DNA from: Escherichia coli
Lineage (GTDB): Bacteria > Pseudomonadota > Gammaproteobacteria > Enterobacterales > Enterobacteriaceae
NCBI RefSeq assembly: GCF_001677475.2
Contig: NZ_CP015229.1
DNA: 64,000 bases
Direction: 5' to 3' (one strand)
In this document: positions 1 through 64,000 of the stretch, in pieces
Position numbering within the stretch: position 1 is the first letter of the stretch
How the letters are laid out: each line of letters begins with the position of its first letter
Notes under the pieces: model-generated
Database searches by the model: none
What the model saw: only the letters and a program-made list of their open reading frames with translations
What the model was told of the DNA's origin: nothing
Program-made: the position numbers and the translations under genes

Positions 1-766
1 CAATGGTGCGCCCGCTGACTTTGGTCATTGCCGTACCAAATGGCTGGAAATCATTATTTTTGGTTTGGTCGACCAGAATGTTGCGATCGGCAAGGAACAG
101 AATGCGTTTTTTATTTTTTGATTTCCACAGGCGCCAGATGATCTGGAATGCGGTATAGGTTTTCCCTGTTCCGGTCGCCATTACCAGCAGAACACGGTTT
201 TGCCCGTTGGAGACGGCTTCTATGGTTTTGTTGATTGCCTGAAGCTGGTAATAACGTGGCGATTTACCGCTGCCATCGTCGTAATAGTCCTGAGTAATCA
301 CCGGAAGCTGAGCTTGTGTGTATCCTTTCCAGAGGCAGAATTTTTGCCAGAGTTCAGCGGGGGAGGGGAAGTCATCCAGCGTTATTTGCTTTTCAAGGCA
401 TTCACCTTCGGCTGCGGTAGCATCGCGGAAGATAAAGCCATCACCGTTGGTGGCAAAAACAAAAGGAACGTCCAGCAGGCGCGCGTATTCAATGCCCTGT
501 TGCATCCCTTTGCCAATTTCATGTTTGTTGGCTTTTGCTTCAATCACGGCTAAGGGAATGCCTGGTTTGTGATACAGCACGATGTCAGCAGATTTTACCG
601 TTCTGCGTGCCGCAACTTTACCACGTACGATGACTTTACCGTCCCGGAGTTTGACCTCCTGTCTGATTTGCGTTGTGTTGTCCCAGCCTGCATTGAGAAT
701 GGCTGGCATAACGCATTTGGTAATGATGTCTGCTTCCGTCAGGTTACTTAGGTTCAGTTCCGCCAT
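1..766 (-). CDS. hsdR: Type I restriction enzyme R subunit-like protein, N-terminal ~255 aa; gene continues beyond window start
   Basis: Own reverse-strand translation from ATG (complement 764-766) gives [18 protein letters not shown]... open to position 1; nuclease-like D..IEAK motif and helicase motif [15 protein letters not shown]; N-terminus differs from EcoKI HsdR as I recall it. Confidence 0.6.
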
Positions 767-906
767 GGGGTGTTCTCATCTAAATGCGATGCGCAAATTC
801 TACACAGAAAAATAGATGAATTCATCTGTTCAAAGAGTATTATCAGCGTTAAGTCACTGTTTTAAAGGTATTCTTGAGTTTCATCAATAGTAGGATAAGG
901 ATTCAT

Positions 907-1875
907 ATGGAGAATGTTCGGTTCTTGCAAGGAGTGAAACAATATTTTTGTACTAAGGCATTAGATGTCATTCTGCTAATTTATCTACTCCTTGGTTTTA
1001 TACTTCTCCCTTATAAATATCTGTGGAAAGATATTATTTTATCTCTGTGCTTTGTTGGTATTCTTCTTTATGCATTAGTGGAAGAAAATCGCATTACAGA
1101 ATATATGGGGTATTTTGTCAAGTTCAGTAATAAAAACAGTTTGAATAGTTGTGCTGCCTGGTGTTCACTTATTGCATGGTTTATATTTTTGTTTTTTGTG
1201 CTTTCAATTAATATTTTTCCAGTCAGTGTCTCTGTATACGTTTTTAGTGCTTTTTCAGTATTTGTTTTTCTGGGAGGTGTTTTTATTATATTAGAGTTGG
1301 AATTTAAAAATAATAAAAAATTAATGATTATTAGGTCTATGACTTTAGCTGTCATACCAATTATATATTTATTCTCAAGTAGTTTTTCTTCCAGTTTATT
1401 TTTAAGTTTGAGTAATCTAAATATCACACTATCACCATGGGTTGAGTATTTCTGGAAAGGGATGGCTTTTTTGTTTCTTTTCTTCATGTTAATGCAACTT
1501 ATTATCTATTTTACTTTTTTAACTCTGTGGGCTAAATTAAGTGTGTACAGGTTGTTTATACTTGCCGGAGCATTTATAGCATCTACTATTTTAGTGGTTT
1601 TTGCTTCAAAAAACGTAGAGAGTATTTCGTACTACGTTTTAAAAAGTACTATAGATTTTGAATGGCGCAGTCAGGTTAAATGTGGACAGTTGAATATTTC
1701 ACATCCGGATGAAAGGTATTTCGGGTTTAATACCGATAAATATACTGTATTTTATTCCAATAGAGAGGGTAAATGGGGGTTCAATGAGTTGAAATGTAAG
1801 AAAGGTTCTGACAGGAGAGATGCATATTCCATTGAGAATGTCTCAGAATATAACGTGCCAGGATGGCTGAAATAA
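907..1875 (+). CDS. Hypothetical polytopic membrane protein (about 7 predicted TM helices plus ~85 aa hydrophilic C-terminal domain); AT-rich orphan gene
   Basis: ORF track 874..1875 (TTG start); ATG at 907 with AAGGA-like RBS preferred; very low GC relative to flanks; occupies the slot where K-12 has mrr. Confidence 0.5.
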   Translation: MENVRFLQGVKQYFCTKALDVILLIYLLLGFILLPYKYLWKDIILSLCFVGILLYALVEENRITEYMGYFVKFSNKNSLNSCAAWCSLIAWFIFLFFVLSINIFPVSVSVYVFSAFSVFVFLGGVFIILELEFKNNKKLMIIRSMTLAVIPIIYLFSSSFSSSLFLSLSNLNITLSPWVEYFWKGMAFLFLFFMLMQLIIYFTFLTLWAKLSVYRLFILAGAFIASTILVVFASKNVESISYYVLKSTIDFEWRSQVKCGQLNISHPDERYFGFNTDKYTVFYSNREGKWGFNELKCKKGSDRRDAYSIENVSEYNVPGWLK

Positions 1876-1914
1876 GTTATCTTTATAATTAAATCGTAAA
1901 GGTTCTGGACATAA

Positions 1915-2106
1915 ATGAGCATGGTTAAACATAAACGGGGCACACTCTACACACTTGATGTGCAGCAAGAAGCTGAACTCAAGGCTTTGGTTAATAAATC
2001 CGACGATTATATTGATTACAGCGATATTCCTGCGTCTGGTAGCGATGCATGGGCTGACGCCAAACGCAGCAATTTTTTGCCAAATCCAGGTATTCACGCG
2101 CAATAA
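1915..2106 (+). CDS. Hypothetical small protein (63 aa)
   Basis: ORF track; ATG start; followed by hairpin at ~2115-2146 shared with convergent yjiA; no family recognised. Confidence 0.3.
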   Translation: MSMVKHKRGTLYTLDVQQEAELKALVNKSDDYIDYSDIPASGSDAWADAKRSNFLPNPGIHAQ

Positions 2107-2185
2107 AACTTAGCGGAGGGGAGCTCGTCGTTCTGCTTCCCCCTCACTGCTAAATGGGGCATTGAACTGCTTTACACTCAACCTT

Positions 2186-3148
2186 TCACGCAGACTTCCT
2201 CAACCCCGCAAACGCCGCCCGAATCTCATCCTCCGGCAGCTGAATCCCGATAAACACCATCGTGCTATGCGGTTTTTCATCGCCCCACGGGCGGTCCCAG
2301 TCGGCGCTGTAGAGGCGCTGGACGCCCTGGAACAGCAGGCGGTTAGGTTCGCCGTCAATCCATAGCATCCCTTTGTAACGCAGCAGTTTATCCGCCGACT
2401 CCAGCAGCAGGTTTTCCATCACCCGGGAAACTTCGCTGATATCTACCGGGTAATCCAGTTCCACCACAATCGACGAAATATCGTTTTGTTTATCCGCGAT
2501 AAAGTGAAAACGTGGCTTGGTGCTGACGACGTTCTCTTCCAGCATAAAACCGTTGGTGTTGAACAGCAGGCCCAGGTCGATGTCGCCGTGGGTGACGGTG
2601 TAGACCGGTGCGCGGGCGTTGATGCGCGCCAGGCGTTCACGCAGTTTCTCTGCTTCGCCTGCGACGTCGGTTTTAGTCAGCAGAATACGGTCGGCGTAGC
2701 CAACCTGGGACTGGGCGATGGTGAACTGGTTCATCTGCTCATCGGCATGTACCGCATCCACCAGCGCAATCACGCCGTCCAGCAGGTAGCGCTGGCATAA
2801 AATCTCATGGGAGAAAAAGGTCTGAATAATCGGGCCGGGATCGGCCATGCCGGTGCATTCAATGACCAGACGGTCGAACTGAATATTGCCCTTGTCGAGA
2901 TTATCCAGCAGGTCGAGTAGCGCGTCTTCCAGCTCGTTGGAGCGCGAACAGCAGATGCAGCCGTTGGTCAGCGTTTTGATCTGCGTGGCGCGGTCGCCAA
3001 TCAGTTGATCATCAACGGAGACTTCGCCGAATTCGTTTTCAATCACGGCAATCTTGTAGCCGTGTTGTTCGTTAAGAATATGGCGCAACAGGGTGGTTTT
3101 GCCCGCGCCTAAAAAACCGGTGAGTAGGGTAACTGCAATCGGGTTCAT
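2186..3148 (-). CDS. yjiA: GTP-binding protein YjiA (CobW/P-loop GTPase family)
   Basis: ORF track 2186..3232; start set at internal Met giving MNPIAVTLLTGFLGAGKTTLL (Walker A), 318 aa as recalled for YjiA. Confidence 0.9.
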   Translation of the reverse strand: MNPIAVTLLTGFLGAGKTTLLRHILNEQHGYKIAVIENEFGEVSVDDQLIGDRATQIKTLTNGCICCSRSNELEDALLDLLDNLDKGNIQFDRLVIECTGMADPGPIIQTFFSHEILCQRYLLDGVIALVDAVHADEQMNQFTIAQSQVGYADRILLTKTDVAGEAEKLRERLARINARAPVYTVTHGDIDLGLLFNTNGFMLEENVVSTKPRFHFIADKQNDISSIVVELDYPVDISEVSRVMENLLLESADKLLRYKGMLWIDGEPNRLLFQGVQRLYSADWDRPWGDEKPHSTMVFIGIQLPEDEIRAAFAGLRKSA

Positions 3149-3158
3149 GCTCTCTCCA

Positions 3159-3362
3159 TTAACAACAGCGCATACCGCCTTTACCATCGCCGCCGTAGCG
3201 CGCGTTCTGGCGTTCGCGGAAGAATTCTTCATAGCTCATGTACGGCTTGTCGGGATGGTTGGTCTTCATATGCTCGACGTAGTTGTCGTAGTCTGGAATG
3301 CCAATCAACATCTTCGCCGCCTGGCCGAGATATTTTTTTGCCTGTCCTAAGTTACCAAACAT
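3159..3362 (-). CDS. yjiX: Small DUF466 protein YjiX (67 aa)
   Basis: ORF track 3159..3488; internal Met [17 protein letters not shown] matches YjiX as recalled; upstream part of ORF overlaps REP repeats. Confidence 0.8.
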
Positions 3363-3404
3363 TTTGCCTTCCAGATATGCGTAAAGCCCGGAAGGTCCGG
3401 GCTG

Positions 3405-3490
3405 GGGATTTGCCGGATGCGGCGTACACGCCTTATCCGGCCTACGATAGACACTTTGTAGGCCGGATACGCGCAGCGCATCCGGCAACC
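3405..3490. repeat. REP (repetitive extragenic palindrome) elements
   Basis: gccggatgcggcgtacacgccttatccggcctac and inverted copy gtaggccggatacgcgcagcgcatccggca. Confidence 0.8.
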
Positions 3491-3492
3491 GG

Positions 3493-5643
3493 TTAGTGGT
3501 GCGAAGAGATCTTCACGCCGCCTTCCGGGATTGGAACGTACGGCGTTTCTTTGTCAGTACGTTTGTCGCTGTTACGCACCTTCAGCCAGGTTTTGAAACC
3601 GTAGAAGATGATGCTGTACACCACAATCAGGAACAGAATACTCAGGCCTGCGTTGGTGTAGTTGTTCACAACGATGTGGTTCATGTTGGCAATCTGCTGC
3701 GCCGTCAGGTCAGTACCGTTAGCAATCTTCTCTTTGTACTGGCTTGCCATGTAGAAGAAGCCTTCCATCTGCGGGTTGGTGCTGAACAGTTTCAGACCCA
3801 GCGCCCAGGTGGTGCAGATAAGCAGCCATACCGCCGGAACAACAGTTACCCAGATGTATTGGGTGCGCTTCATCTTAATCAGCACAACGGTGCCCAGAAC
3901 CAGCGCTACGGCTGCCAGCATCTGGTTGGAGATACCGAACAGCGGCCACAGGCTCTTAACGCCGCCCAGCGGATCGACCACGCCCTGATACAGCAGGTAG
4001 CCCCACAGACCCACACAGCCCGCTGTACCGATGATACCGGCAACCAGAGAGTCGGTTTTTTTCAGGAACGGGATGAAGTTACCCAGCAGGTCTTGCAGCA
4101 TAAAGCGGCCAGAACGGGTACCGGCATCCAGCGCGGTCAGGATGAACAGGGCTTCGAACAGGATACCGAAGTGATACCAGAAGCCCATGTCAGCCATCGG
4201 CAGCACTTTGTGGAATACATGAGCGATACCTACCGCCAGCGTCGGCGCACCACCTGCACGGTTCAGGACAGAAGGCTCACCAATGTCTTTCGCGGTTTGC
4301 AGGATCTGCTCTGGCGAAATCACGAAGCCCCAGGAGCTGACAGTCGCCGCCGCGTGTGCGGTAACGTCTTTCAGCTGCGCCATGATGATTGGCGCGTTCT
4401 CGCCACCCATTTCATGCAGGTTAGGCATGGTGATGCCGAGGCCAGCAGGCGGGGTGTTCATCGCGAAGTAAAGACCCGGTTCGATGATGGACGCAGCAAC
4501 CAGCGCCATAATCGCCACGAAGGACTCCATCAGCATTGCGCCGTAGCCGATGAAACGCGCATCGGTTTCGTTAGCCAGCAGTTTCGGCGTCGTACCGGAA
4601 GAGATCAGCGCGTGGAAGCCAGATACCGCACCACAGGCGATGGTGATGAACAGGAACGGGAACAGAGCGCCTTTCCACAGCGGGCCAGTACCATCAATGT
4701 ACTGAGTCATCGCAGGCATTTTCAGTTCCGGGTTCAGCACCACGATACCCAGCGCCAGGCCGACGATAACGCCGATTTTCAGGAAGGTTGCCAGATAGTC
4801 GCGCGGTGCGAGGATCAGCCACACCGGCAGCAGTGCGGAAACAAACGCATAGCCAATCAGCGCGAAGGTAATGGTGGTGTCTTTAAAGGTCAGTGCCGGA
4901 CCCCAGTACGGATCGTGAGCAATCACGCCACCGAAGTAGATAGAGGCAACCAGCAGCACGATACCAATGACAGAGACTTCACCTACACGCCCCGGACGAA
5001 TAAAGCGCATGTAGATACCCATAAACAGCGCAATCGGTACGGTTGAGCAAACGGTGAAGACACCCCACGGACTTTCGGCCAGGGCTTTAACCACAATCAG
5101 CGCCAGGACGGCAAGGATGATGATCATGATTAAGAAACAGCCAAACAGCGCGATAGTCCCCGGTACTGGTCCCATCTCTTCTTTGATCATCTCACCGAGA
5201 GATGCGCCGTTACGGCGAGAGGAGATAAACAGCACCATAAAGTCCTGTACCGCACCGGCCAGCACTACCCCCGCCAGCAGCCACAGCGTGCCAGGCAGGT
5301 AGCCCATCTGCGCGGCGAGCACCGGACCAACCAGCGGACCGGCACCGGCGATAGCGGCGAAGTGGTGACCAAACAACACGTAACGGTTGGTCGGAACGTA
5401 GTTCAGACCGTCGTTGTTAATAACCGCAGGCGTCGCGCGCGTGGGGTCGAGTTTCATCACCTTCTGGGCGATGTACAGACTGTAGTAGCGATACGCCACC
5501 AGATACACCGACACAGAGGCGACCACGATCCACAGGGCGCTGACGTGCTCCCCCCGACGTAATGCAACTACCGCGAGGCAGAATGCACCGATGATTCCGA
5601 GAATCACCCAGGGTATGTGCTTGAATAGTTTTTTCGTATCCAT
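3493..5643 (-). CDS. btsT: Pyruvate/proton symporter BtsT (CstA family; YjiY)
   Basis: ORF track 3493..5658, 721 aa polytopic protein; start likely at [16 protein letters not shown]. Confidence 0.9.
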
Positions 5644-6035
5644 AGTAAAACCTGGCATTTTACTCGTCGTCTTTTGGCTTACAGGTGCGACAGCTGCATT
5701 TGTTCACCTCTGTCACTTACTGTTGTAAGCTCCCGGGGATTCACTCACTTGCTGCCTTCCTGCAAACCAAAATCCATTGAGTAATTTGTTAATCATAGGC
5801 CGAAGCCGTTCTAGGTTTGCGTTGCGTTTGAGGAGGTAAATTGACCGCTATCCTGCAGTGATGTTGCCAGAGTTACGCGCGCGTAAAGTAAGGTAAATAA
5901 CTGAGTGGTTATTTTAGGGACGTAAGCGGTCAGGAATGGCGGTGAGCGGTTGGGCAAGAATTATTCATCGGGTGGATATGTGATTGAGATCACAATAAAA
6001 ATGCCCCTTCGACGAATACGTGAAGGGGCTGGAGC

Positions 6036-6548
6036 TTAAATCGCAGCTTCCATTTCCAGCATCACCGGATGGAAACGGCGTTTAAAGTAGATAAGTCCGT
6101 GACCTTCTGCACTGAGGATGATGTTTTTAATCTCCACCAGATACACCAGATGTGTGCCAATTGCCTGCACATCGCGGATCTCACCTTCAAGACTGGCCAG
6201 CGAACCTTTCAGCACCGGCTGCGCCAGCGGACCTTTTTGCCAGCATGAGAGGCTAAAACGCTCTTCCATCGCCATGCCTGTCATGCCCGCGAAGTGGCGT
6301 GCCATCAGTTCCTGCTCATGGTTGAGGACGTTGACGCACAACTTGCCGTTGCCCTGAAAAACCGGGTTCATCGCACTGTTGGCGTTAATGCACACCATCA
6401 GCGACGGTGGTGTATCCGTGACCGAGCAGACAGCCGTTGCCGTAATCCCGCATTGTCCGGCGTCGCCCTCGGTGGTGATAATATTTACCGCTGCCGACAG
6501 GCTGGCCATCGCGTCACGAAAGCGCAGGCGTTGTTCATCTAATTGCAT
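6036..6548 (-). CDS. hpaC: 4-hydroxyphenylacetate 3-monooxygenase reductase component HpaC (flavin reductase)
   Basis: ORF track 6036..6566; MQLDEQRLRFRDAMASLSAAVNIITT... matches HpaC as recalled; immediately downstream of hpaB. Confidence 0.85.
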   Translation of the reverse strand: MQLDEQRLRFRDAMASLSAAVNIITTEGDAGQCGITATAVCSVTDTPPSLMVCINANSAMNPVFQGNGKLCVNVLNHEQELMARHFAGMTGMAMEERFSLSCWQKGPLAQPVLKGSLASLEGEIRDVQAIGTHLVYLVEIKNIILSAEGHGLIYFKRRFHPVMLEMEAAI

Positions 6549-6565
6549 CTTAACCTCCTGCTGCA

Positions 6566-8128
6566 TTATTTCAGCAGCTTATCCAGCATGTTGATATCGT
6601 CGTTGTTGTGCAGGTGCGGCACAGTCCAGCCGTTCTGGTCGTATTCCGACAGGCAGCGATCAACCATCGCCATCATCTTGTCCATATTGCCGGAGCTTTG
6701 TGCCTGGCGCAGACATTGCAGGCGAATCTCATCCTGGCTACCGGAGTAGTTGATTTCATACAGTTCGTGACGACCACCAAATTCGCTGCCAATGGCATCC
6801 CACATCAGTTTGAGGATCTTGATGCGCTGGACGTGATCCATACCATTCGAACCGCGCACATACTTCGCCAGATACTGGTCGATCTGCGGATTGTTCAGGT
6901 CACGGGCACTGGAAGGGAGATAGATCAGGCCACTGGTAACGTTGCGTTCGATAATGTTTTTGATCTTCGCGTAGGCCATTGGTGCCAGTACGCGATAGGT
7001 TTGCAGTGCGGCATGATCCGGTAAATAAGCCCCGTTGACCCACGGCGTCGCTTCAGAACACATCGAGTCACTCAATGCCCAGAAGGTGTTGCGCCACGCC
7101 ACCACTTCACCGAGATCGGCCTGCACACCACGGAACTCCAGGGTGCCGGTACATTCGAGTGATTTTTTCAGCAGTGCCGTAATGAAGTCTAATTTCACTG
7201 CCAGGCGCACACAGGCTTGCAGCGGATACATACGGGCAAAACCACCTTCCATTGTCCAGCGACGGCAGCGATCGAAATCGCGGTAGATCAGTACGTTTTC
7301 CCATGGGATCAGCACGTTATCCATCACCAGAATCGCATCGTTCTCATCAAAGCGGCTGGAGAGCGGGTAGTCGTACGGCGAGCCGGTAGCACCCGCGACC
7401 ATCTCATAAGAGGCGCGGGAGATTAATTTCACGCCATCGGCATCCATTGGCGCAACGAACATCAGTGCGAAGTCCGGGTTTTCGCCCATCACTTGTGCCG
7501 AGCCGAAGCCAATCATGTTGTAGTGAGTCAGCGCCGAGTTGGTGGCAACCACTTTCGCACCGCTGACGATAATCCCGGCGTCAGTCTCTTTTTCCAGCTT
7601 GATGTAAACGTCTTTCACTTTATCGGTCGGCAAATGACGATCGATCGGTGGGTTAACAATCGCGTGGTTAAAGTAGAGGCCAGTTTCCTGAATACGGGTG
7701 TACCAGTTACGGGCGTTCTGCTCGAACTGACCGTAAAAGCCCGGATTCGCGCCCAGTGCGCAACCGAAAGCAGCTTTGTAGTCTGGGGTACGGCCCATCC
7801 AGCCATAGCTCAGGCGTGACCACTCAGCGATGGCGTCGCGTTGCTGGCGCAGGTCGTCGGCACTTTTCGCCACGCGGAAGAATTTATGGGTATAGCCGCC
7901 GCTGCCGGTGTCGGTGTTCCAACACAGAGAGTCCTGCATCTCCGGTTTGTGTAGCGCGTCGTACAGTTGGGCAACAGACGCTGCCGCATTACGAAATGCC
8001 GGATGAGTGGTGACGTCTTTCACTCGCTCGCCGTAGATATAGATCTCGCGACCATCCTGCAGGCTTTTCAGATACTCTTCCCCGGTGAACGGACGTTGGG
8101 TACTGGCGCGGAAATCTTCTGGTTTCAT
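6566..8128 (-). CDS. hpaB: 4-hydroxyphenylacetate 3-monooxygenase oxygenase component HpaB
   Basis: ORF track, 520 aa, MKPEDFRASTQRPFTGEEYLKSLQDGREIYIYGERV. Confidence 0.9.
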   Translation of the reverse strand: MKPEDFRASTQRPFTGEEYLKSLQDGREIYIYGERVKDVTTHPAFRNAAASVAQLYDALHKPEMQDSLCWNTDTGSGGYTHKFFRVAKSADDLRQQRDAIAEWSRLSYGWMGRTPDYKAAFGCALGANPGFYGQFEQNARNWYTRIQETGLYFNHAIVNPPIDRHLPTDKVKDVYIKLEKETDAGIIVSGAKVVATNSALTHYNMIGFGSAQVMGENPDFALMFVAPMDADGVKLISRASYEMVAGATGSPYDYPLSSRFDENDAILVMDNVLIPWENVLIYRDFDRCRRWTMEGGFARMYPLQACVRLAVKLDFITALLKKSLECTGTLEFRGVQADLGEVVAWRNTFWALSDSMCSEATPWVNGAYLPDHAALQTYRVLAPMAYAKIKNIIERNVTSGLIYLPSSARDLNNPQIDQYLAKYVRGSNGMDHVQRIKILKLMWDAIGSEFGGRHELYEINYSGSQDEIRLQCLRQAQSSGNMDKMMAMVDRCLSEYDQNGWTVPHLHNNDDINMLDKLLK

Positions 8129-8378
8129 GTCGACCTCTACAGTATTAATCGGAATACGATTGTTAATTTTGTGTGTTGTTTTTGTTATTCAATTGAAGCT
8201 TGCAGAGGCGATTACGGGAAGACACTTTTGGGACAATGGCTGGTACTTTTCAGGTCGGGTACGGTTTTGTGATCGAGGTCGCTTTTAGCAATTTTTGACG
8301 TTACTAAATCCCCTTGCTCCAGGCGGAGAAAGGGGAATAGCAGGTGGTGCCTGGTTTCCCGTTAAGGCTAAGGGATTT

Positions 8379-9269
8379 TCACGTCACAGGTACTTTTTTG
8401 GCACGATAAGCACTGGGCGAGCAACCGACTAAGCGATTAAAAAAGCGGGCAAAATAAGCCGGATCTTTAAAACCGAGTTGCCAGGCAATATTGTTCACGG
8501 CGTTATCAGAAAACAGCAGCAGCCGCTTGGCTTCTCGCAGCTGCCTGTCGAAAATCAACCGTTTTGGCGGACGGTTGGCAAAGCGGCGGCAGATGTCGGT
8601 GAGGCGTGATTCGGTGATATGCAGTTCGTTAGCGTAATCCGGTACTGTCCAGTGCTGATGAAAATGGCTTTCAATCAGCATATTAAAACGCTGGAACAGT
8701 TTTAATTCTCCGCGCATTCCGCTGGCGGCATGGTCGTCGAGTTTTGCGTTACGCAGCAGTAGGGTGAACACTGCCTGTGCCAGTAACGTCAGGGTGTGTT
8801 CCCGTCCAGGCAGTTGTTCCACCGATTCCCGCTCTATCAGTTGCCAATAGTGTTCCAGCGCCGCCAGTTCGTCGGGTTTATCTGCCAGTGACAGGCAAAT
8901 CCCCGGGAGGCCGAAGGTTTCCCGAGTGCCCGGATAAAGAACTTCCAGCAGGGGCCAGATCAGATCTTCCCGTACCGTCAATACATGACCGTCGGCGTCA
9001 GACTCCGTAATAAACGCATGAGGTACTGACGGCGGCGTCAGGACAAACAGGGGCGCTTCCACCGAGTAACGATGATCGTCAAGCTGTAGCTCAATCTGTC
9101 CGCTATTGAGGAAATGCATCTGAAAGTACTGTTCGTGGCGATGTGGCAGCATATGGCGGCCAAAAAATGCCGCCATGCGGGCGAACGACTGATAATGCAC
9201 ATCGTCCGTGCCCAGGCTTTCATCGTACTCTTTGCTGATATCAATATTGGCAATCTGAGGGTCACACAT
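8379..9269 (-). CDS. hpaA: AraC/XylS-family transcriptional activator HpaA
   Basis: ORF track 296 aa; C-terminal AraC-type HTH; position between hpaX and hpaBC. Confidence 0.8.
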   Translation of the reverse strand: MCDPQIANIDISKEYDESLGTDDVHYQSFARMAAFFGRHMLPHRHEQYFQMHFLNSGQIELQLDDHRYSVEAPLFVLTPPSVPHAFITESDADGHVLTVREDLIWPLLEVLYPGTRETFGLPGICLSLADKPDELAALEHYWQLIERESVEQLPGREHTLTLLAQAVFTLLLRNAKLDDHAASGMRGELKLFQRFNMLIESHFHQHWTVPDYANELHITESRLTDICRRFANRPPKRLIFDRQLREAKRLLLFSDNAVNNIAWQLGFKDPAYFARFFNRLVGCSPSAYRAKKVPVT

Positions 9270-9278
9270 CGTCGTTCC

Positions 9279-10655
9279 TTACGGGGTCGCTCGCGGACGG
9301 GAGGACTGCATTGGAATCGCCCAGATAATCCCCGCACCAATCACCAGCAGCGCGGCAACAAACCACAATCCACTGTTAAAGCTGCCGGTCAGATCTTTCA
9401 ACCAGCCGATCATAAACGGACTTAACGCTGAACCAATGTTGCCAGTGGCGTTGATCACCGCAATACCGATCGCTCGTGCCCGCAGGCTGATGGATTGATC
9501 CGGTGTTGTCCAGAAAATCGCCATTGCGCTGAATGATCCGGTCGAAGCCATAATGATCCCCAGCATCTGGATCATGTTGTGATCAGTTGCCGAAGCCAGT
9601 AACCAACCAGCGGCAGCGAACAAATAAGGAAGGGCGGTGTGATGCCTTCGTTCCTGGCGGCGATCTGAGTGACGGCTCCAGTAGATCATCCCGAGAATGG
9701 TACAAATCTGCGGTACGGCGGCCAGCAGGCCGATGGTGATATTACTGCTGCCCTGATTAAAACTTTGCAGGATCTGCGGTGTCCAGATGCTGATCGCACT
9801 AAGTGTGTTGGTCAGGCAGAAATACGCCAGGGTATACATCATCACCACCGGAGTGAAGATCTCCCGCCACATACTGCGTTGTTGCATGGCGTGGTGGCTG
9901 ATGGCTCCCTCTGGCTGAACCAGCTTCAGACGATCGTTATCCATCATCTCTTGCAGGCATTTTTTGTCTTCTTTCGTCAGCCACTTAGCTTTGTCCGGTG
10001 AGTCATCAAGCCAGAACCACACCATGACGCCGAGTAATACCGACGGGAAGCCTTCCAGCAAAAACAGCCACTGCCAGCCTTTTAATGCCATTACACCATC
10101 CAGCGACAAAATGTAGCCGGAAACGATCGAGCCCAACGCTGTCGTTACCGGCATTGCTACCATAAACAAGGCGTTGGCACGGGCGCGGAAGTAGGCCGGA
10201 AACCAGAAGGTTAAATAGAGCAGAATGCCAGGCAGAAAGCCGGCTTCGGTAATGCCAACCAGTATACGCAGTACGTATAAGCTGGTGGGGCCAGTGGCAA
10301 ACATGGTAGCAGTAGAGGCGATGCCCCAAAGCACCATGATGGTGGCGATCCAGCGCCGCGCACCGACAATACTCAGCATAATGTTGCTGGGAATGCCGAA
10401 GATGACATAAGCGGCATAGAACAGGGTGGTAGCTAGGCCAAACATGGTGGCGCTCAGACCGAGATCGCGTCCCATCGTTAGTCCGGCAAAGCCGATGTTG
10501 ATGCGATCAAGGAACGAGAAGATAAACAGCACGAACAGAAAGACGATCAGGCGGCGAAATAGCTTCTTAATAACCGCCTGTTGTCCGGCAGTCAGCGCTT
10601 TATGCTGATTCGCCGGATCGATACTCTCCGGTATGGCAGGTGAGGTGTCGCTCAT
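9279..10655 (-). CDS. hpaX: 4-hydroxyphenylacetate MFS transporter HpaX
   Basis: ORF track 9279..10715; start set at MSDTSPAIPES; 12-TM MFS-like composition. Confidence 0.8.
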   Translation of the reverse strand: MSDTSPAIPESIDPANQHKALTAGQQAVIKKLFRRLIVFLFVLFIFSFLDRINIGFAGLTMGRDLGLSATMFGLATTLFYAAYVIFGIPSNIMLSIVGARRWIATIMVLWGIASTATMFATGPTSLYVLRILVGITEAGFLPGILLYLTFWFPAYFRARANALFMVAMPVTTALGSIVSGYILSLDGVMALKGWQWLFLLEGFPSVLLGVMVWFWLDDSPDKAKWLTKEDKKCLQEMMDNDRLKLVQPEGAISHHAMQQRSMWREIFTPVVMMYTLAYFCLTNTLSAISIWTPQILQSFNQGSSNITIGLLAAVPQICTILGMIYWSRHSDRRQERRHHTALPYLFAAAGWLLASATDHNMIQMLGIIMASTGSFSAMAIFWTTPDQSISLRARAIGIAVINATGNIGSALSPFMIGWLKDLTGSFNSGLWFVAALLVIGAGIIWAIPMQSSRPRATP

Positions 10656-10699
10656 TTTTCTTCCTCTAATGGGATTTTTGTAGGGTACGACAAGGTTTA

Positions 10700-10829
<130 letters not shown>

Positions 10830-11618
10830 TTAATACACGCCGGGCTTCACGGCGGTGGCCTGCGCACCAAACCGTGCTGCCAGCGCTTCGGCGGCGCGGG
10901 CGAGCAGGGTGGTGTCAACGCCGACGGCGACAAACAGCGCGCCCAGTTCCAGATAGCGTTTTGCCAGTTGCTCATTGGCGATCAGGATCCCCGGTGCTTT
11001 GCCCGCTTCGCGGATCTGCACGATCGCCTGCTCAATAGCGGCCTGTACTTCCGGGTGCTGCGGATTACCGGCATAACCCATATCGGCGCTCAGATCCGCC
11101 GGGCCGATAAACACGCCGTCTACTCCTTCCACGTCCAGAATCTGCGGTAAGTTCTTCATTGCCTCACGCGTTTCGATCTGCACCAGCACGCACATTTGAT
11201 CGTTGGCTTTTTGTAGGTAATCAGGAATACGATTCCAGCGCGAGGCGCGGGCCAGCGCACTGCCCACACCGCGAATACCGGCGGGGGGATAACGGGTGGC
11301 GCGTACCGCTTCACGGGCTTCGTCGGCGTTTTGTACCATCGGCACCAGTAAGGTTTGTGTGCCGACGTCCAGCAGTTGTTTGATTTGCACCGGATCGTTC
11401 CACGACGGACGCACTACCGGCTGGCTGGGGTAGGGCGCAATCGCCTGTAGCTGGGTGAGCACGGTTTGCACGTTATTCGGCGCGTGCTCACCGTCGATCA
11501 ACAACCAGTCGAATCCTGCTCCGGCCAGTAACTCTGCGCTGTAGCTGCTACTCAGCCCCAGCCATAATCCGATCTGCGGGCGGCCTGCTTTCAGCGCCGC
11601 TTTAAAACTGTTTTCCAT
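10830..11618 (-). CDS. hpaI: 2,4-dihydroxyhept-2-ene-1,7-dioate aldolase HpaI
   Basis: ORF track 10830..11759; internal Met [19 protein letters not shown] gives 262 aa class II aldolase-like protein. Confidence 0.85.
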
Positions 11619-11628
11619 CGTTCTCTCC

Positions 11629-12432
11629 TTAAACAAAGCGGCAGCTAATGGAACCCATGTTGCCGTAATCGACGTGGAAGGTGTCCCCCTTACGCGCCGG
11701 AACCGGGCGGGTGAACGAACCGCCGAGAATGATTTGCCCGGCTTCCAGTTGCACGTCATACGGTGCGAGTTTGTTCGCCAGCCAGGCCACGCCGTTTGCC
11801 GGATGATTCAGCACACCAGCGGCGACGCCGGTTTCTTCAATCACGCCATTGCGATACATCAGGGCGGAGATCCAACGTAGATCCAACTCATCGGGCTTAA
11901 TGGGACGACCTCCGAGAATCACCCCGGCATTGGCGGCGTTATCGGAAATGGTGTCGAATACTTTGCGCGGGCGCTGGGTTTCCGGATCGATGTTGTGGCA
12001 GCGAGCGTCGATCAGCTCCAGCGCCGGGATCACGTAGTCCGTGGCGTTGTAAACGTCGAACAGCGTGCAGTTTGGCCCACGCAGCGGTTTTGCCAGCACA
12101 AAAGCCAGCTCCACTTCAATGCGCGGCACGATGAAGCGATCGGTCGGGATATCGCTGCCATCGTGGAAGAACATGTCATCCAGCAGGGCACCGTAATCCG
12201 GTTCGCTGATTTGTGAGCTGGCCTGCATCGCTTTCGAGGTCAGGCCGATTTTGTGGCCTTTCAGCGTGCGGCCTTCGGCAATTTTCAGGCGTACCCATTC
12301 GCGCTGTACGGCGTAGGCGTCTTCGATGGTGATCTCCGGGTAATCCAGCGAGATCGCGCGGATCTGTTCGCGCTGTTTTTCTGCCTGATCCAGACGCTGG
12401 GCGATCAGTGTGTAGGTGTGTTTGTCGAACAT
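11629..12432 (-). CDS. hpaH: 2-oxo-hept-3-ene-1,7-dioate hydratase HpaH
   Basis: ORF track 11629..12498; start set at [19 protein letters not shown], 267 aa. Confidence 0.85.
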
Positions 12433-12500
12433 AGCGATATCCTGTGGCATTGCCGGATGGCGGCTGCGCCTTATCATCCGGCCTGGAAGCTGGTGCAAAT

Positions 12501-12881
12501 TTATTTAAACAACGCGTGTACGTTGTTCTGTTTGAAATTCAACGTCGGGTGCAGCTCTGCAATCTCAAATGAAAGCGCCAGGTAACGGCTCTCCATCAGT
12601 GAGGCGAAGTGCGTTTTAATCAGATCAAACAGCATTTCGCCCACTTCCTGACGGCTTTCCAGACTGCGTCCGCTGCCGATTTTTAGTGTCATATGCACAA
12701 AGGCGTAATCGTGCTTGCCATCAGCCATTTGCCAGGTATCGATCCAGTGCGCCCGGCTACGTATTCCCCCAAGCGGAAAAATCCCCGTCGCCGCCAGTGC
12801 AGTGTTAACACTGGCAAACAGCTCAGGTAAGCGGGCTTCTTGACGAATATTTTCAGTACATTCCACGATAAAGTGCGGCAT
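12501..12881 (-). CDS. hpaF: 5-carboxymethyl-2-hydroxymuconate isomerase HpaF
   Basis: ORF track, 126 aa, [22 protein letters not shown]. Confidence 0.85.
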
Positions 12882-12890
12882 GGTGGTTCC

Positions 12891-13742
12891 TTACGCGGGC
12901 AGCGGGAAAACAGCGTTAACCTGACCGGTGCCAGAGCTTGGGAACAGCTCGGTGATAAACTCCACCTTGCCGTCGTATTTATCCCAGCCGAGCATCCCCA
13001 GCAGCATCACCGTGTCGTGCATATTGCCTTCGCCGTAGCAGTAGTCGGCGTACTCCGGCAGCATATTGCAGAACTCTTTGAACTGGCCTTCGCGCCACAG
13101 CTTCACCACGCGCTCGTCCATCTGGCGGTCGAACTCGCGGGTGTAGCTGTTCATCCCTTCTTCTGCACGCTGATCGTCAATAAAGCGGTGCGATAACGAA
13201 CCGCTGGCAAGGACCGCCACGGTACCGTCGTACTGTTCGATCGCTTTCAGAATCGCTTCGCCCAGCTTGCGGCTGTCGGCAAAATCGTGAACCGTGCAGA
13301 AAGCCGAAATGGAAACCACTTTGAAGTGCTTGTCTTCATTCATGTAGCGCATTGGCACCAGCGTGCCGTATTCCAGTTTCAGGCTGGGAATGTTGTGCGC
13401 TTTCGCCCGCACGCCGAGCTTTAAGGCTTCATCGGCAATTAGCTGCCCCAACTCCGGGTTGCCCTCGTAGTTGTAGGTCATGTCACGAATAAAATGCGGC
13501 AGCTCGTTACTGGTGTAGACGCCTTCAAAATGGTCTGCACAGTTGATGTGATAAGCACTGTTGACCAGCCAGTGGGTATCGAAAACGATAATGGTATCGA
13601 CGCCCATTTCCCGGCAACGCTTGCTGATCTCTTTATGCCCGTCGATCGCGCCCTGGCGGCAACCGTGGTTTTTCCCTGGCAGTTCAGAGAGATACATCGA
13701 CGGTACGTGCGTGATCTTGGCGGCTAACGCTAACTTACCCAT
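12891..13742 (-). CDS. hpaD: 3,4-dihydroxyphenylacetate 2,3-dioxygenase HpaD
   Basis: ORF track, 283 aa extradiol dioxygenase-like; position in hpa operon. Confidence 0.85.
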   Translation of the reverse strand: MGKLALAAKITHVPSMYLSELPGKNHGCRQGAIDGHKEISKRCREMGVDTIIVFDTHWLVNSAYHINCADHFEGVYTSNELPHFIRDMTYNYEGNPELGQLIADEALKLGVRAKAHNIPSLKLEYGTLVPMRYMNEDKHFKVVSISAFCTVHDFADSRKLGEAILKAIEQYDGTVAVLASGSLSHRFIDDQRAEEGMNSYTREFDRQMDERVVKLWREGQFKEFCNMLPEYADYCYGEGNMHDTVMLLGMLGWDKYDGKVEFITELFPSSGTGQVNAVFPLPA

Positions 13743-13743
13743 A

Positions 13744-15210
13744 TCAGACTCCCCATTTCGGAATTGGATGGTCGCCCATGGAAATGCAGACGTTCTTCAT
13801 TTCCGCGAACACTTCGAAGCTGTACTCACCGCCTTCACGCCCGGTGCCGGAGGCTTTTACGCCGCCAAACGGCTGGCGCAGGTCGCGCACGTTCTGGGTG
13901 TTGACGAACACCATGCCTGCTTCAATGCCACGCGCCAGGCGTAACACTTTGCTGACATCCTGTGTCCAGATGTACGACGCGAGGCCGTACTCCACGTCGT
14001 TTGCCAGGCGCAGACCTGCGGCTTCGTCTTTAAACGGCAGCAGGCAGGCGACCGGCCCGAAAATCTCTTCCTGGGCGACGCGCATACGGTTATCAACGTC
14101 TGCCAGCACCGTTGGGCGCAGGAAGTTACCGCCTTTCAGGTGCGCAGGCAGGTCGGACGGTTTATCCGGACCGCCCGCCAGCAGGGTTGCGCCTTCTTCA
14201 ATGCCGAGACGGATATAGCCGGAGACTTTTTCCCAGTGTTGCTGGCTGATAAGCGCCCCAACCTGGGTATTCGGATCGTTCGGATCGCCCACGCGCAGAC
14301 GGTTGGCGCGTTCGGCAAAGCGTTTAACGAATTCTGGATAGATGCTCTGTTGAATAAAGATGCGCGAACCGGCGGTGCAGCGTTCGCCGTTGATTGAGAA
14401 GATGGTGAACAGGGCGGCGTCCAGCGCGCGCTCAATATCGGCATCTTCAAAAATCAGCACCGGCGATTTTCCGCCCAGTTCCATGGAGTATTTTTTCAGC
14501 CCGGCGTTTTTCATGATGTTGCGCCCGGTGGCGGTACCGCCGGTGAACGACACGGCACGCACGTCATGATGACGGACCAGCGCATCGCCTGCGGTTGCGC
14601 CGTAGCCCTGTACCACGTTCAGCACGCCCGCCGGAATACCGGCTTCCAGCGCCAGCTCACCCAGGCGGTCAGCGGTCAGCGGGGAGAGTTCTGACATTTT
14701 CAGTACCGCGGTATTGCCCAGCGCCAGACACGGCGCGACTTTCCAGGTGGCGGTCATAAACGGCACGTTCCACGGCGACACCAGTGCACAAACGCCTACC
14801 GGCTGCACCAGCGTGTAGTTGAGCATCTTGTCGTCGACCGGATAAGTCTTGCCGTTCATCTGCTGGCAGACTTCCGCGAAAAATTCAAAGTTGTGGGAAG
14901 CGCGTGGGATCAACACATTTTTGGTCTGATGGATTGGCAGGCCCGTGTCAGCGGTTTCCATCGCGGCGATCTCAGGCACGTTCTGGTCGATCAGATCGCC
15001 CAGACGGCGCATCAGGCGCGCACGCTCTTTCATCGGCAGATTGGCCCATTTCGGGAACGCCTCTTTCGCTGCCGCTACCGCCTGATTGATCTCCGCTTCA
15101 CCGCCGGAGGCCACATCCGCCAGCACCTCACCGGTTGCTGGATTGGTGGTCTGGAAATAGTCGTTACCTGCAACATTTTTGCCGTTGATCCAATGATTTA
15201 CTTTTTTCAT
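13744..15210 (-). CDS. hpaE: 5-carboxymethyl-2-hydroxymuconate semialdehyde dehydrogenase HpaE
   Basis: ORF track, 488 aa aldehyde dehydrogenase family. Confidence 0.85.
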   Translation of the reverse strand: MKKVNHWINGKNVAGNDYFQTTNPATGEVLADVASGGEAEINQAVAAAKEAFPKWANLPMKERARLMRRLGDLIDQNVPEIAAMETADTGLPIHQTKNVLIPRASHNFEFFAEVCQQMNGKTYPVDDKMLNYTLVQPVGVCALVSPWNVPFMTATWKVAPCLALGNTAVLKMSELSPLTADRLGELALEAGIPAGVLNVVQGYGATAGDALVRHHDVRAVSFTGGTATGRNIMKNAGLKKYSMELGGKSPVLIFEDADIERALDAALFTIFSINGERCTAGSRIFIQQSIYPEFVKRFAERANRLRVGDPNDPNTQVGALISQQHWEKVSGYIRLGIEEGATLLAGGPDKPSDLPAHLKGGNFLRPTVLADVDNRMRVAQEEIFGPVACLLPFKDEAAGLRLANDVEYGLASYIWTQDVSKVLRLARGIEAGMVFVNTQNVRDLRQPFGGVKASGTGREGGEYSFEVFAEMKNVCISMGDHPIPKWGV

Positions 15211-16496
15211 TTCGCTGTATCCTCACTCACAATTCGGTTCACCAGGTGGCCCACGCCTTCTACTTCCACCACTACTTCATCGCCAGGCACCACGTCAGAT
15301 AAGCCTTTTGGTGTGCCGGTGGCGATCATGTCGCCCGGATTCAGGGTCATAAATTCGCTTAAGTAGGCGATCAGGAAGGGCACGCTGAAGATCAGATCGG
15401 CGGTGGTGCCTTGCTGGCGTAACTCGCCGTTGACGAAGGTGCGAAGGGTCAGATTATGCGGGTCCGGGATCGCCTCTTTCGGCACGATGGTTGAAAGCAT
15501 CGGCGTCAGTCCGTCGCGGCTTTTTACCCGCAGGTTAGGGCGGTAGTAGTTTTCCAGATAGTCGCGAATGGCGTAGTCGTTACACACGGTGTAGCCCGCG
15601 ACATAATCCATGGCATCGGCTTCACTGACGTTACGCGCCTGCTTGCCAATAACTACCACCAGCTCCGCTTCGTAGTGCATGTATTCAATCTTGTTCGGGC
15701 GCACGGAGGTCTGGTTATCGCCAGTGAGGGTATTCGACGCTTTCAGGAACACCAGCGGCTCTTCCGGTGGCTTAAATTCCAGTTCGCTGGCGTGGTCGGC
15801 GTAGTTCAGGCCGAGGGCAAACAGCGTACCGTGCGGGTGTGGCAGCGTTGGGAAGCTCTTGCGCGTGGTCACTTCACGTTCGTCCACTACCGGATTTTCC
15901 AGCGGCGGGAAACCTTCTGCGAGAACACGAACGCGATCGCCTGGCTGTATTTCCACGCGCGCCTGTGGCGTGCCGAGCAGAATGGCATCGCCTGGATTCA
16001 GCGTGGCAAATTCGCTCAGGGCGCTCAGCAGCTGTGCGGCGTTACGTTGTAAATCGGCGGTGTTCCAGTGATCGGCAGGACGCCCGTTGATCTCGGTATA
16101 GATGGTCAGATTATCGACATTGCTGAGAGCCACGGTTTCGCCAATGGGGCAGAATCCATCACGACATTTTGCTTTGATTGCCGGGCGGTAAAAGCTCTCT
16201 TCCGGCAGGCTGACGTCGTTAGCCAGCGCATATCCGGCGATGTACTCTGCCGCATCTTCTTCACGTACTTTCGTCGCCGTTTTCCCCACAATCAGCGCAA
16301 CAGTCGCACCGCTCAGTACCTTTTCACCCTGTGGAAAGGGAATCGGTTCACCGCAACCAATCACCGTATTGCGCGGTTTAATAAACCAGACCGCAGTTTT
16401 AGGCGGGGCTTTGTAGGGGGATTTCTGGAACGCTTCCTGCCATGCATCAAGTTGGCTGCGATGGTTCAACGCTACGGCGAAGATAGTGCCTTTCAT
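15207..16496 (-). CDS. hpaG: Bifunctional 4-hydroxyphenylacetate degradation isomerase/decarboxylase HpaG
   Basis: ORF track 15207..16502 (GTG); ATG two codons in gives MKGTIFAVALNHRSQLDAW, 429 aa, duplicated FAH-like halves. Confidence 0.85.
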   Translation of the reverse strand: MKGTIFAVALNHRSQLDAWQEAFQKSPYKAPPKTAVWFIKPRNTVIGCGEPIPFPQGEKVLSGATVALIVGKTATKVREEDAAEYIAGYALANDVSLPEESFYRPAIKAKCRDGFCPIGETVALSNVDNLTIYTEINGRPADHWNTADLQRNAAQLLSALSEFATLNPGDAILLGTPQARVEIQPGDRVRVLAEGFPPLENPVVDEREVTTRKSFPTLPHPHGTLFALGLNYADHASELEFKPPEEPLVFLKASNTLTGDNQTSVRPNKIEYMHYEAELVVVIGKQARNVSEADAMDYVAGYTVCNDYAIRDYLENYYRPNLRVKSRDGLTPMLSTIVPKEAIPDPHNLTLRTFVNGELRQQGTTADLIFSVPFLIAYLSEFMTLNPGDMIATGTPKGLSDVVPGDEVVVEVEGVGHLVNRIVSEDTAK

Positions 16497-16521
16497 TACC
16501 ACTCCTCGGATTCGATCATCT

Positions 16522-16545
16522 TAATCATTAATATATTAATGATTA
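16522..16545. promoter_or_regulatory. Perfect 24-bp palindrome in hpaG/hpaR divergent promoter region; candidate HpaR operator
   Basis: taatcattaatatattaatgatta is its own reverse complement; lies ~25 bp upstream of hpaG start. Confidence 0.5.
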
Positions 16546-16767
16546 CTTTTATTCCCGATTGCGTAGTTTGGCAAAAGTAAGTGATGTAAATGTGATCTAA
16601 TTAACAAACTATTTACATTTAAAGATAATAAAATATTAAATATCAGCAAGTTAACAAAACATGCTCAATTTTGATAAAATGAAGAATTGCAGGGGCAGCG
16701 CAGTCCCGGTAACGTGATGATTAACTGTTTCTATATTAATGATTTTGAATTTTTCAGGGGAAAGATA

Positions 16768-17214
16768 ATGCACGACTCTCTAACCATTGCGTTGCTCCAG
16801 GCGCGAGAAGCGGCGATGAGTTATTTTCGCCCAATCGTTAAACGGCATAATTTGACTGAGCAACAGTGGCGCATCGTGCGTATTCTGGCGGAAAGCCCAT
16901 CAATGGATTTTCACGATCTGGCGTATCGCGCCTGCATTTTGCGCCCAAGCCTGACCGGGATCCTCACGCGGATGGAACGCGACGGTTTAGTGTTGCGATT
17001 AAAGCCGATCAATGATCAGCGGAAGCTCTATATCTCGCTGACCAAAGAGGGGCAGGCGCTGTATAACCGCGCTCAGACACAGATTGAAGAAGCCTATCGG
17101 CAGATTGAAGCTCAGTTTACTGCTGAGAAAATGCAACAGTTAACCCATCTGTTAGAGGAATTTATTGCTCTGGGTAATTCCCGACAAGAAGACATCCCGG
17201 GCGATAATGAATAA
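16768..17214 (+). CDS. hpaR: MarR-family repressor of the hpa meta-cleavage operon HpaR
   Basis: ORF track 16687..17214; ATG at 16768 preceded by AGGGGAAAG RBS; MHDSLTIALLQAREAAMSYFRP, 148 aa winged-helix protein divergent from hpaG. Confidence 0.8.
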   Translation: MHDSLTIALLQAREAAMSYFRPIVKRHNLTEQQWRIVRILAESPSMDFHDLAYRACILRPSLTGILTRMERDGLVLRLKPINDQRKLYISLTKEGQALYNRAQTQIEEAYRQIEAQFTAEKMQQLTHLLEEFIALGNSRQEDIPGDNE

Positions 17215-17332
17215 CTTTTTAGTATCTGATAACCAGCGTCTGGTTTTTCCATGGATGGCGGGTTACACCTTTTCATAAAGTTTTTGCTTTCCAGGCCGAA
17301 AATCTTGCATCGGTCCACAGGAAAGAGAAACC

Positions 17333-18997
17333 ATGTTAAAACGTATCAAAATTGTGACCAGCTTACTGCTGGTTTTGGCCGTTTTTGGCCTTTTACAACT
17401 GACATCAGGCGGTCTGTTCTTTAATGCCTTAAAGAATGACAAAGAAAATTTCACTGTTTTACAAACCATTCGCCAGCAGCAATCCACGCTGAATGGCAGC
17501 TGGGTCGCGTTGTTGCAGACGCGTAACACCCTCAACCGCGCGGGTATCCGCTACATGATGGATCAGAATAATATTGGTAGCGGTTCAACCGTTGCTGAGC
17601 TGATGCAGAGTGCCAGTACTTCGCTGAAACAGGCGGAAAAAAACTGGGCGGATTACGAAGCGTTGCCGCGTGACCCGCGTCAGAGCACCGCCGCAGCGGC
17701 AGAGATCAAACGTAATTACGATATTTATCACAATGCGCTGGCGGAGCTGATCCAACTATTAGGTGCAGGCAAAATCAACGAGTTCTTTGATCAGCCGACT
17801 CAGGGATATCAGGACGGTTTCGAGAAGCAGTATGTGGCTTACATGGAGCAAAACGATCGGCTCTATGATATTGCCGTCAGCGATAACAATGCCTCCTACA
17901 GCCAGGCGATGTGGATTCTGGTGGGCGTGATGGTCGTCGTACTGGCGGTCATCTTCGCCGTCTGGTTCGGTATTAAAGCCTCGTTGGTAGCGCCAATGAA
18001 TCGCCTGATTGACAGCATTCGTCATATTGCAGGCGGCGATCTGGTGAAACCGATTGAGGTGGATGGCTCTAATGAGATGGGGCAACTGGCAGAGAGTTTG
18101 CGCCATATGCAGGGAGAGCTGATGCGTACCGTCGGTGATGTGCGCAACGGGGCCAATGCCATCTATAGCGGTGCCAGCGAAATAGCTACCGGCAATAACG
18201 ATCTCTCTTCGCGCACCGAGCAACAGGCCGCTTCGCTGGAAGAGACGGCAGCCAGCATGGAGCAACTGACCGCAACGGTGAAGCAGAACGCCGAAAATGC
18301 GCGCCAGGCCAGCCACCTGGCGTTAAGTGCTTCCGAAACGGCGCAACGCGGTGGCAAAGTGGTGGATAACGTGGTGCAGACTATGCGCGATATCTCCACC
18401 AGTTCGCAGAAAATCGCCGATATTATCAGCGTAATTGACGGCATTGCCTTCCAGACCAATATTCTGGCTTTGAACGCGGCGGTTGAGGCTGCGCGTGCTG
18501 GTGAGCAAGGACGCGGTTTTGCGGTGGTCGCGGGAGAAGTGCGTAATTTAGCCCAGCGTAGCGCTCAGGCGGCTCGTGAAATTAAAAGCCTGATTGAAGA
18601 CTCGGTGGGGAAAGTAGATGTTGGCTCTACGCTGGTCGAAAGCGCTGGGGAAACAATGGCGGAGATTGTCAGCGCCGTGACCCGCGTGACGGACATTATG
18701 GGCGAAATTGCTTCTGCTTCTGATGAGCAGAGCCGTGGTATCGATCAGGTTGGCTTAGCGGTTGCTGAGATGGACCGGGTAACTCAACAGAACGCCGCGC
18801 TGGTGGAAGAATCTGCCGCCGCCGCCGCCGCGCTGGAAGAGCAGGCCAGTCGCCTGACCGAAGCAGTGGCAGTGTTCCGGATTCAGCAACAGCAGCAACA
18901 GCATCGTGAAACATCGGCTGTGGTAAAAACCGTGACGCCAGCTACGCCGCGTAAAATGGCCGTGGCAGATAGCGAGGAGAACTGGGAAACATTTTAA
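17333..18997 (+). CDS. tsr: Methyl-accepting chemotaxis protein I (serine chemoreceptor) Tsr
   Basis: ORF track 554 aa; [40 protein letters not shown]..., HAMP and MCP signalling domain, C-terminal NWETF. Confidence 0.95.
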
Positions 18998-19010
18998 TCG
19001 TCATAAAAAT

Positions 19011-19036
19011 GCCCGATAAGCAAAATGTTATCGGGC
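19011..19036 (-). terminator. Hairpin terminator between convergent tsr and lgoT
   Basis: gcccgataa/ttatcgggc stem, A-run upstream and T-run on minus strand. Confidence 0.5.
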
Positions 19037-19045
19037 ATAGGGAGA

Positions 19046-20407
19046 TTAATCTTTCCGTGGGTCGTTGATCGGCTGACGAACCAGGAAGATGTACGCCAGT
19101 GCCCCCGCTGCGGTGACGCAACCGCAGATGATTAGTGCCAGACGGAATGAGTGGGTGGTATCAACAATAAAACCAGTAATGATCGGCGCGAAAGAGGCGC
19201 AGATGAAGCTGGCAAAGTTCTGGATACTGCCCACCGACGCAGTCATGCGAGAAGCAACTGCGACGTGGATCAATCCCCAGCAGGATGTTCCTGCAAAGTG
19301 AATACAGAACAGTGCCATACCAATCAGCAGAACCGCTGTCATAGATGTTGTCGCTTGCGGTACGACCAGCGTAAAGGCGGCAGAACAGAACATCCCGGCA
19401 ATAATGCAGATCTTACGGCTTTTAATCGGAGCCATTCCCCCTTTGACCAGCCAGTCAGTAACGTAACCGTTGACCAGCATCCCGGCAGCCCCAAACAGGA
19501 AAGGGATAGCCGCCATCAACCCTGTGCTTTTTAAATCCAGGTTATAGGCTGTTTGCAGGTAACCAGGAAGCCAGGCCAGGTACAGCCACGCAGTGTAGTT
19601 GATGCCACTGAATCCGAGCATCATTCCCCACATTGTGCGGTTACGGAACAGGCTGCGCCATTCGGCAAAACTGAGCGGATCTCGGCGGGCATTGACACTA
19701 CCAGCATTGAGGTAAGCTTGTTCAACGGCAGTCAGTTCTACGTGCTCGCGGTTGCGATAGAGCATATACCAGCCAATGGCGAGAAAAATCCCCAGCACAC
19801 CAATGGTAATAAACATCCCACGCCAGCCCATCACCAGCATCATCGCCGCCAGAATCGGTGGGCTTACGGCAACGCCAATGGTAGAAGCTGCGTTGAAGAA
19901 GCCCATCGGGCGTCCGCGCTCTTTGATGTTGAACCAGTCATTAATGACTTTTACACCACATGGGTTCATCGGCGCTTCACCAATTCCCATACCGATACGC
20001 ACCAACACGAACTGCGTAAAGCTGTGCACCATGCCAGACATTGCCTGGAACAGTGACCAGAAGAACATCCCAAGTCCCAGCATCAGGCGCGGGCCTTTAC
20101 GATCCAATAGTGGGCCGCAAGGAAGTTGCGCAATCCCGTAAGCGAGTGAAAACACGGAGAGCAAAGCGCCGATTTCGGTGGCACTTAATCCCAATTCTTC
20201 ACGAATCGTTAAATTTGCTACCGACAGCGAACTGCGGTCGAGATAATTGATTACCGCCGCAAAAAATAATAACAACATGGCGGTGGTTTGAATGCGTTTA
20301 ATTCGGGTACTGCGTTGAACTAATCCATCTGGTGGCACGGGAATATCTGCCGACGAAGATGGAGTAAATGAAGAACGCGGATCGAGGGTGATATTTTCTT
20401 TTTCCAC
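19046..20407 (-). CDS. lgoT: L-galactonate MFS transporter LgoT (YjjL)
   Basis: ORF track 453 aa MFS protein; synteny tsr-yjjL-yjjM-yjjN. Confidence 0.85.
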   Translation of the reverse strand: MEKENITLDPRSSFTPSSSADIPVPPDGLVQRSTRIKRIQTTAMLLLFFAAVINYLDRSSLSVANLTIREELGLSATEIGALLSVFSLAYGIAQLPCGPLLDRKGPRLMLGLGMFFWSLFQAMSGMVHSFTQFVLVRIGMGIGEAPMNPCGVKVINDWFNIKERGRPMGFFNAASTIGVAVSPPILAAMMLVMGWRGMFITIGVLGIFLAIGWYMLYRNREHVELTAVEQAYLNAGSVNARRDPLSFAEWRSLFRNRTMWGMMLGFSGINYTAWLYLAWLPGYLQTAYNLDLKSTGLMAAIPFLFGAAGMLVNGYVTDWLVKGGMAPIKSRKICIIAGMFCSAAFTLVVPQATTSMTAVLLIGMALFCIHFAGTSCWGLIHVAVASRMTASVGSIQNFASFICASFAPIITGFIVDTTHSFRLALIICGCVTAAGALAYIFLVRQPINDPRKD

Positions 20408-20621
20408 GCCGGACTCCTGTATTTATAATTTTAATTGTTTACGTAATTGTGCATTACGCAAGGTTGACATTAACGGCAGGTTAAAGTTTTAGGACTTTAC
20501 TACCGCTCACAAAAACATTTTTAGTCGACTGATTGTGAGCATAGGTAAGCGGGAATTTCCCGGTATTTATCTTTTGATAAAACCGTGCACCCGCTAATAG
20601 TTTGCTGTTTTTAATCCGTAC

Positions 20622-21536
20622 TTAATGAGCATAACGCGTGTTCTCATTAATGGATCGAATCATTGATTGTTTAGCTGAATTCAAATGGTTACGGAGCGCA
20701 AGGGTGGCATCAAGGTCACTGCGGCAAATCAGAGCGCTGAGAATGGTCATATGCTCATCGACGGCAATGATATTGCGCTGTTTAAGATCGCTTTCGTCCC
20801 ATTGATAGTGAAAATGAAAGATGACTGAGATGATCTCAAGCGATTGATCAAAAAAGATATTGTCGGCAGCTGAAAGCAGTAAGGAGTGAAAATCTCTGTC
20901 AAGTTGCGAGAACATGCGAAAGCTATTGCCGATGTTGTCACGCAGTAGCCGATGACGTTCGAGCATGGTTTTCGCCTGCAGCCAGCGGGGATCATGATCA
21001 GGCAGGTTGAGAAAGTGCTGAAGTGAATGTGTTTCGAGCATTTCGCGTAGCTCAAACAGCTGCTCGGCGTAGGATTGATCGAATTGTTTCATGCTCCACT
21101 GGCCGCGCTTTTCGCTTTGAATAAGATTATAACGGCCGAATTTTAAAAGATATTCTCTTACTACAACCGGGCTGACACCCGCGGCCCGAGCCAGTTGCAG
21201 TTCAGAAAAAGTTTCCCCAGGGCGTAACTGACGCTGGTTTATCATCGTGAAAAAAGCCTGCTCAAACACTTTGTTTTGTTCACTCATTGAAGCGGTAGTA
21301 CAGGCGAAACCGTCATCATGGTCAGGTTTACGCGCAATAACATAGTCGTTTCCAACCTGCGTTAAGACGCCGCATTCGCGTAAGTGGCTGAGAATATGAC
21401 GCACTGTAGTGCGGCTGATGTTGTACATTTCCGCCAGCGCACTTTGCGATGGAAGTGGGGAAGGGATATGACCCCGCGCCATATCATCAATGACCTGGTT
21501 AATCACATTGTGGCGTAAATTTTGTGAACGACTCAT
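20622..21536 (-). CDS. lgoR: GntR-family regulator LgoR (YjjM)
   Basis: ORF track 304 aa; N-terminal GntR HTH; synteny. Confidence 0.85.
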   Translation of the reverse strand: MSRSQNLRHNVINQVIDDMARGHIPSPLPSQSALAEMYNISRTTVRHILSHLRECGVLTQVGNDYVIARKPDHDDGFACTTASMSEQNKVFEQAFFTMINQRQLRPGETFSELQLARAAGVSPVVVREYLLKFGRYNLIQSEKRGQWSMKQFDQSYAEQLFELREMLETHSLQHFLNLPDHDPRWLQAKTMLERHRLLRDNIGNSFRMFSQLDRDFHSLLLSAADNIFFDQSLEIISVIFHFHYQWDESDLKQRNIIAVDEHMTILSALICRSDLDATLALRNHLNSAKQSMIRSINENTRYAH

Positions 21537-21674
21537 ATTTTCCTCCTTGTGAGTCCATTAAAACCCGATTTAAAACATTTTTATGCGTGTGTTTTCACAA
21601 AACAGATTTTCCGTTCCGCTGCCATTTTTCATTTTCATTGATATCTAAGGCAACAAAAAATGGAGAGCCGAATC

Positions 21675-22697
21675 ATGTCTACGATGAATGTTTTAATTTG
21701 CCAGCAGCCGAAAGAATTAGTCTGGAAACAACGCGAGATACCTATTCCGGGTGACAATGAAGCATTAATAAAAATTAAGTCTGTCGGGATTTGCGGTACC
21801 GATATTCATGCCTGGGGTGGAAATCAACCATTTTTTAGTTATCCACGGGTTTTAGGCCATGAAATATGTGGGGAGATTGTTGGGCTGGGTAAAAATATTG
21901 CTGATCTTAAAAATGGTCAGCAAGTTGCTGTGATCCCTTATGTTGCCTGTCAGCAATGCCCGGCGTGTAAAAGCGGTCGTACCAATTGCTGTGAAAAAAT
22001 TTCAGTCATTGGCGTGCATCAGGATGGCGGTTTTAGTGAGTATTTGAGCGTGCCGGTGGCGAACATTTTGCCCGCAGATGGTATTGACCCGCAGGCGGCA
22101 GCATTGATTGAACCTTTCGCTATTAGCGCTCATGCGGTGCGTCGCGCAGCCATTGCTCCCGGCGAGCAGGTGCTGGTGGTCGGGGCGGGGCCAATCGGTC
22201 TGGGCGCGGCGGCAATCGCTAAAGCCGATGGCGCACAGGTGGTGGTGGCGGATACCAGTCCGGCGCGCCGTGAACATGTGGCAACGCGTCTGGAATTACC
22301 TGTACTGGACCCGTCAGCCGAAGATTTTGACGCGCAGCTGCGGGCGCAGTTTGGTGGTTCTCTGGCGCAGAAAGTGATCGACGCGACAGGTAATCAACAT
22401 GCGATGAATAACACCGTGAATCTGATTCGTCACGGCGGCACGGTGGTATTTGTCGGCCTGTTTAAAGGTGAGTTGCAGTTCTCCGATCCGGAATTCCATA
22501 AAAAAGAAACGACGATGATGGGCAGCCGCAACGCCACGCCGGAAGATTTCGCTAAAGTCGGTCGACTGATGGCGGAAGGGAAAATCACTGCCGACATGAT
22601 GTTAACCCATCGCTATCCGTTCGCCACGCTGGCAGAAACCTACGAGCGCGATGTGATTAACAATCGTGAGTTGATTAAGGGTGTAATTACTTTCTGA
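21675..22697 (+). CDS. lgoD: L-galactonate-5-dehydrogenase LgoD (YjjN), zinc-dependent MDR family
   Basis: ORF track 21660..22697; start set at MSTMNVLICQQPKELVWKQ; GHEICGEIV zinc-ADH motif. Confidence 0.85.
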   Translation: MSTMNVLICQQPKELVWKQREIPIPGDNEALIKIKSVGICGTDIHAWGGNQPFFSYPRVLGHEICGEIVGLGKNIADLKNGQQVAVIPYVACQQCPACKSGRTNCCEKISVIGVHQDGGFSEYLSVPVANILPADGIDPQAAALIEPFAISAHAVRRAAIAPGEQVLVVGAGPIGLGAAAIAKADGAQVVVADTSPARREHVATRLELPVLDPSAEDFDAQLRAQFGGSLAQKVIDATGNQHAMNNTVNLIRHGGTVVFVGLFKGELQFSDPEFHKKETTMMGSRNATPEDFAKVGRLMAEGKITADMMLTHRYPFATLAETYERDVINNRELIKGVITF

Positions 22698-22778
22698 TAA
22701 GGCGAGATTATTAAAGTTGCCATGCAGCGTCCGGGGAAGTGTTGGGCGCTGTTTTTTTCTGTTTCTCAATGATGTTTT

Positions 22779-22826
22779 GTAGGCCGGAGAAGGTGTGTAG
22801 GTCGCACCTTATGCGACCTACACATC
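22779..22826. repeat. REP-like palindromic element
   Basis: gtaggccggagaaggtgtgtaggtcgcaccttatgcgacctacac. Confidence 0.6.
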
Positions 22827-22835
22827 AGTCAGGAA

Positions 22836-25127
22836 TTACCCTTCACGTTCTACCACTTTAATTTCCACCATGCCGATCCCGAGCTTACGCGGCGAGTGTC
22901 CGAGGATATTCCCTTCGTTGGTTGAGACAGGTTCCGGCGGCACAATTACCAGTGTGTCTGCATCGGTTGGGTTATCGAAATGCAGTGTGGTGGTGGTCAC
23001 TTCATTGCCCAGCACAAGGGTTTGTTCTTCATTGCCTACGCGTACCGGAATAGGACGGCTGGCGTTATTGCCGTATGCTTTGGCGGTAATTACCAGGTCA
23101 AATTTCTTCGGCAGCGGATGCTTGTACTCGATTTTTACTTCATCGCCCAGCTGAGCGTTGGACCAGCGGCCCCACGACTCCGGACGGGAAATTCCGCTAA
23201 ACTGTTTCACCTCTTCTGGCGCACCGGCGACGTTAAAGATGAAACTGTCGGCTTTGTAGCGAATATCGTTATCAACAATCTTCAGCGTATCGACATTGCC
23301 TTTGTAACGCGCCATGTCGATGACCGTATCTTTAAATGCCGTTTTGCCCTTCCATGTTGTTTTGTCAACATGCTGAACAATTTGCTGACCGCCAAGCTGC
23401 CCTTGCGAGACACACCAGTCGGTGGAAAGTGCCAGTTCCGGAGCCCAGAGTTGTGCCATCTTATAGCAACGGTCAACCCAGACGAAATTGTCGCGTGGAG
23501 CGAAATCGGCCAGCTGGAAACGCAGCGGTGCTGAGTATTCGCTTTCCGGCAGCGGTTCCACGCGTTTGTCTGAAACCCGCAACAGCAGCGGCAAACGGAA
23601 ATGGCTACCCGAGAAGGCAATCATGTTTTTCTGCTGGTCGATGGTGAACTCTTTCATCTCTTTAGGGAATTTCCACAGGCGGATGATATCCGGCTTCCAC
23701 GCCAATGTTTTCTCTTTGATATTGAGGAAGATTTCCGACATTGACTGCCCGGATAAACTGCTACGACCAAGTCCGAGATAGTTATCGCCACCGAGAATGT
23801 CCAGCACCGTCGCGCCGTTATCCATCGTGTTACGCTTCACCGCCAGCGTCTCTTGCTGCGGCTTGTCGCCACGGATGACAAAAAACAGGTTATTGCGATC
23901 CTGTTTATTAAGGTATTTCCACGCCGTGTTGTTCATCGCTAAATGGTCAGAAGAGACGACGATAACAGTATCTTTAAACCACGGTGACGCTTTGATTTTG
24001 TTGATAAACGTCGCGATATTCTCCTGACTGCAACTTACCGCGCTGAATGACTGATTCGGCTTACCGTCAAAATCATATTTTTTGCGGTGACAGGTACGCG
24101 AGATAAAACCATCCGGGTGATGGGTATCGACTGTCAGGGTAAACAGTGAGAATCGCTGACCTGAGCGGGAAAGCTCTTCAAACTTTTTCCACGCTTCATC
24201 GAGAACGGTATCGTCGTAGAATCCCCAGTCGTTGCGATAGTGCGGGTCGGCCACCACGCTTTTCAGCTCTTCTGAGCCGAATAAGTGGTCGAAGCCGTGC
24301 GATTTCAGGAACACATCTTTACCGGCAAAACGCAGATTCGCGCCCTGCACGAAATAGTTCTGATAACCCGAGTTTTTCAGGATATCGCCCAGACAGATGT
24401 TCTGCGGGAAGAAGCTGGAGACAGAGGCGGAGGCGTTGCCTTCAAAGGGGGCAAACAGCGGTATGCCGCACTGAGAAGCCACCATGCCCGCAATCGTGTA
24501 ATCCGTTCCTGGCAGCTGCTGCGTGTGGCTGAAATCCAGGCCTTCATTTTTCAACGCGCCCAGTTCAGGCGTGAGATCCGGGAAAGCTTCGTTATCAAAA
24601 TAGGTTCGCTCGAGACTTTCGCCGTAGATATAAACCAGGTTGAGTTTCGGGTCAGGTATAGTTTTCGACGGCTCTTTATAATAAGCCGCAAAGTCCGGGT
24701 CGCCGTCGCGTGACTGGGATTTCACCAGTTCCGTTATCTGACGAAATGCCGGGCTGGCATCCACTGAACCCAGCGCCAGTAAGAGTGCCAGCAGGCTGTA
24801 ACCAAAATGGTGCGGATGATGACGACGACGGCGCAGGATCCAGCCCAGAGCACCGAACACCGCCGTCAGCCCCAGCACAATGCCGATACCCGGAAGAATG
24901 TATTTGCTGACGCCAGCACCGGTCAGGCTGTTGGTTAAGGTATAGAGAACCGCGTCGTTAATACCATCACCAGTAAAATAGTCGCTGGCAAACAGGGTGA
25001 TATTTAAAACGACAAATAGCCCCAGCACCGTTAACGTGGCTGCAAACCACCAGGTGTTACGTCCCGCTTTCCATGCGTAAATCAGCACAGAGGCGAGAAA
25101 AAGGGCGAAAGAGAGTAGTTCTGACAA
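22836..25127 (-). CDS. opgB: Phosphoglycerol transferase I OpgB (MdoB)
   Basis: ORF track 763 aa, N-terminal TM segments plus sulfatase-like domain; synteny. Confidence 0.9.
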
Positions 25128-25380
25128 CGGGCGATCCTCACTAAACCGGGCCGTTTAGCCAACGTTTAAGCTTTTTGAGAAGCACAATGTAATGGCGTCG
25201 CCATATTGCTGCAATTCTAGTGTCAAAAAAATGCGATGTTGTTAGGAATTAGTTTATAAACAGACTTTTTTGATTACGGTCGCTTCCCGTGTAACAGGGG
25301 GAAAACCGTCCAGGAGCAGGGAAAAGCGCAGGAGAGAGCCGCGTCAGCCGGGTAACAGCTAAAACGCGGCGTTTCGCGGT

Positions 25381-25875
25381 TCAGGAAATGAAGTTCAGCC
25401 CCTGTTTTAACACCAGATCGCAGGCTTTGGTTTTCACCTTTTCTGCCAGCGGAGTCGTTCCGATATTATCCAGATTGAGTTGCTGACCATCTTTAGTTTT
25501 CAGCAAACCCTGAATGCCATCCAGATAGTTGGTGTCTTCTTTTTGCTCTTCACTGTTCAGGCCCAGTTTTTCCAGTACCTGATTCTTGATGTTTTCGGCA
25601 TCGGTTACCGAAGCCAGCTTTTGCTTCGCGCAGTATTGCAGAATGCCTGCGGCATTGTTCATGTTATCTGCGCTTAAGGCCTGGTTCCCGCTGCTAAGCA
25701 AGTTAGTTAATGACGCGAGCGACCAACCGCCTTCCTGTGTCGTGTTGTTTTGGTTGCCAAGTTCGCTGGCGGCGCTGGAGAGCGCATCTTTCCATGACGC
25801 AGCATGTGCCCCGGTGGAAATTAATGCGCTGGCGGCAATGGCACAGCACAGAAGATGTTTAATAGTTTTCATCAT
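25381..25875 (-). CDS. yjjA: DUF2501 periplasmic protein YjjA
   Basis: ORF track 25381..25878; signal peptide MMKTIKHLLCCAIAASALISTGAHA; synteny upstream of dnaC. Confidence 0.8.
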   Translation of the reverse strand: MMKTIKHLLCCAIAASALISTGAHAASWKDALSSAASELGNQNNTTQEGGWSLASLTNLLSSGNQALSADNMNNAAGILQYCAKQKLASVTDAENIKNQVLEKLGLNSEEQKEDTNYLDGIQGLLKTKDGQQLNLDNIGTTPLAEKVKTKACDLVLKQGLNFIS

Positions 25876-25923
25876 CATTACTCAAGGTTGAATTGTGTCA
25901 CAGTATACCGCCCGAAACGGGGA

Positions 25924-26661
25924 TTAATACTCTTTACCTGTTACACGGCTACGGTAGCTATCCCAGTTGAAGATCACCCACAAACTGTTACCCAGGCGCA
26001 TACGGTCCATCACGCGTTCGCCCAGCAACTTGGTCATCTCTTCCATATTACTGTTGGTCAGCATCCCGGTTGGGCGTTTGGAAGAAGAGCGGCGATCGAC
26101 GATCTGGTTGATGATCACTTTTTCGTATTTCGATTCGGTCTGCACGCCGATCTCATCGATCACCAGCAGATCAACGTTACTCAGATCGTTAAGCAGTTGT
26201 TCTTCGCTTGTACCGCTATTCCTGAAGGTATCTTTCATCGCCGACATAATATCGGCCACGGTGATAATCAATACGGATTTACCGCGTAGCAGCAGTTCGT
26301 TGCAGATTGCCGCCGCCAGATGGTTTTTGCCGGTTCCTGGCTTACCAGAAAAGATGAAGCTGGCGATGTTGCCGTCAAACTCTTCGACATACTGGCGCGC
26401 TTTGCTTAACGCATTCATTTGCCCTTCACACTCAACGCGATAGTTCTCAAAGGAGCAGTTCTGATGCAGTGGACGAATACCGGAGCGGTTAAAGGTGCGC
26501 TGCATTTTCATCGCCCGATTTTCACGTTCGAGAGCGGCGGAGCGGATCGCCCCTTGTTCTTTCTGCCAGGCCAGTAGTTCTTCACCCGTTTTGAAAGCAG
26601 GTTTGATATGGGCAGGCATCATTTTTTGCAGGCGTTGCATCAGGTCGCCAACGTTTTTCAT
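25924..26661 (-). CDS. dnaC: DNA replication helicase loader DnaC
   Basis: ORF track 245 aa; MKNVGDLMQRLQKMMPAHIKPAF...; Walker A GKPGTGKNHLAAA. Confidence 0.95.
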   Translation of the reverse strand: MKNVGDLMQRLQKMMPAHIKPAFKTGEELLAWQKEQGAIRSAALERENRAMKMQRTFNRSGIRPLHQNCSFENYRVECEGQMNALSKARQYVEEFDGNIASFIFSGKPGTGKNHLAAAICNELLLRGKSVLIITVADIMSAMKDTFRNSGTSEEQLLNDLSNVDLLVIDEIGVQTESKYEKVIINQIVDRRSSSKRPTGMLTNSNMEEMTKLLGERVMDRMRLGNSLWVIFNWDSYRSRVTGKEY

Positions 26662-26663
26662 CG

Positions 26664-27203
26664 TTACCCTCTGAATCCTGGTGGAATTTGGCTGTCAGGT
26701 TCACTGACCGTATTCACATCTCGTTTCGGCAGTCCGCCGTTGCTGGCACGGCCGATTTGCAGGCTGCGCGCCAGTTTTTGTTGCCACTGTACATGGTGAA
26801 AGACTTTACCTTCCGCCTGCCAGTAGGCAATGAATGAGGCCAGTTCTTCGGTGGTCACCGGCTCTCTTAGCGCCACGCCCCATAGCGCCGCCAGGCGGAT
26901 AAAGTCGGCATCGGGTTGCCAGTCCGGATACATGGCGAATTTCCCCATGGGTACAGCAACGGGAGCAGCTTGCGGTTCCTGATAGAGTTGATCGTCCAGA
27001 GCGACATCGCTTCCCGGACGCGCCAGCTTTTCTTCCAGCGCCAGCAGTTCAGCCAGGCGTGCAGGCGTGACGGCATAAAACGCCGGGGCATTGTTAGCAA
27101 ATACGGCAACCACACCGCCTTCAGCTTTTGCCAGAACGGTTTGGTGATCGTGTACCAGGGCGTCAATACCAACGACGTCCGGGGTCAAAACTCTGGAAGA
27201 CAT
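26664..27203 (-). CDS. dnaT: Primosomal protein 1 DnaT
   Basis: ORF track 26664..27215; start at [17 protein letters not shown], 179 aa; ends ...[10 protein letters not shown]. Confidence 0.95.
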
Positions 27204-27309
27204 ACTGTTTCTCAAATATGGAACGATGAACGAGAAGGGAGATAACTTTTATAGTAACACACGGAGGAGAGGAGGCTGTCTCTCATCCGTGTGCTTAAGC
27301 GAGGCAATT

Positions 27310-27783
27310 TTATACGCGAGGGCGCTTGCGGTACAACCATAATCCAGGAATGGAAAGACCGATGGATAATGCACCAACAATCGATGAAGCTGTAAGAAAG
27401 TTGGTTAACAGGGTAATCATCAATGACTCGCTGTAGCCTAACTGGCTGATTTTTACCGCCGAAATCATTGCGGTATAAGCCGATATGCCAGGGAACATAG
27501 GGATAACGGCCGCCACGGTAAACACTTTCGGATGCGCCAGATACCAGCGCGACCATTGAATACCAATGGTGCCGACCAGCATGGAGGCCATAAAGGTTGA
27601 CCACTCAATATTCAGCCCGCTGGTCATTAAGATCATTCGTGAACCATGACCAATCGCGCCAAGCAGCGCACACCAGCGTAACGCCCGAACGGGAACGTTG
27701 AACACCATCGCAAAGCCGACCGCTGGAATGGCGGCGAGGATCATATCCTGCGCCAACGCTAACAGAAATTCGATCACACCCAT
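27310..27783 (-). CDS. yjjB: ThrE-family exporter small subunit YjjB
   Basis: ORF track 27310..27798; start at [24 protein letters not shown], 157 aa. Confidence 0.85.
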
Positions 27784-28544
27784 CCGCGTAGCCCCCAAAT
27801 CGTCAGTGCCATCACCACGCCGACGCAGGTAGCCAGTGTCAGCAGACTGGCGATCGCCCAGCGTGCCAGTCCGGTATTGATGTGGCCTTTAAACATATCG
27901 GCGACGGCATTAATCAACGGAAAACCCGGCACCAGCAGCAGAACGCTGGCGGCCATCGCGATAGTGGGTGTATTGCTGAAAGTTGGAAGTTGCAAAAGCA
28001 AACCGGAAATGGTGGTGGCGGCGAAAGCGGTGAGGCAAAAGTTGATCTGTGGATGAAGATGACGTTGTGCCAGCAGCTGGCGGATATACATCGCGACCGT
28101 ACTGGCAAAGAAGGTGATGACGGCACCATCCCAGCCACCTTTATTGAGTTTACAGAAACAGGCGCAAGAAAGGCCGACCATTAAGGCTACCAGCCATCTC
28201 GGGTAACGTAATGGCTGAATTTGGCTAAATCGTTTCTCTACACCTTTGTAATCCAGCAGATGATGCTCCGCCAGAATTACAATGTGCTGGACTTCAGTCA
28301 CCACATGCATATTAATGCCGCGATCGTGATTTTTTCGTGTCGATGTCAGGCATTGCCCATCTTTAATGGTTGTCAGCACTATGGCGTTCGAAGAGATAGA
28401 ACTTTCGACGCTGTCCATTCCCAACGCCCGACCCAGTCGTGAGGAAAGCTCATCAACCAACGCGCTTTCCGCACCATGTTGCAAAAGAAATAATCCACAC
28501 TGGATACAAAGCCGTGTTACGGCTCGCTGTTGCTCAGTTTGCAT
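27774..28544 (-). CDS. yjjP: ThrE-family exporter large subunit YjjP
   Basis: ORF track 27774..28607; start at [21 protein letters not shown], 256 aa. Confidence 0.85.
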
Positions 28545-29162
28545 AACTCGCCCTTTGTCATAGACGTGCTGCGTATTGTTCAGATAATGAGAATCCATTT
28601 GTATCATGAAGCACGGTTGTTTTGCGGTAGGTTAAGATCAAAATTGCGCTGATTAATCCTGGTTATCGGGAGAAGCTCGGTGATAAAAAGCGAATTATCT
28701 CTCGTCGCAAACAAATTATCACATGAATATTATCACTATAATGAATTTATTGTTTAGCCTTTACGAATCAGGATAAAAGATAACTGGGCGCGTTTTTTAA
28801 TTTTTACAAGTTAAAACTATCAGATTTTATTGAATAAATATTGATTGTGTGATTTTTCATTCTGTGGGAAGGGATATCAGTTAATTATAAATTAAATGAA
28901 TGAGAATTCTGTTTTCTATTAAGTATTTCTAACAACTTAATGTAGATATTTTAAATGTCTCCAGGCTATTTCACCAGGTTATCATTTGATGCTAACCTTC
29001 TGACACATGCAGTGGAGTTGTTGTGCAGCAGGAGTATGCTGATATGAAAGTGAATGCTAAGGATAATTTATTCGCTTAATCTATTAATTTGCTGGAAACA
29101 TGTAAGGAATGAATATCCTGAATAAACCATCATGATTTTTAGACAGTGGATGTGGAGGAAAT

Positions 29163-29888
29163 ATGTTGCCAGGATGCTGCAAAAATGGAATTGTTATCAG
29201 TAAAATACCTGTTATGCAAGCAGGGTTAAAAGAGGTCATGAGGACTCACTTCCCTGAATATGAAATAATATCCAGCGCCTCTGCGGAGGACCTTACCTTA
29301 TTACAATTACGTCGTTCCGGATTAGTCATTGCTGATTTAGCCGGTGAAAGTGAAGATCCACGTTCTGTTTGTGAACATTATTATTCTTTAATCTCGCAAT
29401 ATCGGGAAATTCACTGGGTTTTCATGGTGTCACGCTCCTGGTATTCCCAGGCAGTAGAATTGCTCATGTGCCCTACGGCGACGTTATTGTCTGATGTTGA
29501 ACCCATTGAGAATCTGGTCAAGACCGTACGTTCCGGCAATACGCACGCAGAGCGTATCAGCGCCATGCTGACCTCTCCGGCAATGACTGAAACTCATGAT
29601 TTTAGCTATCGCTCCGTCATTCTCACTCTTTCAGAGCGCAAGGTACTGCGGCTATTAGGTAAAGGATGGGGCATCAACCAGATAGCTTCATTGCTTAAGA
29701 AAAGTAATAAAACTATCAGCGCCCAAAAAAACAGTGCGATGCGTCGACTGGCAATTCACAGCAACGCTGAAATGTATGCATGGATAAATAGCGCGCAGGG
29801 TGCAAGAGAACTTAACTTGCCTTCTGTTTATGGAGATGCCGCAGAATGGAACACAGCCGAATTAAGAAGAGAAATGTCGCACTCATAG
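29163..29888 (+). CDS. yjjQ: LuxR-family transcriptional regulator YjjQ
   Basis: ORF track 241 aa; C-terminal LuxR-type HTH; AT-rich upstream region. Confidence 0.85.
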
Positions 29889-30523
29889 AAAAATGCGTCA
29901 TGAGCAGTATCGGTATTGAGAGTTTATTCAGAAAGTTTGCGGGTAACCCTTATAAGCTCCATACCTATACCAGTCAGGAGCCATTTCAGGATGCCATGTC
30001 GCGGATCTCGTTTGCGGCGGTCATTTTTTCTTTTTCTGCCATGAGAAGTGAGCGCAGAGAGGGATTATCTTGCCTGACTGAACTGGCGATTAAGTTTCCG
30101 CGTACCCGGCGTTTAGTTATTGCGGATGATGATATTGAAGCTCGGCTGATTGGTTCATTGTCGCCATCACCGCTGGACGGTGTATTAAGTAAAGCATCAA
30201 CGCTGGAGATTTTTCATCAGGAACTCTTTTTGTCATTAAATGGTGTACGTCAGGCGACCGACCGACTGAACAATCAGTGGTACATTAACCAAAGTCGGAC
30301 GCTAAGCCCGACGGAGAGAGAAATATTGCGCTTTATGTCGCGTGGCTACTCAATGACACAAATTGCCGAGCAGCTTAAACGCAATATCAAAACGATCCGT
30401 GCACATAAATTTAATGTGATGTCGAAACTGGGCGTCAGTTCTGATGCAGGGTTGTTGGAGGCCGCAGATATTCTGTTATGTATGCGGCATTGCGAAGCAA
30501 GTAATGTGTTGCATCCCTATTAA
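29846..30523 (+). CDS. bglJ: LuxR-family transcriptional activator BglJ
   Basis: ORF track 225 aa; overlaps yjjQ 3' end as in yjjQ-bglJ operon. Confidence 0.85.
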
Positions 30524-30560
30524 TCCGCATGATGCCGGGTTTACTTCCCCGGCAGTGCTT

Positions 30561-31349
30561 TCATTTCAGCGTACAATCGCCACATTGCTGCACATCCGGT
30601 AAGCGATAACGCTGGCAGCAAGTGCGGCGCACCAGCAGGCCGTCGCGCAGTACCACGGTACGCCAGAGTGGATTATCATCACCGTTCGTGAGCGTTTTCT
30701 CAAAAAAGAGGGCATGGCGCAGCGATTCAACAGTAGCCTCGCCGAGCAGTTGCTTCATCTCAGTGAGATACCAGTTGATCAAATAACCGGTATTACTCCA
30801 GATAAGTTTGCCGTTGATCTCTCCGGTCGCTTCTAGTGCTTGCACAACCGGAACCAGCGCCTGGCTGATTAACGTTTCCATTCGATGCTGCGGCGAATGT
30901 GGTGTTGCGTTTTTATCTTCACACACATCGACCCAGAAACAGGCGACGCGTCCGGTTTCGTGAAACTCAGCATGGAAATGTTCCGGCGACACATCTAATG
31001 CTTTTTCCTGCGTCAGTAGCGCCAGCATTAATGGTGGCACCATCAGGCCGATATACCATTGTGCCCATAGTGAGATCAGCGGTTTGTTCTCGCGGATCAT
31101 CGTTGGTTGGTTGCGATAGATATGATCGGAATAGACCGCGAGTAGAGAACTTAGCGCATTCGGTGATGACCATTGCGCCAGCGTCATGGCGTTAAGCGGA
31201 GCGGGTTCATCCAGGCGGATAAACTCCAGCAAATGTTCACGATGTTCGGCGATCGTCGCCCGTACGGCTTGTGCAAGCCCAGCATCCTGCGGCTGGAGAT
31301 GCGTTCGCCAGATAACATCTTCATAGAGCGGTGCGGAACGATAGGCCAT
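30561..31349 (-). CDS. fhuF: Ferric-siderophore reductase FhuF (2Fe-2S)
   Basis: ORF track 262 aa; C-terminal cysteine cluster RRTCCQRYRLPDVQQCGDCTLK. Confidence 0.9.
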   Translation of the reverse strand: MAYRSAPLYEDVIWRTHLQPQDAGLAQAVRATIAEHREHLLEFIRLDEPAPLNAMTLAQWSSPNALSSLLAVYSDHIYRNQPTMIRENKPLISLWAQWYIGLMVPPLMLALLTQEKALDVSPEHFHAEFHETGRVACFWVDVCEDKNATPHSPQHRMETLISQALVPVVQALEATGEINGKLIWSNTGYLINWYLTEMKQLLGEATVESLRHALFFEKTLTNGDDNPLWRTVVLRDGLLVRRTCCQRYRLPDVQQCGDCTLK

Positions 31350-31365
31350 AATCGGGATAGTAATC

Positions 31366-31476
31366 TAAATGATAATGATTGCTAATCCTAGCGATAGGTT
31401 TACCCGATAGCAAGGGATTTCTCTGGCTTGCAAATGATAAAAATTATCATATGATATTAGTTATCATTATCAATGA
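31366..31476. promoter_or_regulatory. Fur-box-like iron-regulatory sites in fhuF/yjjZ divergent promoter region
   Basis: gataatgattgctaatcc and tgataaaaattatcatatgatattagttatcattatc resemble Fur consensus GATAATGATAATCATTATC. Confidence 0.6.
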
Positions 31477-31489
31477 AAGAGATGAAACC

Positions 31490-31726
31490 ATGTTGCAACG
31501 TACGCTGGGCAGTGGCTGGGGAGTGTTGCTGCCGGGATTGCTGATTGCAGGGCTGATGTATGCGGATTTATCGCCGGATCAATGGCGGATTATCATTCTG
31601 ATGGGATTAGTATTGACGCCGGTGATGCTGTATCACAAACAGTTGCGGCATTACGTTTTGCTGCCATCGTGCCTGGCGCTTATTGCTGGCGTCATGCTGA
31701 TGATGATGAATTTGAAGCAGGGATGA
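31490..31726 (+). CDS. yjjZ: Small inner-membrane protein YjjZ (78 aa)
   Basis: ORF track 31379..31726; ATG at 31490 gives MLQRTLGSGWGVLLPGLLIAGLMYADL... Confidence 0.75.
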   Translation: MLQRTLGSGWGVLLPGLLIAGLMYADLSPDQWRIIILMGLVLTPVMLYHKQLRHYVLLPSCLALIAGVMLMMMNLKQG

Positions 31727-31764
31727 TAAAACAGGGAAGCAACAAGAAAGGAAGTAAAGATAAT

Positions 31765-31851
31765 TGGTGCGAGGGGGGGGACTTGAACCCCCACGTCCGT
31801 AAGGACACTAACACCTGAAGCTAGCGCGTCTACCAATTCCGCCACCTTCGC
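31765..31851 (-). tRNA. leuV: tRNA-Leu (anticodon CAG)
   Basis: Reverse complement reads GCGAAGGTGGCGGAATTGGTAGACGCGCTAGCTTCAGGTGTTAGTGTCCTTACGGACGTGGGGGTTCAAGTCCCCCCCCTCGCACCA; encoded CCA. Confidence 0.95.
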
Positions 31852-31885
31852 ACAGTCATCTTACTTTTTTTGATATCGCCTCGTT

Positions 31886-31972
31886 TGGTGCGAGGGGGGG
31901 GACTTGAACCCCCACGTCCGTAAGAACACTAACACCTGAAGCTAGCGCGTCTACCAATTCCGCCACCTTCGC
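31886..31972 (-). tRNA. leuP: tRNA-Leu (anticodon CAG), one-base variant in variable arm
   Basis: Same 87-nt tRNA with aagaacac instead of aaggacac on plus strand. Confidence 0.95.
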
Positions 31973-32000
31973 CCAGTGCGAGCAATATCAACGTGGTTTT

Positions 32001-32087
32001 TGGTGCGAGGGGGGGGACTTGAACCCCCACGTCCGTAAGGACACTAACACCTGAAGCTAGCGCGTCTACCAATTCCGCCACCTTCGC
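32001..32087 (-). tRNA. leuQ: tRNA-Leu (anticodon CAG)
   Basis: Third tandem copy identical to the first. Confidence 0.95.
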
Positions 32088-32192
32088 ATACCGTCAATTC
32101 TTAAAAAGAATTGCTACCACGGAGGCGCATTCTAGTGGTTTTCAGCTTTTCGTCAATAGTTAATTATCGCCGGAGGTGTAATTGCTGGAAAA

Positions 32193-32387
<195 letters not shown>

Positions 32388-33419
32388 TTAACCTTTCTTC
32401 GCCTGGCGGGTCATAATGGCGCGATACACCTTGAAACGCCCGGTTTGCGCGATAACTTCGTGGAAGCCAAATGTCTCATCCAGCACGTCCGGATAAGGCA
32501 GGAAGGCGTTCGCTACAATTCGCAGCTCGCCGCCGCTATTAAGATGACGCACCGCGCCGCGAATCAGCGTTTGCGCGGCATCCAGGCTGGTTTGCATCCC
32601 ATCGTGGAACGGCGGGTTGGAGATGATCATATCAAAACGACCTTTCACCTCGGAAAAGACGTTACTGGCAAAGACTTCACCTTCAACACCGTTGGCCGCA
32701 AGTGTTGCGCGGCTGGCTTCTACCGCTGGCGCAGAGACATCGCACAGAGTGAGACGAATTTTCGGTGAATGGCGCGCAAAGGCAACCGAAAGCACGCCCG
32801 CGCCGCAGCCGACATCCAGCACTTTACCTTTCGTGTGCGGAGTTAACGTCGAGAGCAGCAACTGGCTACCGACATCCAGACCGTCGCGGCTAAACACGCC
32901 AGGCAGCGTTTTGACCGTCAGGCCATCGACGCTGTATTCGCCCCAGAATTTATCGGCATCAAACACCGGCTGTTTTTCCAGACGACCAAAATAGAGGCCA
33001 CAGCGACGGGCGCTGTCGACTTTATTCAACGGCGCATAATCTGCCAGCATCTGTTCGGCGCTGCGCACGCCGCTGCGGTTCTCGCCAACGACAAAAATAT
33101 CCGTGCCCACCGGCAGCAGAGAAAGTAAATTCATCAACTGGAACTGGGCTTCCGGTTTGTTCTTCGGCCAGTAGTAAATCAAAGTATCGCAATCTGCGAC
33201 GTCATCCGCCGTGGCGACCAGGCTAAAACGGGCGTTATCCCCCATCTGGCGGCTTAACACCTGCCAATGGTGGAATTGCTGGGTATGAGCACGGCTGGCC
33301 GCGGTATCTAAACGCGCGGGCAGGTCATCCTGTAAGTCTCCGGCAAAAAGAATACGGCTTTGTTCGAAATCATCACTGTGACGCAGCAAGACTTCACTTG
33401 CCGGGGTAAATGCAGACAT
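32388..33419 (-). CDS. rsmC: 16S rRNA (guanine1207-N2)-methyltransferase RsmC
   Basis: ORF track 343 aa; SAM-MTase motif [11 protein letters not shown] and NPPFH. Confidence 0.9.
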
Positions 33420-33521
33420 GGAATGCTCCTCAATTAATACTGGCGGCGATTATAGCCATATGTTGGCGCGGTATCGACGAATTTGCTATATTTGCGCCCC
33501 TGACAACAGGAGCGATTCGCT

Positions 33522-33935
33522 ATGACATCCCGACGAGACTGGCAGTTACAGCAACTGGGCATTACCCAGTGGTCGCTGCGTCGCCCTGGCGCGTTGCAGG
33601 GGGAGATTGCCATTGCGATCCCGGCACACGTCCGTCTGGTGATGGTGGCAAACGATCTTCCCGCCCTGACTGATCCTTTAGTGAGCGATGTTCTGCGCGC
33701 ATTAACCGTCAGCCCCGATCAAGTGCTGCAACTGACGCCAGAAAAAATCGCGATGCTGCCACAAGGCAGTCGCTGCAACAGCTGGCGGTTGGGTACTGAC
33801 GAACCGCTATCACTGGAAGGCGCTCAGGTGGCATCACCGGCGCTCACCGAATTACGGGCAAACCCAACGGCACGCGCCGCGTTATGGCAACAAATTTGCA
33901 CATATGAACACGATTTCTTCCCTCGAAACGACTGA
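33522..33935 (+). CDS. holD: DNA polymerase III psi subunit HolD
   Basis: ORF track 137 aa; synteny rsmC-holD-rimI. Confidence 0.9.
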   Translation: MTSRRDWQLQQLGITQWSLRRPGALQGEIAIAIPAHVRLVMVANDLPALTDPLVSDVLRALTVSPDQVLQLTPEKIAMLPQGSRCNSWRLGTDEPLSLEGAQVASPALTELRANPTARAALWQQICTYEHDFFPRND

Positions 33936-34350
33936 TTTACCAGCGGCTTACCACATTGAACAACGCGCCCACGCCTTTCCGTGGAGTGAAAAAACCTTTG
34001 CCAGCAACCAGGGCGAGCGTTATCTCAACTTTCAGTTAACGCAAAACGGCAAAATGGCGGCGTTTGCGATTACGCAAGTGGTGCTAGATGAAGCTACATT
34101 GTTCAATATTGCGGTCGATCCTGACTATCAGCGTCAGGGATTGGGAAGGGCGCTGCTGGAACATCTGATCGACGAACTGGAAAAACGCGGCGTGGCGACG
34201 CTATGGCTGGAAGTCCGTGCTTCAAACGCTGCCGCCATTGCCCTGTACGAAAGTTTAGGCTTTAACGAGGCGACAATTCGCCGCAATTACTACCCCACCA
34301 CGGACGGTCGCGAAGACGCCATCATCATGGCGTTGCCAATCAGTATGTAA
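33904..34350 (+). CDS. rimI: Ribosomal protein S18 alanine N-acetyltransferase RimI
   Basis: ORF track 148 aa GNAT; overlaps holD 3' end. Confidence 0.9.
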
Positions 34351-34364
34351 GACAAGGTGGAATA

Positions 34365-35042
34365 ATGAAGTGGGACTGGATTTTCTTTGATGCCGATGAA
34401 ACGCTGTTTACCTTTGACTCATTCACCGGCCTGCAGCGGATGTTTCTTGACTACAGCGTCACCTTTACCGCTGAAGATTTTCAGGACTATCAGGCCGTTA
34501 ACAAGCCACTGTGGGTGGATTATCAAAACGGCGCGATCACTTCATTACAGCTTCAGCACGGGCGGTTTGAGAGCTGGGCCGAACGGCTGAACGTCGAGCC
34601 GGGTAAACTCAACGAAGCCTTTATTAATGCGATGGCGGAAATCTGTACGCCGCTGCCGGGCGCGGTTTCTCTGCTTAACGCCATTCGTGGCAACGCCAAA
34701 ATCGGCATCATCACCAACGGCTTTAGTGCCTTGCAACAGGTGCGTCTGGAACGCACGGGCCTGCGTGATTACTTCGATTTGCTGGTGATTTCCGAAGAAG
34801 TTGGCGTTGCCAAACCGAATAAGAAAATTTTCGATTATGCGCTGGAACAGGCGGGCAATCCTGACCGTTCACGCGTGCTGATGGTTGGCGACACTGCCGA
34901 GTCCGATATTCTCGGTGGCATCAACGCCGGGCTTGCGACCTGCTGGCTGAATGCGCACAATCGCGAGCAACCAGAAGGCATCGCGCCCACCTGGACCGTT
35001 TCTTCGTTGCACGAACTGGAGCAGCTCCTGTGTAAACACTGA
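34365..35042 (+). CDS. yjjG: Pyrimidine 5'-nucleotidase YjjG (HAD family)
   Basis: ORF track 225 aa; HAD motif [10 protein letters not shown]. Confidence 0.9.
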
Positions 35043-35427
35043 TTGCCTCCCCCCCGTTGATGGGTAAAATAGCCGCAATTTTTCGTTTTCAACAAGCGCG
35101 GCGCGATGCCGCTTACTCAAGAAGAAAGAATTATGACGTTGTCTCCTTATTTGCAAGAGGTGGCGAAGCGCCGCACTTTTGCCATTATTTCTCACCCCAA
35201 TAATTAAGCCTAAATTAAAGCTCTTTTACTTTTTCAAAGTCCTTTCAGTTAATTGATGTTTGGTTTTATAAGTCATTTAAATACAGTTAGTTATGTGGCT
35301 TCTTTAATTGAAAATTCTTTCATGTAACTTTAAATCGATCAGGTTGCTTTCATCAAAAATCTGTACATATGCTTGTACATAATGTACAAAGCAGCAGAGG
35401 TGTTTTGCGATTTGTACAAGGTGAGTA

Positions 35428-36663
35428 ATGGCGCTGTCTGATGCGTGGTTGCGTTCAGTCGTTGGAAAGGAACGTGATAAGGTTTTGGTTAAATCCGATC
35501 GTGATGGTCTGTCTGTCAGAGTATCACCGAAAGGTCGCGTAGTGTTCCAATATCGTTATCAATGGGCAGGGAAAGGTGAGCGCCTTGATATCGGAACTTA
35601 CCCGGCAACTGGATTAAAAGAGGCCAGAGAAGAAGTTATCCGTCTCCGTGGTGAACTCGAGTCAAACCGCAATCCACGATTAGTCAAGCAGGCTGAAAAA
35701 CGAAAAGCTACTGAAGCCATGACGGTAGAGTCTGTGATCCGTGCCTGGTATGAAGCATATTGTGTAAAAAATAAAAAAGGTTCTGAACAGATACTCCGCT
35801 CGTTTGAGCTGCACCTGTTCTCTAAAATCGGGAATATCCCTCACGATGCAGCTACATTGCATGATTGGTTAGAAGTCCTGGAGCCTCTTAGCACCAAGAC
35901 TCCAGCAATAGTAGACCGATTGCTAATTAACGCAAAGCAGGCTCATGTCTGGGCGTATAAGAGAAAGCTCATTGAAACTCGCCCACTGTCGGATATCACG
36001 GGTAAAGATATGGATATCCGTAAAGGTCAGAAAAAACGGTTTCTGACACATGATGAAATTAACATCCTTTATGCTGCGATCGATGGTTCTCGAATGGTTC
36101 CTAAATACCGAGCCTTCATTAAACTATTGCTGCATTTTGGTTGCCGTAGTTCAGAGCTAATTACTGCTAGGGTGGATGATTTTGATTTCATAAATAAGGT
36201 ATGGACTGTACCACCAGAACGACATAAGACTGGGGACATAACAGGCGAACCGCTAAAGCGGCCCATTATTGAACCGGTTGAAGAGCTTATAAAATACGTT
36301 ATCTCTATGAACAACGGTTCCGATATGCTTTTTACTAAGGAAGGAAGCAGGGAGCCAGTTGGTCGGACATCATTGCAGTCGCTGCCTTACAATTTAATGC
36401 AGTTCGCATGGCGACGTTTGGGGTATCAATTTCCTCATTGGTCTCTTCATGATTTGAGACGAACAGCACGAACAAACTTTTCTGATCTTACTGCTCCTCA
36501 TATTGCTGAAATAATGCTTGGTCATAAACTGCCAGGTGTATGGCAAGTTTATGATAAGAGCGATTATCTAGAAGAACAGCGTAAAGCTTACTGGGCATGG
36601 TGGGAGAGGGTTGAATCGATCGTTACTTGTACTGACTTAATCTCCAACGGACAGTTTGCGTAG
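35428..36663 (+). CDS. int: Phage tyrosine integrase
   Basis: ORF track 411 aa; C-terminal catalytic region with HDLRRTARTN and LGH..VYD motifs; RBS AAGGTGAG. Confidence 0.85.
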   Translation: MALSDAWLRSVVGKERDKVLVKSDRDGLSVRVSPKGRVVFQYRYQWAGKGERLDIGTYPATGLKEAREEVIRLRGELESNRNPRLVKQAEKRKATEAMTVESVIRAWYEAYCVKNKKGSEQILRSFELHLFSKIGNIPHDAATLHDWLEVLEPLSTKTPAIVDRLLINAKQAHVWAYKRKLIETRPLSDITGKDMDIRKGQKKRFLTHDEINILYAAIDGSRMVPKYRAFIKLLLHFGCRSSELITARVDDFDFINKVWTVPPERHKTGDITGEPLKRPIIEPVEELIKYVISMNNGSDMLFTKEGSREPVGRTSLQSLPYNLMQFAWRRLGYQFPHWSLHDLRRTARTNFSDLTAPHIAEIMLGHKLPGVWQVYDKSDYLEEQRKAYWAWWERVESIVTCTDLISNGQFA

Positions 36664-36821
36664 CCAGAGCGTAATCATATCTGCCAGTCCGCTGCGGATA
36701 CCTTGTGTACTGGGTTTTTAGCCAGACTACGTTAACCGGTAGCTTCAGTATTTGGGGTGTCGGCAGGAGTTTGATGGTTTATTGGGTTACTGTGGGACTA
36801 AGGATGTAGGGATGCCAATCG

Positions 36822-37955
36822 ATGAATTATGAAAAATATCATAGCACAAACAGAAGCAAGGGTTTGCGAACCTTCTGCTACTTAATTTATTATGTGCAGG
36901 TGATTTTTAATGTGATGAAGTGTTTTATGACTCGCGGAAACTTTGATTTTATAAACTCTAACGTGGTTTTCTCAGAAGCCGATAAGTCATTGTGGATTGA
37001 TCTCATTAACACCGATTGTATTTGGTATGATATGATAATTAATCCTCCTGATGATATAAGAACAAATAAGATAATAAAGAACTATCTCAGAATTATGGAA
37101 AAATATACGAGGGAAAGCTGTGAAAAGAGATTTATTTATTTCTTAGGTTCAAGAAAAAAAGTGAGGTTTTCAACCAAGAAACAGCCTAGGTATAACCCAT
37201 TCACAAAAAATATAGTATTCACTCTGTTGATTGGCAAAGAAGAGCGAAAGCTTCGGATAAAATATTCCTTTTGCACGTTTACGCAGAATGGGGTAGTGAA
37301 GGTAACTCCAAATGTTAGAGTAACTGAGAAGTTTCTCTACATTGAATATGAAAATGGCAATTTATGTGTGATGTCAGTTCATGATTTCGTAAACGGACAT
37401 TATATTGATTTAGGAATTCATACAGAAGTGCATTACGTAGGATATACACGTCATCCGCATCGGCGCCCTGTTGATTTTATTCACCGTGGCTTATCAAAGA
37501 TGCTGTATAGCGTTTCAAATGACGATAATGATTTTTTTGTTTGTTTTAGTATATTTAATCCAAGGATTATATCTCTGAATAATAAATGTAATGTGGTCTT
37601 TAATATTTCAAATTCTCTACTGGATGAAATTGATGTTGATAATGAGGGGAGAATTATTGAAAACTGCTTAATACGTTACTTTGATCCTAAGCTTCAAGAT
37701 GATGACAAGGAAAGTAAAAGGTCAGATTTAAATAAAATGTTTATGGACCTGGTGGAAAATAAAAAAATTAAAAAAATATACGTTAATTTTCAATATGAAA
37801 GGAATAATGAGTATTTCTGCTTTTACTCTAAAGTTGTTCCGCCGAAATTTCATCATTTCTTTGTGTTGGATTTTTCTGATGGCAAGATAAATATTGATAG
37901 AGACCAGGATATGATGACTCAGATGGCATTGTGCATGGGGTATTATAATTATTAA
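36822..37955 (+). CDS. Hypothetical protein, AT-rich orphan gene adjacent to integrase (candidate moron)
   Basis: ORF track 377 aa; ATG start; GC far below prophage average; no recognisable domain. Confidence 0.45.
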   Translation: MNYEKYHSTNRSKGLRTFCYLIYYVQVIFNVMKCFMTRGNFDFINSNVVFSEADKSLWIDLINTDCIWYDMIINPPDDIRTNKIIKNYLRIMEKYTRESCEKRFIYFLGSRKKVRFSTKKQPRYNPFTKNIVFTLLIGKEERKLRIKYSFCTFTQNGVVKVTPNVRVTEKFLYIEYENGNLCVMSVHDFVNGHYIDLGIHTEVHYVGYTRHPHRRPVDFIHRGLSKMLYSVSNDDNDFFVCFSIFNPRIISLNNKCNVVFNISNSLLDEIDVDNEGRIIENCLIRYFDPKLQDDDKESKRSDLNKMFMDLVENKKIKKIYVNFQYERNNEYFCFYSKVVPPKFHHFFVLDFSDGKINIDRDQDMMTQMALCMGYYNY

Positions 37956-38164
37956 TATTTCGCCTGATGCCAACTCAAAATCTTTTTTGTCGCATCCATT
38001 GTGGATTAATATTCAGAGGTAAGGGGTATCTGCGGAATTTATATTTTGCAGGATGAGCATACAATACATGATATAACATCTGTTTTTGGCACAGAGCATA
38101 TAGTCAGATTATGTTTAGTTCTGTGCCATAGATGGATATTATCTCACCTCTTGGCTAACTCTCA

Positions 38165-38359
38165 TTACTCAATAACTCCAGCAAATCTGTATATTTTGCG
38201 TGATGCCCATTTATTTGGGCAGGATTTAATATCAGGATCTGGAAAATCTGGCCTGTATTTCTGGCCTGTCCTCCTGTTTACGCTGTTCCAGCGAAGCACC
38301 GTCGATATTGAAACGCCACAGAATTCGGCGACTTGTTTTGTTGTCATTAAGTTGCTCAT
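38165..38359 (-). CDS. xis: Excisionase / AlpA-family DNA-binding protein
   Basis: ORF track 64 aa; TTKQVAEFCGVSISTVLRW HTH typical of phage Xis/AlpA. Confidence 0.7.
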   Translation of the reverse strand: MSNLMTTKQVAEFCGVSISTVLRWNSVNRRTGQKYRPDFPDPDIKSCPNKWASRKIYRFAGVIE

Positions 38360-38393
38360 TGCTACCCCTCCAGCGGTTGTTCAGTTGAAAGAC

Positions 38394-38930
38394 TCATGCG
38401 CATGTGCGTAACTCCGATAACTCGTTAAAGCGTTCCATAAACATCCCGTAGGCATGGCCTGGCGACAGTGGAATAACTTTGAACATCTCTGTGGCAGAGA
38501 TGCCTTCCAGTACTGGCCAGAAAGAGCCATCATCAAGCCCGAGATCGCGGCGTTCGGTTGCCAGCATGATGAGATCGGCATATTTCACGGGTGTACTCAT
38601 AACCGGGGGTAACCCGTATTTCTCACGGATTACTGTGTCTATTTTTTCTTCCATCCGTTTATAGTCAGGAAGAAAGCGTTTCAGTGGTGCGGGGATGTCC
38701 TGGCAATACGCTTCTGTTGCATCATGCATTAACGCTTCAAAAGCAAATTCCTGCGGTACCAGCTGGCTGCAAAGCACCGCATGTTGGGCGACGCTGTAGA
38801 AGTGTGAAAGATGACCGGCAAAGCGACAGATATTTGAAAGGGAAACCGCGATATCGTTAATATCGATGTCGTCTTTATTTATCCTGTCATAATAAAAATG
38901 CTTCCCGGAAAAAGTTTTAATAAATGACAT
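38394..38930 (-). CDS. HD-domain phosphohydrolase (YfdR-like)
   Basis: ORF track 38394..38957; ATG at 38930 with GGAG RBS gives 178 aa; H..HD metal-binding motifs (AQHAVLC, LMHDATE). Confidence 0.6.
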   Translation of the reverse strand: MSFIKTFSGKHFYYDRINKDDIDINDIAVSLSNICRFAGHLSHFYSVAQHAVLCSQLVPQEFAFEALMHDATEAYCQDIPAPLKRFLPDYKRMEEKIDTVIREKYGLPPVMSTPVKYADLIMLATERRDLGLDDGSFWPVLEGISATEMFKVIPLSPGHAYGMFMERFNELSELRTCA

Positions 38931-39057
38931 TTTGTTCTCCACGTATATGCGTTGCACCGTGCTGAATTCTGGTAAAAGGAAGCCCTCACCATCTGGCGAT
39001 TATTGGGTAAATTATGTTGACATAAATGCCCCCGCAGGGGCATTTGCAGTAATGAAA

Positions 39058-39882
39058 TCAGGCGGTGAAAGTACCAATAAAGGTTTCTACTTTGCTGTCT
39101 TTGAATTTCTCAACAAGCAGATCACGAAATTCGTTAGCCATTTCTTCCTGCACCGCTTCCAGCTGAATAATGCGCAGAACCAGTACAGGACGATCGCCAG
39201 TGATAATGCTGAGGCGTAATTTAAACGGACGTTCTTTCAGACCTTCAAACGGAACGCATTTAAATTCAAATGCCACTGGCATAATGTCTTTGGTCTTCGC
39301 TTCGACAGACTCCATCAGGGAGCGTTTGCCGCTGAAGTCATTATCTTCAAAATCAGCGGTCTGGTTCGCTTCAATTGTGATTTTACGGATCGCCGCAGCC
39401 GCTTTGGTTGCCTGAATGGCGTCACCATTAGCATCAAAGCCCACAAGGTAGTCGGCCCAGTCTTCAATCCATTCTGCCAGTGACTTCTGGGAGTTACGCT
39501 CGCCGTTAACAGACAACAGGGCAGAGAACGGTGCTGTCTTTTTCAGTTTGAGAGTGGCGGTGTTATCTGCGTGACCTGGTTCATCAATAGTACCCAGGTT
39601 AAGCACACTGACTGCTCGCATATTATCGGCATCGATAAAGCAGCGGGTGCCTTCATCTGCAAGATCTTTAGAATAACGGGTAAAGTCATCGATGCTGGCA
39701 GTGGAAAGCGCACCACGGAAACGGAAGCGATTTAAATTAAATTTTTCCAGATCATGAATGCGGAAATTCTCAGGCAATGCCACAGCATCGGCACCAATCT
39801 TACTGATAATTTCATTAACACCCTGAGCAGAAATAAGGGCATGGATTTGATTAATTGCGGTTGCGTCTAAGTTCTGAGACAT
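39058..39882 (-). CDS. Hypothetical prophage protein (YfdQ-like, 274 aa)
   Basis: ORF track; good RBS GTGAGGA; length and position match yfdQ as recalled. Confidence 0.5.
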
Positions 39883-39947
39883 AATAAGTCCTCACTATAT
39901 AAAGATATTCAGTGATGAGATAAATAATCGGTTAATTAAGAACGATA

Positions 39948-40310
39948 TTAATGACCTGCTGCGCGGAGTTTTCCGTCAGGTTCACCGGCAAGAGTCAGTA
40001 ATTGTCCCTGGTCTTCCTGCAGAATAGTCAGGCGACCACCGCGATTGACATACATCGGCGTTTCGGTGGTGTCTTCTTCGGAAATTTTCCCGCGGTTAGT
40101 CGGGCGAACATATGAGAGTTTGTGTTTGATTTTCACACGGTTCTCATCAAATGGTTCGATTTCCAGGTTGAGTGAGACCTTACCTTTGGTTTTCGTGTTC
40201 ATCACACCTGAAGCGACTTCACTGAGAACTGCGCCGATTTTGGTTTCAAATACGCCGCCGTCCAGCTCCCCGATAAATGCCTGCACATCAGTACTGCGTT
40301 CGCTAGCCAT
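39948..40310 (-). CDS. Hypothetical prophage protein (YfdP-like, 120 aa)
   Basis: ORF track 39948..40496; internal ATG with GAGGAGCAGCAA RBS gives MASERSTDVQAFIGELDGGVFETK... Confidence 0.45.
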   Translation of the reverse strand: MASERSTDVQAFIGELDGGVFETKIGAVLSEVASGVMNTKTKGKVSLNLEIEPFDENRVKIKHKLSYVRPTNRGKISEEDTTETPMYVNRGGRLTILQEDQGQLLTLAGEPDGKLRAAGH

Positions 40311-40990
40311 TTTGCTGCTCCTCATCATATCGACCCTGCAAGGTCGGTTGGTTTCTCCACAAAACAGAGAAGAACACCTGCGGTGGCAGCCGCCCGGATG
40401 GATTGGGTTATGAGCCCGTCGTCCGGTGATGCTCTTCTCTGTTTTGTAAAAAGAGCGGTACCAGCCGGAAGCAAGTGTACAAACTGGTACCGCCAAAGCA
40501 GTGGCTGTTGTGGTGACCGGTGCTGATCTCCGGCTTGCGGTTATTTCAGACTCTCACGGGTGTTTAATTGCCCCGCCGAACAGCTCTTTTCCGCAATAGC
40601 TGCAATGTCTTTCGCGCATCAGCCTGCGCATTCACCACAACGCTGAGAGCACTTAGCCAGTTACGGCACCACACTTTGTCGCGGTTCCATAAATGCCCTC
40701 ATCGTTGCACCCTGGTCTCTTCCCAGGTGTCAAACCGAACCGCCACGCTGGTTAGGCGTCTTATCAGCATCATCATTGACTTGCACATTCCGGCTACCTG
40801 GTTTGTTTGCCCGAGCAAGGAGTGGATTGTCCCCTTTAACGTCCCCAGACCGCTAACGACGCATGTGCCATACGCCGTGTTACAACCAAATTTTGTTAGT
40901 ACCTTGTTTGTTGGTCTGGAAAGAAAGATAAAATGAAGTTGCGCATTATGCAAGTGTTTTTGTTGCGAGATATGCAATTTGATGGGTAAT

Positions 40991-41012
40991 GAAAAGCCAC
41001 CTTCGGGTGGCT
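40991..41012 (-). terminator. Putative intrinsic terminator downstream of cI
   Basis: agccacc-ttcg-ggtggct hairpin followed on minus strand by T-run. Confidence 0.5.
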
Positions 41013-41032
41013 AATTGATGAGGAGGTAAGGG

Positions 41033-41725
41033 TTAATTGTGTCGCTTAAGGGTTTGTGACTGGCTGATTAAGACCTTTCCAAAGACCATAAACCGGTGTT
41101 CATTTTCGCTGGTAATTCCCCATTCACGGTAAATCTGGTTATCAGAAATCACCAGTAGTTTGTCAGGTATCATTTGCAGTCGTTTGACATAAATTTTATC
41201 ATCAAAACCAAATACATAGATACCATCTCCATCAAACTGATTGATACTGACATCAACGAAGATGAGATCTCCTGGCTCAATGGTTGGACACATACTGTCC
41301 CCACGAACGTTGATTACTTTAATGTGATTTGCTGGCCGTCCGCCAAACATCGATACAGCATTATCAGTTCTGTATTCAATGGCATGAATCACATCAATGA
41401 CATCACCGCCCTGGATAAGGCCATTTCCCGCACTGGCACTGATATCCAGCATTTCAATACGGAATACATCCTTCACCTGCGCAACATCCTCACTAATACT
41501 GTTTTTACATACAGTATTACTTTTGAAGTCTGAGGTAAAGAGATCAGCAATATCAACACCTAAGCTCCTGGCAATATTACTCAGGGCTTGTTCAGTGAAT
41601 TGTTTCTGCTTACCTGTTTCCAGGCGCGAGATATTTGCCGCATCCACTCCTATTGCTTCAGCGAGATCGGCGATTTTCATGTTCTTCGCTTGGCGAAGTT
41701 GTCTGACTCGATTTCCTATGTTCAT
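41033..41725 (-). CDS. cI: CI-like phage repressor (XRE HTH + S24 LexA-like peptidase domain)
   Basis: ORF track 230 aa; N-terminal HTH VRQLRQAKNMKIADLAEAIGVDAANISRLETGK; C-terminal GDSMCPTIEPGD..KRL. Confidence 0.85.
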   Translation of the reverse strand: MNIGNRVRQLRQAKNMKIADLAEAIGVDAANISRLETGKQKQFTEQALSNIARSLGVDIADLFTSDFKSNTVCKNSISEDVAQVKDVFRIEMLDISASAGNGLIQGGDVIDVIHAIEYRTDNAVSMFGGRPANHIKVINVRGDSMCPTIEPGDLIFVDVSINQFDGDGIYVFGFDDKIYVKRLQMIPDKLLVISDNQIYREWGITSENEHRFMVFGKVLISQSQTLKRHN

Positions 41726-41822
41726 GCGTTTATTACATTTCTTTATTGCGCGTTAAGCAAATCAACTTGCGCAAAATATTTGCGTGAAATAATATGCTCA
41801 TCACGCAATATGTGGAGGTTAT
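41726..41822. promoter_or_regulatory. Immunity-region divergent promoters/operators between cI and cro
   Basis: Repeated TTGCGC/GCGCAA half-sites and inverted repeat ttgcgtga-N13-tcacgcaa. Confidence 0.55.
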
Positions 41823-42083
41823 ATGCAATCACCATTACGGAATGTGCGTAAAGCGCACGGATTTACTTTGCAGCATGTTGCTGCTGGCGTTCAGGTCAAT
41901 CCAGCGACGCTGAGTCGTATTGAAAGACTGGAACAAATTCCATCTATCGAGCTTGCAGAACGTCTGGCCAATTTTTTTAAGGGTGAAATCAGCGAAATGC
42001 AGATTCTTTATCCGGCACGTTTTCAATCTAGCCAAAACCAGAATGGGTTTAAACCACAGGAACAGGAGATAAGCCGTGGGTAA
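41823..42083 (+). CDS. cro: Cro-like HTH regulator
   Basis: ORF track 86 aa; HTH AHGFTLQHVAAGVQVNPATLSRIER; divergent from cI. Confidence 0.75.
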   Translation: MQSPLRNVRKAHGFTLQHVAAGVQVNPATLSRIERLEQIPSIELAERLANFFKGEISEMQILYPARFQSSQNQNGFKPQEQEISRG

Positions 42084-42627
42084 GCATCACTGGAAAGTGG
42101 AAAAACAGCCTGAGTGGTACGTGAAAGCTGTCAGAAAAACTATCGCGGCGTTGCCGGGGGGTTACGCTGAAGCTGCTGAGTGGCTGGATGTAACAGAGAA
42201 CGCTTTATTCAACCGCCTTCGTGCAGATGGCGATCAGATTTTCCCGCTGGGATGGGCAATGATTTTACAGCGCGCTGCTGGCACTCACTACATTGCGGAT
42301 GCTGTCGCACAGTCTGCTGGTGGGGTGTTTGTATCGCTTCCTGAAATTGAGGAAGTAGAGAACGCCGATATAAACCAGCGCCTGCTGGAAGTCATCGAAC
42401 AAATCGGGAGTTACTCAAAGCAGATTCGTTCGGCAATCGAAGATGGGGTAGTGGAGCCACACGAGCAGACAGCAATTAATGATGAGTTGTATCTGTCGAT
42501 TTCGAAGCTCCAGGAGCATGCGGCACTGGTCTACAAAATTTTCTGCGCTCCAGAAAAGAGTGACGCCCGCGAGTGTGCAGCTCCGGGCGTCGTGGCGTTT
42601 TGTGTCTGTGGAGAAACTAACGCATGA
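42076..42627 (+). CDS. Putative CII-like early regulatory protein
   Basis: ORF track 183 aa directly after cro; family assignment is a guess. Confidence 0.35.
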   Translation: MGKHHWKVEKQPEWYVKAVRKTIAALPGGYAEAAEWLDVTENALFNRLRADGDQIFPLGWAMILQRAAGTHYIADAVAQSAGGVFVSLPEIEEVENADINQRLLEVIEQIGSYSKQIRSAIEDGVVEPHEQTAINDELYLSISKLQEHAALVYKIFCAPEKSDARECAAPGVVAFCVCGETNA

Positions 42628-42952
42628 ACAGTTTAACGGCAAATAACCGTTTGTCGCAACAGCTGGTGGTCAGCGTCTCTGAACACCTGTTGTTACGGCA
42701 TGAATGCAGATTACCAAATCACCAGGCTGTAAGTAACCACAGAGAACTTTACCTGACTGTGGGGGGCGAGTTGTGCAGGAACTTAACCGCTGGTTTCGTG
42801 ACGGAAGAGGGCTTTATGTTCATGTTATTCGTTGGGAACCAGAAACACAGCGCGTTATCTATCTTCGCAAAGACTACCCGCATGAGTGCTTTAGTCCTTT
42901 GTGGAAATTCAGGCGTGATTTTGTTGAGTGTGACGGACCACCAACACATTGA
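42624..42952 (+). pseudogene. Putative frameshifted early gene (~109 aa if restored) interrupted at a G6 tract
   Basis: ATG at 42624 overlaps upstream stop (ATGA); at G-run 42761-42766 the protein-like reading moves to another frame (VQELNRWFRDGRGLYVHVIRWEPETQRVIYLRKDYPHE...) ending TGA 42950-42952. Confidence 0.35.
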
Positions 42953-43229
42953 TTCTGCCATTCCGGGACGTTACACTGTTCAGGCACCTTATAAAACGGG
43001 TGCCGGGCGTGGAAACCCGGAATTCACCAAAGCGCACAACCGCGCTCTTGCGGTTTTTTTGTGTCATGAGCAGCATTACGCCCAAATTATGGTGGGGCGT
43101 GCAGGGCCAACTTCGGTTGGGCCGGGTTCTTTGGTGACCGGTATTTCCACCCCTGTACGTCTCACCACCAATAAGGTCGTGGAAAGCCTTGGTGGTGAGT
43201 TATTAAAAATCACCAAAGAGGCTGCCATC

Positions 43230-43775
43230 ATGGCTACGATCCCAACCCTCACTCAACCTGAAATTGCCATCGTTGATGGTCAGGTTGTTACTTCATCCCT
43301 GGCTGTTGCCAACTTCTTCTCCAAACGTCATGACGATGTACTGAAAAAGATCCGCACGCTTGAATGCTCAGCATCATTCACTGCCCGCAATTTTTCGGTG
43401 AGTGATTACACTGATTGCACAGGTCGCAAACTTCATTGCTACCAAATCACACGCGACGGTTTTGCGTTTCTTGCTATGGGTTTCACGGGTAAACGTGCTG
43501 CCCAGTTCAAAGAGGCATATATCAATGCCTTTAACCAGATGGAGAAACAGCTTTCAAAGCCCGCTGTACCGAGCGACGTTGCACATAACGCCAGCGTTCT
43601 CTGTTCCTACATTTCATCAATTCATCAGGTCTGGCTGCAGCAGCTTTATCCTATGTTGGCAAAAGCCGAATCTCCGCTGGCTGTTAGCTTATATGATTAT
43701 ATTAATGATGCTTCGGCGCTGGCCTGCCTCATAAATTTGTCGCTGAACCCTTCAGAGGTAAGGGGGCGCAAATGA
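43230..43775 (+). CDS. rha: Rha-family phage regulatory protein
   Basis: In-frame ATG with AAGAGG RBS inside ORF-track 42624..43775; MATIPTLTQPEIAIVDGQVVTSSLAVANFFSKRHDDVLKKI matches Rha domain. Confidence 0.65.
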   Translation: MATIPTLTQPEIAIVDGQVVTSSLAVANFFSKRHDDVLKKIRTLECSASFTARNFSVSDYTDCTGRKLHCYQITRDGFAFLAMGFTGKRAAQFKEAYINAFNQMEKQLSKPAVPSDVAHNASVLCSYISSIHQVWLQQLYPMLAKAESPLAVSLYDYINDASALACLINLSLNPSEVRGRK

Positions 43776-43996
43776 TCCGGAATATTTTCAAACGTTTTAC
43801 CAATCAGACTTTCCGTTGTCCTCGTCCGGGTCAGTGGTACACCACGCCTGCAGGGCATGTTCTACGTGTTAGCCTGGTTGACCGTGAATGTCAGAAGGTG
43901 GTTTGTGAACCGCTGGGCCGTAATTACCGCGTCAGTATGCCGCTTATAGCCTTTTGCTCCGGAAAAAACATGAAGCATCTCGGAGGTGCAGCATGA
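43772..43996 (+). CDS. Hypothetical small phage protein (74 aa)
   Basis: ORF track; ATGA overlap with rha stop. Confidence 0.4.
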   Translation: MIRNIFKRFTNQTFRCPRPGQWYTTPAGHVLRVSLVDRECQKVVCEPLGRNYRVSMPLIAFCSGKNMKHLGGAA

Positions 43997-44811
43997 GTAT
44001 GGAGCTGATGGTTAAAGCGATGAAAATTCGAGTGGGTAATCCATTGCGAAAACTGGTTCTGATCAAGCTGGCTGATAATGCCAGCGATCAGGGTGAGTGC
44101 TGGCCCAGCTACCAGCATATTGCTGACCAGTGCGAGATTAGCAAACGTTCTGTGATGAATCATATTGCGGCCCTTTGTGATTCCGGGCTGGTAAAAAAAG
44201 TCACCCGGAAAGGTGAAAAAGGTAACTCAAGTAATATCTATCTCCTTCATCTTGATGGTGCAGGAGATTCACTAGGGGGTAGTGCAAATAATTCACTATC
44301 TGGTGCAGCAAATTCACCAGGTAGTGCAGGAGTTGCACCAGGGGGTGGTGCAGGAGATTCACCCAGAACCAGTCACTCTTTTGAACCAGTCAAAGAACCA
44401 GTCAATGAACCAATAGCTGTTGGTGCATCTGCTGATGAGTCTGTGCGAGTTCGTTCAAACCGACCGGAATACTCTCCGGAGTTTGAGCAGGCATGGCTGG
44501 CATACCCCAAACGTGCTGGTGGCAATTCAAAATCTGCAGCCTTCAAAGCCTGGAAAGCCCGTTTGAATGAGGGGGTAAAACCCGAAACCATGCTGGAAGG
44601 TGTGAAACGCTACGCGGGCTGGGTATCTGCGATGGGTAACAGCGGCACACAATTTGTGAAACAGGCTGTCACGTTCTTTGGTCCGGATCGTCATTTCGAA
44701 GAATCCTGGGAAGTTCCTGCGGTATCTGCAGCCAGACGCGAGGACCCGTACTTCAAAGCCAGTTACGACAACGTGGACTACAGCCAGATCCCGGCAGGAT
44801 TCAGGGGGTAA
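43993..44811 (+). CDS. Phage replisome organiser with DnaT-like C-terminal domain
   Basis: ORF track 43954..44811; N-terminal HTH (LIKLADNASDQGECWPSYQHIADQCEISKRSVMNHIAAL); Gly/Ser/Ala linker; C-terminus ...DYSQIPAGFRG close to host DnaT ...[10 protein letters not shown]. Confidence 0.65.
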   Translation: MSMELMVKAMKIRVGNPLRKLVLIKLADNASDQGECWPSYQHIADQCEISKRSVMNHIAALCDSGLVKKVTRKGEKGNSSNIYLLHLDGAGDSLGGSANNSLSGAANSPGSAGVAPGGGAGDSPRTSHSFEPVKEPVNEPIAVGASADESVRVRSNRPEYSPEFEQAWLAYPKRAGGNSKSAAFKAWKARLNEGVKPETMLEGVKRYAGWVSAMGNSGTQFVKQAVTFFGPDRHFEESWEVPAVSAARREDPYFKASYDNVDYSQIPAGFRG

Positions 44812-44813
44812 TC

Positions 44814-45302
44814 ATGAGTCTTTTGAATGAAGTTCAGAAATTCATTGAAGCCCATCCGGGGTGTACTTCCGGAGACATTGCAGATGCTTTTGCAGGTTAC
44901 TCACGGCAGCGCGTTCTGCAGTCAGCAAGCAAGTTACGTCAGAGTGGGCGTGTGGCTCACCGTTGTGAAGGAGATACACGCAGACATTTCCCGCGCCTGA
45001 CTGAGAGAGCGCAGGAGCCGGAACCACAACCAGTTCGTGAAACCAGACCTGTGCGCAATTTCTATGTCGGCACTAACGATCCCCGGGTAATTTTGTGCCT
45101 GACCCGCCAGGCTGAAGAACTGGAGTCCAGGGGCTTATACCGTCGTGCTGCAACCGTGTGGATGGCGGCATTCCGTGAAAGCCACTCCCAGTCAGAACGA
45201 AACAATTTTCTGGCGCGCCGTGAGCGGTGCTTACGGAAAAGCAGCAAGCGCGCTGTATCGGGTGATGAGTGGTATCTGTCAGGGAATTACGTGGGGGCTT
45301 AA
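44814..45302 (+). CDS. PerC-family-like transcriptional regulator
   Basis: ORF track 162 aa; LESRGLYRRAATVWMAAF...RRERC resembles PerC/Pch motif. Confidence 0.5.
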   Translation: MSLLNEVQKFIEAHPGCTSGDIADAFAGYSRQRVLQSASKLRQSGRVAHRCEGDTRRHFPRLTERAQEPEPQPVRETRPVRNFYVGTNDPRVILCLTRQAEELESRGLYRRAATVWMAAFRESHSQSERNNFLARRERCLRKSSKRAVSGDEWYLSGNYVGA

Positions 45303-45955
45303 TGAGTAATAAATATTGCCAGGCGCTGGTGGAACTGCGGAACAAACCAGCCCATGAACTGAAGGAAGTGGGCGATCAGTGGCGCACGCCGGACAACATT
45401 TTCTGGGGAATTAACACCCTGTTTGGCCCGTTTGTTCTGGATCTGTTCACCGACGGTGATAACGCCAAATGTGCCGCGTATTACACGGCGGAAGACAATG
45501 CGCTGGCGCATGACTGGTCAGAACGTCTTGCGGAGCTTAAAGGTGCTGCCTTTGGTAATCCCCCATACAGCCGCGCCAGTCAGCATGAGGGGCAATACAT
45601 CACCGGCATGCGTTACATCATGAAGCATGCCAGTGCCATGCGTGATAAGGGCGGACGCTATGTTTTCCTGATCAAAGCTGCCACCAGCGAAGTGTGGTGG
45701 CCGGAAGATGCAGATCATATTGCTTTTATTCGCGGGCGTATTGGTTTTGAAGTGCCTGCCTGGTTTATCCCGAAAGACGAGAAGCAGGTGCCGACAGGCG
45801 CTTTCTTCGCTGGTGCTATTGCTGTTTTCGATAAGACCTGGAAGGGACCGGCAATCAGCTACATCGGGCGCGATGAACTTGAGGCATGTGGTGAGGCGTT
45901 TCTGGCGCAGGTTCGCCAGCAGGCAGAACGGCTGGTCAGGGAGATAGTGGCATGA
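45302..45955 (+). CDS. Phage DNA N6-adenine methyltransferase (Dam-like)
   Basis: ORF track 45269..45955; start at MSNKYCQALVEL; catalytic NPPY motif (FGNPPYS). Confidence 0.7.
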   Translation: MSNKYCQALVELRNKPAHELKEVGDQWRTPDNIFWGINTLFGPFVLDLFTDGDNAKCAAYYTAEDNALAHDWSERLAELKGAAFGNPPYSRASQHEGQYITGMRYIMKHASAMRDKGGRYVFLIKAATSEVWWPEDADHIAFIRGRIGFEVPAWFIPKDEKQVPTGAFFAGAIAVFDKTWKGPAISYIGRDELEACGEAFLAQVRQQAERLVREIVA

Positions 45956-46341
45956 AGCTGATCCTGCCTTTTCCGCCCAGCGTGAACACGTACTGGCGAC
46001 ACCCCAACAAAGGGGCGTTTGCAGGTAAGAGCCTGATAAGCGCGGCGGGGCGCAAATTCCAGAGCGCGGCGTGTGCAGCAATAGTTGAGCAGTTACGTCG
46101 TCTGCCGAAACCAACGTCGGCACCTGCTTCAGTGGAGATCGTGTTGTTTCCTCCGGATAACCGGATCCGCGATCTGGACAACTATAACAAGGCGCTGTTT
46201 GACGCCCTGACCCACGCGGGTGTGTGGGAAGACGACAGTCAGGTGAAAAGAATGCTGGTGGAGTGGGGACCGGTTATCCCGGAAGGGAAGGTCGAGATCA
46301 CTATCAGTAAGTACGAGAAAACGGCGGGTGCAGCCGCCTGA
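45952..46341 (+). CDS. rusA: RusA-family Holliday junction resolvase
   Basis: ORF track 129 aa; MKLILPFPPSVNTYWRH...RDLDNYNKALFDALTHAGVWEDDSQV. Confidence 0.8.
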   Translation: MKLILPFPPSVNTYWRHPNKGAFAGKSLISAAGRKFQSAACAAIVEQLRRLPKPTSAPASVEIVLFPPDNRIRDLDNYNKALFDALTHAGVWEDDSQVKRMLVEWGPVIPEGKVEITISKYEKTAGAAA

Positions 46342-46360
46342 TCAAGAGGAGAAACGAAGT

Positions 46361-47203
46361 ATGAATAATCTGATGGTCATTGATGGTATTGAAGTTCGTC
46401 GTGATGCTTATGGGCGTTACAGCCTGAACGATCTGCATCGGGCTGCTGTTGCATCTGGTGCAAATGCCAGAACTAAGGAGCCGGGAAAGTTTCTTTCCAG
46501 CCAACAGATTACTGAGCTGGTTCAGGAATTGATCGATACCCAAAATTTGGGTGTCGGTTCATTCAATGAAACTACCCAAAATTTGGGTAGTAAACCAGTA
46601 AGTAAAATAGAAGGGCGGAATGGAGGAACGTATGTCTGCAAGGAACTGGTGTATGCCTATGCAATGTGGATCAGCCCGTCATTCCATCTGAAGGTGATCC
46701 GTACTTTCGATATGGTAACCAGCACACCGGAAAAATTATCCGGGCAGGCTGCTGACAAGATGCAGGCTGGCGTGATCCTGCTGGACTTTATGCGCCGGGA
46801 ATTAAACCTGTCTAACTCATCAGTGCTTGGAGCCTGTCAGAAGCTTCAGGAGGCTGTTGGCTTACCGAATCTGGCACCGCGCTATGCCATTGATGCTCCT
46901 GCTGACGCGCCTGATGGCTCAAGTCGCCCCACGCTGTCGCTGAGTGCACTGCTGAAACAGTATGGTATCCGCCTGACGGCTAATCAGGCATATCACCAGA
47001 TGGTGAAGCTGGGGATCGTTGAACAACGCGAACGATACAGCCGTACCGCGATTAACAACATCAAAAAATTCTGGTCGCTGACGGCGAAAGGCTGCATGTT
47101 CGGCAAGAACATCACCAGTCCTGCAAATCCGCGCGAGACGCAGCCGCATTTCTTCGAATCCCGATTCCCTGAGCTGTTAAAGCTGCTCGATACCGTTCAT
47201 TGA
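46361..47203 (+). CDS. KilA-N domain protein
   Basis: ORF track 46328..47203; start MNNLMVIDGIEVRRD with GAGGAG RBS; N-terminal KilA-N-like region. Confidence 0.55.
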   Translation: MNNLMVIDGIEVRRDAYGRYSLNDLHRAAVASGANARTKEPGKFLSSQQITELVQELIDTQNLGVGSFNETTQNLGSKPVSKIEGRNGGTYVCKELVYAYAMWISPSFHLKVIRTFDMVTSTPEKLSGQAADKMQAGVILLDFMRRELNLSNSSVLGACQKLQEAVGLPNLAPRYAIDAPADAPDGSSRPTLSLSALLKQYGIRLTANQAYHQMVKLGIVEQRERYSRTAINNIKKFWSLTAKGCMFGKNITSPANPRETQPHFFESRFPELLKLLDTVH

Positions 47204-47204
47204 G

Positions 47205-48200
47205 GTGACCGTGAGAGCACTACTGACCCCTGAAATTGCCCCGCGTATGGGGATCGTATTGTTCAGGCCAGGTTCAGAGCTGATGCCCCTGTTTATGCAG
47301 GGGCGTGTCCTGCTGGAGCCTGAGCCGGAACGTTATTCATCTTTCGCCAGTGGTGCCGTTCCGGCGGCATCACAACCGCTGGCGGATGATCCTGCCGTTC
47401 GGGCCGTGTTCCGCAATGAGGCAGTGATCCGTCGTGCTGGTGGCGTGGAATGTCTTGAAAGCTGGTTACTTCGTGAAAAGGGCTGTCAGTGGCCTCATTC
47501 CGACTGGCACAGCGAGAACATGACCACAATGCGACACGCGCCGGGCGCAATCCGTCTGTGTTGGCACTGCGATAACCAGTTGCGTGATCAGTTCACGGAA
47601 CGGCTGGAATCAATGGCAACGGATAACTGTGCCCGCTGGGTGTTATCTGTCGTGCGTCGGGATCTCGGTTTTGATGACAGTCACGTAGTGACAATGCCGG
47701 AACTGTGCTGGTGGCTGGTTCGTAATGACCTGGCGGATGCCTTACCGGAAAGTGCAGCCCGTAAGGCACTGAGATTACCGAAGCCTGTTGTGCCGTCTGT
47801 CACCCGGGAAAGTGACCTTGTGCCTTCGGTTCCTGCCACCAGCATCATCCAGGATAAAGCGAAAAAGGTGCTGGCGCTGAAAGTGGATCCGGAGTCGCCG
47901 GAGTCTTTTATGTTACGCCCAAAACGTCGCCGCTGGGTTAATGAAAAGTACACGCGCTGGGTTAAGACACAGCCGTGTGCATGTTGTGGAAAGCCCGCTG
48001 ATGATCCCCACCACCTGATAGGCCACGGTCAGGGTGGAATGGGTACAAAAGCGCATGACCTTTTTGTGTTGCCTTTGTGCAGAAAGCATCACGACGAGCT
48101 GCATGCGAATACCGTGGCATTTGAAGAGAATTATGGCTCCCAGCTGGAGCTGATATTTCGTTTTATCGATCGTGCGCTGGCAATAGGCGTACTGGCGTAA
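47205..48200 (+). CDS. DUF968-like prophage protein with C-terminal HNH-like zinc finger
   Basis: ORF track 331 aa; CACCGKPADDPHHLIGHGQGG...LCRKHHDELH; resembles YdfU-type proteins found next to Q. Confidence 0.55.
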   Translation: MTVRALLTPEIAPRMGIVLFRPGSELMPLFMQGRVLLEPEPERYSSFASGAVPAASQPLADDPAVRAVFRNEAVIRRAGGVECLESWLLREKGCQWPHSDWHSENMTTMRHAPGAIRLCWHCDNQLRDQFTERLESMATDNCARWVLSVVRRDLGFDDSHVVTMPELCWWLVRNDLADALPESAARKALRLPKPVVPSVTRESDLVPSVPATSIIQDKAKKVLALKVDPESPESFMLRPKRRRWVNEKYTRWVKTQPCACCGKPADDPHHLIGHGQGGMGTKAHDLFVLPLCRKHHDELHANTVAFEENYGSQLELIFRFIDRALAIGVLA

Positions 48201-48213
48201 GTGGAGAACGAGC

Positions 48214-48966
48214 ATGAACCTTGAAGCTTTACCAAAATATTACTCCCCAAAATCGCCAAAATTGAGTGATGACGCACCGGCGACAGGCTCGGGTGGTTTA
48301 ACAATAACAGATGTGATGGCTGCGCAGGGGATGGTGCAGTCGAAAGCTCCGCTTGGTTTTGCCTTATTCCTGGCAAAAGTTGGTGTTCAGGATCCTCAGT
48401 TTGCGATTGAAGGTCTGCTCAATTACGCGATGGCAATGGATAATCCGACATTGAACAAATTGAGTGAAGAAATCCGGTTACAGATCATCCCTTACCTTGT
48501 GAATTTTGCCTTTGCTGATTATTCCAGGTCTGCGGCAAGTAAGGCTCGCTGTGAGTATTGTGCTGGTACTGGATTTCATAATGTATTGCGCGAAGTGGTG
48601 AAACACTCCAGAAGCGGGGAATCTGTTATCAAGGAAGAGTGGGTGAAGGAACTATGTCAGCATTGCCATGGTAAGGGAGAAGTCAGCACAGCGTGCAGAG
48701 GGTGTAAGGGGAAAGGTATTGTCCTGGATGAAAAAAGAACCCGGCTTCATAGCACGCCTGTTTATAAGGTTTGTGGGCGTTGCAATGGAAACCGGTTTAG
48801 TCGTTTACCAACGACACTGGCGCGGTGTCATGTCCAGAAGCTGGTACCAGACCTGACGGATTATCAGTGGTACAAAGGATATGCAGATGTCATTGATAAA
48901 CTGGTTACAAAGTGCTGGCAGGAAGAAGCATATGCTGAGGTGCAATTAAGAAAAGTGACGAGATAA
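48214..48966 (+). CDS. Q: Late-gene antitermination protein Q (phage 82/Qin QuuQ type)
   Basis: ORF track 250 aa; zinc-finger repeats CEYCAGTG, CQHCHGKG, CRGCKGKG; immediately upstream of lysis module. Confidence 0.75.
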   Translation: MNLEALPKYYSPKSPKLSDDAPATGSGGLTITDVMAAQGMVQSKAPLGFALFLAKVGVQDPQFAIEGLLNYAMAMDNPTLNKLSEEIRLQIIPYLVNFAFADYSRSAASKARCEYCAGTGFHNVLREVVKHSRSGESVIKEEWVKELCQHCHGKGEVSTACRGCKGKGIVLDEKRTRLHSTPVYKVCGRCNGNRFSRLPTTLARCHVQKLVPDLTDYQWYKGYADVIDKLVTKCWQEEAYAEVQLRKVTR

Positions 48967-49111
48967 ATGATTTTCACCGAACGATGGCGACATAACGATT
49001 GTATTTTCTAAGGAAACGTGCAAAGAGTTTTCCAATGATGAGCCTTATATGCATACCGGTGGAAAATATCAATAAGCCGCGCAGAGTGGTTTTTTTGTGG
49101 ACATAAACTTT

Positions 49112-49155
49112 GTGCAGAACGGTAACCATTATGGTTGCCGTGAATGCAGTTTTTT
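49112..49155 (+). terminator. Putative tR'-like intrinsic terminator downstream of Q
   Basis: tgca-gaa-cggtaacca tta tggttgccg-tgaa-tgca hairpin followed by TTTTTTT. Confidence 0.5.
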
Positions 49156-49727
49156 TACATTGCTGGCTTTTTTAGATTTGTGTTAGTTATTGATATTAAC
49201 AAGAAGGGGAAAAGACATGCTAAAACGGCAGGATATGAAGGAAACGGTTATGCGTGAATGTTCCAGTGTGATTAACCATATCATCTGGAGAAGCCATCCT
49301 GATGCAGGGAAGAGGTAACAGTAACGCGCATCAATCAGGCTGCAAATAAATGGCTTACGCCGGAAATCTGGCTATCGATGTATTACCGGTTTGTTACCCA
49401 TGAAGAAAATTAAGGTGATAACGAAACTGATTTTATAGGTGTCTTGTCAGAGTGTTGCGATGAAACTTGTGTTGGCAGTGCAGGGAAAACAGTAGGATGA
49501 AAATTATAAATTGCTTTAAATTAGCTTGATTTTCCTCATGTTATGAGATATTTGTCTTATATTGCTGGTTAATTATGAAAATTTTTGTAAATCTACAGCA
49601 ATAAAATCCATATTAATTAAAGCACTAGATGCGTTTCTGATTTGTGCATGAAACATACATATCATAATGATTAATTGCATCTATAATTACAGATACAGCA
49701 TTGTGCTGTTAAAAAACTGGAGTCCCC

Positions 49728-49835
49728 ATGAATACATTATATGTAAGTGATTCAAATGAAAAATCTCATGACAGGAATAAAAACAATGAGGATAGTAAGG
49801 GTAAGGATAATAAAAAAGACAACCGGAAAGAGTAA
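49728..49835 (+). CDS. Candidate small hydrophilic protein (35 aa)
   Basis: Own reading: ATG with GGAG RBS, MNTLYVSDSNEKSHDRNKNNEDSKGKDNKKDNRKE; below ORF-track length cut-off. Confidence 0.3.
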   Translation: MNTLYVSDSNEKSHDRNKNNEDSKGKDNKKDNRKE

Positions 49836-49870
49836 ATAATCTTTCCTGCATAAAAATACTAGGGTGGAAT

Positions 49871-49990
49871 ATGTCAGAACATCCAGATTTTGATGACCGT
49901 AAGCCTGATGATGAGCCCGTTGAGCGTCCTGATGAGGGGCAACCATTGAACCCTTTTTCACCGGATGATAAAAGAGATCCTATTATTTAG
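49871..49990 (+). CDS. Candidate small acidic protein (39 aa)
   Basis: Own reading: ATG with GGGTGG RBS, MSEHPDFDDRKPDDEPVERPDEGQPLNPFSPDDKRDPII; followed by terminator. Confidence 0.3.
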   Translation: MSEHPDFDDRKPDDEPVERPDEGQPLNPFSPDDKRDPII

Positions 49991-50044
49991 ATATAGCAGA
50001 ATATAGCCGTTTAAAGTAGGTTGTGTTTTGTTGCTATCCTTAAA

Positions 50045-50069
50045 CCACCTCCACAGGAGGTGGTTTTTT
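50045..50069 (+). terminator. Intrinsic terminator
   Basis: ccacctcc-aca-ggaggtgg then TTTTTT. Confidence 0.7.
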
Positions 50070-50126
50070 ACTAATGGAACATTAATTGGCAGATGTGATT
50101 GTGTACAACTTATGGGAGGCTTAAGA

Positions 50127-50315
50127 TTATTTTCTGCCAATAATAAAACCAAGCGTTAACCCTATGCTTAGAGCAACCACCACGCTAGTCAGTGGATAAT
50201 TTCTAAATTTATCTTTAACGTTTTCTTTGCCTCCCTGCAAAGCATCGTCAGCACATGATGCATATTTTTTGACAGTATTAACTATTTCGTTTTCAGATTG
50301 ATTTGAAGTCATGTT
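50127..50315 (-). CDS. Small membrane-anchored protein with ElaB/DUF883-like C-terminal tail
   Basis: ORF track 50127..50411; internal ATG gives MTSNQSENEIVNTVKKYASCADDALQGGKENVKDKFRNYPLTSVVVALSIGLTLGFIIGRK. Confidence 0.4.
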   Translation of the reverse strand, partial: NMTSNQSENEIVNTVKKYASCADDALQGGKENVKDKFRNYPLTSVVVALSIGLTLGFIIGRK

Positions 50316-50765
50316 TGAAGTCCTGATGTTAAGTGGCTTTTTAATTATAGCAGATATGCTTTCAATGATAGGGCGGAGAGTTGTTATTGAGGTGATACTA
50401 TGACCACTCAATCAACATTACATAAAATGACGTTTACTCCTGTTTGGCACAGTAGCAGAATTTTGCTTCTGCTACTGAAGTCGCTTTAGCACTAGAATAT
50501 GCAGATGGATAAAGCAGTTCAGCGTATGTACTGCGTCATGCATATCGGTCTTGCAGATATGACGAGAAGGGGAGACAAGGTGTGTGTAATGTAGAAGTCT
50601 TTAAAGTGCTGTCTGGGATAACTCTATACTGAAGTGCAATTGATAAAAGTAACACGATAAAGGTTTTTCAATGAAGATGGTAACGTGATGCTTGCATTTT
50701 TCAAAAAATATGGATAAAATTTTTTCAACGATGGGCTTTGTATACCCGACGTTAAGAAAAAGTAG

Positions 50766-50788
50766 AAAACCCGCTGATGAGCGGGTTT
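50766..50788 (-). terminator. Hairpin terminator downstream of cspF-like gene
   Basis: aaacccgct-gatg-agcgggttt with T-rich flanks both sides. Confidence 0.5.
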
Positions 50789-51081
50789 TGTGCTTTAAAT
50801 GGGGCAATGGTAATGTTGAATCTCATCCCGGGACTCATGTCTGTTAACTTATTATTTAGCTGGTGACTTGGTTATTTGCCTGATGTTTAAAATGTTTTCT
50901 TCCAGTACAATGTCCCTAAACACAATGAGTCTGCTTATTATATTATTAGCAGAGCTATTACGGCCAAAGTACAGCATAAGCTTTTAAAGCCAGTCAACCA
51001 GTCATCAAGACAGACGGGGTTATTCATAAAAACTCTCCATGTGTGATCCGATGGGGCCTGAAATTAAAGCTTTAATATAGC

Positions 51082-51294
51082 TCATGAAAGGTAAACATTG
51101 GCAGCTGAAGGGCCACGCAGAGCATTTATCCGGCAAAATTCCACGCGTAATCCGGTGGTAATTTCTTCTGCATCGCGGAGATTGAGCGCTGAAACATGAA
51201 GCTGGACATCGATACGACCATCGGATGGGGTGATAAGACCCTTGCCGCTTTTGCCGTCAAAGGTTTTGACAATTCCTGTCATTTTACGGGACAA
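51082..51294 (-). CDS. cspF: Cold-shock-domain protein, CspF/CspH-like
   Basis: ORF track 70 aa; [37 protein letters not shown]... Confidence 0.8.
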
Positions 51295-51594
51295 AAAAAT
51301 TCCTTAATACTGATAACTTGGCGCACTATACACACGTTCCTGAAGAAAGCTATAGTTTTTTGATGGGGTTGAAGATGGCTGGATGTCTAAAATAAACATT
51401 GCTTCATATGTTCAACTATGCGTTAATGATTGCGTCGGTTTGAAGAACAGACGATATACGAAGTAGTTTACTAAAGCAGTTCTCATTTCAGGTGTTATTC
51501 ACTTATTCCTTCTTTGAGTCTCTCCAATTAAGTACGAAGTCGTTTCTGTTATACAAGCCATTTATGCCGAAAGGCTCAAGTTAAGGAATGTAGA

Positions 51595-51810
51595 ATGTCA
51601 AATAAAATGACTGGTTTAGTAAAATGGTTTAACGCTGATAAAGGTTTTGGCTTTATTTCTCCTGTTGATGGTAGTAAAGATGTGTTTGTGCATTTTTCTG
51701 CGATTCAGAATGATAATTTTCGAACCTTATTTGAAGGTCAAAAGGTTACCTTCTCTGTAGAGAGTGGTGCTAAAGGTCCTGCAGCAGCAAATGTCATAAT
51801 TACTGATTAA
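51595..51810 (+). CDS. cspB: Cold-shock protein, CspB-like
   Basis: ORF track 71 aa; [38 protein letters not shown]; divergent from cspF as in Qin. Confidence 0.85.
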
Positions 51811-52093
51811 AATTAATAGTTTGTCTGTATACGATAACGAAGAAGGCTGATGCCTGAGTGGAGATACAGACAGAGTGGTGAATATTGGATCTCTTTAATA
51901 AATAGTAAGGAGATCCAATACATGAAACAATGGCCAGCATATTTGGCAATAACTTAATCAGGAAAAGTATGCTAACCATTGTGGTGAAGTGCAGGTTTGC
52001 TGCATGAATAGTTTTACAGCAGAAGCTAACTGCTAGCATAGCAAAACAAAGTGCGTAAGTGGATGACTCCCACAAAAAGCACCACAATATTAA

Positions 52094-52116
52094 ACCCGCT
52101 CAGGCGGGTTTTTTAT
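52094..52116 (+). terminator. Intrinsic terminator after cspB
   Basis: acccgc-tcag-gcgggt followed by TTTTTT. Confidence 0.7.
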
Positions 52117-52173
52117 TATCTGCTTTAAATATGTTATTAAAATATAAAAAATACTTGTTACGAATAAAATCAA

Positions 52174-52344
52174 TCAAGCTACAGCTTTAAGATTTGTCTG
52201 GAATACTTTGTTGCAATGAGGGCAGATCAAAAGAGCACCTTTTTGTACTCTTGAAAAACTGTGTTCTGACTCTTGGGTGCAGTTTGGGCAGGAACATTTA
52301 ACGAGATAATTACGGCGTGATTTTGAGTCTTTACGTTCTGACAT
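52174..52344 (-). CDS. Hypothetical small zinc-ribbon protein
   Basis: ORF track 52174..52395; CSCPNC...CPHC cysteine pairs; start uncertain. Confidence 0.3.
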   Translation of the reverse strand: MSERKDSKSRRNYLVKCSCPNCTQESEHSFSRVQKGALLICPHCNKVFQTNLKAVA

Positions 52345-52562
52345 AGGCTTTTCCTGTATAAATGGCCGTATACAGTACACTAAATATGAAAACATATCTC
52401 GTATTATTATTTAATATATGATTTTCTTTTAAAATAATTACCCACATTTTTAATGTGTCTGTTTTTTAGCGCCGTTGAGAACAACGTTTGCTATAAAAAC
52501 TAACCCATAGACTCCGATCTTTTCAAACATATTGCACCATCTGTGTACATCGGGGTGAGGAT

Positions 52563-52778
52563 ATGAAATCAATGGATAAGTTAACAACAGGTATCGCCTA
52601 TGGCACATCGGCTGGTAATGCTGGTTTCTGGGCATTGCAGTTACTCGATAAAGTAACTCCGTCACAGTGGGCTGCAATCGGTGTGCTGGGTAGTCTGGTT
52701 TTTGGCCTGCTGACATATCTGACAAACCTTTATTTCAAGATTAAAGAAGACAGGCGTAAGGTTGCGAGAAGAGAGTAA
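52563..52778 (+). CDS. Phage holin (phage 21 S-type pinholin, EssQ/EssD-like) with dual-start motif
   Basis: ORF track 71 aa; [66 protein letters not shown]. Confidence 0.85.
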
Positions 52779-52782
52779 TCCA

Positions 52783-53334
52783 ATGACTCAAGACTATGAA
52801 CTGGTTGTGAAAGGAGTTCGCAATTTTGAGAATAAAGTGGCGGTAACTGTAGCCTTACGGGACAAAAAACACTTTGACGGTGAAATTTTTGACCTGGACA
52901 TCTCGCTGGACCGTGTTGAAGGTGCCGCGCTGGAGTTTTATGAGGCAGCAGCCAGAAGGAGCATCAGACAGGTCTTCCTGGATGTTGCTGCCGGGTTATG
53001 TGAAGGGGATGAGCAGTCGCCGGAAAAGCGCCCCATAATTTTAGAGGCGCAGAATGTGTGGATAACCTACAAAGGAAAGCTACCGGGAAGAATTACTGGT
53101 TCTCTGAAGACGCCACCGACGGCATTGCGGTCAGAAAAAGATGATATTGAATCGCCCATTGAAAAACTGGAGGGCAGCGTCGCTGATCTGAATAAAAAAT
53201 TGTCGGTGCTGATTCCTTCTGAAGATGAAAAAAAACGCCGCGATGAGCAGTTTGCGGCGTTTTACGATTATTGCATTGAAGTTACTCGCAGGAATTTTGT
53301 GAAGATTTTTGAGGAGGGTAAATCTCTTCAGTAA
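52783..53334 (+). CDS. Hypothetical protein inserted between holin and endolysin (183 aa)
   Basis: ORF track 52762..53334; ATG at 52783 just after holin stop; no recognised domain. Confidence 0.45.
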   Translation: MTQDYELVVKGVRNFENKVAVTVALRDKKHFDGEIFDLDISLDRVEGAALEFYEAAARRSIRQVFLDVAAGLCEGDEQSPEKRPIILEAQNVWITYKGKLPGRITGSLKTPPTALRSEKDDIESPIEKLEGSVADLNKKLSVLIPSEDEKKRRDEQFAAFYDYCIEVTRRNFVKIFEEGKSLQ

Positions 53335-53542
53335 GCTTATTGGCGGACGCTGCAATTAATTCAGGAAGGTCCGCAAGGTCATCTGTCAGTGGATATGATG
53401 AAAAATCGGCGGCAGTTCTGTTAAGAAGCGCTTTAACTAATTCCTTTTCCTTCTCCGGCAACAAGTTGATTAGAGCTACGACTGCTTGCCTGAGTGCGAT
53501 TAAATCAGCAAAAGTTTGTTTTGGTAGATTTGTGTAATCCAT
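53282..53542 (-). CDS. Hypothetical acidic protein (86 aa), convergent with and overlapping the preceding gene
   Basis: ORF track; ATG at top with GAGG RBS; 3' end overlaps 3' end of 52783..53334 by ~50 nt. Confidence 0.4.
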   Translation of the reverse strand: MDYTNLPKQTFADLIALRQAVVALINLLPEKEKELVKALLNRTAADFSSYPLTDDLADLPELIAASANKLTEEIYPPQKSSQNSCE

Positions 53543-53655
53543 AGTCGCCTCGGTGTTTATCAGATTGACATCCTCCTCCCGCCAGTGCCCATCACTGGTG
53601 AGGTAAGATTTAACATATCCGGGGATTTGAAGCCGATAAATCCTGATAAATATCC

Positions 53656-54683
<1,028 letters not shown>

Positions 54684-55045
54684 ATTAATATTAAATCGGA
54701 TTATTTTTAGCGCTGAATGTGAAATTTAAATAAAAAGGACTCTTCCATGAGTCAAAATCCTTGAAATCTTAAGGGTAAGATAAAAGGTCATTAGACAGAA
54801 TGACACGTTTTATTAATAAATAAAGCTATTGTTTCATTCGTGTGTTTTTCTTTACAAAAGTAATCCTTGCTATGGTTGGTTAATCATGCGTTAATGGTGT
54901 TCTGGTTTGTTACAAAATTATCTGAAGCAGTCATTGTTATAATTTTATTATTTGTACCTCTTGAGATTTCCTTGTTGGTTTTTCTCTCTGATATTTTTTT
55001 CGGACCATTCTGCCCAAGGGCTAACTTCTTCAAAAGGTAATAATG

Positions 55046-55258
55046 ATGTCTAACAAAATGACTGGTTTAGTGAAATGGTTTAACCCTGAAAAAGGTTTTG
55101 GTTTCATCACGCCGAAAGATGGTAGCAAAGATGTGTTTGTCCATTTCTCAGCTATTCAGAGCAACGATTTCAAAACGTTAACTGAGAATCAGGAAGTCGA
55201 ATTTGGTATTGAGAACGGACCTAAAGGCCCCGCGGCTGTTCATGTTGTGGCACTTTGA
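55046..55258 (+). CDS. cspI: Cold-shock protein, CspI-like
   Basis: ORF track 55043..55258; [45 protein letters not shown]. Confidence 0.85.
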
Positions 55259-55457
55259 GGTAGAAAATATTACAAACCATATTCACTTTAGATGCCCGTG
55301 TTGCCATGGTTCTCAGTATAGAACATCATCTTTTGATGTTTCTGACAGGAATCCTTTCGGGGCAAAATGTATCTTTTGTAAATCAATGATGATTACATTT
55401 GATAATATTTCACAATACTTAAATGTTAGCCGTCTGTCGTTAGATTTAAGAAAGTGA
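55242..55457 (+). CDS. Hypothetical small zinc-ribbon protein overlapping cspI 3' end
   Basis: ORF track 55203..55457; internal Met gives [26 protein letters not shown]...CIFCKS. Confidence 0.3.
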
Positions 55458-55463
55458 AAATGA

Positions 55464-55486
55464 AGGCTCCTTCGGGAGCTTTTTTG
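55464..55486 (+). terminator. Intrinsic terminator
   Basis: aggctcc-ttcg-ggagctt then TTTTT. Confidence 0.7.
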
Positions 55487-55529
55487 CTTAGTGTCTAGTC
55501 GATGGATACTCACATATTACGGTAACATT

Positions 55530-55760
55530 ATGAAAAAAATAATAGTTTTTTTTAACTCTGAACCAGCAATGGTAGTGCCAGTGATGACCGGAGTTAACAC
55601 CATCATGCGTGAATATCCAAATGGCGAAACAACACACCTCACTGTAATGGCTGCAGGGTTTCCATCTCTGACCGGAGATCATAAAGTCATTTATGTAGCA
55701 GCGGATCGACATGTAACTTCAGAAGAAATTCTGGAAGCAGCAATGAGACTCTTGAATTGA
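55530..55760 (+). CDS. Hypothetical small protein (76 aa)
   Basis: ORF track 55491..55760 (GTG); first ATG gives MKKIIVFFNSEPAMVVPVMTGVNT...; weak RBS. Confidence 0.3.
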   Translation: MKKIIVFFNSEPAMVVPVMTGVNTIMREYPNGETTHLTVMAAGFPSLTGDHKVIYVAADRHVTSEEILEAAMRLLN

Positions 55761-55932
55761 TTTGATTCTAATGCATTGATAATAAATGATAATCATCTTT
55801 ATCTGTTTGTGTGAAATTTAGACCGTCGTATGTTGATTATTGCGATGTTTCATCTTATCTTTTATACGTTTGCTCCATATAATTGACACTACTGTGTACC
55901 AGGAAAGTCATAACAGACTAAAAGAGGAAATG

Positions 55933-56106
55933 ATGAACATTGAAGAGTTAAAAACAAAAACAGAAGCAGATATTTCTGAATATATAACAAAAAAAATCAT
56001 TGAGCTTAAGAAAAAGACCGGGAAAGAAGTTACCAGTATCCAGTTTACTGCACGGGAAAAAATGACTGGTCTTGAAAGCTATGATATCAAGATTGATTTA
56101 ATCTAG
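55933..56106 (+). CDS. gnsB: GnsA/GnsB-family protein
   Basis: ORF track 55840..56106; ATG with AAAGAGG RBS gives MNIEELKTKTEADISEYITKKIIELKKKTGKEVTSIQFTAREKMTGLESYDIKIDLI. Confidence 0.75.
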   Translation: MNIEELKTKTEADISEYITKKIIELKKKTGKEVTSIQFTAREKMTGLESYDIKIDLI

Positions 56107-56401
56107 TCTGTTTATAGTATTAGCATCAATTTCTTGTCAGATGCTATTCAACAATACAATTTACCCATAAACCTCGTTTTTACGGGGTTTTGTTATATTT
56201 AAACATTACCGAATAGATATAAATCTCGATAGTCGGTGGTATTGGTTGTGTGACAATACCTAGTCTTTTCGGTATGCCTGGAGAGAATACAAACGACAGA
56301 TTATGTAAGGGAAACGCGCTGAAACTTTCACACTTTCATGCTGAGTGATTTGACGTTATATTTTTAGCCGCAAGTGAAGAGCAAACGCATGGAGCGACAA
56401 A

Positions 56402-56608
56402 ATGCATAAAGATCAATACACTGATGACTCATCCCTGGATCAGGTCCGTGTAAAAACTATGCTCACTAGCACCATTTCTATGAGTTATCCGGATGTTGTA
56501 ATTGCATGTATAGAACATCAAGTGTCTCTGGAAGCATTCAGGGCAATTGAGGCAGCGTTGGTGAAGCACGATAAGAATTCGAAGGATTATTCCCTGGTGG
56601 TTGACTGA
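56402..56608 (+). CDS. Hypothetical small protein (68 aa)
   Basis: ORF track; ATG with GGAG RBS. Confidence 0.35.
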
Positions 56609-56858
56609 TCACCATAACTGCTAACCATTCAAACTATTTCACCTGTGACAGAGTCAATATCGCATTCTGTCACTGTCAGGCTAATACAGAACTACAATTC
56701 AACTACTGCAATGCCTCGTAATTAGGTGAATTTACAATATCGTCCTGTTCGGATGCCAACTGCATTTCTGAGGATAAGGCGTTTATGACTCACATATTTG
56801 TCCCACACGCTCGCCAGTCCTGTGCGGGGTGGGAGGGGAGGTAAAGAAACCGGGATGT

Positions 56859-57053
56859 TCATCCATCATCACTTTGGATTGATGTATATGCTCTCTTTTC
56901 TGACGTTAGTCTCCGACGGCAGGCTTCAATGACCCAGGCTGAGAAATTCCCAGACCCTTTTTGCTCAAGAGCGATGTTAATTTGTTCAATCATTTGGTTA
57001 GGAAAGCGGATGTTGCGGGTTGTTGTTCTGCAGGTTCTGTTCTTCGTTGACAT
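56859..57053 (-). CDS. Small basic ribbon-helix-helix-like protein next to cos
   Basis: ORF track 64 aa, MSTKNRTCRTTTRNIRFPNQMIEQINIALEQKGSGNFSAWVIEACRRRL; matches my recollection of the small ORF adjacent to cos in lambda. Confidence 0.55.
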   Translation of the reverse strand: MSTKNRTCRTTTRNIRFPNQMIEQINIALEQKGSGNFSAWVIEACRRRLTSEKRAYTSIQSDDG

Positions 57054-57252
57054 GAGGTTGCCCCGTATTCAGTGTCGCTGATTTGTATTGTCTGAAGTTG
57101 TTTTTACGTTAAGTTGATGCAGATCAATTAATACGATACCTGCGTCATAATTGATTATTTGACGTGGTTTGATGGCGTAGATGCACGTTGTGACATGTAG
57201 ATGATAATTATTATCATTTTGCGGGTCCTTTCCGGCGATCCGACAGGTTACG

Positions 57253-57264
57253 GGGCGGCGACCT
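57253..57264 (+). other. cosN cohesive-end site, lambda type (GGGCGGCGACCT); cosB expected just downstream
   Basis: Exact 12-nt lambda cohesive-end sequence, flanked by ...caggttacg and cgcggtttttcgctatttatga as at lambda genome ends; ~220 bp upstream of the small terminase gene. Confidence 0.8.
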
Positions 57265-57480
57265 CGCGGTTTTTCGCTATTTATGAGATTTTTTGAGGGG
57301 GTGGTTGTTGTTTAATTGTTTGGTATATCTAATTGATAAGTAAGGTGAAAATAAAATAAATACAACAACCTTACGATGTGCTTTGATGTCATTAATGTGA
57401 AAAAATTAAATGATATCAAATGGTTTTGTAAAAACACATGGTTGTTGTATCGCTTTTTATCGATGACTTATGGAGAGGAG

Positions 57481-57987
57481 ATGGCCTTTTTATTGAATAA
57501 AAGTGATATGGCCTCCTCCATCGGTATCTCTGTTCAGGCATTTGATAAATGGGGCGTTCCTCCTGTCGAGCGTCGGGGGAGGGAAGTTTTTTATGACGTT
57601 AAAACTGTACTGGAGATAGATCGCGAGCGGCGACAACACAATCATAGAACACCTGATGACGGGGGCGATCTGGAGGAAAGGCTGCTTCGGGCCAGAGCTG
57701 AACTGACAGAAGAACAGGCCGTAGCTCAAAAACTTAAAAATCAGGTAACCGAAGGTAAGCTCATCGATTCAGACTTCTGCGTTTTCGCCCTCAGCAAGCT
57801 GGCGATGGCATTGTCCAGTACGCTTGATTCTATTCCGTTATCCATGCAGCGACAGTTCCCGGATTTAACGCCACGTCATCTTGACCATCTGAAAACCCTT
57901 ATTGCGAAGGGCGCAAATCAGTGTGCGCGGGCAGGGGATAAATTACCGGATTTGCTGGATGAATATATCAGAGCAACAACTGAATAA
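57481..57987 (+). CDS. nu1: Terminase small subunit (Nu1-like)
   Basis: ORF track 57376..57987; ATG with GGAGAGGAG RBS; VFYDVKTVLE...FCVFALSKLAMALSSTLDSIPLSMQRQFPDLTPRHLDHLK close to lambda Nu1. Confidence 0.85.
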   Translation: MAFLLNKSDMASSIGISVQAFDKWGVPPVERRGREVFYDVKTVLEIDRERRQHNHRTPDDGGDLEERLLRARAELTEEQAVAQKLKNQVTEGKLIDSDFCVFALSKLAMALSSTLDSIPLSMQRQFPDLTPRHLDHLKTLIAKGANQCARAGDKLPDLLDEYIRATTE

Positions 57988-59887
57988 TCTGATGGCTGCC
58001 GTTTCGGTTGCGCTGCAGCCTCTGGTCAGGGTTGTACCGATGACGGCAGTTGAATGGGCTGACCAGTATTATTATCTGCCGAAAGAATCCTCATACGGTG
58101 ACGGCGAATGGAAAACGCTGCCGTTCCAGATCGCCATCATGAACAGTATGGGGAATGATCAGATCCGCACTGTTAATCTGATTAAATCTGCCCGTGTTGG
58201 CTATACAAAGATGTTGCTGGGGGTGGTCGGGTATTTTATTGAGCATAAATCCCGAAACAGTCTGCTTTTTCAGCCCACGGATTCTGCCGCTGAAGATTTT
58301 ATGAAGTCTCACGTGGAGACGACGATTAGGGACGTGCCATGCCTGAAAGACCTTTCCCCATGGCTGGGTCGTAAACATCGTGATAATACCCTCACGCTGA
58401 AACGCTTTTCATCGGGCGTCGGTTTCTGGTGCCTGGGCGGCGCTGCCGCCAAAAACTACCGTGAAAAATCCGTGGATGTGGTCTGCTATGACGAACTTTC
58501 CTCGTTCGAACCGGATGTTGAAAAAGAGGGTTCGCCAACCCTGCTGGGGGATAAACGTATTGAGGGCTCTGTATGGCCAAAATCCATTCGCGGCTCGACG
58601 CCTAAAATCAAAGGCTCCTGCCAGATCGAAAAAGCCGCTAACGAGTCGGCACATTTCATGCGTTTTTATGTGCCCTGTCCGCACTGTGGGGGGGAGCAGT
58701 ATCTGAAATTTGGCGATGATGCCTCGCCTTTCGGTCTTAAGTGGGAGAAGAATAAGCCAGAAAGTGTTTTCTACCTTTGTGAGCATCATGGCTGTGTGAT
58801 CCATCAGTCTGAGCTTGACCAGAGTAACGGGCGGTGGATCTGTGAAAACACGGGCATGTGGACCCGTGACGGCCTGATGTTTTTCAGCGCCCGGGGTGAT
58901 GAAATTCCGCCGCCGCGCTCCATCACTTTCCATATCTGGACGGCGTACAGTCCGTTCACCACCTGGGTACAGATTGTCTATGACTGGCTGGATGCACTGA
59001 AAGATCCCAACGGCCTGAAAACCTTTGTGAACACCACGCTGGGCGAGACCTACGAAGAGGCCGTGGGCGAAAAACTCGATCACCAGGTACTGATGGATAA
59101 GGTTGTGCGTTACACGGCGGCGGTGCCTGCCCGGGTGGTTTATCTGACGGCCGGCATTGACTCGCAGCGAAACCGTTTTGAGATGTATGTCTGGGGATGG
59201 GCTCCGGGAGAGGAAGCCTTTCTGGTGGATAAAATCATCATTATGGGGCGTCCCGATGAGGAAGAGACGCTGTTACGTGTGGATGCGGCGATCAACAAAA
59301 AATACCGCCATGCAGACGGAACCGAAATGACCATTTCCCGTGTCTGCTGGGACATCGGGGGGATCGATGGCGAAATCGTTTATCAGAGGTCAAAAAAACA
59401 CGGTGTTTTCCGGGTGCTGCCGGTAAAAGGCGCATCTGTCTATGGCAAGCCGGTGATCACCATGCCAAAAACCCGCAATCAGCGGGGCGTGTATCTGTGT
59501 GAAGTGGGGACGGACACCGCAAAAGAAATTCTCTATGCCCGTATGAGAGCCGATCCCACGCCTGCGGATGAAGCCACGTCGTATGCCATCCGTTTTCCTG
59601 ATGATCCGGAGATTTTTTCGCAGACAGAGGCGCAGCAACTGGTGGCGGAAGAGCTTGTGGAGAAGTGGGAAAAAGGAAAGATGCGTCTGCTGTGGGATAA
59701 CAAAAAGCGGCGTAACGAAGCGCTGGACTGCCTGGTGTATGCCTACGCGGCATTACGTGTGTCCGTGCAACGTTGGCAGCTTGATCTGGCTGTACTGGCA
59801 AAATCCCGGGAAGAAGAGACGACCCGGCCAACCCTTAAAGAACTGGCAGCGAAGCTGTCCGGAGGAGTGAATGGTTACAGTCGCTGA
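57959..59887 (+). CDS. A: Terminase large subunit (gpA-like)
   Basis: ORF track 57902..59887; start MNISEQQLNNL; strong similarity to lambda gpA as recalled (AVEWADQYYYLPKESSYGDGEWKTLPFQ, SPFTTWVQIV). Confidence 0.9.
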   Translation: MNISEQQLNNLMAAVSVALQPLVRVVPMTAVEWADQYYYLPKESSYGDGEWKTLPFQIAIMNSMGNDQIRTVNLIKSARVGYTKMLLGVVGYFIEHKSRNSLLFQPTDSAAEDFMKSHVETTIRDVPCLKDLSPWLGRKHRDNTLTLKRFSSGVGFWCLGGAAAKNYREKSVDVVCYDELSSFEPDVEKEGSPTLLGDKRIEGSVWPKSIRGSTPKIKGSCQIEKAANESAHFMRFYVPCPHCGGEQYLKFGDDASPFGLKWEKNKPESVFYLCEHHGCVIHQSELDQSNGRWICENTGMWTRDGLMFFSARGDEIPPPRSITFHIWTAYSPFTTWVQIVYDWLDALKDPNGLKTFVNTTLGETYEEAVGEKLDHQVLMDKVVRYTAAVPARVVYLTAGIDSQRNRFEMYVWGWAPGEEAFLVDKIIIMGRPDEEETLLRVDAAINKKYRHADGTEMTISRVCWDIGGIDGEIVYQRSKKHGVFRVLPVKGASVYGKPVITMPKTRNQRGVYLCEVGTDTAKEILYARMRADPTPADEATSYAIRFPDDPEIFSQTEAQQLVAEELVEKWEKGKMRLLWDNKKRRNEALDCLVYAYAALRVSVQRWQLDLAVLAKSREEETTRPTLKELAAKLSGGVNGYSR

Positions 59888-60077
59888 ACTGCAGGCGCTG
59901 CGTCAGGCGCGCCTTGATTTATTAACCGGTAAACGGGTGGTGTCTGTCCAGAAAGATGGTCGCAGAATTGAATATACGGCGGCTTCTCTGGATGAGCTTA
60001 ACCGGGCGATCAATGATGCGGAGTCGGTACTGGGGACAACCCGACGTCGCCGTCGTCCGCTGGGAGTGAGGTTATGA
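59871..60077 (+). CDS. W: Head-tail joining protein (gpW-like)
   Basis: ORF track 68 aa; LTGKRVVSVQKDGRRIEYTAASLDELNRAINDAE. Confidence 0.8.
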   Translation: MVTVAELQALRQARLDLLTGKRVVSVQKDGRRIEYTAASLDELNRAINDAESVLGTTRRRRRPLGVRL

Positions 60078-61666
60078 AACGAACGCCTGTCCTGATTGAT
60101 GTGAACGGTGTTCCGCTTCGTGAGAGTCTCAGCTACAACGGGGGCGGCGCAGGATTTGGCGGGCAAATGGCGGAGTGGTTGCCACCGGCGCAGAGTGCCG
60201 ATGCGGCCCTGCTGCCCGCGTTGCGTCTGGGGAATGCCCGGGCAGATGATCTGGTGCGCAATAACGGAATAGCGGCTAATGCGGTTGCCCTGCATAAGGA
60301 TCACATTGTCGGGCATATGTTTCTGATCAGCTACCGTCCGAACTGGCGCTGGCTGGGGATGCGGGAGACCGCAGCAAAAAGCTTTGTCGATGAGGTGGAG
60401 GCGTCCTGGTCGGAATACGCCGAAGGGATGTTTGGCGAGATCGACGTGGAAGGAAAACGCACGTTCACGGAATTTATCCGTGAAGGTGTGGGCGTTCATG
60501 CGTTTAACGGCGAAATCTTTGTGCAGCCGGTCTGGGATACGGAAACCACGCAGTTATTCCGTACGCGTTTTAAAGCTGTGAGTCCGAAACGGGTGGACAC
60601 GCCTGGACACGGTATGGGGAACCGTTTTCTGCGGGCCGGTGTGGAGGTCGATCGATATGGCCGTGCCGTCGCGTACCATATCTGTGAGGATGATTTTCCG
60701 TTCTCTGGTAGTGGACGATGGGAACGGATCCCGCGTGAACTTCCCACCGGGCGTCCGGCCATGCTGCATATTTTCGAGCCGGTGGAGGACGGGCAGACCC
60801 GTGGGGCTAATCAGTTTTACAGCGTCATGGAACGGCTGAAGATGCTCGATTCCCTGCAGGCAACACAGCTTCAGTCGGCCATAGTGAAGGCGATGTATGC
60901 AGCGACGATTGAAAGTGAACTTGATACCGAAAAGGCCTTTGAATATATCGCCGGCGCGCCACAGGAGCAGAAGGATAATCCGCTTATTAATATTCTGGAG
61001 AAGTTCTCCAGCTGGTATGACACGAATAACGTGACACTGGGCGGAGTCAAAATTCCGCACCTTTTCCCTGGTGATGATCTGAAACTACAGACTGCGCAGG
61101 ATTCAGACAATGGATTTTCTGCACTTGAACAGGCGCTGCTGCGGTATATCGCCGCCGGTCTTGGCGTTTCCTACGAACAGTTGTCCCGTGATTACTCGAA
61201 GGTCAGTTACTCAAGTGCCCGCGCCTCCGCCAATGAGTCGTGGCGCTATTTTATGGGGCGGCGAAAATTTATTGCGGCCCGGCTGGCCACGCAGATGTTT
61301 TCCTGCTGGCTGGAAGAGGCACTTCTTCGGGGGATTATTCGTCCGCCACGGGCACGTTTTGATTTTTATCAGGCGCGATCAGCCTGGTCACGGGCAGAGT
61401 GGATTGGTGCCGGAAGAATGGCCATTGACGGGCTCAAGGAAGTCCAGGAATCAGTGATGCGCATTGAGGCCGGACTGAGCACGTATGAGAAAGAGCTGGC
61501 GCTAATGGGCGAGGATTATCAGGACATTTTCCGCCAGCAGGTCAGGGAATCTGCAGAGCGGCAAAAAGCCGGACTCTCACGTCCGGTGTGGATATCGCAG
61601 GCGTATCAGCAGCAGATAGCGGAGAGTCGCAGGCCGGAAGAGGAGACAACACCACGTGAGACGTAA
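60074..61666 (+). CDS. B: Portal protein (gpB-like)
   Basis: ORF track 530 aa; position after W and before protease; lambda-like. Confidence 0.85.
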   Translation: MKRTPVLIDVNGVPLRESLSYNGGGAGFGGQMAEWLPPAQSADAALLPALRLGNARADDLVRNNGIAANAVALHKDHIVGHMFLISYRPNWRWLGMRETAAKSFVDEVEASWSEYAEGMFGEIDVEGKRTFTEFIREGVGVHAFNGEIFVQPVWDTETTQLFRTRFKAVSPKRVDTPGHGMGNRFLRAGVEVDRYGRAVAYHICEDDFPFSGSGRWERIPRELPTGRPAMLHIFEPVEDGQTRGANQFYSVMERLKMLDSLQATQLQSAIVKAMYAATIESELDTEKAFEYIAGAPQEQKDNPLINILEKFSSWYDTNNVTLGGVKIPHLFPGDDLKLQTAQDSDNGFSALEQALLRYIAAGLGVSYEQLSRDYSKVSYSSARASANESWRYFMGRRKFIAARLATQMFSCWLEEALLRGIIRPPRARFDFYQARSAWSRAEWIGAGRMAIDGLKEVQESVMRIEAGLSTYEKELALMGEDYQDIFRQQVRESAERQKAGLSRPVWISQAYQQQIAESRRPEEETTPRET

Positions 61667-63161
61667 TCTTTCACACATTATTGCCGCAGCATTCAATGAA
61701 CCGCTGCTTCTGGAGCCCGCCTATGCGCGGGTTTTCTTTTGCGCGCTCGGGCGCGAGATGGGGGCAGCAAGTCTTTCGGTACCACAACAACAGGTACAGC
61801 TTGATGCTCCCGGAATGCTGGCTGAAACGGACGAGTATATGGCCGGAGGTAAACGACCGGCCCGTGTTTACCGGGTGGTGAACGGTATTGCTGTACTGCC
61901 GGTGACCGGCACGCTGGTGCACCGGCTGGGTGGTATGCGGCCATTTTCCGGAATGACAGGCTATGACGGCATTGTCGCCTGTCTTCAGCAGGCAATGGCG
62001 GATAGCCAGGTGCGGGGCGTACTGCTGGACATTGACAGTCCGGGCGGGCAGGCCGCCGGCGCGTTTGACTGCGCTGACATGATTTACCGCCTCCGTCAGC
62101 AGAAGCCGGTCTGGGCACTGTGCAATGACACGGCCTGTTCTGCAGCCATGCTGCTGGCGTCGGCCTGCTCCCGACGGCTGGTTACCCAGACATCCCGTAT
62201 CGGCTCCATTGGCGTGATGATGAGCCATGTCAGCTATGCCGGTCATCTGGCGCAGGCCGGTGTGGATATCACGCTGATTTACTCAGGGGCGCACAAGGTG
62301 GATGGCAATCAGTTTGAAGCGTTGCCGGCAGAGGTTCGCCAGGACATGCAGCAGCGGATTGATGCGGCGCGCCGGATGTTTGCCGAAAAAGTGGCGATGT
62401 ATACCGGTCTGTCTGTTGATGCCATCACGGGAACAGAGGCTGCCGTTTTTGAAGGTCAGTCCGGCATTGAGGCCGGGCTGGCGGATGAATTAATCAATGC
62501 GTCGGATGCCATCAGTGTGATGGCCACGGCGCTGAACAGTAATGTCAGAGGAGGCACTATGCCGCAATTAACTGCAACGGAAGCCGCCGCGCAGGAGAAC
62601 CAGCGAGTGATGGGGAGCCTGACATGCCAGGAAGCGAAAGGACGTGAACAGCTTGCCACGATGCTGGCAGGACAACAGGGCATGAGCGTTGAACAGGCCC
62701 GGGCGATTCTGGCCGCGGCGGCACCGCAGCAGCCGGTGGCATCCACGCAGAGTGAAGCCGATCGCATTATGGCGTGTGAAGAAGCGAACGGTCGTGAACA
62801 ACTGGCGGCAACGCTGGCGGCGATGCCGGAGATGACGGTGGAAAAAGCCCGCCCGATCCTGGCTGCTTCACCGCAGGCGGATGCCGGACCATCACTCCGT
62901 GATCAGATCATGGCACTGGATGAGGCAAAAGGGGCTGAGGCGCAGGCTGAACAGCTGGCTGCCTGCCCGGGAATGACAGTGGAGAGCGCCCGGGCTGTGC
63001 TGGCTGCGGGATCAGGTAAGGCAGAACCGGTCTCTGCATCCACAACCGCCATGTTTGAACATTTCATGGCGAACCATTCACCGGCAGCGGTACAGGGTGG
63101 CGTGGCACAGACGTCAGCAGACGGTGATGCGGACGTGAAAATGCTCATGGCCATGCCATGA
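61656..63161 (+). CDS. C: Head maturation protease / scaffold (gpC with Nu3-like C-terminal region; S49 family)
   Basis: ORF track 501 aa; S49 peptidase core; C-terminal third has three tandem ~40-aa repeats. Confidence 0.8.
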   Translation: MRRNLSHIIAAAFNEPLLLEPAYARVFFCALGREMGAASLSVPQQQVQLDAPGMLAETDEYMAGGKRPARVYRVVNGIAVLPVTGTLVHRLGGMRPFSGMTGYDGIVACLQQAMADSQVRGVLLDIDSPGGQAAGAFDCADMIYRLRQQKPVWALCNDTACSAAMLLASACSRRLVTQTSRIGSIGVMMSHVSYAGHLAQAGVDITLIYSGAHKVDGNQFEALPAEVRQDMQQRIDAARRMFAEKVAMYTGLSVDAITGTEAAVFEGQSGIEAGLADELINASDAISVMATALNSNVRGGTMPQLTATEAAAQENQRVMGSLTCQEAKGREQLATMLAGQQGMSVEQARAILAAAAPQQPVASTQSEADRIMACEEANGREQLAATLAAMPEMTVEKARPILAASPQADAGPSLRDQIMALDEAKGAEAQAEQLAACPGMTVESARAVLAAGSGKAEPVSASTTAMFEHFMANHSPAAVQGGVAQTSADGDADVKMLMAMP

Positions 63162-63197
63162 AGTCAGTGCTGACCATCAATAGGAGGTTTTTACAAT

Positions 63198-63545
63198 ATG
63201 GTGACGAAAACCATCACTGAACAGCGTGCGGAAGTACGTATTTTTGCCGGTAATGATCCGGCTCATACCGCCACAGGCAGCAGCGGGATTTCTCAGGCAA
63301 CACCGGCACTGACGCCCCTGATGCTGGATGAGTCTACCGGGAAACTGGTGGTCTGGGACGGACAGAAAGCCGGTAGTGCGGCTGGCATACTGGTACTGCC
63401 GCTTGAAGGCACAGAGACGGTGCTGACGTATTACAAGTCGGGAACCTTTGCGACGGAGGCAATCCACTGGCCTGAAAGTGTGGATGAACACAAAAAGGCC
63501 AACGCCTTTGCCGGCAGTGCCCTGAGTCACGCGGCGCTGCCGTAA
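63198..63545 (+). CDS. D: Head decoration protein (gpD-like)
   Basis: ORF track 115 aa; MVTKTITEQRAEVRIFAGNDPAHTATGSSG... Confidence 0.85.
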   Translation: MVTKTITEQRAEVRIFAGNDPAHTATGSSGISQATPALTPLMLDESTGKLVVWDGQKAGSAAGILVLPLEGTETVLTYYKSGTFATEAIHWPESVDEHKKANAFAGSALSHAALP

Positions 63546-63602
63546 CACGTTATCAGGCCACCGCGGTGGCCTGACTGATTTCTGAATGAAAGGAACTGAT
63601 TT

Positions 63603-64000
63603 ATGGGATTGTTTACGACCCGCCAGTTGCTCGGTTATACCGAACAAAAAGTGAAATATCGTGCGCTGTTTCTGGAGCTGTTTTTCCGCCGTACGGTGAA
63701 TTTCCATACCGAAGAGGTGATGCTGGACAAAATTACCGGAAAAACGCCGGTGGCGGCCTATGTCTCCCCGGTTGTTGAAGGAAAAGTGCTGCGTCATCGT
63801 GGTGGTGAAACCCGCGTGTTGCGTCCGGGCTACGTCAAGCCGAAACACGAATTTAATTACCAGCAGGCGGTTGAGCGCCTTCCTGGTGAAGATCCATCTC
63901 AACTGAACGATCCGGCTTACCGCCGTCTGCGTATCATTACCGATAACCTCAAACAGGAAGAGCACGCGATTGTCCAGGTGGAAGAAATGCAGGCGGTAAA
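63603..64000 (+). CDS. E: Major capsid protein (gpE-like), 5' part; continues beyond window
   Basis: Own translation from ATG ~63603: MGLFTTRQLLGYTEQKVKYRALFLELFFRRTVNFHTEEVMLDKITGKTPVAAYVSPVVEG...; RBS AAAGGAACTG. Confidence 0.8.
   Translation, partial: MGLFTTRQLLGYTEQKVKYRALFLELFFRRTVNFHTEEVMLDKITGKTPVAAYVSPVVEGKVLRHRGGETRVLRPGYVKPKHEFNYQQAVERLPGEDPSQLNDPAYRRLRIITDNLKQEEHAIVQVEEMQAV

What the first reader, a model, noticed from the sequence alone, without database searches (positions are those of the whole stretch)
52783..53542. Convergent, 3'-overlapping gene pair inserted between holin and endolysin
A 183-aa plus-strand gene and an 86-aa acidic minus-strand gene (good RBS) occupy the holin-endolysin interval and overlap at their 3' ends by ~50 nt. 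I recall a single short gene at this position in Qin-type cassettes. Neither protein has a recognisable domain; the convergent overlap suggests antisense coupling, possibly a toxin/antitoxin-like or defence module.
Basis: partly seen in the sequence, partly recalled or inferred. Interest (0 to 1): 0.55.

Follow-up and report, generated by a model that had tools for sequence, protein, structure and literature searches.

The report
Antisense passenger gene in lysis cassette
A small uncharacterised prophage gene sits backwards between the holin and endolysin genes, with its likely terminator and its 3' end lying inside the neighbouring YdfR-family gene; it is one of at least six interchangeable passenger genes found at this spot, so the overlap looks like compact packaging of an accessory gene, not a toxin-antitoxin pair.

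Summary
A 183-aa plus-strand ORF (52783-53334) and an 86-aa acidic minus-strand ORF (53282-53542) converge and overlap by exactly 53 nt between essQ (holin) and rrrQ (endolysin) of a Qin-type prophage.

The 183-aa protein has a domain: DUF1327/YdfR (aa 1-112, E=5e-42), fused to a ~70-aa helical module I call P.

Both ORFs look coding. The 86-aa family ("A", phrog_2572) has three clades, 38-100% identical. A convergent P-type partner overlaps A by 53 or 59 nt in 67 of 69 loci, including loci where the pair sits after Rz and P is free-standing.

The overlap is not specific to this pair. The same ~85-nt upstream block (TTTATC-17 nt-TATGTT, then a stem-loop) precedes at least six unrelated small antisense ORFs at this site. 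Each is followed by a hairpin plus T-run inside the late YdfR-family ORF. Overlaps range from a 9-18 nt gap to 252 nt.

Best reading: an antisense moron slot, where the passenger is probably expressed in the lysogen and silenced by late read-through. Expression was not tested. No toxin-antitoxin, defence or lysis-accessory homology was found, and the protein's function is unknown. Interest is moderate.

The parts
52563..52778 (+). Class II holin essQ (context; upstream boundary of the interval).
   Evidence: 71-aa ORF; phrog_9876/phrog_20 holin; annotated essQ in CFT073 and others.
52783..53334 (+). Late-operon ORF of 183 aa: a YdfR-family protein, made of a DUF1327 domain fused in frame to the P module.
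   Evidence: ORF; phrog_2091 full length, 8e-112; named 'YdfR family protein' in public records, on at least 1000 contigs. PGAP often truncates it to a pseudogene although the ORF is intact.
52783..53118 (+). DUF1327 / YdfR N-terminal domain (aa 1-112).
   Evidence: Pfam PF07041, E=4.9e-42. 61 of the first 72 residues are identical to K-12 YdfR. For K-12 YdfR, residues 1-72 bind the RNase E catalytic half in BACTH and pull-down assays and co-purify RNA (PMC13232886). Nucleotide homology to short-ydfR phages stops at query nt 336.
53119..53334 (+). P module (about 70 aa, helical; core IEKLE..LNKKLS..EKKRRDEQFAAFYDYCIEVTRRNFVKIFEEGKSLQ). It contains the antisense gene's hairpin and the antisense gene's last 17 codons.
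   Evidence: Occurs fused to DUF1327 (169-250 aa variants), free-standing after the holin (67 aa; L058/L061) and free-standing after Rz (73 aa; clade B). Codon-usage LLR +29.4 bits. pN/pS about 0.4-0.55. phrog_36381/15975. GC 0.417, against 0.491 for the DUF1327 part.
53282..53542 (-). Gene A: 86-aa acidic protein predicted as three helices, of unknown function; the antisense passenger (moron).
   Evidence: ORF with GAGG SD; phrog_2572, 4e-53. Three clades, 38-100% identical. Frame tests. AF2: helices 8-26, 30-48 and 56-74, pLDDT 68.9. No Pfam, NCBIfam, PADLOC, PDB or BFVD relatives.
53282..53334 (.). 53-nt convergent 3' overlap. Codon position 3 of P lies opposite position 2 of A.
   Evidence: Coordinates. 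53 nt in all 53 intact clade-A-type loci and 59 nt in all 14 clade B/C loci. P's third positions never change in the overlap in 7 pairwise comparisons.
53228..53263 (-). Terminator-like hairpin for gene A, inside the P coding sequence: AAAACGCCGC-n12-GCGGCGTTTT followed by TTTT (a run of 8 T), 19 nt after A's stop codon.
   Evidence: Sequence. MFE -17 kcal/mol, z=-2.8, 0 of 200 shuffles fold as well. At the same relative place in clades A, B and C and behind the 210-aa cargo of L006. Decayed or deleted in P-X loci that have no antisense gene. Formal covariation is weak: one compensatory pair. The simple scan missed it because the loop is 12 nt.
53612..53653 (-). Conserved upstream block with a promoter-like arrangement: ATATTTATCAGGATTTATCGG, with -35-like TTTATC (53640-53635), a 17-nt spacer and -10-like TATGTT (53617-53612).
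   Evidence: Nearly invariant in clades A, B and C, including clade B where no endolysin is adjacent. Shared by six different cargo types. The -10-like hexamer is replaced in empty slots. Only 3 of 6 bases match the -35 consensus and the consensus scan did not report it. Promoter activity is inferred, not shown.
53582..53598 (-). Leader stem-loop CCAGTG-ATGGG-CACTGG, about 14-30 nt after the -10-like hexamer; likely the 5' stem-loop of the A mRNA.
   Evidence: Sequence. Conserved in the A, 210-aa, 104-aa, 91-aa and 79-aa cargo leaders. The 90-aa cargo leader has a different stem-loop (CAGCCTG-n6-CAGGCTG) at the same position.
53340..53537 (+). 65-aa shadow ORF antisense to gene A (the wobble-sharing frame); judged not to be a gene.
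   Evidence: Open in all clades, but codon-usage LLR is -19 to -37 bits and between-clade identity and BLOSUM score are lower than in the A frame. dN/dS alone did not discriminate the two frames.
53656..54189 (+). Endolysin rrrQ (context; downstream boundary). Its start codon abuts the conserved block.
   Evidence: 177-aa ORF; phrog_7 endolysin, 1.4e-62; annotated rrrQ.

Best explanation
The interval holds an antisense 'moron' nested in the 3' end of a late gene. I call the 86-aa gene A and the C-terminal module of the 183-aa ORF P.

Shown in the sequence. Gene A has its own transcription signals on the minus strand. A conserved promoter-like block (TTTATC-17 nt-TATGTT) lies next to the endolysin start. 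It is followed by a 5' stem-loop, a Shine-Dalgarno site, the ORF, and a GC hairpin with a run of 8 T. The hairpin and the last 17 codons of A lie inside the C-terminal P module of the late-operon YdfR-family ORF, which runs on until it meets a stop inside A. That produces the 53-nt convergent overlap. The same block and site carry at least six unrelated small passenger ORFs in related prophages, so this is a cargo slot and A is one passenger.

Inferred. In the lysogen the late operon is off and only A is transcribed. After induction, Q-antiterminated late transcription ignores the hairpin, reads through the whole A unit in antisense, makes YdfR-P, and shuts A off by promoter occlusion or collision and by RNA duplex formation. 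The two products therefore belong to opposite phases of the phage life cycle. A itself is a small soluble acidic three-helix protein that most likely acts by binding some host or phage protein for the benefit of the lysogen. Its target is unknown.
For: (1) Insertion relative to relatives. K-12 Qin has ydfR abutting rrrQ with an ATGA overlap and no slot. Homology with short-ydfR phages ends at aa 112. P+A has GC 0.41-0.42 against 0.49-0.52 for its flanks.

(2) Own signals. The upstream block is almost invariant across A clades that are only 38-55% identical as proteins, including clade B, which is not next to an endolysin. There is an SD before every start codon. The hairpin plus T8 folds at -17 kcal/mol, z=-2.8, and is at the same relative place in all clades.

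(3) Cargo slot. The same block and leader precede ORFs of 86, 90, 91, 104, 79 and 210 aa. These are unrelated to one another in an all-against-all BLASTP, fall in five separate PHROG families (the 210-aa ORF has no PHROG hit), and have an SD and a fixed start offset. Each is followed by a hairpin plus T-run inside the late ORF.

(4) The signals track the cargo. Empty slots have CGGACAGGTT in place of GGATATGTT. P-X loci without an antisense gene have a mismatched or deleted hairpin, whereas L006, with a different antisense cargo, keeps it intact with T8.

(5) The overlap length depends on the cargo: a 9-18 nt gap, or 4, 35/48, 53/59, 68 or 252 nt. This fits a packaging by-product.

(6) Both ORFs look coding.

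(7) From my own knowledge, not tested here: Q-modified RNA polymerase reads through intrinsic terminators; lambda bor is an oppositely oriented, lysogen-expressed gene beside the lysis genes; convergent promoters interfere with each other, as in phage 186 pR/pL.
Against: No expression data were available, so the promoter, the terminator and the lysogen-only timing are all inferred. The -35-like hexamer matches the consensus at only 3 of 6 positions, and the consensus scan did not call the site. It could need an activator, or the block could be conserved for another reason; in clades A and C it also abuts the endolysin translation start.

Hairpin covariation is statistically weak: one compensatory pair, and 148 of 500 shuffles do as well. 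Its T-run is poor in clades B and C.

A is never found without P in 67 intact loci, even after relocation behind Rz. A pure passenger model explains this only through linkage to the embedded terminator.

Within clade A, dN/dS is no lower in the A frame than in the shadow frame.

The function of A is not identified by any search.
Confidence: 0.6

Rival explanations
1. A and P are a dedicated two-protein module, such as effector plus neutraliser or something toxin/antitoxin-like. On this view A acts in the lysogen, and the late-made P (alone or fused to YdfR) binds or counteracts it so that the phage's own lytic cycle can proceed. The overlap keeps the two genes linked.
For: A always comes with a convergent P-type ORF, with a fixed 53- or 59-nt overlap, in 67 of 69 loci and three clades. 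The two exceptions are disrupted by IS3 or a frameshift. The pair moved as a unit to a second position after Rz, where P is a free-standing 73-aa gene whose start overlaps the Rz stop. P is under some purifying selection, pN/pS about 0.4-0.55, and is free-standing after the holin in L058/L061.
Against: P is not specific to A. It also occurs with a 210-aa antisense cargo (L006), and as the N-terminal part of P-X proteins with no antisense gene at all (L007, L008). P carries A's hairpin and 3' end, so co-inheritance is expected from linkage alone. AF2 of a paired P-linker-A alignment gave pLDDT 47.7 and pTM 0.30, lower than A alone. There is no homology to any toxin, antitoxin or PADLOC defence protein.
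Confidence: 0.2
2. A is a lysis regulator or accessory protein of the cassette, for example an inhibitor of holin, endolysin or spanin that sets lysis timing or blocks lysis by related superinfecting phages. That would make it a routine part of the lysis machinery.
For: All three A clades, and every other cargo of the slot, sit inside lysis cassettes, either between holin and endolysin or directly after Rz. The phage PhiR63_1 (GenBank PV340573) carries the identical locus.
Against: A is on the opposite strand to the late operon, so it cannot be co-expressed with S, R and Rz from the late promoter. It has no transmembrane segment, signal sequence or lipobox. It has no PHROG 'lysis' category hit. 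Most Qin-type and lambdoid cassettes lack it: only 293 of 5426 genomes have it, and K-12 does not. Position in a cassette is also typical of unrelated morons such as lambda bor (own knowledge).
Confidence: 0.1
3. Only one of the two overlapping ORFs is a real gene. Either the 86-aa ORF is a shadow of plus-strand coding sequence, or the C-terminal extension of the 183-aa ORF is meaningless read-through into an inverted insert.
For: The plus-strand shadow ORF opposite A is open in all clades and shares wobble positions with it. Within clade A the shadow frame has the lower dN/dS. PGAP truncates the 183-aa ORF to a 'pseudogene' at aa 112 in CFT073 and many other genomes. The late ORF's tail differs with every cargo type. 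The last 17 codons of P staying open is weak evidence, since (61/64)^18 is about 0.42 by chance.
Against: Codon usage clearly favours the A frame (+9.5 to +18 bits) over the shadow (-19 to -37) in all clades. Between-clade identity, BLOSUM score and the pos2 < pos1 pattern also favour A. A conserved start codon and SD are present. The P module has coding-like codon usage (+29.4 bits), exists as a free-standing gene with its own start in two contexts, and its length variants (169-250 aa) differ by whole codons. The very end of P (GKSLQ) may still be functionally unimportant.
Confidence: 0.08

Closest known systems
Lambda bor (and lom): lysogen-expressed morons in the late region (own knowledge; Barondess & Beckwith)
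   Same: A small accessory gene next to the lysis genes, transcribed opposite to the late operon, presumably from its own promoter in the prophage, and dispensable for lytic growth. Clade B of gene A sits in exactly the bor position, directly after Rz.
   Different: Bor is an outer-membrane lipoprotein of known function (serum resistance) and does not overlap a late gene. A is a cytoplasmic-looking acidic helical protein of unknown function. Its terminator and 3' end lie inside a late ORF. There is no sequence similarity.
Morons of HK97/HK022-type lambdoid phages (Juhala/Hendrix definition: extra gene with own promoter and terminator, different composition)
   Same: Present in some cassettes and absent in close relatives. 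Flanked by a promoter-like block and a hairpin with T-run. Lower GC than its neighbours.
   Different: Classical morons lie between genes and are usually co-oriented. Here the unit is inverted and nested in the 3' end of ydfR, and the promoter and leader are a fixed feature reused by at least six different cargo genes.
K-12 Qin prophage YdfR (P76160; DUF1327)
   Same: The first 112 aa of the 183-aa ORF are a DUF1327 domain. Residues 1-72 are 85% identical to K-12 YdfR. The position between essQ and rrrQ is the same.
   Different: K-12 YdfR is 103 aa, ends at the rrrQ start, and has neither the P module nor an antisense gene. RNase E and RNA binding were shown only for the K-12 protein (PMC13232886).
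Variable accessory/defence hot spots with conserved flanks in temperate phages (for example the P2 and P4 hot spots; own knowledge)
   Same: One fixed site, conserved flanking sequence, and mutually exclusive, unrelated cargo genes in otherwise related prophages.
   Different: None of the six cargo proteins matches a PADLOC model convincingly; the best is E=0.0048 for the 91-aa type. The cargos are single small proteins of 79-210 aa. The flank is a shared promoter and leader, not conserved neighbouring genes.
Type I toxin-antitoxin systems and phage antisense controls (hok/sok, lambda oop-cII, P22 sar-ant; own knowledge)
   Same: Convergent or overlapping transcription, so one transcript is antisense to the other.
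   Different: There is no small hydrophobic toxin. Both overlapping partners are protein-coding. Rfam finds no known RNA. The antisense relation covers the whole A unit only when the late operon is read through, not through a dedicated small RNA.

Membership tests
YdfR / DUF1327 family (PF07041), for the 183-aa ORF | Significant match to the Pfam DUF1327 profile | tested here: met
   aa 1-112 against model positions 1-92 of 93, i-E=4.9e-42, 142.5 bits; public name 'YdfR family protein'.
YdfR / DUF1327 family (PF07041), for the 183-aa ORF | Location between a class II holin and the endolysin of a lambdoid/Qin-type cassette | tested here: met
   essQ-ydfR-rrrQ order in the window, CFT073 and K-12.
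YdfR / DUF1327 family (PF07041), for the 183-aa ORF | N-terminal about 72 residues bind the RNase E catalytic half / RNase G and co-purify RNA (shown for K-12 YdfR, PMC13232886) | not testable with these tools
   Only sequence identity could be checked: 61 of 72 identical; paper read.
Moron (autonomous accessory transcription unit in a prophage late region) | Present in some and absent in otherwise homologous phages | tested here: met
   293 of 5426 complete E. coli genomes carry the module, whereas 5152 have the cassette. K-12 Qin lacks it.
Moron (autonomous accessory transcription unit in a prophage late region) | Own promoter | tested here: inconclusive
   A conserved TTTATC-17-TATGTT block is shared by six cargo types and changed in empty slots. 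It is weak by consensus, the scan did not call it, and there are no transcript data.
Moron (autonomous accessory transcription unit in a prophage late region) | Own factor-independent terminator | tested here: met
   10-bp stem with T8, -17 kcal/mol, z=-2.8. Analogous hairpins follow every cargo type. This is a sequence-level test only.
Moron (autonomous accessory transcription unit in a prophage late region) | Base composition different from neighbouring genes | tested here: met
   GC 0.414 (A) and 0.417 (P), against 0.491 (DUF1327 part) and 0.517 (lysozyme). The difference is modest.
Moron (autonomous accessory transcription unit in a prophage late region) | Expressed from the repressed prophage | not testable with these tools
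   No expression data are accessible. A literature search found nothing on this gene.
Type I toxin-antitoxin | Small hydrophobic membrane toxin plus a dedicated antisense RNA | tested here: not met
   A has GRAVY -0.20, pI 4.57 and three amphipathic helices. The P module is predicted helical, with GRAVY -0.47 for the whole 183-aa protein. Rfam finds no RNA family.
Type II toxin-antitoxin | Co-directional two-gene operon, with toxin and antitoxin domains of known families | tested here: not met
   The genes are convergent. Neither A nor the P module has a Pfam, NCBIfam or PADLOC hit.
Known anti-phage defence systems (PADLOC-DB 2.0) | Match to a defence-protein HMM | tested here: not met
   0 families for A, the 183-aa ORF, clade B/C homologues and free-standing P. 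This does not exclude an undescribed defence function.
Lysis accessory proteins (antiholin, spanins, lysis regulators) | Encoded on the late strand, with a membrane or lipoprotein signal, or homology to a lysis PHROG | tested here: not met
   A is on the opposite strand and has no TM segment or lipobox. Its PHROG hits are all 'unknown function'.
Anti-CRISPR AcrIIC4 (a lead from the PDB sequence search) | Significant sequence or fold similarity | tested here: not met
   Profile against PDB gave E=0.12, not significant. Foldseek against PDB did not return it; the best match had E=2.9.

The most novel reading that the evidence does not exclude
The holin-endolysin interval of Qin-type prophages is a dedicated phase-switch slot. 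A fixed promoter and 5' stem-loop leader drives interchangeable small lysogen-phase effector proteins (A and at least five others), for example exclusion, anti-lysis or defence factors. The late YdfR-family protein has an N-domain that binds RNase E and RNA, and it is translated from the very transcript that is antisense to the cargo mRNA. On this reading it actively clears or neutralises the cargo (mRNA or protein, the latter through the P module) when the prophage switches to lysis. The conserved 3' overlap would then be functional coupling, not packaging.
Probability: 0.12. Interest if true: 0.7.

Novelty: new member of a known kind. Interest (0 to 1): 0.4.

Why it matters
It turns an odd-looking overlapping gene pair into a testable picture: a reusable antisense expression slot inside the lysis cassette of very common E. 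coli prophages. The cassette is in about 95% of complete genomes and this cargo in about 5%. At least six orphan small-protein families use the slot, and none has a known function.

Slots of this kind are where lysogen-benefit genes tend to sit, such as serum resistance, exclusion and defence genes. The cargo set is therefore a short, well-defined candidate list.

The work also flags a recurrent annotation problem. PGAP marks intact YdfR-P ORFs as pseudogenes and sometimes omits the antisense gene.

It further places the recently reported RNase E-binding YdfR domain next to a natural sense/antisense RNA pair, which may help in finding YdfR's function.

Tried and rejected
(1) Function by homology. 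Pfam, NCBIfam, PADLOC and PHROGs were tried for A, P, the clade B/C homologues and the other cargos. Only 'unknown function' PHROGs came back.

(2) PDB sequence search. Nothing was significant. AcrIIC4 at E=0.12 was kept as a lead and not confirmed by fold.

(3) AF2 of A, followed by Foldseek against PDB and BFVD. No match with E below 0.6. The three-helix model has only moderate confidence, pLDDT 68.9.

(4) AF2 of a P-(GGGGS)5-A fusion with a paired 14-row alignment, to look for a complex. pLDDT 47.7 and pTM 0.30. This is uninformative, not negative.

(5) dN/dS to decide between the A frame and its wobble-sharing shadow. The result was inconsistent between close and distant comparisons. It was replaced by codon-usage and amino-acid conservation tests.

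(6) Covariation test of the hairpin. One compensatory pair only, not significant.

(7) Consensus promoter/terminator scan. It missed both proposed signals, because the -35 is weak and the loop is 12 nt.

(8) Rfam. No family matched.

(9) Scan of 100,044 species-representative genomes for A. No relatives were found. Clade B is absent from complete E. coli genomes and its host is unknown.

(10) A 975-aa TPR/CHAT protein (P0020) hit A in 8 stretches. I judged this a compositional or helical-repeat resemblance.

(11) The 'DUF1823' label on A in the PhiR5_1/PhiR12 records. It is not supported (E=0.18).

(12) Possible remote homology between A and the 79-aa and 104-aa cargos through a shared L-L-P-(E/Q)-x-E-K-like turn. 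hhalign gave E=0.065 and 0.57, so this is unproven.

(13) Literature. Nothing was found on the 86-aa protein, its accessions or this slot.
Full report
THE OBSERVATION

The window between 52563 and 54683 is the lysis cassette of a Qin-type lambdoid prophage: essQ (class II holin, 52563-52778), two convergent ORFs, rrrQ (endolysin, 53656-54189) and rzpQ. The plus-strand ORF runs from the ATG at 52783 to the stop at 53334 (183 aa). The minus-strand ORF runs from the ATG at 53542 to the stop at 53282 (86 aa, pI 4.57), with GAGG 5 nt before the ATG. The two overlap by exactly 53 nt.

The locus is 100% identical in E. coli A22/A32 and in phage PhiR63_1, and 99.2% identical in CFT073, S88 and APEC O1. 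The full module is present in 293 of 5426 complete E. coli genomes. Both proteins are in public databases on at least 1000 contigs, as 'YdfR family protein' and 'hypothetical protein'.

ARE BOTH ORFS GENES?

The 183-aa protein is not domain-less. Residues 1-112 are a DUF1327/YdfR domain (Pfam E=4.9e-42), and 61 of the first 72 residues are identical to K-12 YdfR. The remaining ~70 residues, which I call P, are a separate module. Nucleotide homology with short-ydfR phages stops at aa 112, and PHROG hits split in the same way. P also occurs as a free-standing gene, of 67 aa after the holin in L058/L061 and 73 aa after Rz in clade B loci. P has coding-like codon usage (+29.4 bits) and pN/pS of about 0.4-0.55.

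The 86-aa ORF, which I call A, has an open wobble-sharing shadow ORF on the plus strand (53340-53537), so the coding strand had to be tested.
- dN/dS did not discriminate.
- Codon usage did: +9.5 to +18 bits for the A frame in all clades, against -19 to -37 for the shadow. This is comparable to the holin control.
- Between-clade identity and BLOSUM score are highest in the A frame, and A shows pos2 < pos1 < pos3 substitutions.
- A start codon preceded by an SD is conserved.

I take both as real genes. The last few codons of P may be unimportant.

RELATIVES AND THE CONSERVED OVERLAP

An exhaustive search of 1.84 billion representatives found only a narrow family. With IMG/VR loci it resolves into three clades: A (86 aa), B (93 aa, 49-61% identical) and C (89-93 aa, 38-41% identical).

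In 67 of 69 loci a convergent P-type ORF overlaps A's 3' end by exactly 53 nt (clade A) or 59 nt (clades B and C). The two exceptions are an IS3 insertion and a frameshift. In clade C, P is fused to other YdfR variants (174-250 aa). In clade B the pair lies directly after Rz, in the position of lambda bor, with P free-standing and its start overlapping the Rz stop. Within the overlap, P's third codon positions face A's second positions and never vary.

SIGNALS AROUND A

The terminator-like hairpin:
- Nineteen nt after A's stop, inside P's conserved KKRRDEQFAAF segment, the minus strand forms AAAACGCCGC-n12-GCGGCGTTTT followed by TTTT, a run of 8 T (53228-53263). It folds at -17 kcal/mol, z=-2.8.
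- A hairpin is at the same relative place in clades B and C. In clade C it carries a compensatory G-C to A-U change that also changes P's residues (R to H and A to V).
- This single covariation is not statistically significant, and the T-run is poor in clades B and C.

The promoter-like block and leader:
- Upstream of A, the block ATATTTATCAGG(A/C)TTTATC, then 17 nt, then TATGTT/TATTGT is almost invariant in all three clades, including clade B, which has no adjacent endolysin.
- It reads as a weak -35 (TTTATC) and a -10 (TATGTT). It is followed 14-30 nt later by a stem-loop, CCAGTG-n5-CACTGG.
- The consensus scan did not call either signal, so both remain inferences.

THE SITE IS A CARGO SLOT

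Other variants of the interval changed the interpretation.
- In O157-type loci (L007, L008), P continues on the plus strand into a 120-aa domain X (186 or 297 aa, phrog_1085). There is no antisense gene, and the hairpin is mismatched or half deleted.
- In L006 a different antisense ORF (about 210 aa) uses the same ~85 nt of upstream block and leader and the same intact hairpin with T8. It overlaps the YdfR-P ORF by 252 nt.
- L072 and L073 carry further antisense ORFs (104 aa and 79 aa) behind the same block.

A scan of IMG/VR for the 21-nt block returned more than 120 stretches, of which 80 were read. At least six unrelated cargo families follow the block: 90 aa (the commonest), 104, 91, 86 (this one), 210 and 79 aa. 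All have an SD and fixed start offsets. All are soluble with pI 4.5-6.2 where computed (the 210-aa ORF was not analysed), and all are of unknown function.

Each cargo is followed by a GC hairpin plus T-run inside the late ORF. The overlap with that ORF is cargo-specific: a 9-18 nt gap, or 4, 35/48, 53, 68 or 252 nt. The 90-aa cargo has a different leader stem-loop at the same position. Empty slots have CGGACAGGTT in place of GGATATGTT, and deletion derivatives and IS insertions occur. P+A has lower GC (0.41-0.42) than its flanks (0.49-0.52).

MECHANISM

Shown by sequence: A is an inverted accessory unit whose 3' end and hairpin lie within the late YdfR-P ORF, and it is one of several alternative passengers of a conserved slot.

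Inferred from established lambdoid biology (own knowledge):
- In the lysogen only A is transcribed.
- After induction, Q-modified polymerase ignores the hairpin, transcribes the whole A unit in antisense and makes YdfR-P.
- A is then silenced through promoter occlusion or collision and through RNA duplexes.

The 53-nt overlap is then mainly a consequence of nesting. The late ORF simply runs on until its first stop inside A.

What A does is unknown. AF2 gives three helices at moderate confidence (pLDDT 68.9), with no structural or sequence relatives. I favour a small binding or inhibitor protein that benefits the lysogen.

RIVALS

A dedicated A-P protein pair stays possible, because A is never found without P and the two relocated together. 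Against it, P also occurs with other partners, P necessarily carries A's terminator, and the AF2 fusion test gave nothing. A routine lysis-accessory role is unlikely given the strand, the lack of membrane signals and the patchy distribution. 'Only one ORF is real' is disfavoured by the codon-usage and conservation tests. No toxin-antitoxin or PADLOC defence membership test was met.

RELATED KNOWLEDGE

K-12 YdfR residues 1-72 were recently reported to bind the RNase E catalytic half and RNase G, and to co-purify RNA (PMC13232886). An RNase E/RNA-binding domain is thus encoded on the transcript that is antisense to the cargo. That is suggestive, but it was not tested here, and K-12 itself has no cargo.

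VERDICT

This is a new, uncharacterised member (and a small family of fellow passengers) of a known kind of element, the prophage moron or accessory-gene hot spot, with an unusually compact nested antisense layout. Interest is moderate, at 0.4.

Noticed in passing
window 53612-53653 (minus strand); loci L075-L154: The 21-nt block next to the endolysin start precedes at least six unrelated small antisense ORFs in related prophages: 90, 104, 91, 86, 210 and 79 aa, belonging to phrog_2411, 1853, 18136, 2572 and 21218 (the 210-aa ORF has no PHROG hit). The 90-aa type is the commonest. None has a known function.
   Followed up: partly
window 53633-53653 (minus strand): The block contains two ATTTATC heptamers spaced 10 bp apart (ATTTATCAGGATTTATC). 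This could be a binding site for a regulator.
   Followed up: no
L007 1658-2551 and L008 1947-2507 (O157:H7 TR01 and AR_0067): The P module also occurs as the N-terminal part of longer late proteins, carrying a 120-aa C-terminal domain X (phrog_1085/26186, function unknown). These loci have no antisense gene, and the hairpin has decayed.
   Followed up: partly
L001 (CFT073) 4221-4556; also L005, L006, L007, L009, L010, L072: PGAP annotates the intact YdfR-P ORF as a pseudogene ('missing C-terminus') and keeps the antisense gene. In A22/A32 and in the PhiR63_1 record the 86-aa gene is not annotated at all. The 210-aa antisense ORF of L006 is also unannotated there.
   Followed up: yes
L005 (strain 08_3449) 745-1958; hits H13 and H18: IS3-family insertions interrupt the antisense gene or slot in several genomes. 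L104 has an IS directly after GGATATG.
   Followed up: no
window 54337-54633 (+), inside rzpQ 54186-54683: A 98-aa ORF embedded in the +1 frame of rzpQ has a lipobox-like LTSC and a proline-rich tail. It is the embedded o-spanin RzoQ, as annotated in K-12.
   Followed up: no
window 51082-51294 (-), 51595-51810 (+), 55043-55258 (+), 52174-52395 (-): Three cold-shock-protein paralogues (cspF-, cspB- and cspI-like) and a ynfU-like zinc-ribbon ORF flank the lysis cassette, as in Qin and CFT073. They are further accessory genes in the same late region.
   Followed up: no
window 52092-52111 (+): A strong terminator-like hairpin, AAACCCGC-TCAG-GCGGGTTT followed by a T-run, lies between the cspB-like and ynfU-like genes and may act in both directions. 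Two Rfam sRNA models hit here weakly (E about 0.5, far below gathering score).
   Followed up: no
L011-L013, L062-L065, L071: The clade B pair sits after Rz/DUF2514, roughly 400 nt from an oppositely oriented DUF1441 gene (L011, L012). It is absent from all 5426 complete E. coli genomes and from 100,044 species-representative genomes, so its host is unknown.
   Followed up: partly
protein P0020 (975 aa): A eukaryote-like TPR/CHAT repeat protein matched the 86-aa protein in 8 stretches (E=4e-10). The shared pattern is DLAEAISAxQKAVxLTPE against FADLIALRQAVVALINLLPE. I judged this a helical-repeat resemblance and not homology.
   Followed up: no
L125 (IMGVR_UViG_2802429235_000006): A further cargo (MNNKDNLRREFLQVMNEN...AEPYGKLS), distantly like the 104-aa type, sits behind the same heptamer block but with a different -10 region and leader.
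   Followed up: no

Follow-up and report, generated by a model that had tools for sequence, protein, structure and literature searches.

In the 64-kb window (the whole stretch of E. coli DNA that was analysed), the region between the lysis genes of a lambdoid prophage and its cos site is occupied by a run of small genes, which we called using Pfam profiles together with the RefSeq annotation of an identical genome. The features left of cos are the following.

54889-55304, + strand: cspA-type thermoregulator RNA element spanning the leader and coding sequence of cspI (Rfam RF01766, 111 bits, gathering score 78, E 9e-29)
55046-55258, + strand: cspI cold-shock protein gene (Pfam CSD, E 1.6e-31; RefSeq cspI)
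55269-55457, + strand: YmcF/YnfQ-like CxxC protein, 62 aa (Pfam YmcF-like, E 6e-33, residues 1-61; RefSeq ymcF)
55530-55760, + strand: ynfN, 76 aa (RefSeq; PHROG 3425, E 1e-55)
55933-56106, + strand: gnsB, GnsA/GnsB family, 57 aa (Pfam GnsAB_toxin, E 2e-33; RefSeq gnsB)
56402-56608, + strand: YbcW-like ORF, 68 aa (PHROG 657, E 1e-46)
56859-57053, − strand: basic protein of the YlcI/YnfO family (DUF3950), 64 aa (Pfam DUF3950, E 1.8e-20; NCBIfam YlcI_YnfO_N)

The GnsB-family gene and the small ORFs reported in the initial annotation are real according to Pfam and RefSeq, and gnsB scored 114.5 bits against PF08178 (cut-off 27) over residues 1-54 of its 57. An ORF described there as a zinc ribbon overlapping cspI is a genuine CxxC gene, the YmcF-like one, but the overlap disappears with the annotated ATT start at 55269, which lies 10 nt past the cspI stop codon; the Pfam alignment begins at residue 1 of the product from this start, and an overlap with cspI arises only if reading is taken to begin at 55203, the first in-frame TTG. 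The counterpart of this gene in K-12 Qin, at the same place, is ynfQ. In phage 4W and PhiR63_1, the lambda-group homologue of the YbcW-like ORF carries the annotation YbcW, and similarity to the lambda right end starts just upstream of it, at ~56278. The ymcF-like, ynfN, gnsB, ybcW-like and ylcI/ynfO genes represent the usual Qin/lambda right-end accessory cargo, outside cos function. Furthermore, the mosaic nature previously proposed for the prophage was borne out by the RefSeq gene names, which give CPS-53-type early genes (yfdP/yfdQ/yfdR), a Qin-type antiterminator (ydfT), the lysis genes essQ/rrrQ/rzpQ and a cspB/F/I-ynfN-gnsB cluster followed by a head module in lambda order; the gene order agrees with that of K-12 Qin.

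The basic ORF next to cos had been regarded as ribbon-helix-helix (RHH)-like. Lambda carries an intact copy of this YlcI/YnfO gene that is 95% identical (48115-48303, − strand). In a permissive Pfam scan, no RHH family matched the ORF at E ≤ 10, while a PDB profile search aligned the CopG-family RHH protein 9kkd_A weakly across the whole domain (E = 1), and hhalign gave an alignment to Arc with the expected register, also weakly (probability 1.8%). AF2 monomer models, built from shallow and from more diverse alignments, show two helices after an extended stretch at a pLDDT of 63-64, and a Foldseek search against the PDB gave no match. None of these comparisons, two PDB profile searches among them, reached significance. 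An exhaustive search of representatives returned mostly frameshifted lambda-like copies, and a literature search on YlcI/YnfO function found nothing useful.

The cohesive end itself and its immediate surroundings are arranged as in lambda.

57223-57229, + strand: cosQ (GGGTCCT), the packaging-termination element, spaced as in lambda
57253-57264, + strand: cosN, the 12-nt cohesive-end sequence GGGCGGCGACCT, identical to lambda cosN and aligned with the lambda ends
57265-57299, + strand: cosN-to-R3 spacer (the I2 region in the nomenclature of Feiss), lambda-like to ~57293 and holding the left boundary of the cassette described below

We confirmed the exact lambda cosN with lambda-like flanks that had been noticed initially. 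GGGCGGCGACCT has a single exact match in the window, and the first base of cosQ lies 30 bp to the left of cosN base 1, likewise in lambda and K-12 Qin. Alignment with lambda gave ~90% identity over ~1 kb of the right end, from ~56278 to 57293. Ungapped identity to lambda in 10-bp bins was 60-100%, and mostly 90-100%, over the 200 bp left of cosN; right of cosN it was 80-100% for the first 40 bp and 20-40% beyond. Similarity to lambda, PhiR63_1 and PhiR12 alike ends at 57293, ~41 bp into the lambda left end. Judged from these alignments, the likeness of the cosN flanks to lambda is homology, and chance is excluded.

Beyond this point lies cosB, in which four elements were located.

57300-57315, + strand: R3, the proposed primary TerS binding site, GGTGGTTGTTGTTTAA, with the core GGTTGTTGT at 57303-57311 (positions 51-59 from cosN base 1)
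57326-57338, − strand: I1, an IHF-like core TATCAATTAGATA between R3 and R2, with one mismatch to WATCAANNNNTTR (positions 74-86)
57362-57370, − strand: R2, a putative inverted TerS site whose core GGTTGTTGT repeats that of R3 exactly, in inverted orientation (positions 110-118)
57440-57448, + strand: R1, a putative third TerS site with the core GGTTGTTGT (positions 188-196)

When the 260 bp right of cosN were searched with the lambda R motif CGTTTCCNTTCT, no match was found at up to three mismatches, and the lambda-type sites CGTTTCC(N)TTCT (R3 +, R2 −, R1 +) are absent from this cosB; as a positive control, the search recovered the lambda sites at 53-64 (+), 109-120 (−) and 155-166. The initial annotation had expected lambda-like packaging specificity and had itself named the absence of cosB sites, to be checked against lambda, as telling against it; for sites of the lambda type this absence is what we found, and the expectation is not upheld, the R sites being of N15 type and the TerS domain N15-like. 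The R3 16-mer is identical to bp 48-63 of N15 (GAGGTTGTTGTTTAAT) at 15 of 16 bases with an offset of 1 bp, and the R3 region GTGGTTGTTGTTTAAT at positions 49-64 strongly matches R3-N15, GAGGTTGTTGTT (about bp 48-60).

Exact copies of GGTTGTTGT number four in the 64 kb, all within 430 bp of cosN; the fourth, at 57018, lies within the YlcI/YnfO gene and is present in lambda-type DNA too. Three copies within 200 bp occurred in 0 of 1000 dinucleotide shuffles, and a chance origin of the repeats was ruled out by these shuffle tests together with their conservation. Throughout terS, GGTTGTTGT has no match at ≤ 1 mismatch and a sole 2-mismatch match at the 3′ end of the gene, and rR2 is absent from terS here; the same search recovered the N15 rR2 at 250-258. 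Matches to the IHF core with ≤ 1 mismatch occur about once per 800 bp of the window, so that the core alone is weak evidence; same-strand IHF candidates in lambda lie at positions 74-86 and 79-91, and the TTGATAAGTAA block at 57326-57343 is near-invariant among cos variants (13 of 18 columns invariant). As far as sequence can tell, this cosB is the R3-I1-R2-R1 layout of lambda made with the R3 sequence of N15. By analogy, TerS would also bind R2 and R1, and IHF would bind I1.

Conservation was assessed over 47 distinct cos variants that are 68-100% identical. The three GGTTGTTGT 9-mers were 99.4% conserved against a background of 88.5%, and a random triple reached that level in only 1 of 20,000 draws, a conservation that is partly inherited because the 47 variants are related prophages. 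By site, the R3 core was 98% conserved and 9 of 9 columns of R2 and 8 of 9 of R1 were invariant; the mean column identity of cosQ was 96%, and cosN itself and the R2-R1 spacer varied. Divergence of the neighbouring spacers, and even of cosN, beside near-invariant R sites and IHF core indicates selection. In addition, the same cos class was detected in 245 of 5426 complete E. coli genomes (~4.5%) and in 80 IMG/VR viral contigs, and a full-length match to this TerS was found in none of 50,697 sequenced free-phage records.

The two terminase genes follow directly.

57481-57987, + strand: terS, Nu1 family, 168 aa (Pfam Phage_Nu1)
57959-59887, + strand: terL, gpA family, 642 aa (Pfam GpA_ATPase and GpA_nuclease)

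TerS matched PF07471 (Phage_Nu1) with 74.5 bits (cut-off 30, E 1e-20). An ATG further upstream, at 57376 (203-aa ORF), was considered as the terS start and rejected on the evidence of RefSeq, N15 gp1 and diverged relatives with GTG at the 57481 codon. Codons 1-67 encode an N15-like winged-HTH DNA-binding domain; what follows is PhiR12-like. Near-identity to N15 gp1 extends over residues 1-46, and both proteins have the recognition helix ISVQAFDKW. With PhiR12 Nu1, residues 81-168 share 91% identity, and nucleotide similarity to PhiR12 starts again at 57683. Compared with lambda Nu1, TerS is 39% identical overall and its helix differs from the Nu1-type ASIRTIQNW. TerL is 66% identical to both lambda gpA and N15 gp2 and 95.2% identical to PhiR12_1 gpA; the packaging and head genes can therefore be called lambda-like, as they had been, at the family level but not more closely. 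The comparison with PhiR12 sets the cassette boundaries at 57293 and 57683, and the ~390 bp between them (cosB plus terS codons 1-67) appear to behave as a self-contained, swapped specificity cassette within a PhiR12-like terminase module. The positions of R3 and R2 are fixed across three unrelated R-site sequences.

Among known systems, the closest is the 'Monarch' group of N15-like prophages, reportedly defined by Feiss et al. in 2015 (Virology 482:260). The group is characterized by an R3 strongly matching R3-N15, a TerS helix identical to that of N15 and a complex cosB (PMC4669245). The cos studied here has the same R3 likeness and helix as Monarch in that description, shares the tripartite cosB R3-I1-R2-R1 with R2 inverted and the IHF site flanked by R3 and R2, and has no rR2 in terS, which separates Monarch from N15 proper; set against this, its cosN is exactly that of lambda and the remaining terminase module is PhiR12-like. 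With N15 itself it shares R3 at a nearly equal distance from cosN and the near-identical TerS DNA-binding domain. However, N15 has a simple cosB in which R3 is the single R site and IHF site, R2 and R1 are lacking, with an accessory rR2 inside gene 1; that gene starts at bp 89, whereas terS here starts at bp 229. The N15 cosN differs from that of lambda at bp 9 and 12, and N15 gp1 is only weakly similar to TerS in the C-terminal part (48% overall).

Lambda and K-12 Qin have in common with the locus the cosN, the cosQ and its spacing, ~90% identity through the ~1 kb on the left, where the ybcW-like and ylcI-like ORFs lie, the succession of genes (terS, terL, W, portal and so on) and the R3/I1/R2 geometry (R3 at 53-64 and R2 at 109-120 in lambda, at 51-59 and 110-118 here, on the same strands). 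They differ in the R sites, which are CGTTTCC(N)TTCT rather than GGTTGTTGT, in TerS and its helix and in TerL, and R1 here is 33 bp more distant from cosN than its lambda counterpart. The PhiR12 phages (PV340549-PV340554) are 93.6% identical in nucleotide sequence over the stretch that begins at terS codon 68 and continues past terL, and 87% identical over cosQ, cosN and the spacer, and have R3/R2 slots at 51 (+) and 110 (−). In contrast, the intervening ~390 bp are unrelated, with ATGTCCGG repeats and another DNA-binding domain. A literature search gave no relevant results on where the PhiR phages come from. A cos of this class has been described before, and the remainder of the region holds nothing unusual.

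Packaging specificity in lambda-like phages is determined by cosB together with the DNA-binding domain of TerS and not by cosN; lambda and 21 share an identical cosN without shared specificity (PMC4669245). R3-N15 (bp 48-59) was defined through block mutations, and mutation of the GTTGTT block lowered yield ~100-fold; DNA carrying the simple cosB-N15 was not packaged by lambda or 21 terminase, and lambda DNA can be packaged by an N15-specific terminase (PMC4669245). With high confidence, we interpret the region as the right-arm end of a Qin-like lambdoid prophage, with a hybrid cos whose initiation and recognition portion belongs to the N15/'Monarch' class. The prophage probably does not share the packaging specificity of lambda, because the recognition site and the TerS domain that reads it are both of N15 ('Monarch') type. 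Since the N15-specific terminase accepts lambda cosB, this difference is asymmetric and not absolute: lambda or 21 terminase should not package the DNA of this prophage, and its own terminase may, like the N15-specific enzyme, be able to package lambda DNA. By analogy with lambda, IHF would bend the DNA at I1 and a TerS dimer would dock on R3 and R2; the anchored TerL would nick cosN (top strand at 57253, bottom strand after 57264), and packaging would run rightwards into terS and terL. As cosQ, cosN and ~40 bp beyond are lambda-type, TerL should make the 12-nt cohesive ends of lambda, and termination at a downstream cos should be generic.

A cos of true lambda specificity, at which lambda terminase and that of the prophage were interchangeable, would fit the lambda-like cosQ, cosN and ~40-bp spacer, the ability of N15-specific terminase to package lambda DNA (PMC4669245) and the example of K-12 Qin, where the same left flank goes with a true lambda-type cosB and a Nu1-like NohA. 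Since K-12 Qin proved truly lambda-type, the likeness to Qin excludes cosB, and a Qin-type cos was rejected here. With no lambda R site at up to three mismatches, a TerS that shares 39% of its residues with Nu1 and has a different recognition helix, lambda terminase refusing cosB-N15 DNA and cosN identity being insufficient between lambda and 21 (PMC4669245), we consider lambda specificity very unlikely. Hardly more probable, and still unlikely, is that the cos is a decayed relic whose GGTTGTTGT repeats persist in a cryptic prophage but have ceased to act as a packaging signal. Many E. coli lambdoid prophages are defective, this one contains at least one pseudogene (ydfR), and its full-length TerS is absent from the 50,697 free-phage records. 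However, the annotation gives terS, terL, the W-like gene and the genes for portal, protease, decoration and capsid proteins as intact throughout, the R sites and IHF core remain near-invariant beside diverging spacers and cosN, and the cos class recurs in the 245 genomes and 80 contigs.

The repeats might also serve another role, as YlcI/YnfO operators or late-operon regulatory sites instead of TerS sites, given that a gene ~200 bp to the left, syntenic with cos in lambda, Qin and DLP12, encodes a small, basic and possibly DNA-binding protein, and that the fourth repeat copy lies inside that gene. Yet YlcI/YnfO does not co-vary with the repeats, because it is ~95% identical in lambda and Qin despite an entirely different cosB, whereas the TerS domain does co-vary; the copy at 57018 is found in lambda-type DNA also, and packaging is affected by mutations in N15 R3 (PMC4669245). 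We regard this role as extremely improbable, and favour TerS sites of the N15/'Monarch' class.

Related cos sequences were also found in satellites. The second cos site (cos2) of EcCICFT073-type phage-inducible islands (PICIs) is PhiR12-type in CFT073 and N15/Monarch-type in ~44 other genomes, and in a satellite island the repeat becomes GGTTGGTGT together with a TerS helix VSATAFDKW. A phage 21-type cosB was rejected for the CFT073 cos2, as phage 21 matches the first 51 nt only and the real match is PhiR12. It is possible, although we propose it only tentatively, that cosB and the TerS domain form an exchangeable cassette between crossover patches (cosQ-cosN-spacer and the TerS core) in lambda-like phages and satellites, and that the EcCICFT073-type cos2 is a complete phage-type cos. 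If so, the island would be packaged directly by terminases of the same class, including that of this prophage, without Rpp redirection.

Taken together, the locus offers a clean natural example of specificity exchange among lambdoid phages, with a ~390-bp cassette inside an otherwise 94%-identical terminase module, and its cos class is common in E. coli genomes and unrepresented among the sequenced free phages searched. An exact lambda cosN is no predictor of lambda packaging specificity, and annotation or engineering on the lambda assumption (cosmid or helper systems, transduction predictions) would probably fail.

The gene calls around cos follow the RefSeq annotation of NZ_CP149565, which is identical across the stretch, and family scans were concordant.

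Genes on either side of cos (window coordinates)
cspI leader: cspA-type thermoregulator (Rfam)
55046-55258, plus strand: cspI
55269-55457, plus strand: ymcF-like CxxC protein
55460-55498: ynfR-like ORF of 13 codons after the ymcF/ynfQ-like gene, flagged 'too short' by RefSeq
55530-55760, plus strand: ynfN
55933-56106, plus strand: gnsB
56402-56608, plus strand: YbcW-like ORF, 68 aa
56859-57053, minus strand: YlcI/YnfO DUF3950 protein
57481-57987, plus strand: terS
57959-59887, plus strand: terL

Every gene of the region falls in a named family, and K-12 Qin has a matching order (cspI, ynfQ, ynfR, ynfN, gnsB, ydfO, ynfO, nohA). The initial annotation had placed gnsB and small ORFs right of the lysis genes, and the RefSeq annotation and family scans bear this out. 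Its zinc-ribbon ORF is also present, but the proposed overlap with cspI is not, since it needs an upstream TTG; the annotated start of this ymcF/ynfQ-like CxxC gene is a rare ATT (55269-55271), 10 nt past the end of cspI. The Pfam model covers the ATT-started product from residue 1. The prophage begins with a tyrosine integrase adjoining yjjG (about window 35428-36663) and extends beyond the window end, into the major capsid gene (window about 35400-64000). In addition, ydfR is an annotated pseudogene, and the structural genes inside the window are annotated as intact.

The window contains a single copy of the cosN 12-mer GGGCGGCGACCT (57253-57264), and ~90% identity to the phage lambda right end spans about 56278 to 57293, cosN included, confirming the exact lambda cosN in a lambda-like flank noted initially. 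When the left end was compared ungapped with lambda and Qin, identity was 80-100% over the first 40 bp and 20-60% beyond. The lambda R-site motif CGTTTCCNTTCT was not found right of cosN within three mismatches, while all three sites were recovered in lambda as a control (R3 at 53-64 (+), R2 at 109-120 (−) and R1 at 155-166 (+)). The cosN-to-terS interval holds three exact copies of GGTTGTTGT in the orientation +, −, +, and terS contains no such site at ≤1 mismatch.

Elements of cos (positions counted from the first base of cosN, window 57253)
57223-57229: cosQ GGGTCCT, starting 30 bp left of cosN, a spacing identical in lambda and K-12 Qin
57303-57311, positions 51-59, plus strand: GGTTGTTGT copy, R3 core
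57362-57370, positions 110-118, minus strand: GGTTGTTGT copy, R2 core
57440-57448, positions 188-196, plus strand: GGTTGTTGT copy, R1 core

Exact GGTTGTTGT is present in four copies in the 64 kb window, 4/4 lying <430 bp from cosN, and none of 1000 dinucleotide-preserving shuffles had three copies inside 200 bp; this clustering and the shuffle result rule out a chance origin. The fourth copy (57018) was taken as incidental because its DNA is also present in lambda-type genomes. Furthermore, positions 74-86 of the minus strand hold an IHF-like core with one mismatch, TATCAATTAGATA; the candidates in lambda have the same orientation and occupy 74-86 and 79-91.

We found that window positions 49-64 (GTGGTTGTTGTTTAAT) match bp 48-63 of the N15 left end (GAGGTTGTTGTTTAAT) at 15/16 bases with a 1-bp offset. 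R3-N15 occupies bp 48-59; scrambling its GTTGTT caused a ~100-fold yield loss, and cosB-N15 chromosomes were not packaged by lambda- or 21-specific terminases (Feiss et al., PMC4669245). Over its first 46 residues TerS is almost the same as N15 gp1, and the helix ISVQAFDKW is shared without change; across the whole protein, N15 gp1 is 48% identical and lambda Nu1 39%. Judged by sequence, the window appears to show each feature of the Monarch class of N15-like prophages (N15-type R3 and TerS helix, a tripartite R3-I1-R2-R1 cosB, and no further site of this kind within terS; PMC4669245). Cos sites of this N15/Monarch type have been described before. The lambda-like packaging specificity deduced earlier from cosN and its flanks is therefore not upheld: lambda identity is lost after ~40 bp of the left end, the lambda R motif is missing, and N15-type R cores and TerS helix are found instead.

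An IMG/VR scan with the TerS N-terminal peptide yielded 80 loci and, from these, 47 distinct versions of the 265 bp preceding terS, with 68-100% identity to the window. The three R 9-mers were 99.4% conserved versus an 88.5% background, a figure that is partly inherited as the 47 variants are related; 1 of 20,000 random 9-mer triples from the interval equalled it. The IHF-site block TTGATAAGTAA was nearly invariant, the R2-R1 spacer averaged 78%, and cosN diverged in several variants (e.g. GGGCGGCAGGCG, GGGTCGGTGGAC). A protein-binding footprint would be expected to give such a site-versus-spacer contrast. A second IHF-like core with one mismatch, TATCAAATGGTTT, was observed between R2 and R1 (57414-57426), with 7 of 13 columns invariant in the 47 variants within the poorly conserved spacer. 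The R2-R1 distance, 33 bp above lambda's, might fit a second bend.

Comparison with PhiR12_1 divided the region into three segments.

Segments relative to PhiR12_1
57202-57293: cosQ, cosN and spacer, 87% to PhiR12_1
57294-57682: cosB and terS codons 1-67, no detectable match to PhiR12_1
57683-60300: rest of terS, terL and beyond, 93.6% to PhiR12_1 (TerL 95.2% at the protein level)

The ~390 bp that lack a PhiR12_1 match thus comprise cosB and the TerS winged helix-turn-helix domain. Residues 1-68 make up the DNA-binding domain of lambda gpNu1, a boundary that coincides with the cassette edge in terS. The repeats of PhiR12, ATGTCCGG, are different and lie at 51 (+), 110 (−) and 140 (−), so the R3 and R2 slots are common to R sequences of three unrelated kinds: lambda, N15/Monarch and PhiR12. 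TerL is 66% identical to lambda gpA and likewise 66% to N15 gp2; the description of packaging as lambda-like thus holds for family and gene order but fails for specificity and nearest relatives. K-12 Qin shares the left flank but has a true lambda-type cosB and the Nu1-like NohA, and in PhiR63_1 a left flank matching that of the window at 99.8% is followed by a lambda-type Nu1. Since both link the shared left flank to lambda-type cosB/Nu1, the cosQ-cosN-spacer patch is regarded as a recombination joint.

Of 5426 complete E. coli genomes, 245 contain at least 80% of 57265-57620. The TerS of the window was found at full length in none of 50,697 phage genomes; N15 matched it at 46% and PhiR12 over residues 81-168 only. 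Prophages with N15-type cosB and TerS domain (IMG/VR loci L007, L008, L059, L073 and others) had varied cohesive ends ~230 bp upstream of terS, including GGGCGGCAGGCG, GGGTCAGAGGAC, GGGTCGGTGGAC, GGGTCTGTAGAC and GGGCGTCGACCT. Several cohesive-end sequences beside one N15-type cosB/TerS domain indicate that cosN and cosB classes assort independently.

The YlcI/YnfO gene keeps its place beside cos in lambda, Qin and the window prophage. An intact lambda ORF of 63-64 aa (48115-48303 (−); 3616-3804 in lambda locus L002) shares 95% identity with the DUF3950 ORF of the window. This lambda ORF, ~200 bp from the right end, is absent from the J02459 annotation. Calling the protein 'RHH-like' is no more than a reasonable guess. 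Its pattern K.IRFP…L(I/L)E.I…NFSAWV recalls the Arc/CopG RHH signature, but hhalign placed it on Arc in the signature register with a probability of just 1.8%, and the best whole-domain PDB match, a CopG-family RHH, was not significant (E = 1). AF2 models (pLDDT 63-64) gave an extended stretch leading into two helices, with which a Foldseek search returned no match. That this protein reads cosB seems unlikely, because it is nearly unchanged beside lambda-type and N15-type cosBs. Most database 'homologs' of the ORF are from ENA contigs of ~3.5 kb. Frameshifts are common among them, and some bear the names Staphylococcus or Veillonella. They appear to derive from noisy sequencing of a lambda control DNA fragment, by which the DUF3950 family is inflated and contaminated in public collections.

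The sequence features, geometry and conservation of cos were established here; the role of R3-N15 and the lambda/21/N15 specificity relationships come from the literature (PMC4669245). In the mechanism we propose, IHF would introduce a bend at I1, R3 and R2 would receive a TerS dimer, R1 would play an accessory part, and TerL would be placed to nick cosN, giving lambda-type cohesive ends. Packaging would proceed rightwards, and for termination cosQ, cosN and the spacer would suffice, whatever the cosB class.

Related cos sites were also observed in roxA-phoQ satellite islands (PICI-like) of about 11 kb. In strain 2017C-4173W12 (L086 1459-2290; also L093), a 146-aa Rpp-like gene lies between two convergent cos sites ~780 bp apart. 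The PICI-type site is immediately upstream of this gene; the other, on the opposite strand, is a complete N15/Monarch-type cosQ-cosN-R3-I1 (IHF-like core)-R2-R1 whose likeness to the window stops directly after R1. The full two-cos arrangement was found in 44 complete E. coli genomes (2017C-4173W12 and 43 others). A sister island in O157:H7 NE122 (L087 1459-2176), of a type also found in Nissle (L094), encodes its own full-length TerS of 180 aa; its cosB repeats are GGTTGGTGT and its helix VSATAFDKW, each with small changes from GGTTGTTGT and ISVQAFDKW of the window, so that repeat and TerS reader look as if they change together. The equivalent second cos in CFT073 (EcCICFT073, L095 320-520) has a cosB 97% identical to that of the sequenced PhiR12 phages, with ATGTCCGGTT forward once and AACCGGACAT inverted twice. 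Both cos sites of EcCICFT073 are functional, Rpp-dependent transfer by lambda and phi80 required only cos1, and the authors reported no identifiable phage cosB and offered no explanation of what cos2 does (PMC6092414, PMC6739421). One possible reading is that cos2 directly matches helpers of other classes.

What the first reader, a model, noticed from the sequence alone, without database searches (positions are those of the whole stretch)
62560..63010. Three tandem ~40-aa repeats in the scaffold-like C-terminal part of gpC
The gpC-like protease gene encodes three consecutive repeats (consensus roughly E-A-x-G-R-E-Q-L-A-x-x-L-A...M-x-V-E-x-A-R-x-I-L-A-A), making it ~60 aa longer than lambda gpC as I recall. 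Repeat expansion in the scaffolding region could alter head assembly, or these could be recombination-prone sequences.
Basis: seen in the sequence. Interest (0 to 1): 0.3.

Follow-up and report, generated by a model that had tools for sequence, protein, structure and literature searches.

The report
Phage 21 scaffold "Tri box" repeats
The three repeats are real, but they are the "Tri boxes" already annotated in coliphage 21's head protease/scaffold gene: an old, conserved triplication of a small helical module that lambda carries once. It is not a recent or unstable expansion.

Summary
Observation confirmed. The 501-aa S49 protease gene (61656-63161, +) encodes three tandem repeats with periods of 50 and 47 aa. 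They share 51-61% aa identity (z = 11-16 against shuffles).

The gene is 99.6% identical to phage 21 gene 5/6. GenBank M81255.1 already marks the repeats as "Tri1 box / Tri box / Tri3 box, function unknown". They lie in the nested in-frame scaffold gene (62559-63161, AGGAGG just upstream), the Nu3 analogue.

Lambda, N15, phi80 and an Aeromonas phage carry one unit. Phage 21-type and Gifsy-1 carry three, and one E. coli prophage carries four. A profile of the unit finds 1,072 protein clusters. Among the top hits that have an S49 domain, 65 have one copy, one has two and one has three.

The triplication is old. Matching repeats in phage 21 and Gifsy-1 are 61-82% identical, against 42-59% between repeats within one phage. 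It is under purifying selection (dN/dS 0.12-0.24).

At DNA level the repeats are 57-67% identical and share no exact word longer than 9 nt. TRF finds nothing, so they are not a substrate for homologous recombination. Rare microhomology deletions do exist.

AlphaFold predicts each unit as a small three-helix module (pLDDT 85-90). No PDB, Pfam or NCBIfam match was found.

Likely role (inferred): a protein-protein interaction module of the scaffold and protease inside the procapsid, made trivalent here. Low novelty.

The parts
61641..61646 (+). Putative ribosome-binding site (GAGGAG) of the protease gene
   Evidence: Sequence. Annotated as a putative RBS of gene 5 at the matching position of phage 21 M81255.1.
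61656..63161 (+). Prohead protease/scaffold fusion gene (phage 21 gene 5, lambda C analogue), 501 aa. Its GTG start overlaps the end of the portal gene by 11 nt.
   Evidence: ORF list. 99.6% nt identity to phage 21 gene 5. 58% aa identity to lambda gpC.
62091..62534 (+). Peptidase S49 (SppA-like) domain, aa 146-293. Ser162 (62139-62141) aligns with a serine of B. subtilis SppA, which I take from memory to be the nucleophile.
   Evidence: Pfam PF01343, E = 5e-35. PDB 3rst/4kwb SppA, E ~ 5e-16, aligned over aa 77-290. NCBIfam SppA_dom.
62549..62554 (+). Internal Shine-Dalgarno sequence AGGAGG, embedded in the Arg-Gly-Gly codons 4 nt upstream of the nested ATG
   Evidence: Sequence. Annotated RBS of gene 6 in both phage 21 records. 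The GGAGG/AAGGAG + ATG arrangement is conserved at the matching position in Gifsy-1, the 4-repeat allele, lambda (Met309) and N15 gp6.
62559..63161 (+). Nested in-frame scaffold gene (phage 21 gene 6, Nu3 analogue): 200 aa, 20.5 kDa, pI 4.6, 24% Ala
   Evidence: Annotated CDS in M81255.1 and OL657228.1. Independent gene calls starting at MPQLTA/MPELTA occur in many database entries. PHROG 8399 'head scaffolding protein' matches with 3 stretches. Composition.
62595..62729 (+). Repeat 1 (aa 314-358). GenBank 'Tri1 box' maps to 62626-62729. It is the counterpart of lambda's single unit and shares the 3-aa MG(I/S)L insertion.
62754..62876 (+). Repeat 2 (aa 367-407). GenBank 'Tri box' maps to 62766-62876.
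   Evidence: 82% identical to Gifsy-1 repeat 2.
62895..63017 (+). Repeat 3 (aa 414-454). GenBank 'Tri3 box' maps to 62907-63020. It has Ala instead of the Arg of the G-R-E motif, which is conserved in 90% or more of sequences.
   Evidence: AlphaFold pLDDT is 85-90 over this unit.
63018..63158 (+). C-terminal tail (aa 455-501). It has one predicted amphipathic helix (aa 461-474, TTAMFEHFMANHSP, 63036-63077) and ends in LMAMP. A tail of 38-71 aa follows the last unit in nearly all homologues.

Best explanation
Shown: this is the head protease/scaffold gene pair of a phage 21-type prophage (gene 5 with nested gene 6, the analogues of lambda C and Nu3). The three repeats are its known 'Tri boxes'.

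Each repeat is one copy of a conserved module of about 41-45 aa. The module is predicted to fold on its own as three short helices: helix 1, an E-A-K-G-R-E loop, helix 2, a P-G-M-T turn, then helix 3. Most S49-type prohead proteases have one copy, placed between the protease domain and a C-terminal tail of about 40-70 aa. The phage 21/Gifsy-1 lineage fixed three copies long ago and keeps all three under purifying selection.

Inferred: the module and tail are shared by the protease (translated from 61656) and by the presumably more abundant scaffold (translated from the internal SD/ATG at 62559). The module is therefore most likely a protein-protein interaction element. It would let both proteins co-assemble on the inside of the growing capsid shell, either by binding the major capsid protein or portal or by linking scaffold molecules to each other. 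Three beads on flexible linkers would make the 21-type scaffold trivalent and about 70 aa longer than the lambda Nu3 product inferred to start at Met309 (131 aa). The protease would then degrade the scaffold before DNA packaging, as established for lambda.
For: Identity
- 99.6% nt identity to phage 21.
- Tri1/Tri/Tri3 repeat_region features and nested gene 6 are annotated in M81255.1.
- Gene order is portal, protease, decoration protein, major capsid protein.

The unit is a real conserved module
- A 41-position profile finds 1,072 cluster representatives at E <= 1e-3 among 1.84 billion proteins.
- Among the top 150, the S49-containing proteins have 1 copy (65), 2 copies (1) or 3 copies (1). 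A tail nearly always follows the last unit.
- Ten positions are conserved in 90% or more of 91 diverse sequences.
- AlphaFold with that alignment gives pLDDT 85-90 for the unit as three helices.
- The whole gp6 model shows three such modules with low pTM (0.26), that is, with no fixed arrangement relative to each other.

Old and constrained
- Matching repeats in this window and Gifsy-1 are 73, 82 and 61% identical, against 42-59% for non-matching repeats.
- dN/dS of the three repeats is 0.12-0.24, similar to the protease part.
- 58 of 60 sampled E. coli genome hits are exactly 603 nt.

Nested start: SD + ATG is conserved in Gifsy-1, lambda, N15 and the 4-copy allele.

Functional context for lambda Nu3: interactions with B, C, E and itself are listed in PMC3224144.

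gp6 is acidic (pI 4.6), which argues against DNA binding.
Against: - No binding partner of the unit was tested, and none is known to me.
- By analogy with P22 gp8, P2 gpO and the HK97 protease (my own knowledge), the shell-binding element could be the extreme C-terminal tail. The units would then serve another role.
- Repeat 3 of the phage 21 type lacks the near-invariant Arg, so the three copies may not be equivalent.
- Alleles with a partly or wholly deleted repeat 2 exist in complete genomes. If those prophages are viable, three copies are not strictly required.
Confidence: 0.7

Rival explanations
1. The units are mainly a spacer or length-setting element. The extreme C-terminal tail (amphipathic helix plus LMAMP end) is what binds the capsid protein, and the repeats only set the reach and volume of the scaffold core.
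For: - A tail of 38-71 aa follows the last unit in nearly every homologue.
- Lambda has a 36-aa low-complexity linker that phage 21 lacks, so the extra units partly make up for length.
- C-terminal shell-binding peptides are the rule in P22, P2 gpO and the HK97 protease (my own knowledge).
- Alleles lacking part or all of repeat 2 exist.
Against: - A pure spacer would not keep ten positions conserved in 90% or more of sequences across about 1,000 clusters.
- It would not have a confident fold (pLDDT 85-90).
- It would not show dN/dS of 0.12-0.24.
- The tail is much less conserved than the unit.
Confidence: 0.2
2. The units are docking or cleavage elements for the S49 protease domain itself. 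They would mark scaffold and protease for timed degradation rather than drive assembly.
For: - The unit is found with S49 proteases: as fusions, or in small proteins many of which look like nested gene calls or fragments.
- Its most conserved feature is a charged surface loop, E-A-K-G-R-E. That would fit a conserved partner such as the protease better than the very diverse capsid proteins.
- C is reported to degrade Nu3 (PMC3224144).
Against: - No cleavage-site data were available here.
- A folded three-helix module is a poor protease substrate.
- The idea does not explain why the scaffold would otherwise lack any conserved assembly domain.
Confidence: 0.08
3. One reading: a recent, recombination-prone repeat expansion that changes copy number readily and thereby alters head assembly.
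For: - Copy number differs between lineages, from 1 to 4.
- Rare alleles carry a 57-nt deletion, a hybrid of repeats 1 and 2, or no repeat 2.
Against: - TRF finds no DNA repeat.
- Units are 57-67% identical in DNA, with exact shared words of 9 nt or less.
- Matching repeats are closer between E. coli and Salmonella phages than neighbouring repeats within one phage.
- 58 of 60 sampled genome hits have the same length.
- The one deletion examined is bounded by an 8-nt imperfect microhomology, not by repeat homology.
Confidence: 0.03
4. The region has a DNA-level role, for example the CII-binding sites annotated on the minus strand inside the scaffold gene of phage 21 (OL657228.1).
For: Two TTGYN6TTGY matches on the minus strand, at 62564-62577 and 62798-62811.
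Against: - The pattern occurs 23 times in the window, against 16.5 +/- 3.4 expected by chance.
- Only one of the two sites lies in a repeat.
- Conservation of the repeats is at the amino-acid level, with synonymous sites saturated against Gifsy-1.
Confidence: 0.02

Closest known systems
Coliphage 21 genes 5 and 6 with 'Tri1 box / Tri box / Tri3 box' (GenBank M81255.1; also OL657228.1)
   Same: Essentially the same gene: 99.6% nt identity, same GTG start, same nested start and RBS, and the same three repeats at the same positions.
   Different: Four amino-acid differences over the 501 aa (two in the protease part, two in the scaffold part), among them Ser321 here vs Ile in repeat 1 and Ala373 here vs Val in repeat 2.
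Lambda gpC protease / gpNu3 scaffold (nested genes)
   Same: 58% aa identity. Same S49 domain, same gene order, and a conserved internal SD + ATG (lambda Met309). The same unit is present, followed by a tail.
   Different: Lambda has one unit, not three. It has a 36-aa low-complexity linker before the unit and a different tail ending (DLLNTPV vs LMAMP). The RefSeq Nu3 start (aa 239) differs from the conserved SD/ATG position.
Single-unit relatives: N15 gp5/gp6, phi80 and Aeromonas phage phiARM81ld proteases
   Same: Same architecture of S49 domain, linker, one unit and tail. N15 gp6 is annotated as starting at the matching internal start.
   Different: One unit; 440-447 aa.
P22 scaffolding protein gp8 C-terminal helix-turn-helix coat-binding domain (also phi29 gp7)
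   Same: Works-like analogy only: a small helical element near the C terminus of an acidic, largely flexible scaffold protein that mediates co-assembly with the coat protein (my own knowledge; PMC11922011).
   Different: No detectable sequence or fold relationship. Here the module has three helices, is repeated, is followed by a further tail, and is shared with a protease.
P2 gpO protease-scaffold fusion and the HK97 gp4 protease C-terminal targeting peptide
   Same: The protease is carried into the procapsid by a C-terminal non-catalytic region (my own knowledge).
   Different: Different protease families and unrelated C-terminal sequences. No repeats.

Membership tests
Lambda C/Nu3-type (phage 21 gene 5/6-type) S49 prohead protease with nested scaffold | Peptidase S49 (SppA-like) domain | tested here: met
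   PF01343, E = 5e-35, 121 bits against a cut-off of 24.9. SppA structures 3rst/4kwb, E ~ 5e-16.
Lambda C/Nu3-type (phage 21 gene 5/6-type) S49 prohead protease with nested scaffold | Nucleophile serine conserved | tested here: met
   Ser162 is invariant between this protein and lambda gpC. It aligns with the Ser of the AAS-GGY segment of B. subtilis SppA. That this is the catalytic Ser is from my own knowledge.
Lambda C/Nu3-type (phage 21 gene 5/6-type) S49 prohead protease with nested scaffold | In-frame internal start with its own Shine-Dalgarno, giving a scaffold identical to the protease's C-terminal part | tested here: met
   AGGAGG at 62549-62554 and ATG at 62559. Annotated in phage 21. 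Conserved in Gifsy-1, lambda, N15 and the 4-copy allele. Actual use of the start was not tested.
Lambda C/Nu3-type (phage 21 gene 5/6-type) S49 prohead protease with nested scaffold | Position between the portal gene and the decoration and major capsid genes | tested here: met
   ORFs 60074-61666 (portal), 63198-63545 (decoration) and 63604 onward (capsid). Same order in phage 21, Gifsy-1, lambda, N15 and phi80.
Lambda C/Nu3-type (phage 21 gene 5/6-type) S49 prohead protease with nested scaffold | Conserved C-terminal unit (EAxGRE...PGMTVExAxxIL) followed by a tail | tested here: met
   Three units with E = 1e-22 to 1e-26 against the unit profile, against one in lambda. A 47-aa tail follows.
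Lambda C/Nu3-type (phage 21 gene 5/6-type) S49 prohead protease with nested scaffold | Protease activity, scaffold function and removal before DNA packaging | not testable with these tools
   Needs genetics or biochemistry. Inferred from lambda (PMC3224144).
Phage 21 'Tri box' triplication | Three units in the order and position annotated in M81255.1 | tested here: met
   Tri1, Tri and Tri3 map to window 62626-62729, 62766-62876 and 62907-63020 and coincide with R1-R3.
Helix-hairpin-helix motif (Pfam PF00633) | Score above the Pfam gathering threshold; DNA-binding character | tested here: not met
   13 bits against a cut-off of 24, E = 0.096, and only in repeat 3. gp6 is acidic, pI 4.6.
P22-type helix-turn-helix coat-binding scaffold domain | Sequence or fold similarity to a solved scaffold domain | tested here: not met
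DNA tandem repeat / homologous-recombination hot spot | Detectable DNA-level tandem repeat with long identical stretches | tested here: not met
   TRF gave 0 rows at minimum score 30. Units are 57-67% identical in nt. Longest shared exact word is 8-9 nt.

The most novel reading that the evidence does not exclude
The Tri-box unit is a widespread small three-helix domain that no curated domain library (Pfam, NCBIfam) describes. It has at least 1,072 clusters at 50% identity. It could be the general module by which S49-type prohead proteases and their nested scaffolds enter and organise the procapsid, with copy number (1 to 4) setting how many contacts each scaffold molecule can make. The phage 21 and lambda pair, with 3 and 1 copies in otherwise homologous T=7 heads, would then be a ready-made natural experiment on scaffold valency.
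Probability: 0.35. Interest if true: 0.4.

Novelty: already known. Interest (0 to 1): 0.15.

Why it matters
For this window it matters little. The feature is a known, annotated property of a classic lambdoid phage, and the same scaffold gene is present in about a third of complete E. coli genomes (1,869 of 5,426).

Three modest points come out of the check:
- The function of the Tri boxes is still recorded as unknown. The unit turns out to be a well-conserved, confidently predicted module, usually single-copy, that no domain database covers. It is a reasonable candidate for a new domain family and for a simple deletion or binding experiment in phage 21 against lambda.
- Natural alleles with 1, 2, about 2.5, 3 and 4 copies exist and could be tested for viability.
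- The conserved SD/ATG supports the shorter Nu3 start in lambda (Met309, 131 aa, about 13.4 kDa) over the RefSeq start at aa 239.

Tried and rejected
- **DNA-level repeat detection.** TRF at minimum score 30 found nothing. The repeat finder with seed 6 found only short imperfect matches. The repeat is a protein-level feature.
- **Pfam and NCBIfam.** No family covers the repeats. The weak HHH hit (13 bits, E = 0.096) was rejected as below threshold and inconsistent with an acidic protein.
- **Profile against PDB sequences.** A 24-residue chain, 9hqv_Un, contains 'AKGREALAEK' and looked like a possible modelled scaffold peptide. 9HQV is cited in apicomplexan mitoribosome papers and the chain has no assigned identity, so I treated this as a chance match.
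- **CII-binding-site annotations** inside the gene occur at chance frequency.
- **Literature.** The Smith & Feiss phage 21 head-gene paper and the Medina et al. gpNu3 paper are not in the held library. What the original authors said about the Tri boxes could not be read, so only the GenBank feature table is cited. The value '13.4 kDa for gpNu3' is from my memory; it is consistent.
- **First protein homology search.** It returned mostly fragments. It was useful for finding variants but not for frequencies.
Full report
**1. What is at the locus**

The finding lies in the ORF 61656-63161 (+ strand, GTG start, 501 aa). Its start overlaps the end of a 530-aa portal-like ORF (60074-61666). A 115-aa decoration-protein ORF (63198-63545) and the start of a capsid gene (63604 onward) follow it.

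Pfam places a Peptidase_S49 domain at aa 146-293 (E = 5e-35). The best solved relatives are SppA signal-peptide peptidases, aligned over aa 77-290 (E ~ 5e-16). Nothing in Pfam or NCBIfam covers the last 200 residues.

**2. Check of the observation**

A sliding-window self-comparison of the protein gives its three best off-diagonal matches at offsets of 50, 47 and 97 residues. The scores are 73, 64 and 62, against 28 for the best unrelated pair.

The core units are:
- R1: aa 314-358 (window 62595-62729)
- R2: aa 367-407 (window 62754-62876)
- R3: aa 414-454 (window 62895-63017)

| Pair | Identical residues | z against 2,000 shuffles | Aligned-codon nt identity |
|---|---|---|---|
| R1/R2 | 25 of 45 | 16.4 | 67% |
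| R2/R3 | 22 of 36 | 16.3 | 63% |
| R1/R3 | 18 of 35 | 10.9 | 57% |

At DNA level the repeat is not detectable:
- TRF returns nothing.
- The seed-based finder returns only 12-25 nt imperfect matches.
- The longest exact word shared by two units is 8-9 nt.

**3. Identity: already annotated in phage 21**

The gene is 99.6% identical over its whole length to gene 5 of coliphage 21, in both M81255.1 and OL657228.1. The feature table of M81255.1 gives:
- gene 5, with the same start;
- a nested gene 6 with its own putative RBS;
- three repeat_region features named 'Tri1 box', 'Tri box' and 'Tri3 box', each 'function unknown; putative'.

Mapped to the window, these are 62626-62729, 62766-62876 and 62907-63020. 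The nested gene is 62559-63161 (200 aa), preceded by AGGAGG at 62549-62554.

**4. The nested start is conserved**

An SD-like sequence 4-6 nt upstream of an in-frame ATG sits at the matching position in all of these:
- the window and other E. coli alleles (AGGAGG or GGAGG);
- Gifsy-1 (GGAGG);
- the 4-repeat allele (AAGGAG);
- lambda (GGAGG before Met309);
- N15, whose gp6 is annotated as a 'head scaffolding protein; internal in-frame translational start'.

The RefSeq lambda Nu3 start (aa 239) has no such sequence. Translation from lambda Met309 gives 131 aa of about 13.4 kDa. The window's gp6 is 200 aa, 20.5 kDa, pI 4.6 and 24% Ala.

**5. Copy number in relatives**

| Phage or allele | Protease length | Units | Source |
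|---|---|---|---|
| Lambda gpC | 439 aa | 1 (aa 357-400) | |
| phi80 | 447 aa | 1 | |
| N15 | 447 aa | 1 | |
| Aeromonas phage phiARM81ld | 440 aa | 1 | |
| This window / phage 21 type | 501 aa | 3 | |
| Gifsy-1 | 498 aa | 3 | |
| E. coli strain 503829 | 538 aa | 4 | |

- Lambda's unit is preceded by a 36-aa low-complexity linker that the window gene lacks.
- In the phage collection, 20 records carry the full three-unit scaffold: phage 21, ev017, 4A7, 1W, 3W, D2, the PhiR5/R12/R57 series and Gifsy-1. About 93 show a single matching segment.
- The 4-unit allele sits in the same head-gene order. Its units 2-4 are 76-80% identical in DNA, with exact words up to 23 nt, which suggests a younger expansion.
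- A 41-position profile of the unit (alignment A2) was searched against 1.84 billion cluster representatives. It finds 1,072 proteins at E <= 1e-3 and 100 at E <= 1e-10.
- Among the best 150, the proteins that also match the S49 domain have one full unit in 65 cases, two in 1 and three in 1. The last unit is followed by a tail of 38-71 aa in all but two.
- One unit is therefore the norm, and three is a lineage-specific state.

**6. Age and constraint of the triplication**

Each unit is more similar to its counterpart in Gifsy-1 than to any non-matching unit of either phage. R1 is 73%, R2 82% and R3 61% identical, against 42-59%. Synonymous sites between the two phages are saturated (dS ~ 1.7-2). 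The triplication therefore predates the split of these E. coli and Salmonella head modules.

R1 is the counterpart of lambda's unit. It shares the 3-residue MGIL insertion, and R1 units from all multi-copy proteins group together at 68-76%.

dN/dS over the three units is 0.12 against Gifsy-1 and 0.22-0.24 against divergent E. coli alleles. The protease part gives 0.06-0.19.

In complete E. coli genomes, 1,869 of 5,426 carry the 603-nt scaffold gene. In 58 of 60 evenly spaced rows of the ranking, the match is exactly 603 nt.

**7. Variants**

Rare length variants exist:
- A 57-nt in-frame deletion inside R2 is found in strain 98198 and in protein clusters P0009/P0011. It removes window 62808-62864 and is bounded by CTGGCGGC / CTGGCTGC.
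- A two-unit allele has a hybrid of R1 and R2 (P0022).
- One allele lacks R2 entirely (P0018), and another lacks most of it (P0016).

These look like microhomology-mediated deletions. They are not products of homologous exchange between units, for which the window's DNA offers no substrate. In my recollection, about 20-25 nt of identity is needed for efficient RecA-dependent exchange.

**8. Structure**

AlphaFold on gp6 with 11 homologues gives three similar helical modules, each with three short helices, plus one tail helix. pLDDT is 75-81 in R2 and R3, and pTM is 0.26, so the modules have no fixed mutual arrangement.

With a 91-sequence alignment of 'unit + tail' (A4), the R3 unit reaches pLDDT 85-90. 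Its helices are at model residues 6-11, 20-27 and 34-44. The tail helix (gp5 aa 461-474) reaches about 70-74.

Positions conserved in 90% or more of sequences are:
- a hydrophobic residue in helix 1;
- E-A-x-G-R in the first loop;
- A/L-A in helix 2;
- A and L in helix 3.

The tail helix (xxFExFM; in lambda ALDRLM) resembles helix 1 of the unit (DRIMA, DQIMA). MAFFT aligns lambda's ALDRLM either with helix 1 of R2 or with the phage 21 tail helix. This hints at how the duplication may have arisen.

**9. Mechanism**

*Shown.* The gene is a shared-C-terminus protease/scaffold pair. It contains a conserved, independently predicted three-helix module in three old, constrained copies, followed by a less conserved tail.

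*Established for lambda* (PMC3224144). Nu3 is the scaffold. It is required for portal incorporation, self-associates, interacts with C and (by two-hybrid) with E, and is removed by C.

*Inferred.* The unit and the tail are the only conserved elements of the scaffold, so they must carry its contacts. I take the unit to be a protein-protein interaction module for co-assembly inside the shell, made trivalent in the 21/Gifsy lineage. Which partner it binds (capsid protein, portal, other scaffold molecules or the protease domain) is open. The main rival is that the tail binds the shell, as in other phages, while the units act as connectors or spacers. The acidic pI argues against DNA binding.

**10. 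Comparison and verdict**

The feature is a member of the lambda C/Nu3-type family: all sequence-testable features were met. More precisely, it is phage 21 gene 5/6 with its annotated Tri boxes.

It is not related, by any test run here, to the P22-type coat-binding helix-turn-helix or to HhH motifs. The resemblance to those is functional analogy only.

The suggestion of a notable or unstable expansion is not supported.

Novelty: already known. Residual interest lies in the unit being an uncurated, widespread domain of unknown function with natural copy-number variants.

Noticed in passing
window 62616-62618 (codon AGC, aa 321 of the protease, repeat 1): This allele has Ser where phage 21, other E. 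coli alleles, Gifsy-1, lambda and nearly all homologues have Ile. The position is the hydrophobic residue of helix 1, conserved in 90% or more of sequences. E. coli strain DA61218 is 100% identical over the 603-nt scaffold gene and so shares the change. It may be a mildly damaging substitution in a resident prophage.
   Followed up: partly
window 62895-63017 (repeat 3): Repeat 3 is a local mosaic patch among E. coli alleles. dS against strains STEC17-190 and AF10 is 0.8-0.9 here, against 0-0.18 in repeats 1 and 2 and 0.07 in the protease part. The alternative form reads AFPGMTVE(S/A)ARD(M/I)L(A/S)SS(S/P)D. This suggests an exchanged segment with a boundary inside the gene.
   Followed up: partly
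L003 (lambda NC_001416.1), record position about 5342 vs the annotated nu3 start at 5132: The RefSeq lambda nu3 CDS starts at aa 239 of gpC, with no Shine-Dalgarno sequence. A conserved GGAGG + ATG lies at Met309, matching the phage 21, N15 and Gifsy-1 nested starts, and gives a 131-aa (about 13.4 kDa) product. A note in the phage 434 record (OL657226.1) begins 'real Nu3 start ...' but was cut off in the output.
   Followed up: partly
window 62564-62577 and 62798-62811 (minus strand): OL657228.1 annotates two 'CII binding sites' (TTGYN6TTGY) inside the scaffold gene. The pattern occurs 23 times in this window, against 16.5 +/- 3.4 expected, so these are probably chance matches.
   Followed up: yes
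L008 (E. coli 98198, NZ_CP173570.1); corresponds to window 62808-62864: A natural 57-nt in-frame deletion removes helices 2-3 of repeat 2. It is bounded by CTGGCGGC / CTGGCTGC microhomology. The gene is annotated as an intact 482-aa S49 peptidase.
   Followed up: yes
L009:1481-3097 (E. coli 503829, NZ_CP025869.1): A 538-aa S49 protease with four units sits in the same head-gene order. Units 2-4 are much more alike (76-80% nt, exact words up to 23 nt), which suggests a separate, younger expansion.
   Followed up: yes
window 61656-61666: The protease GTG start overlaps the last 11 nt of the portal ORF. Likewise the small ORF at 59871-60077 overlaps the end of the terminase ORF, and its own end overlaps the portal start at 60074. 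This tight packing is typical of translationally coupled head genes.
   Followed up: no
window 57902-59887: The mechanical ORF for the large terminase subunit starts at a TTG (661 aa). An in-frame Met (MNISEQQL...) 19 codons downstream looks like the more plausible start.
   Followed up: no
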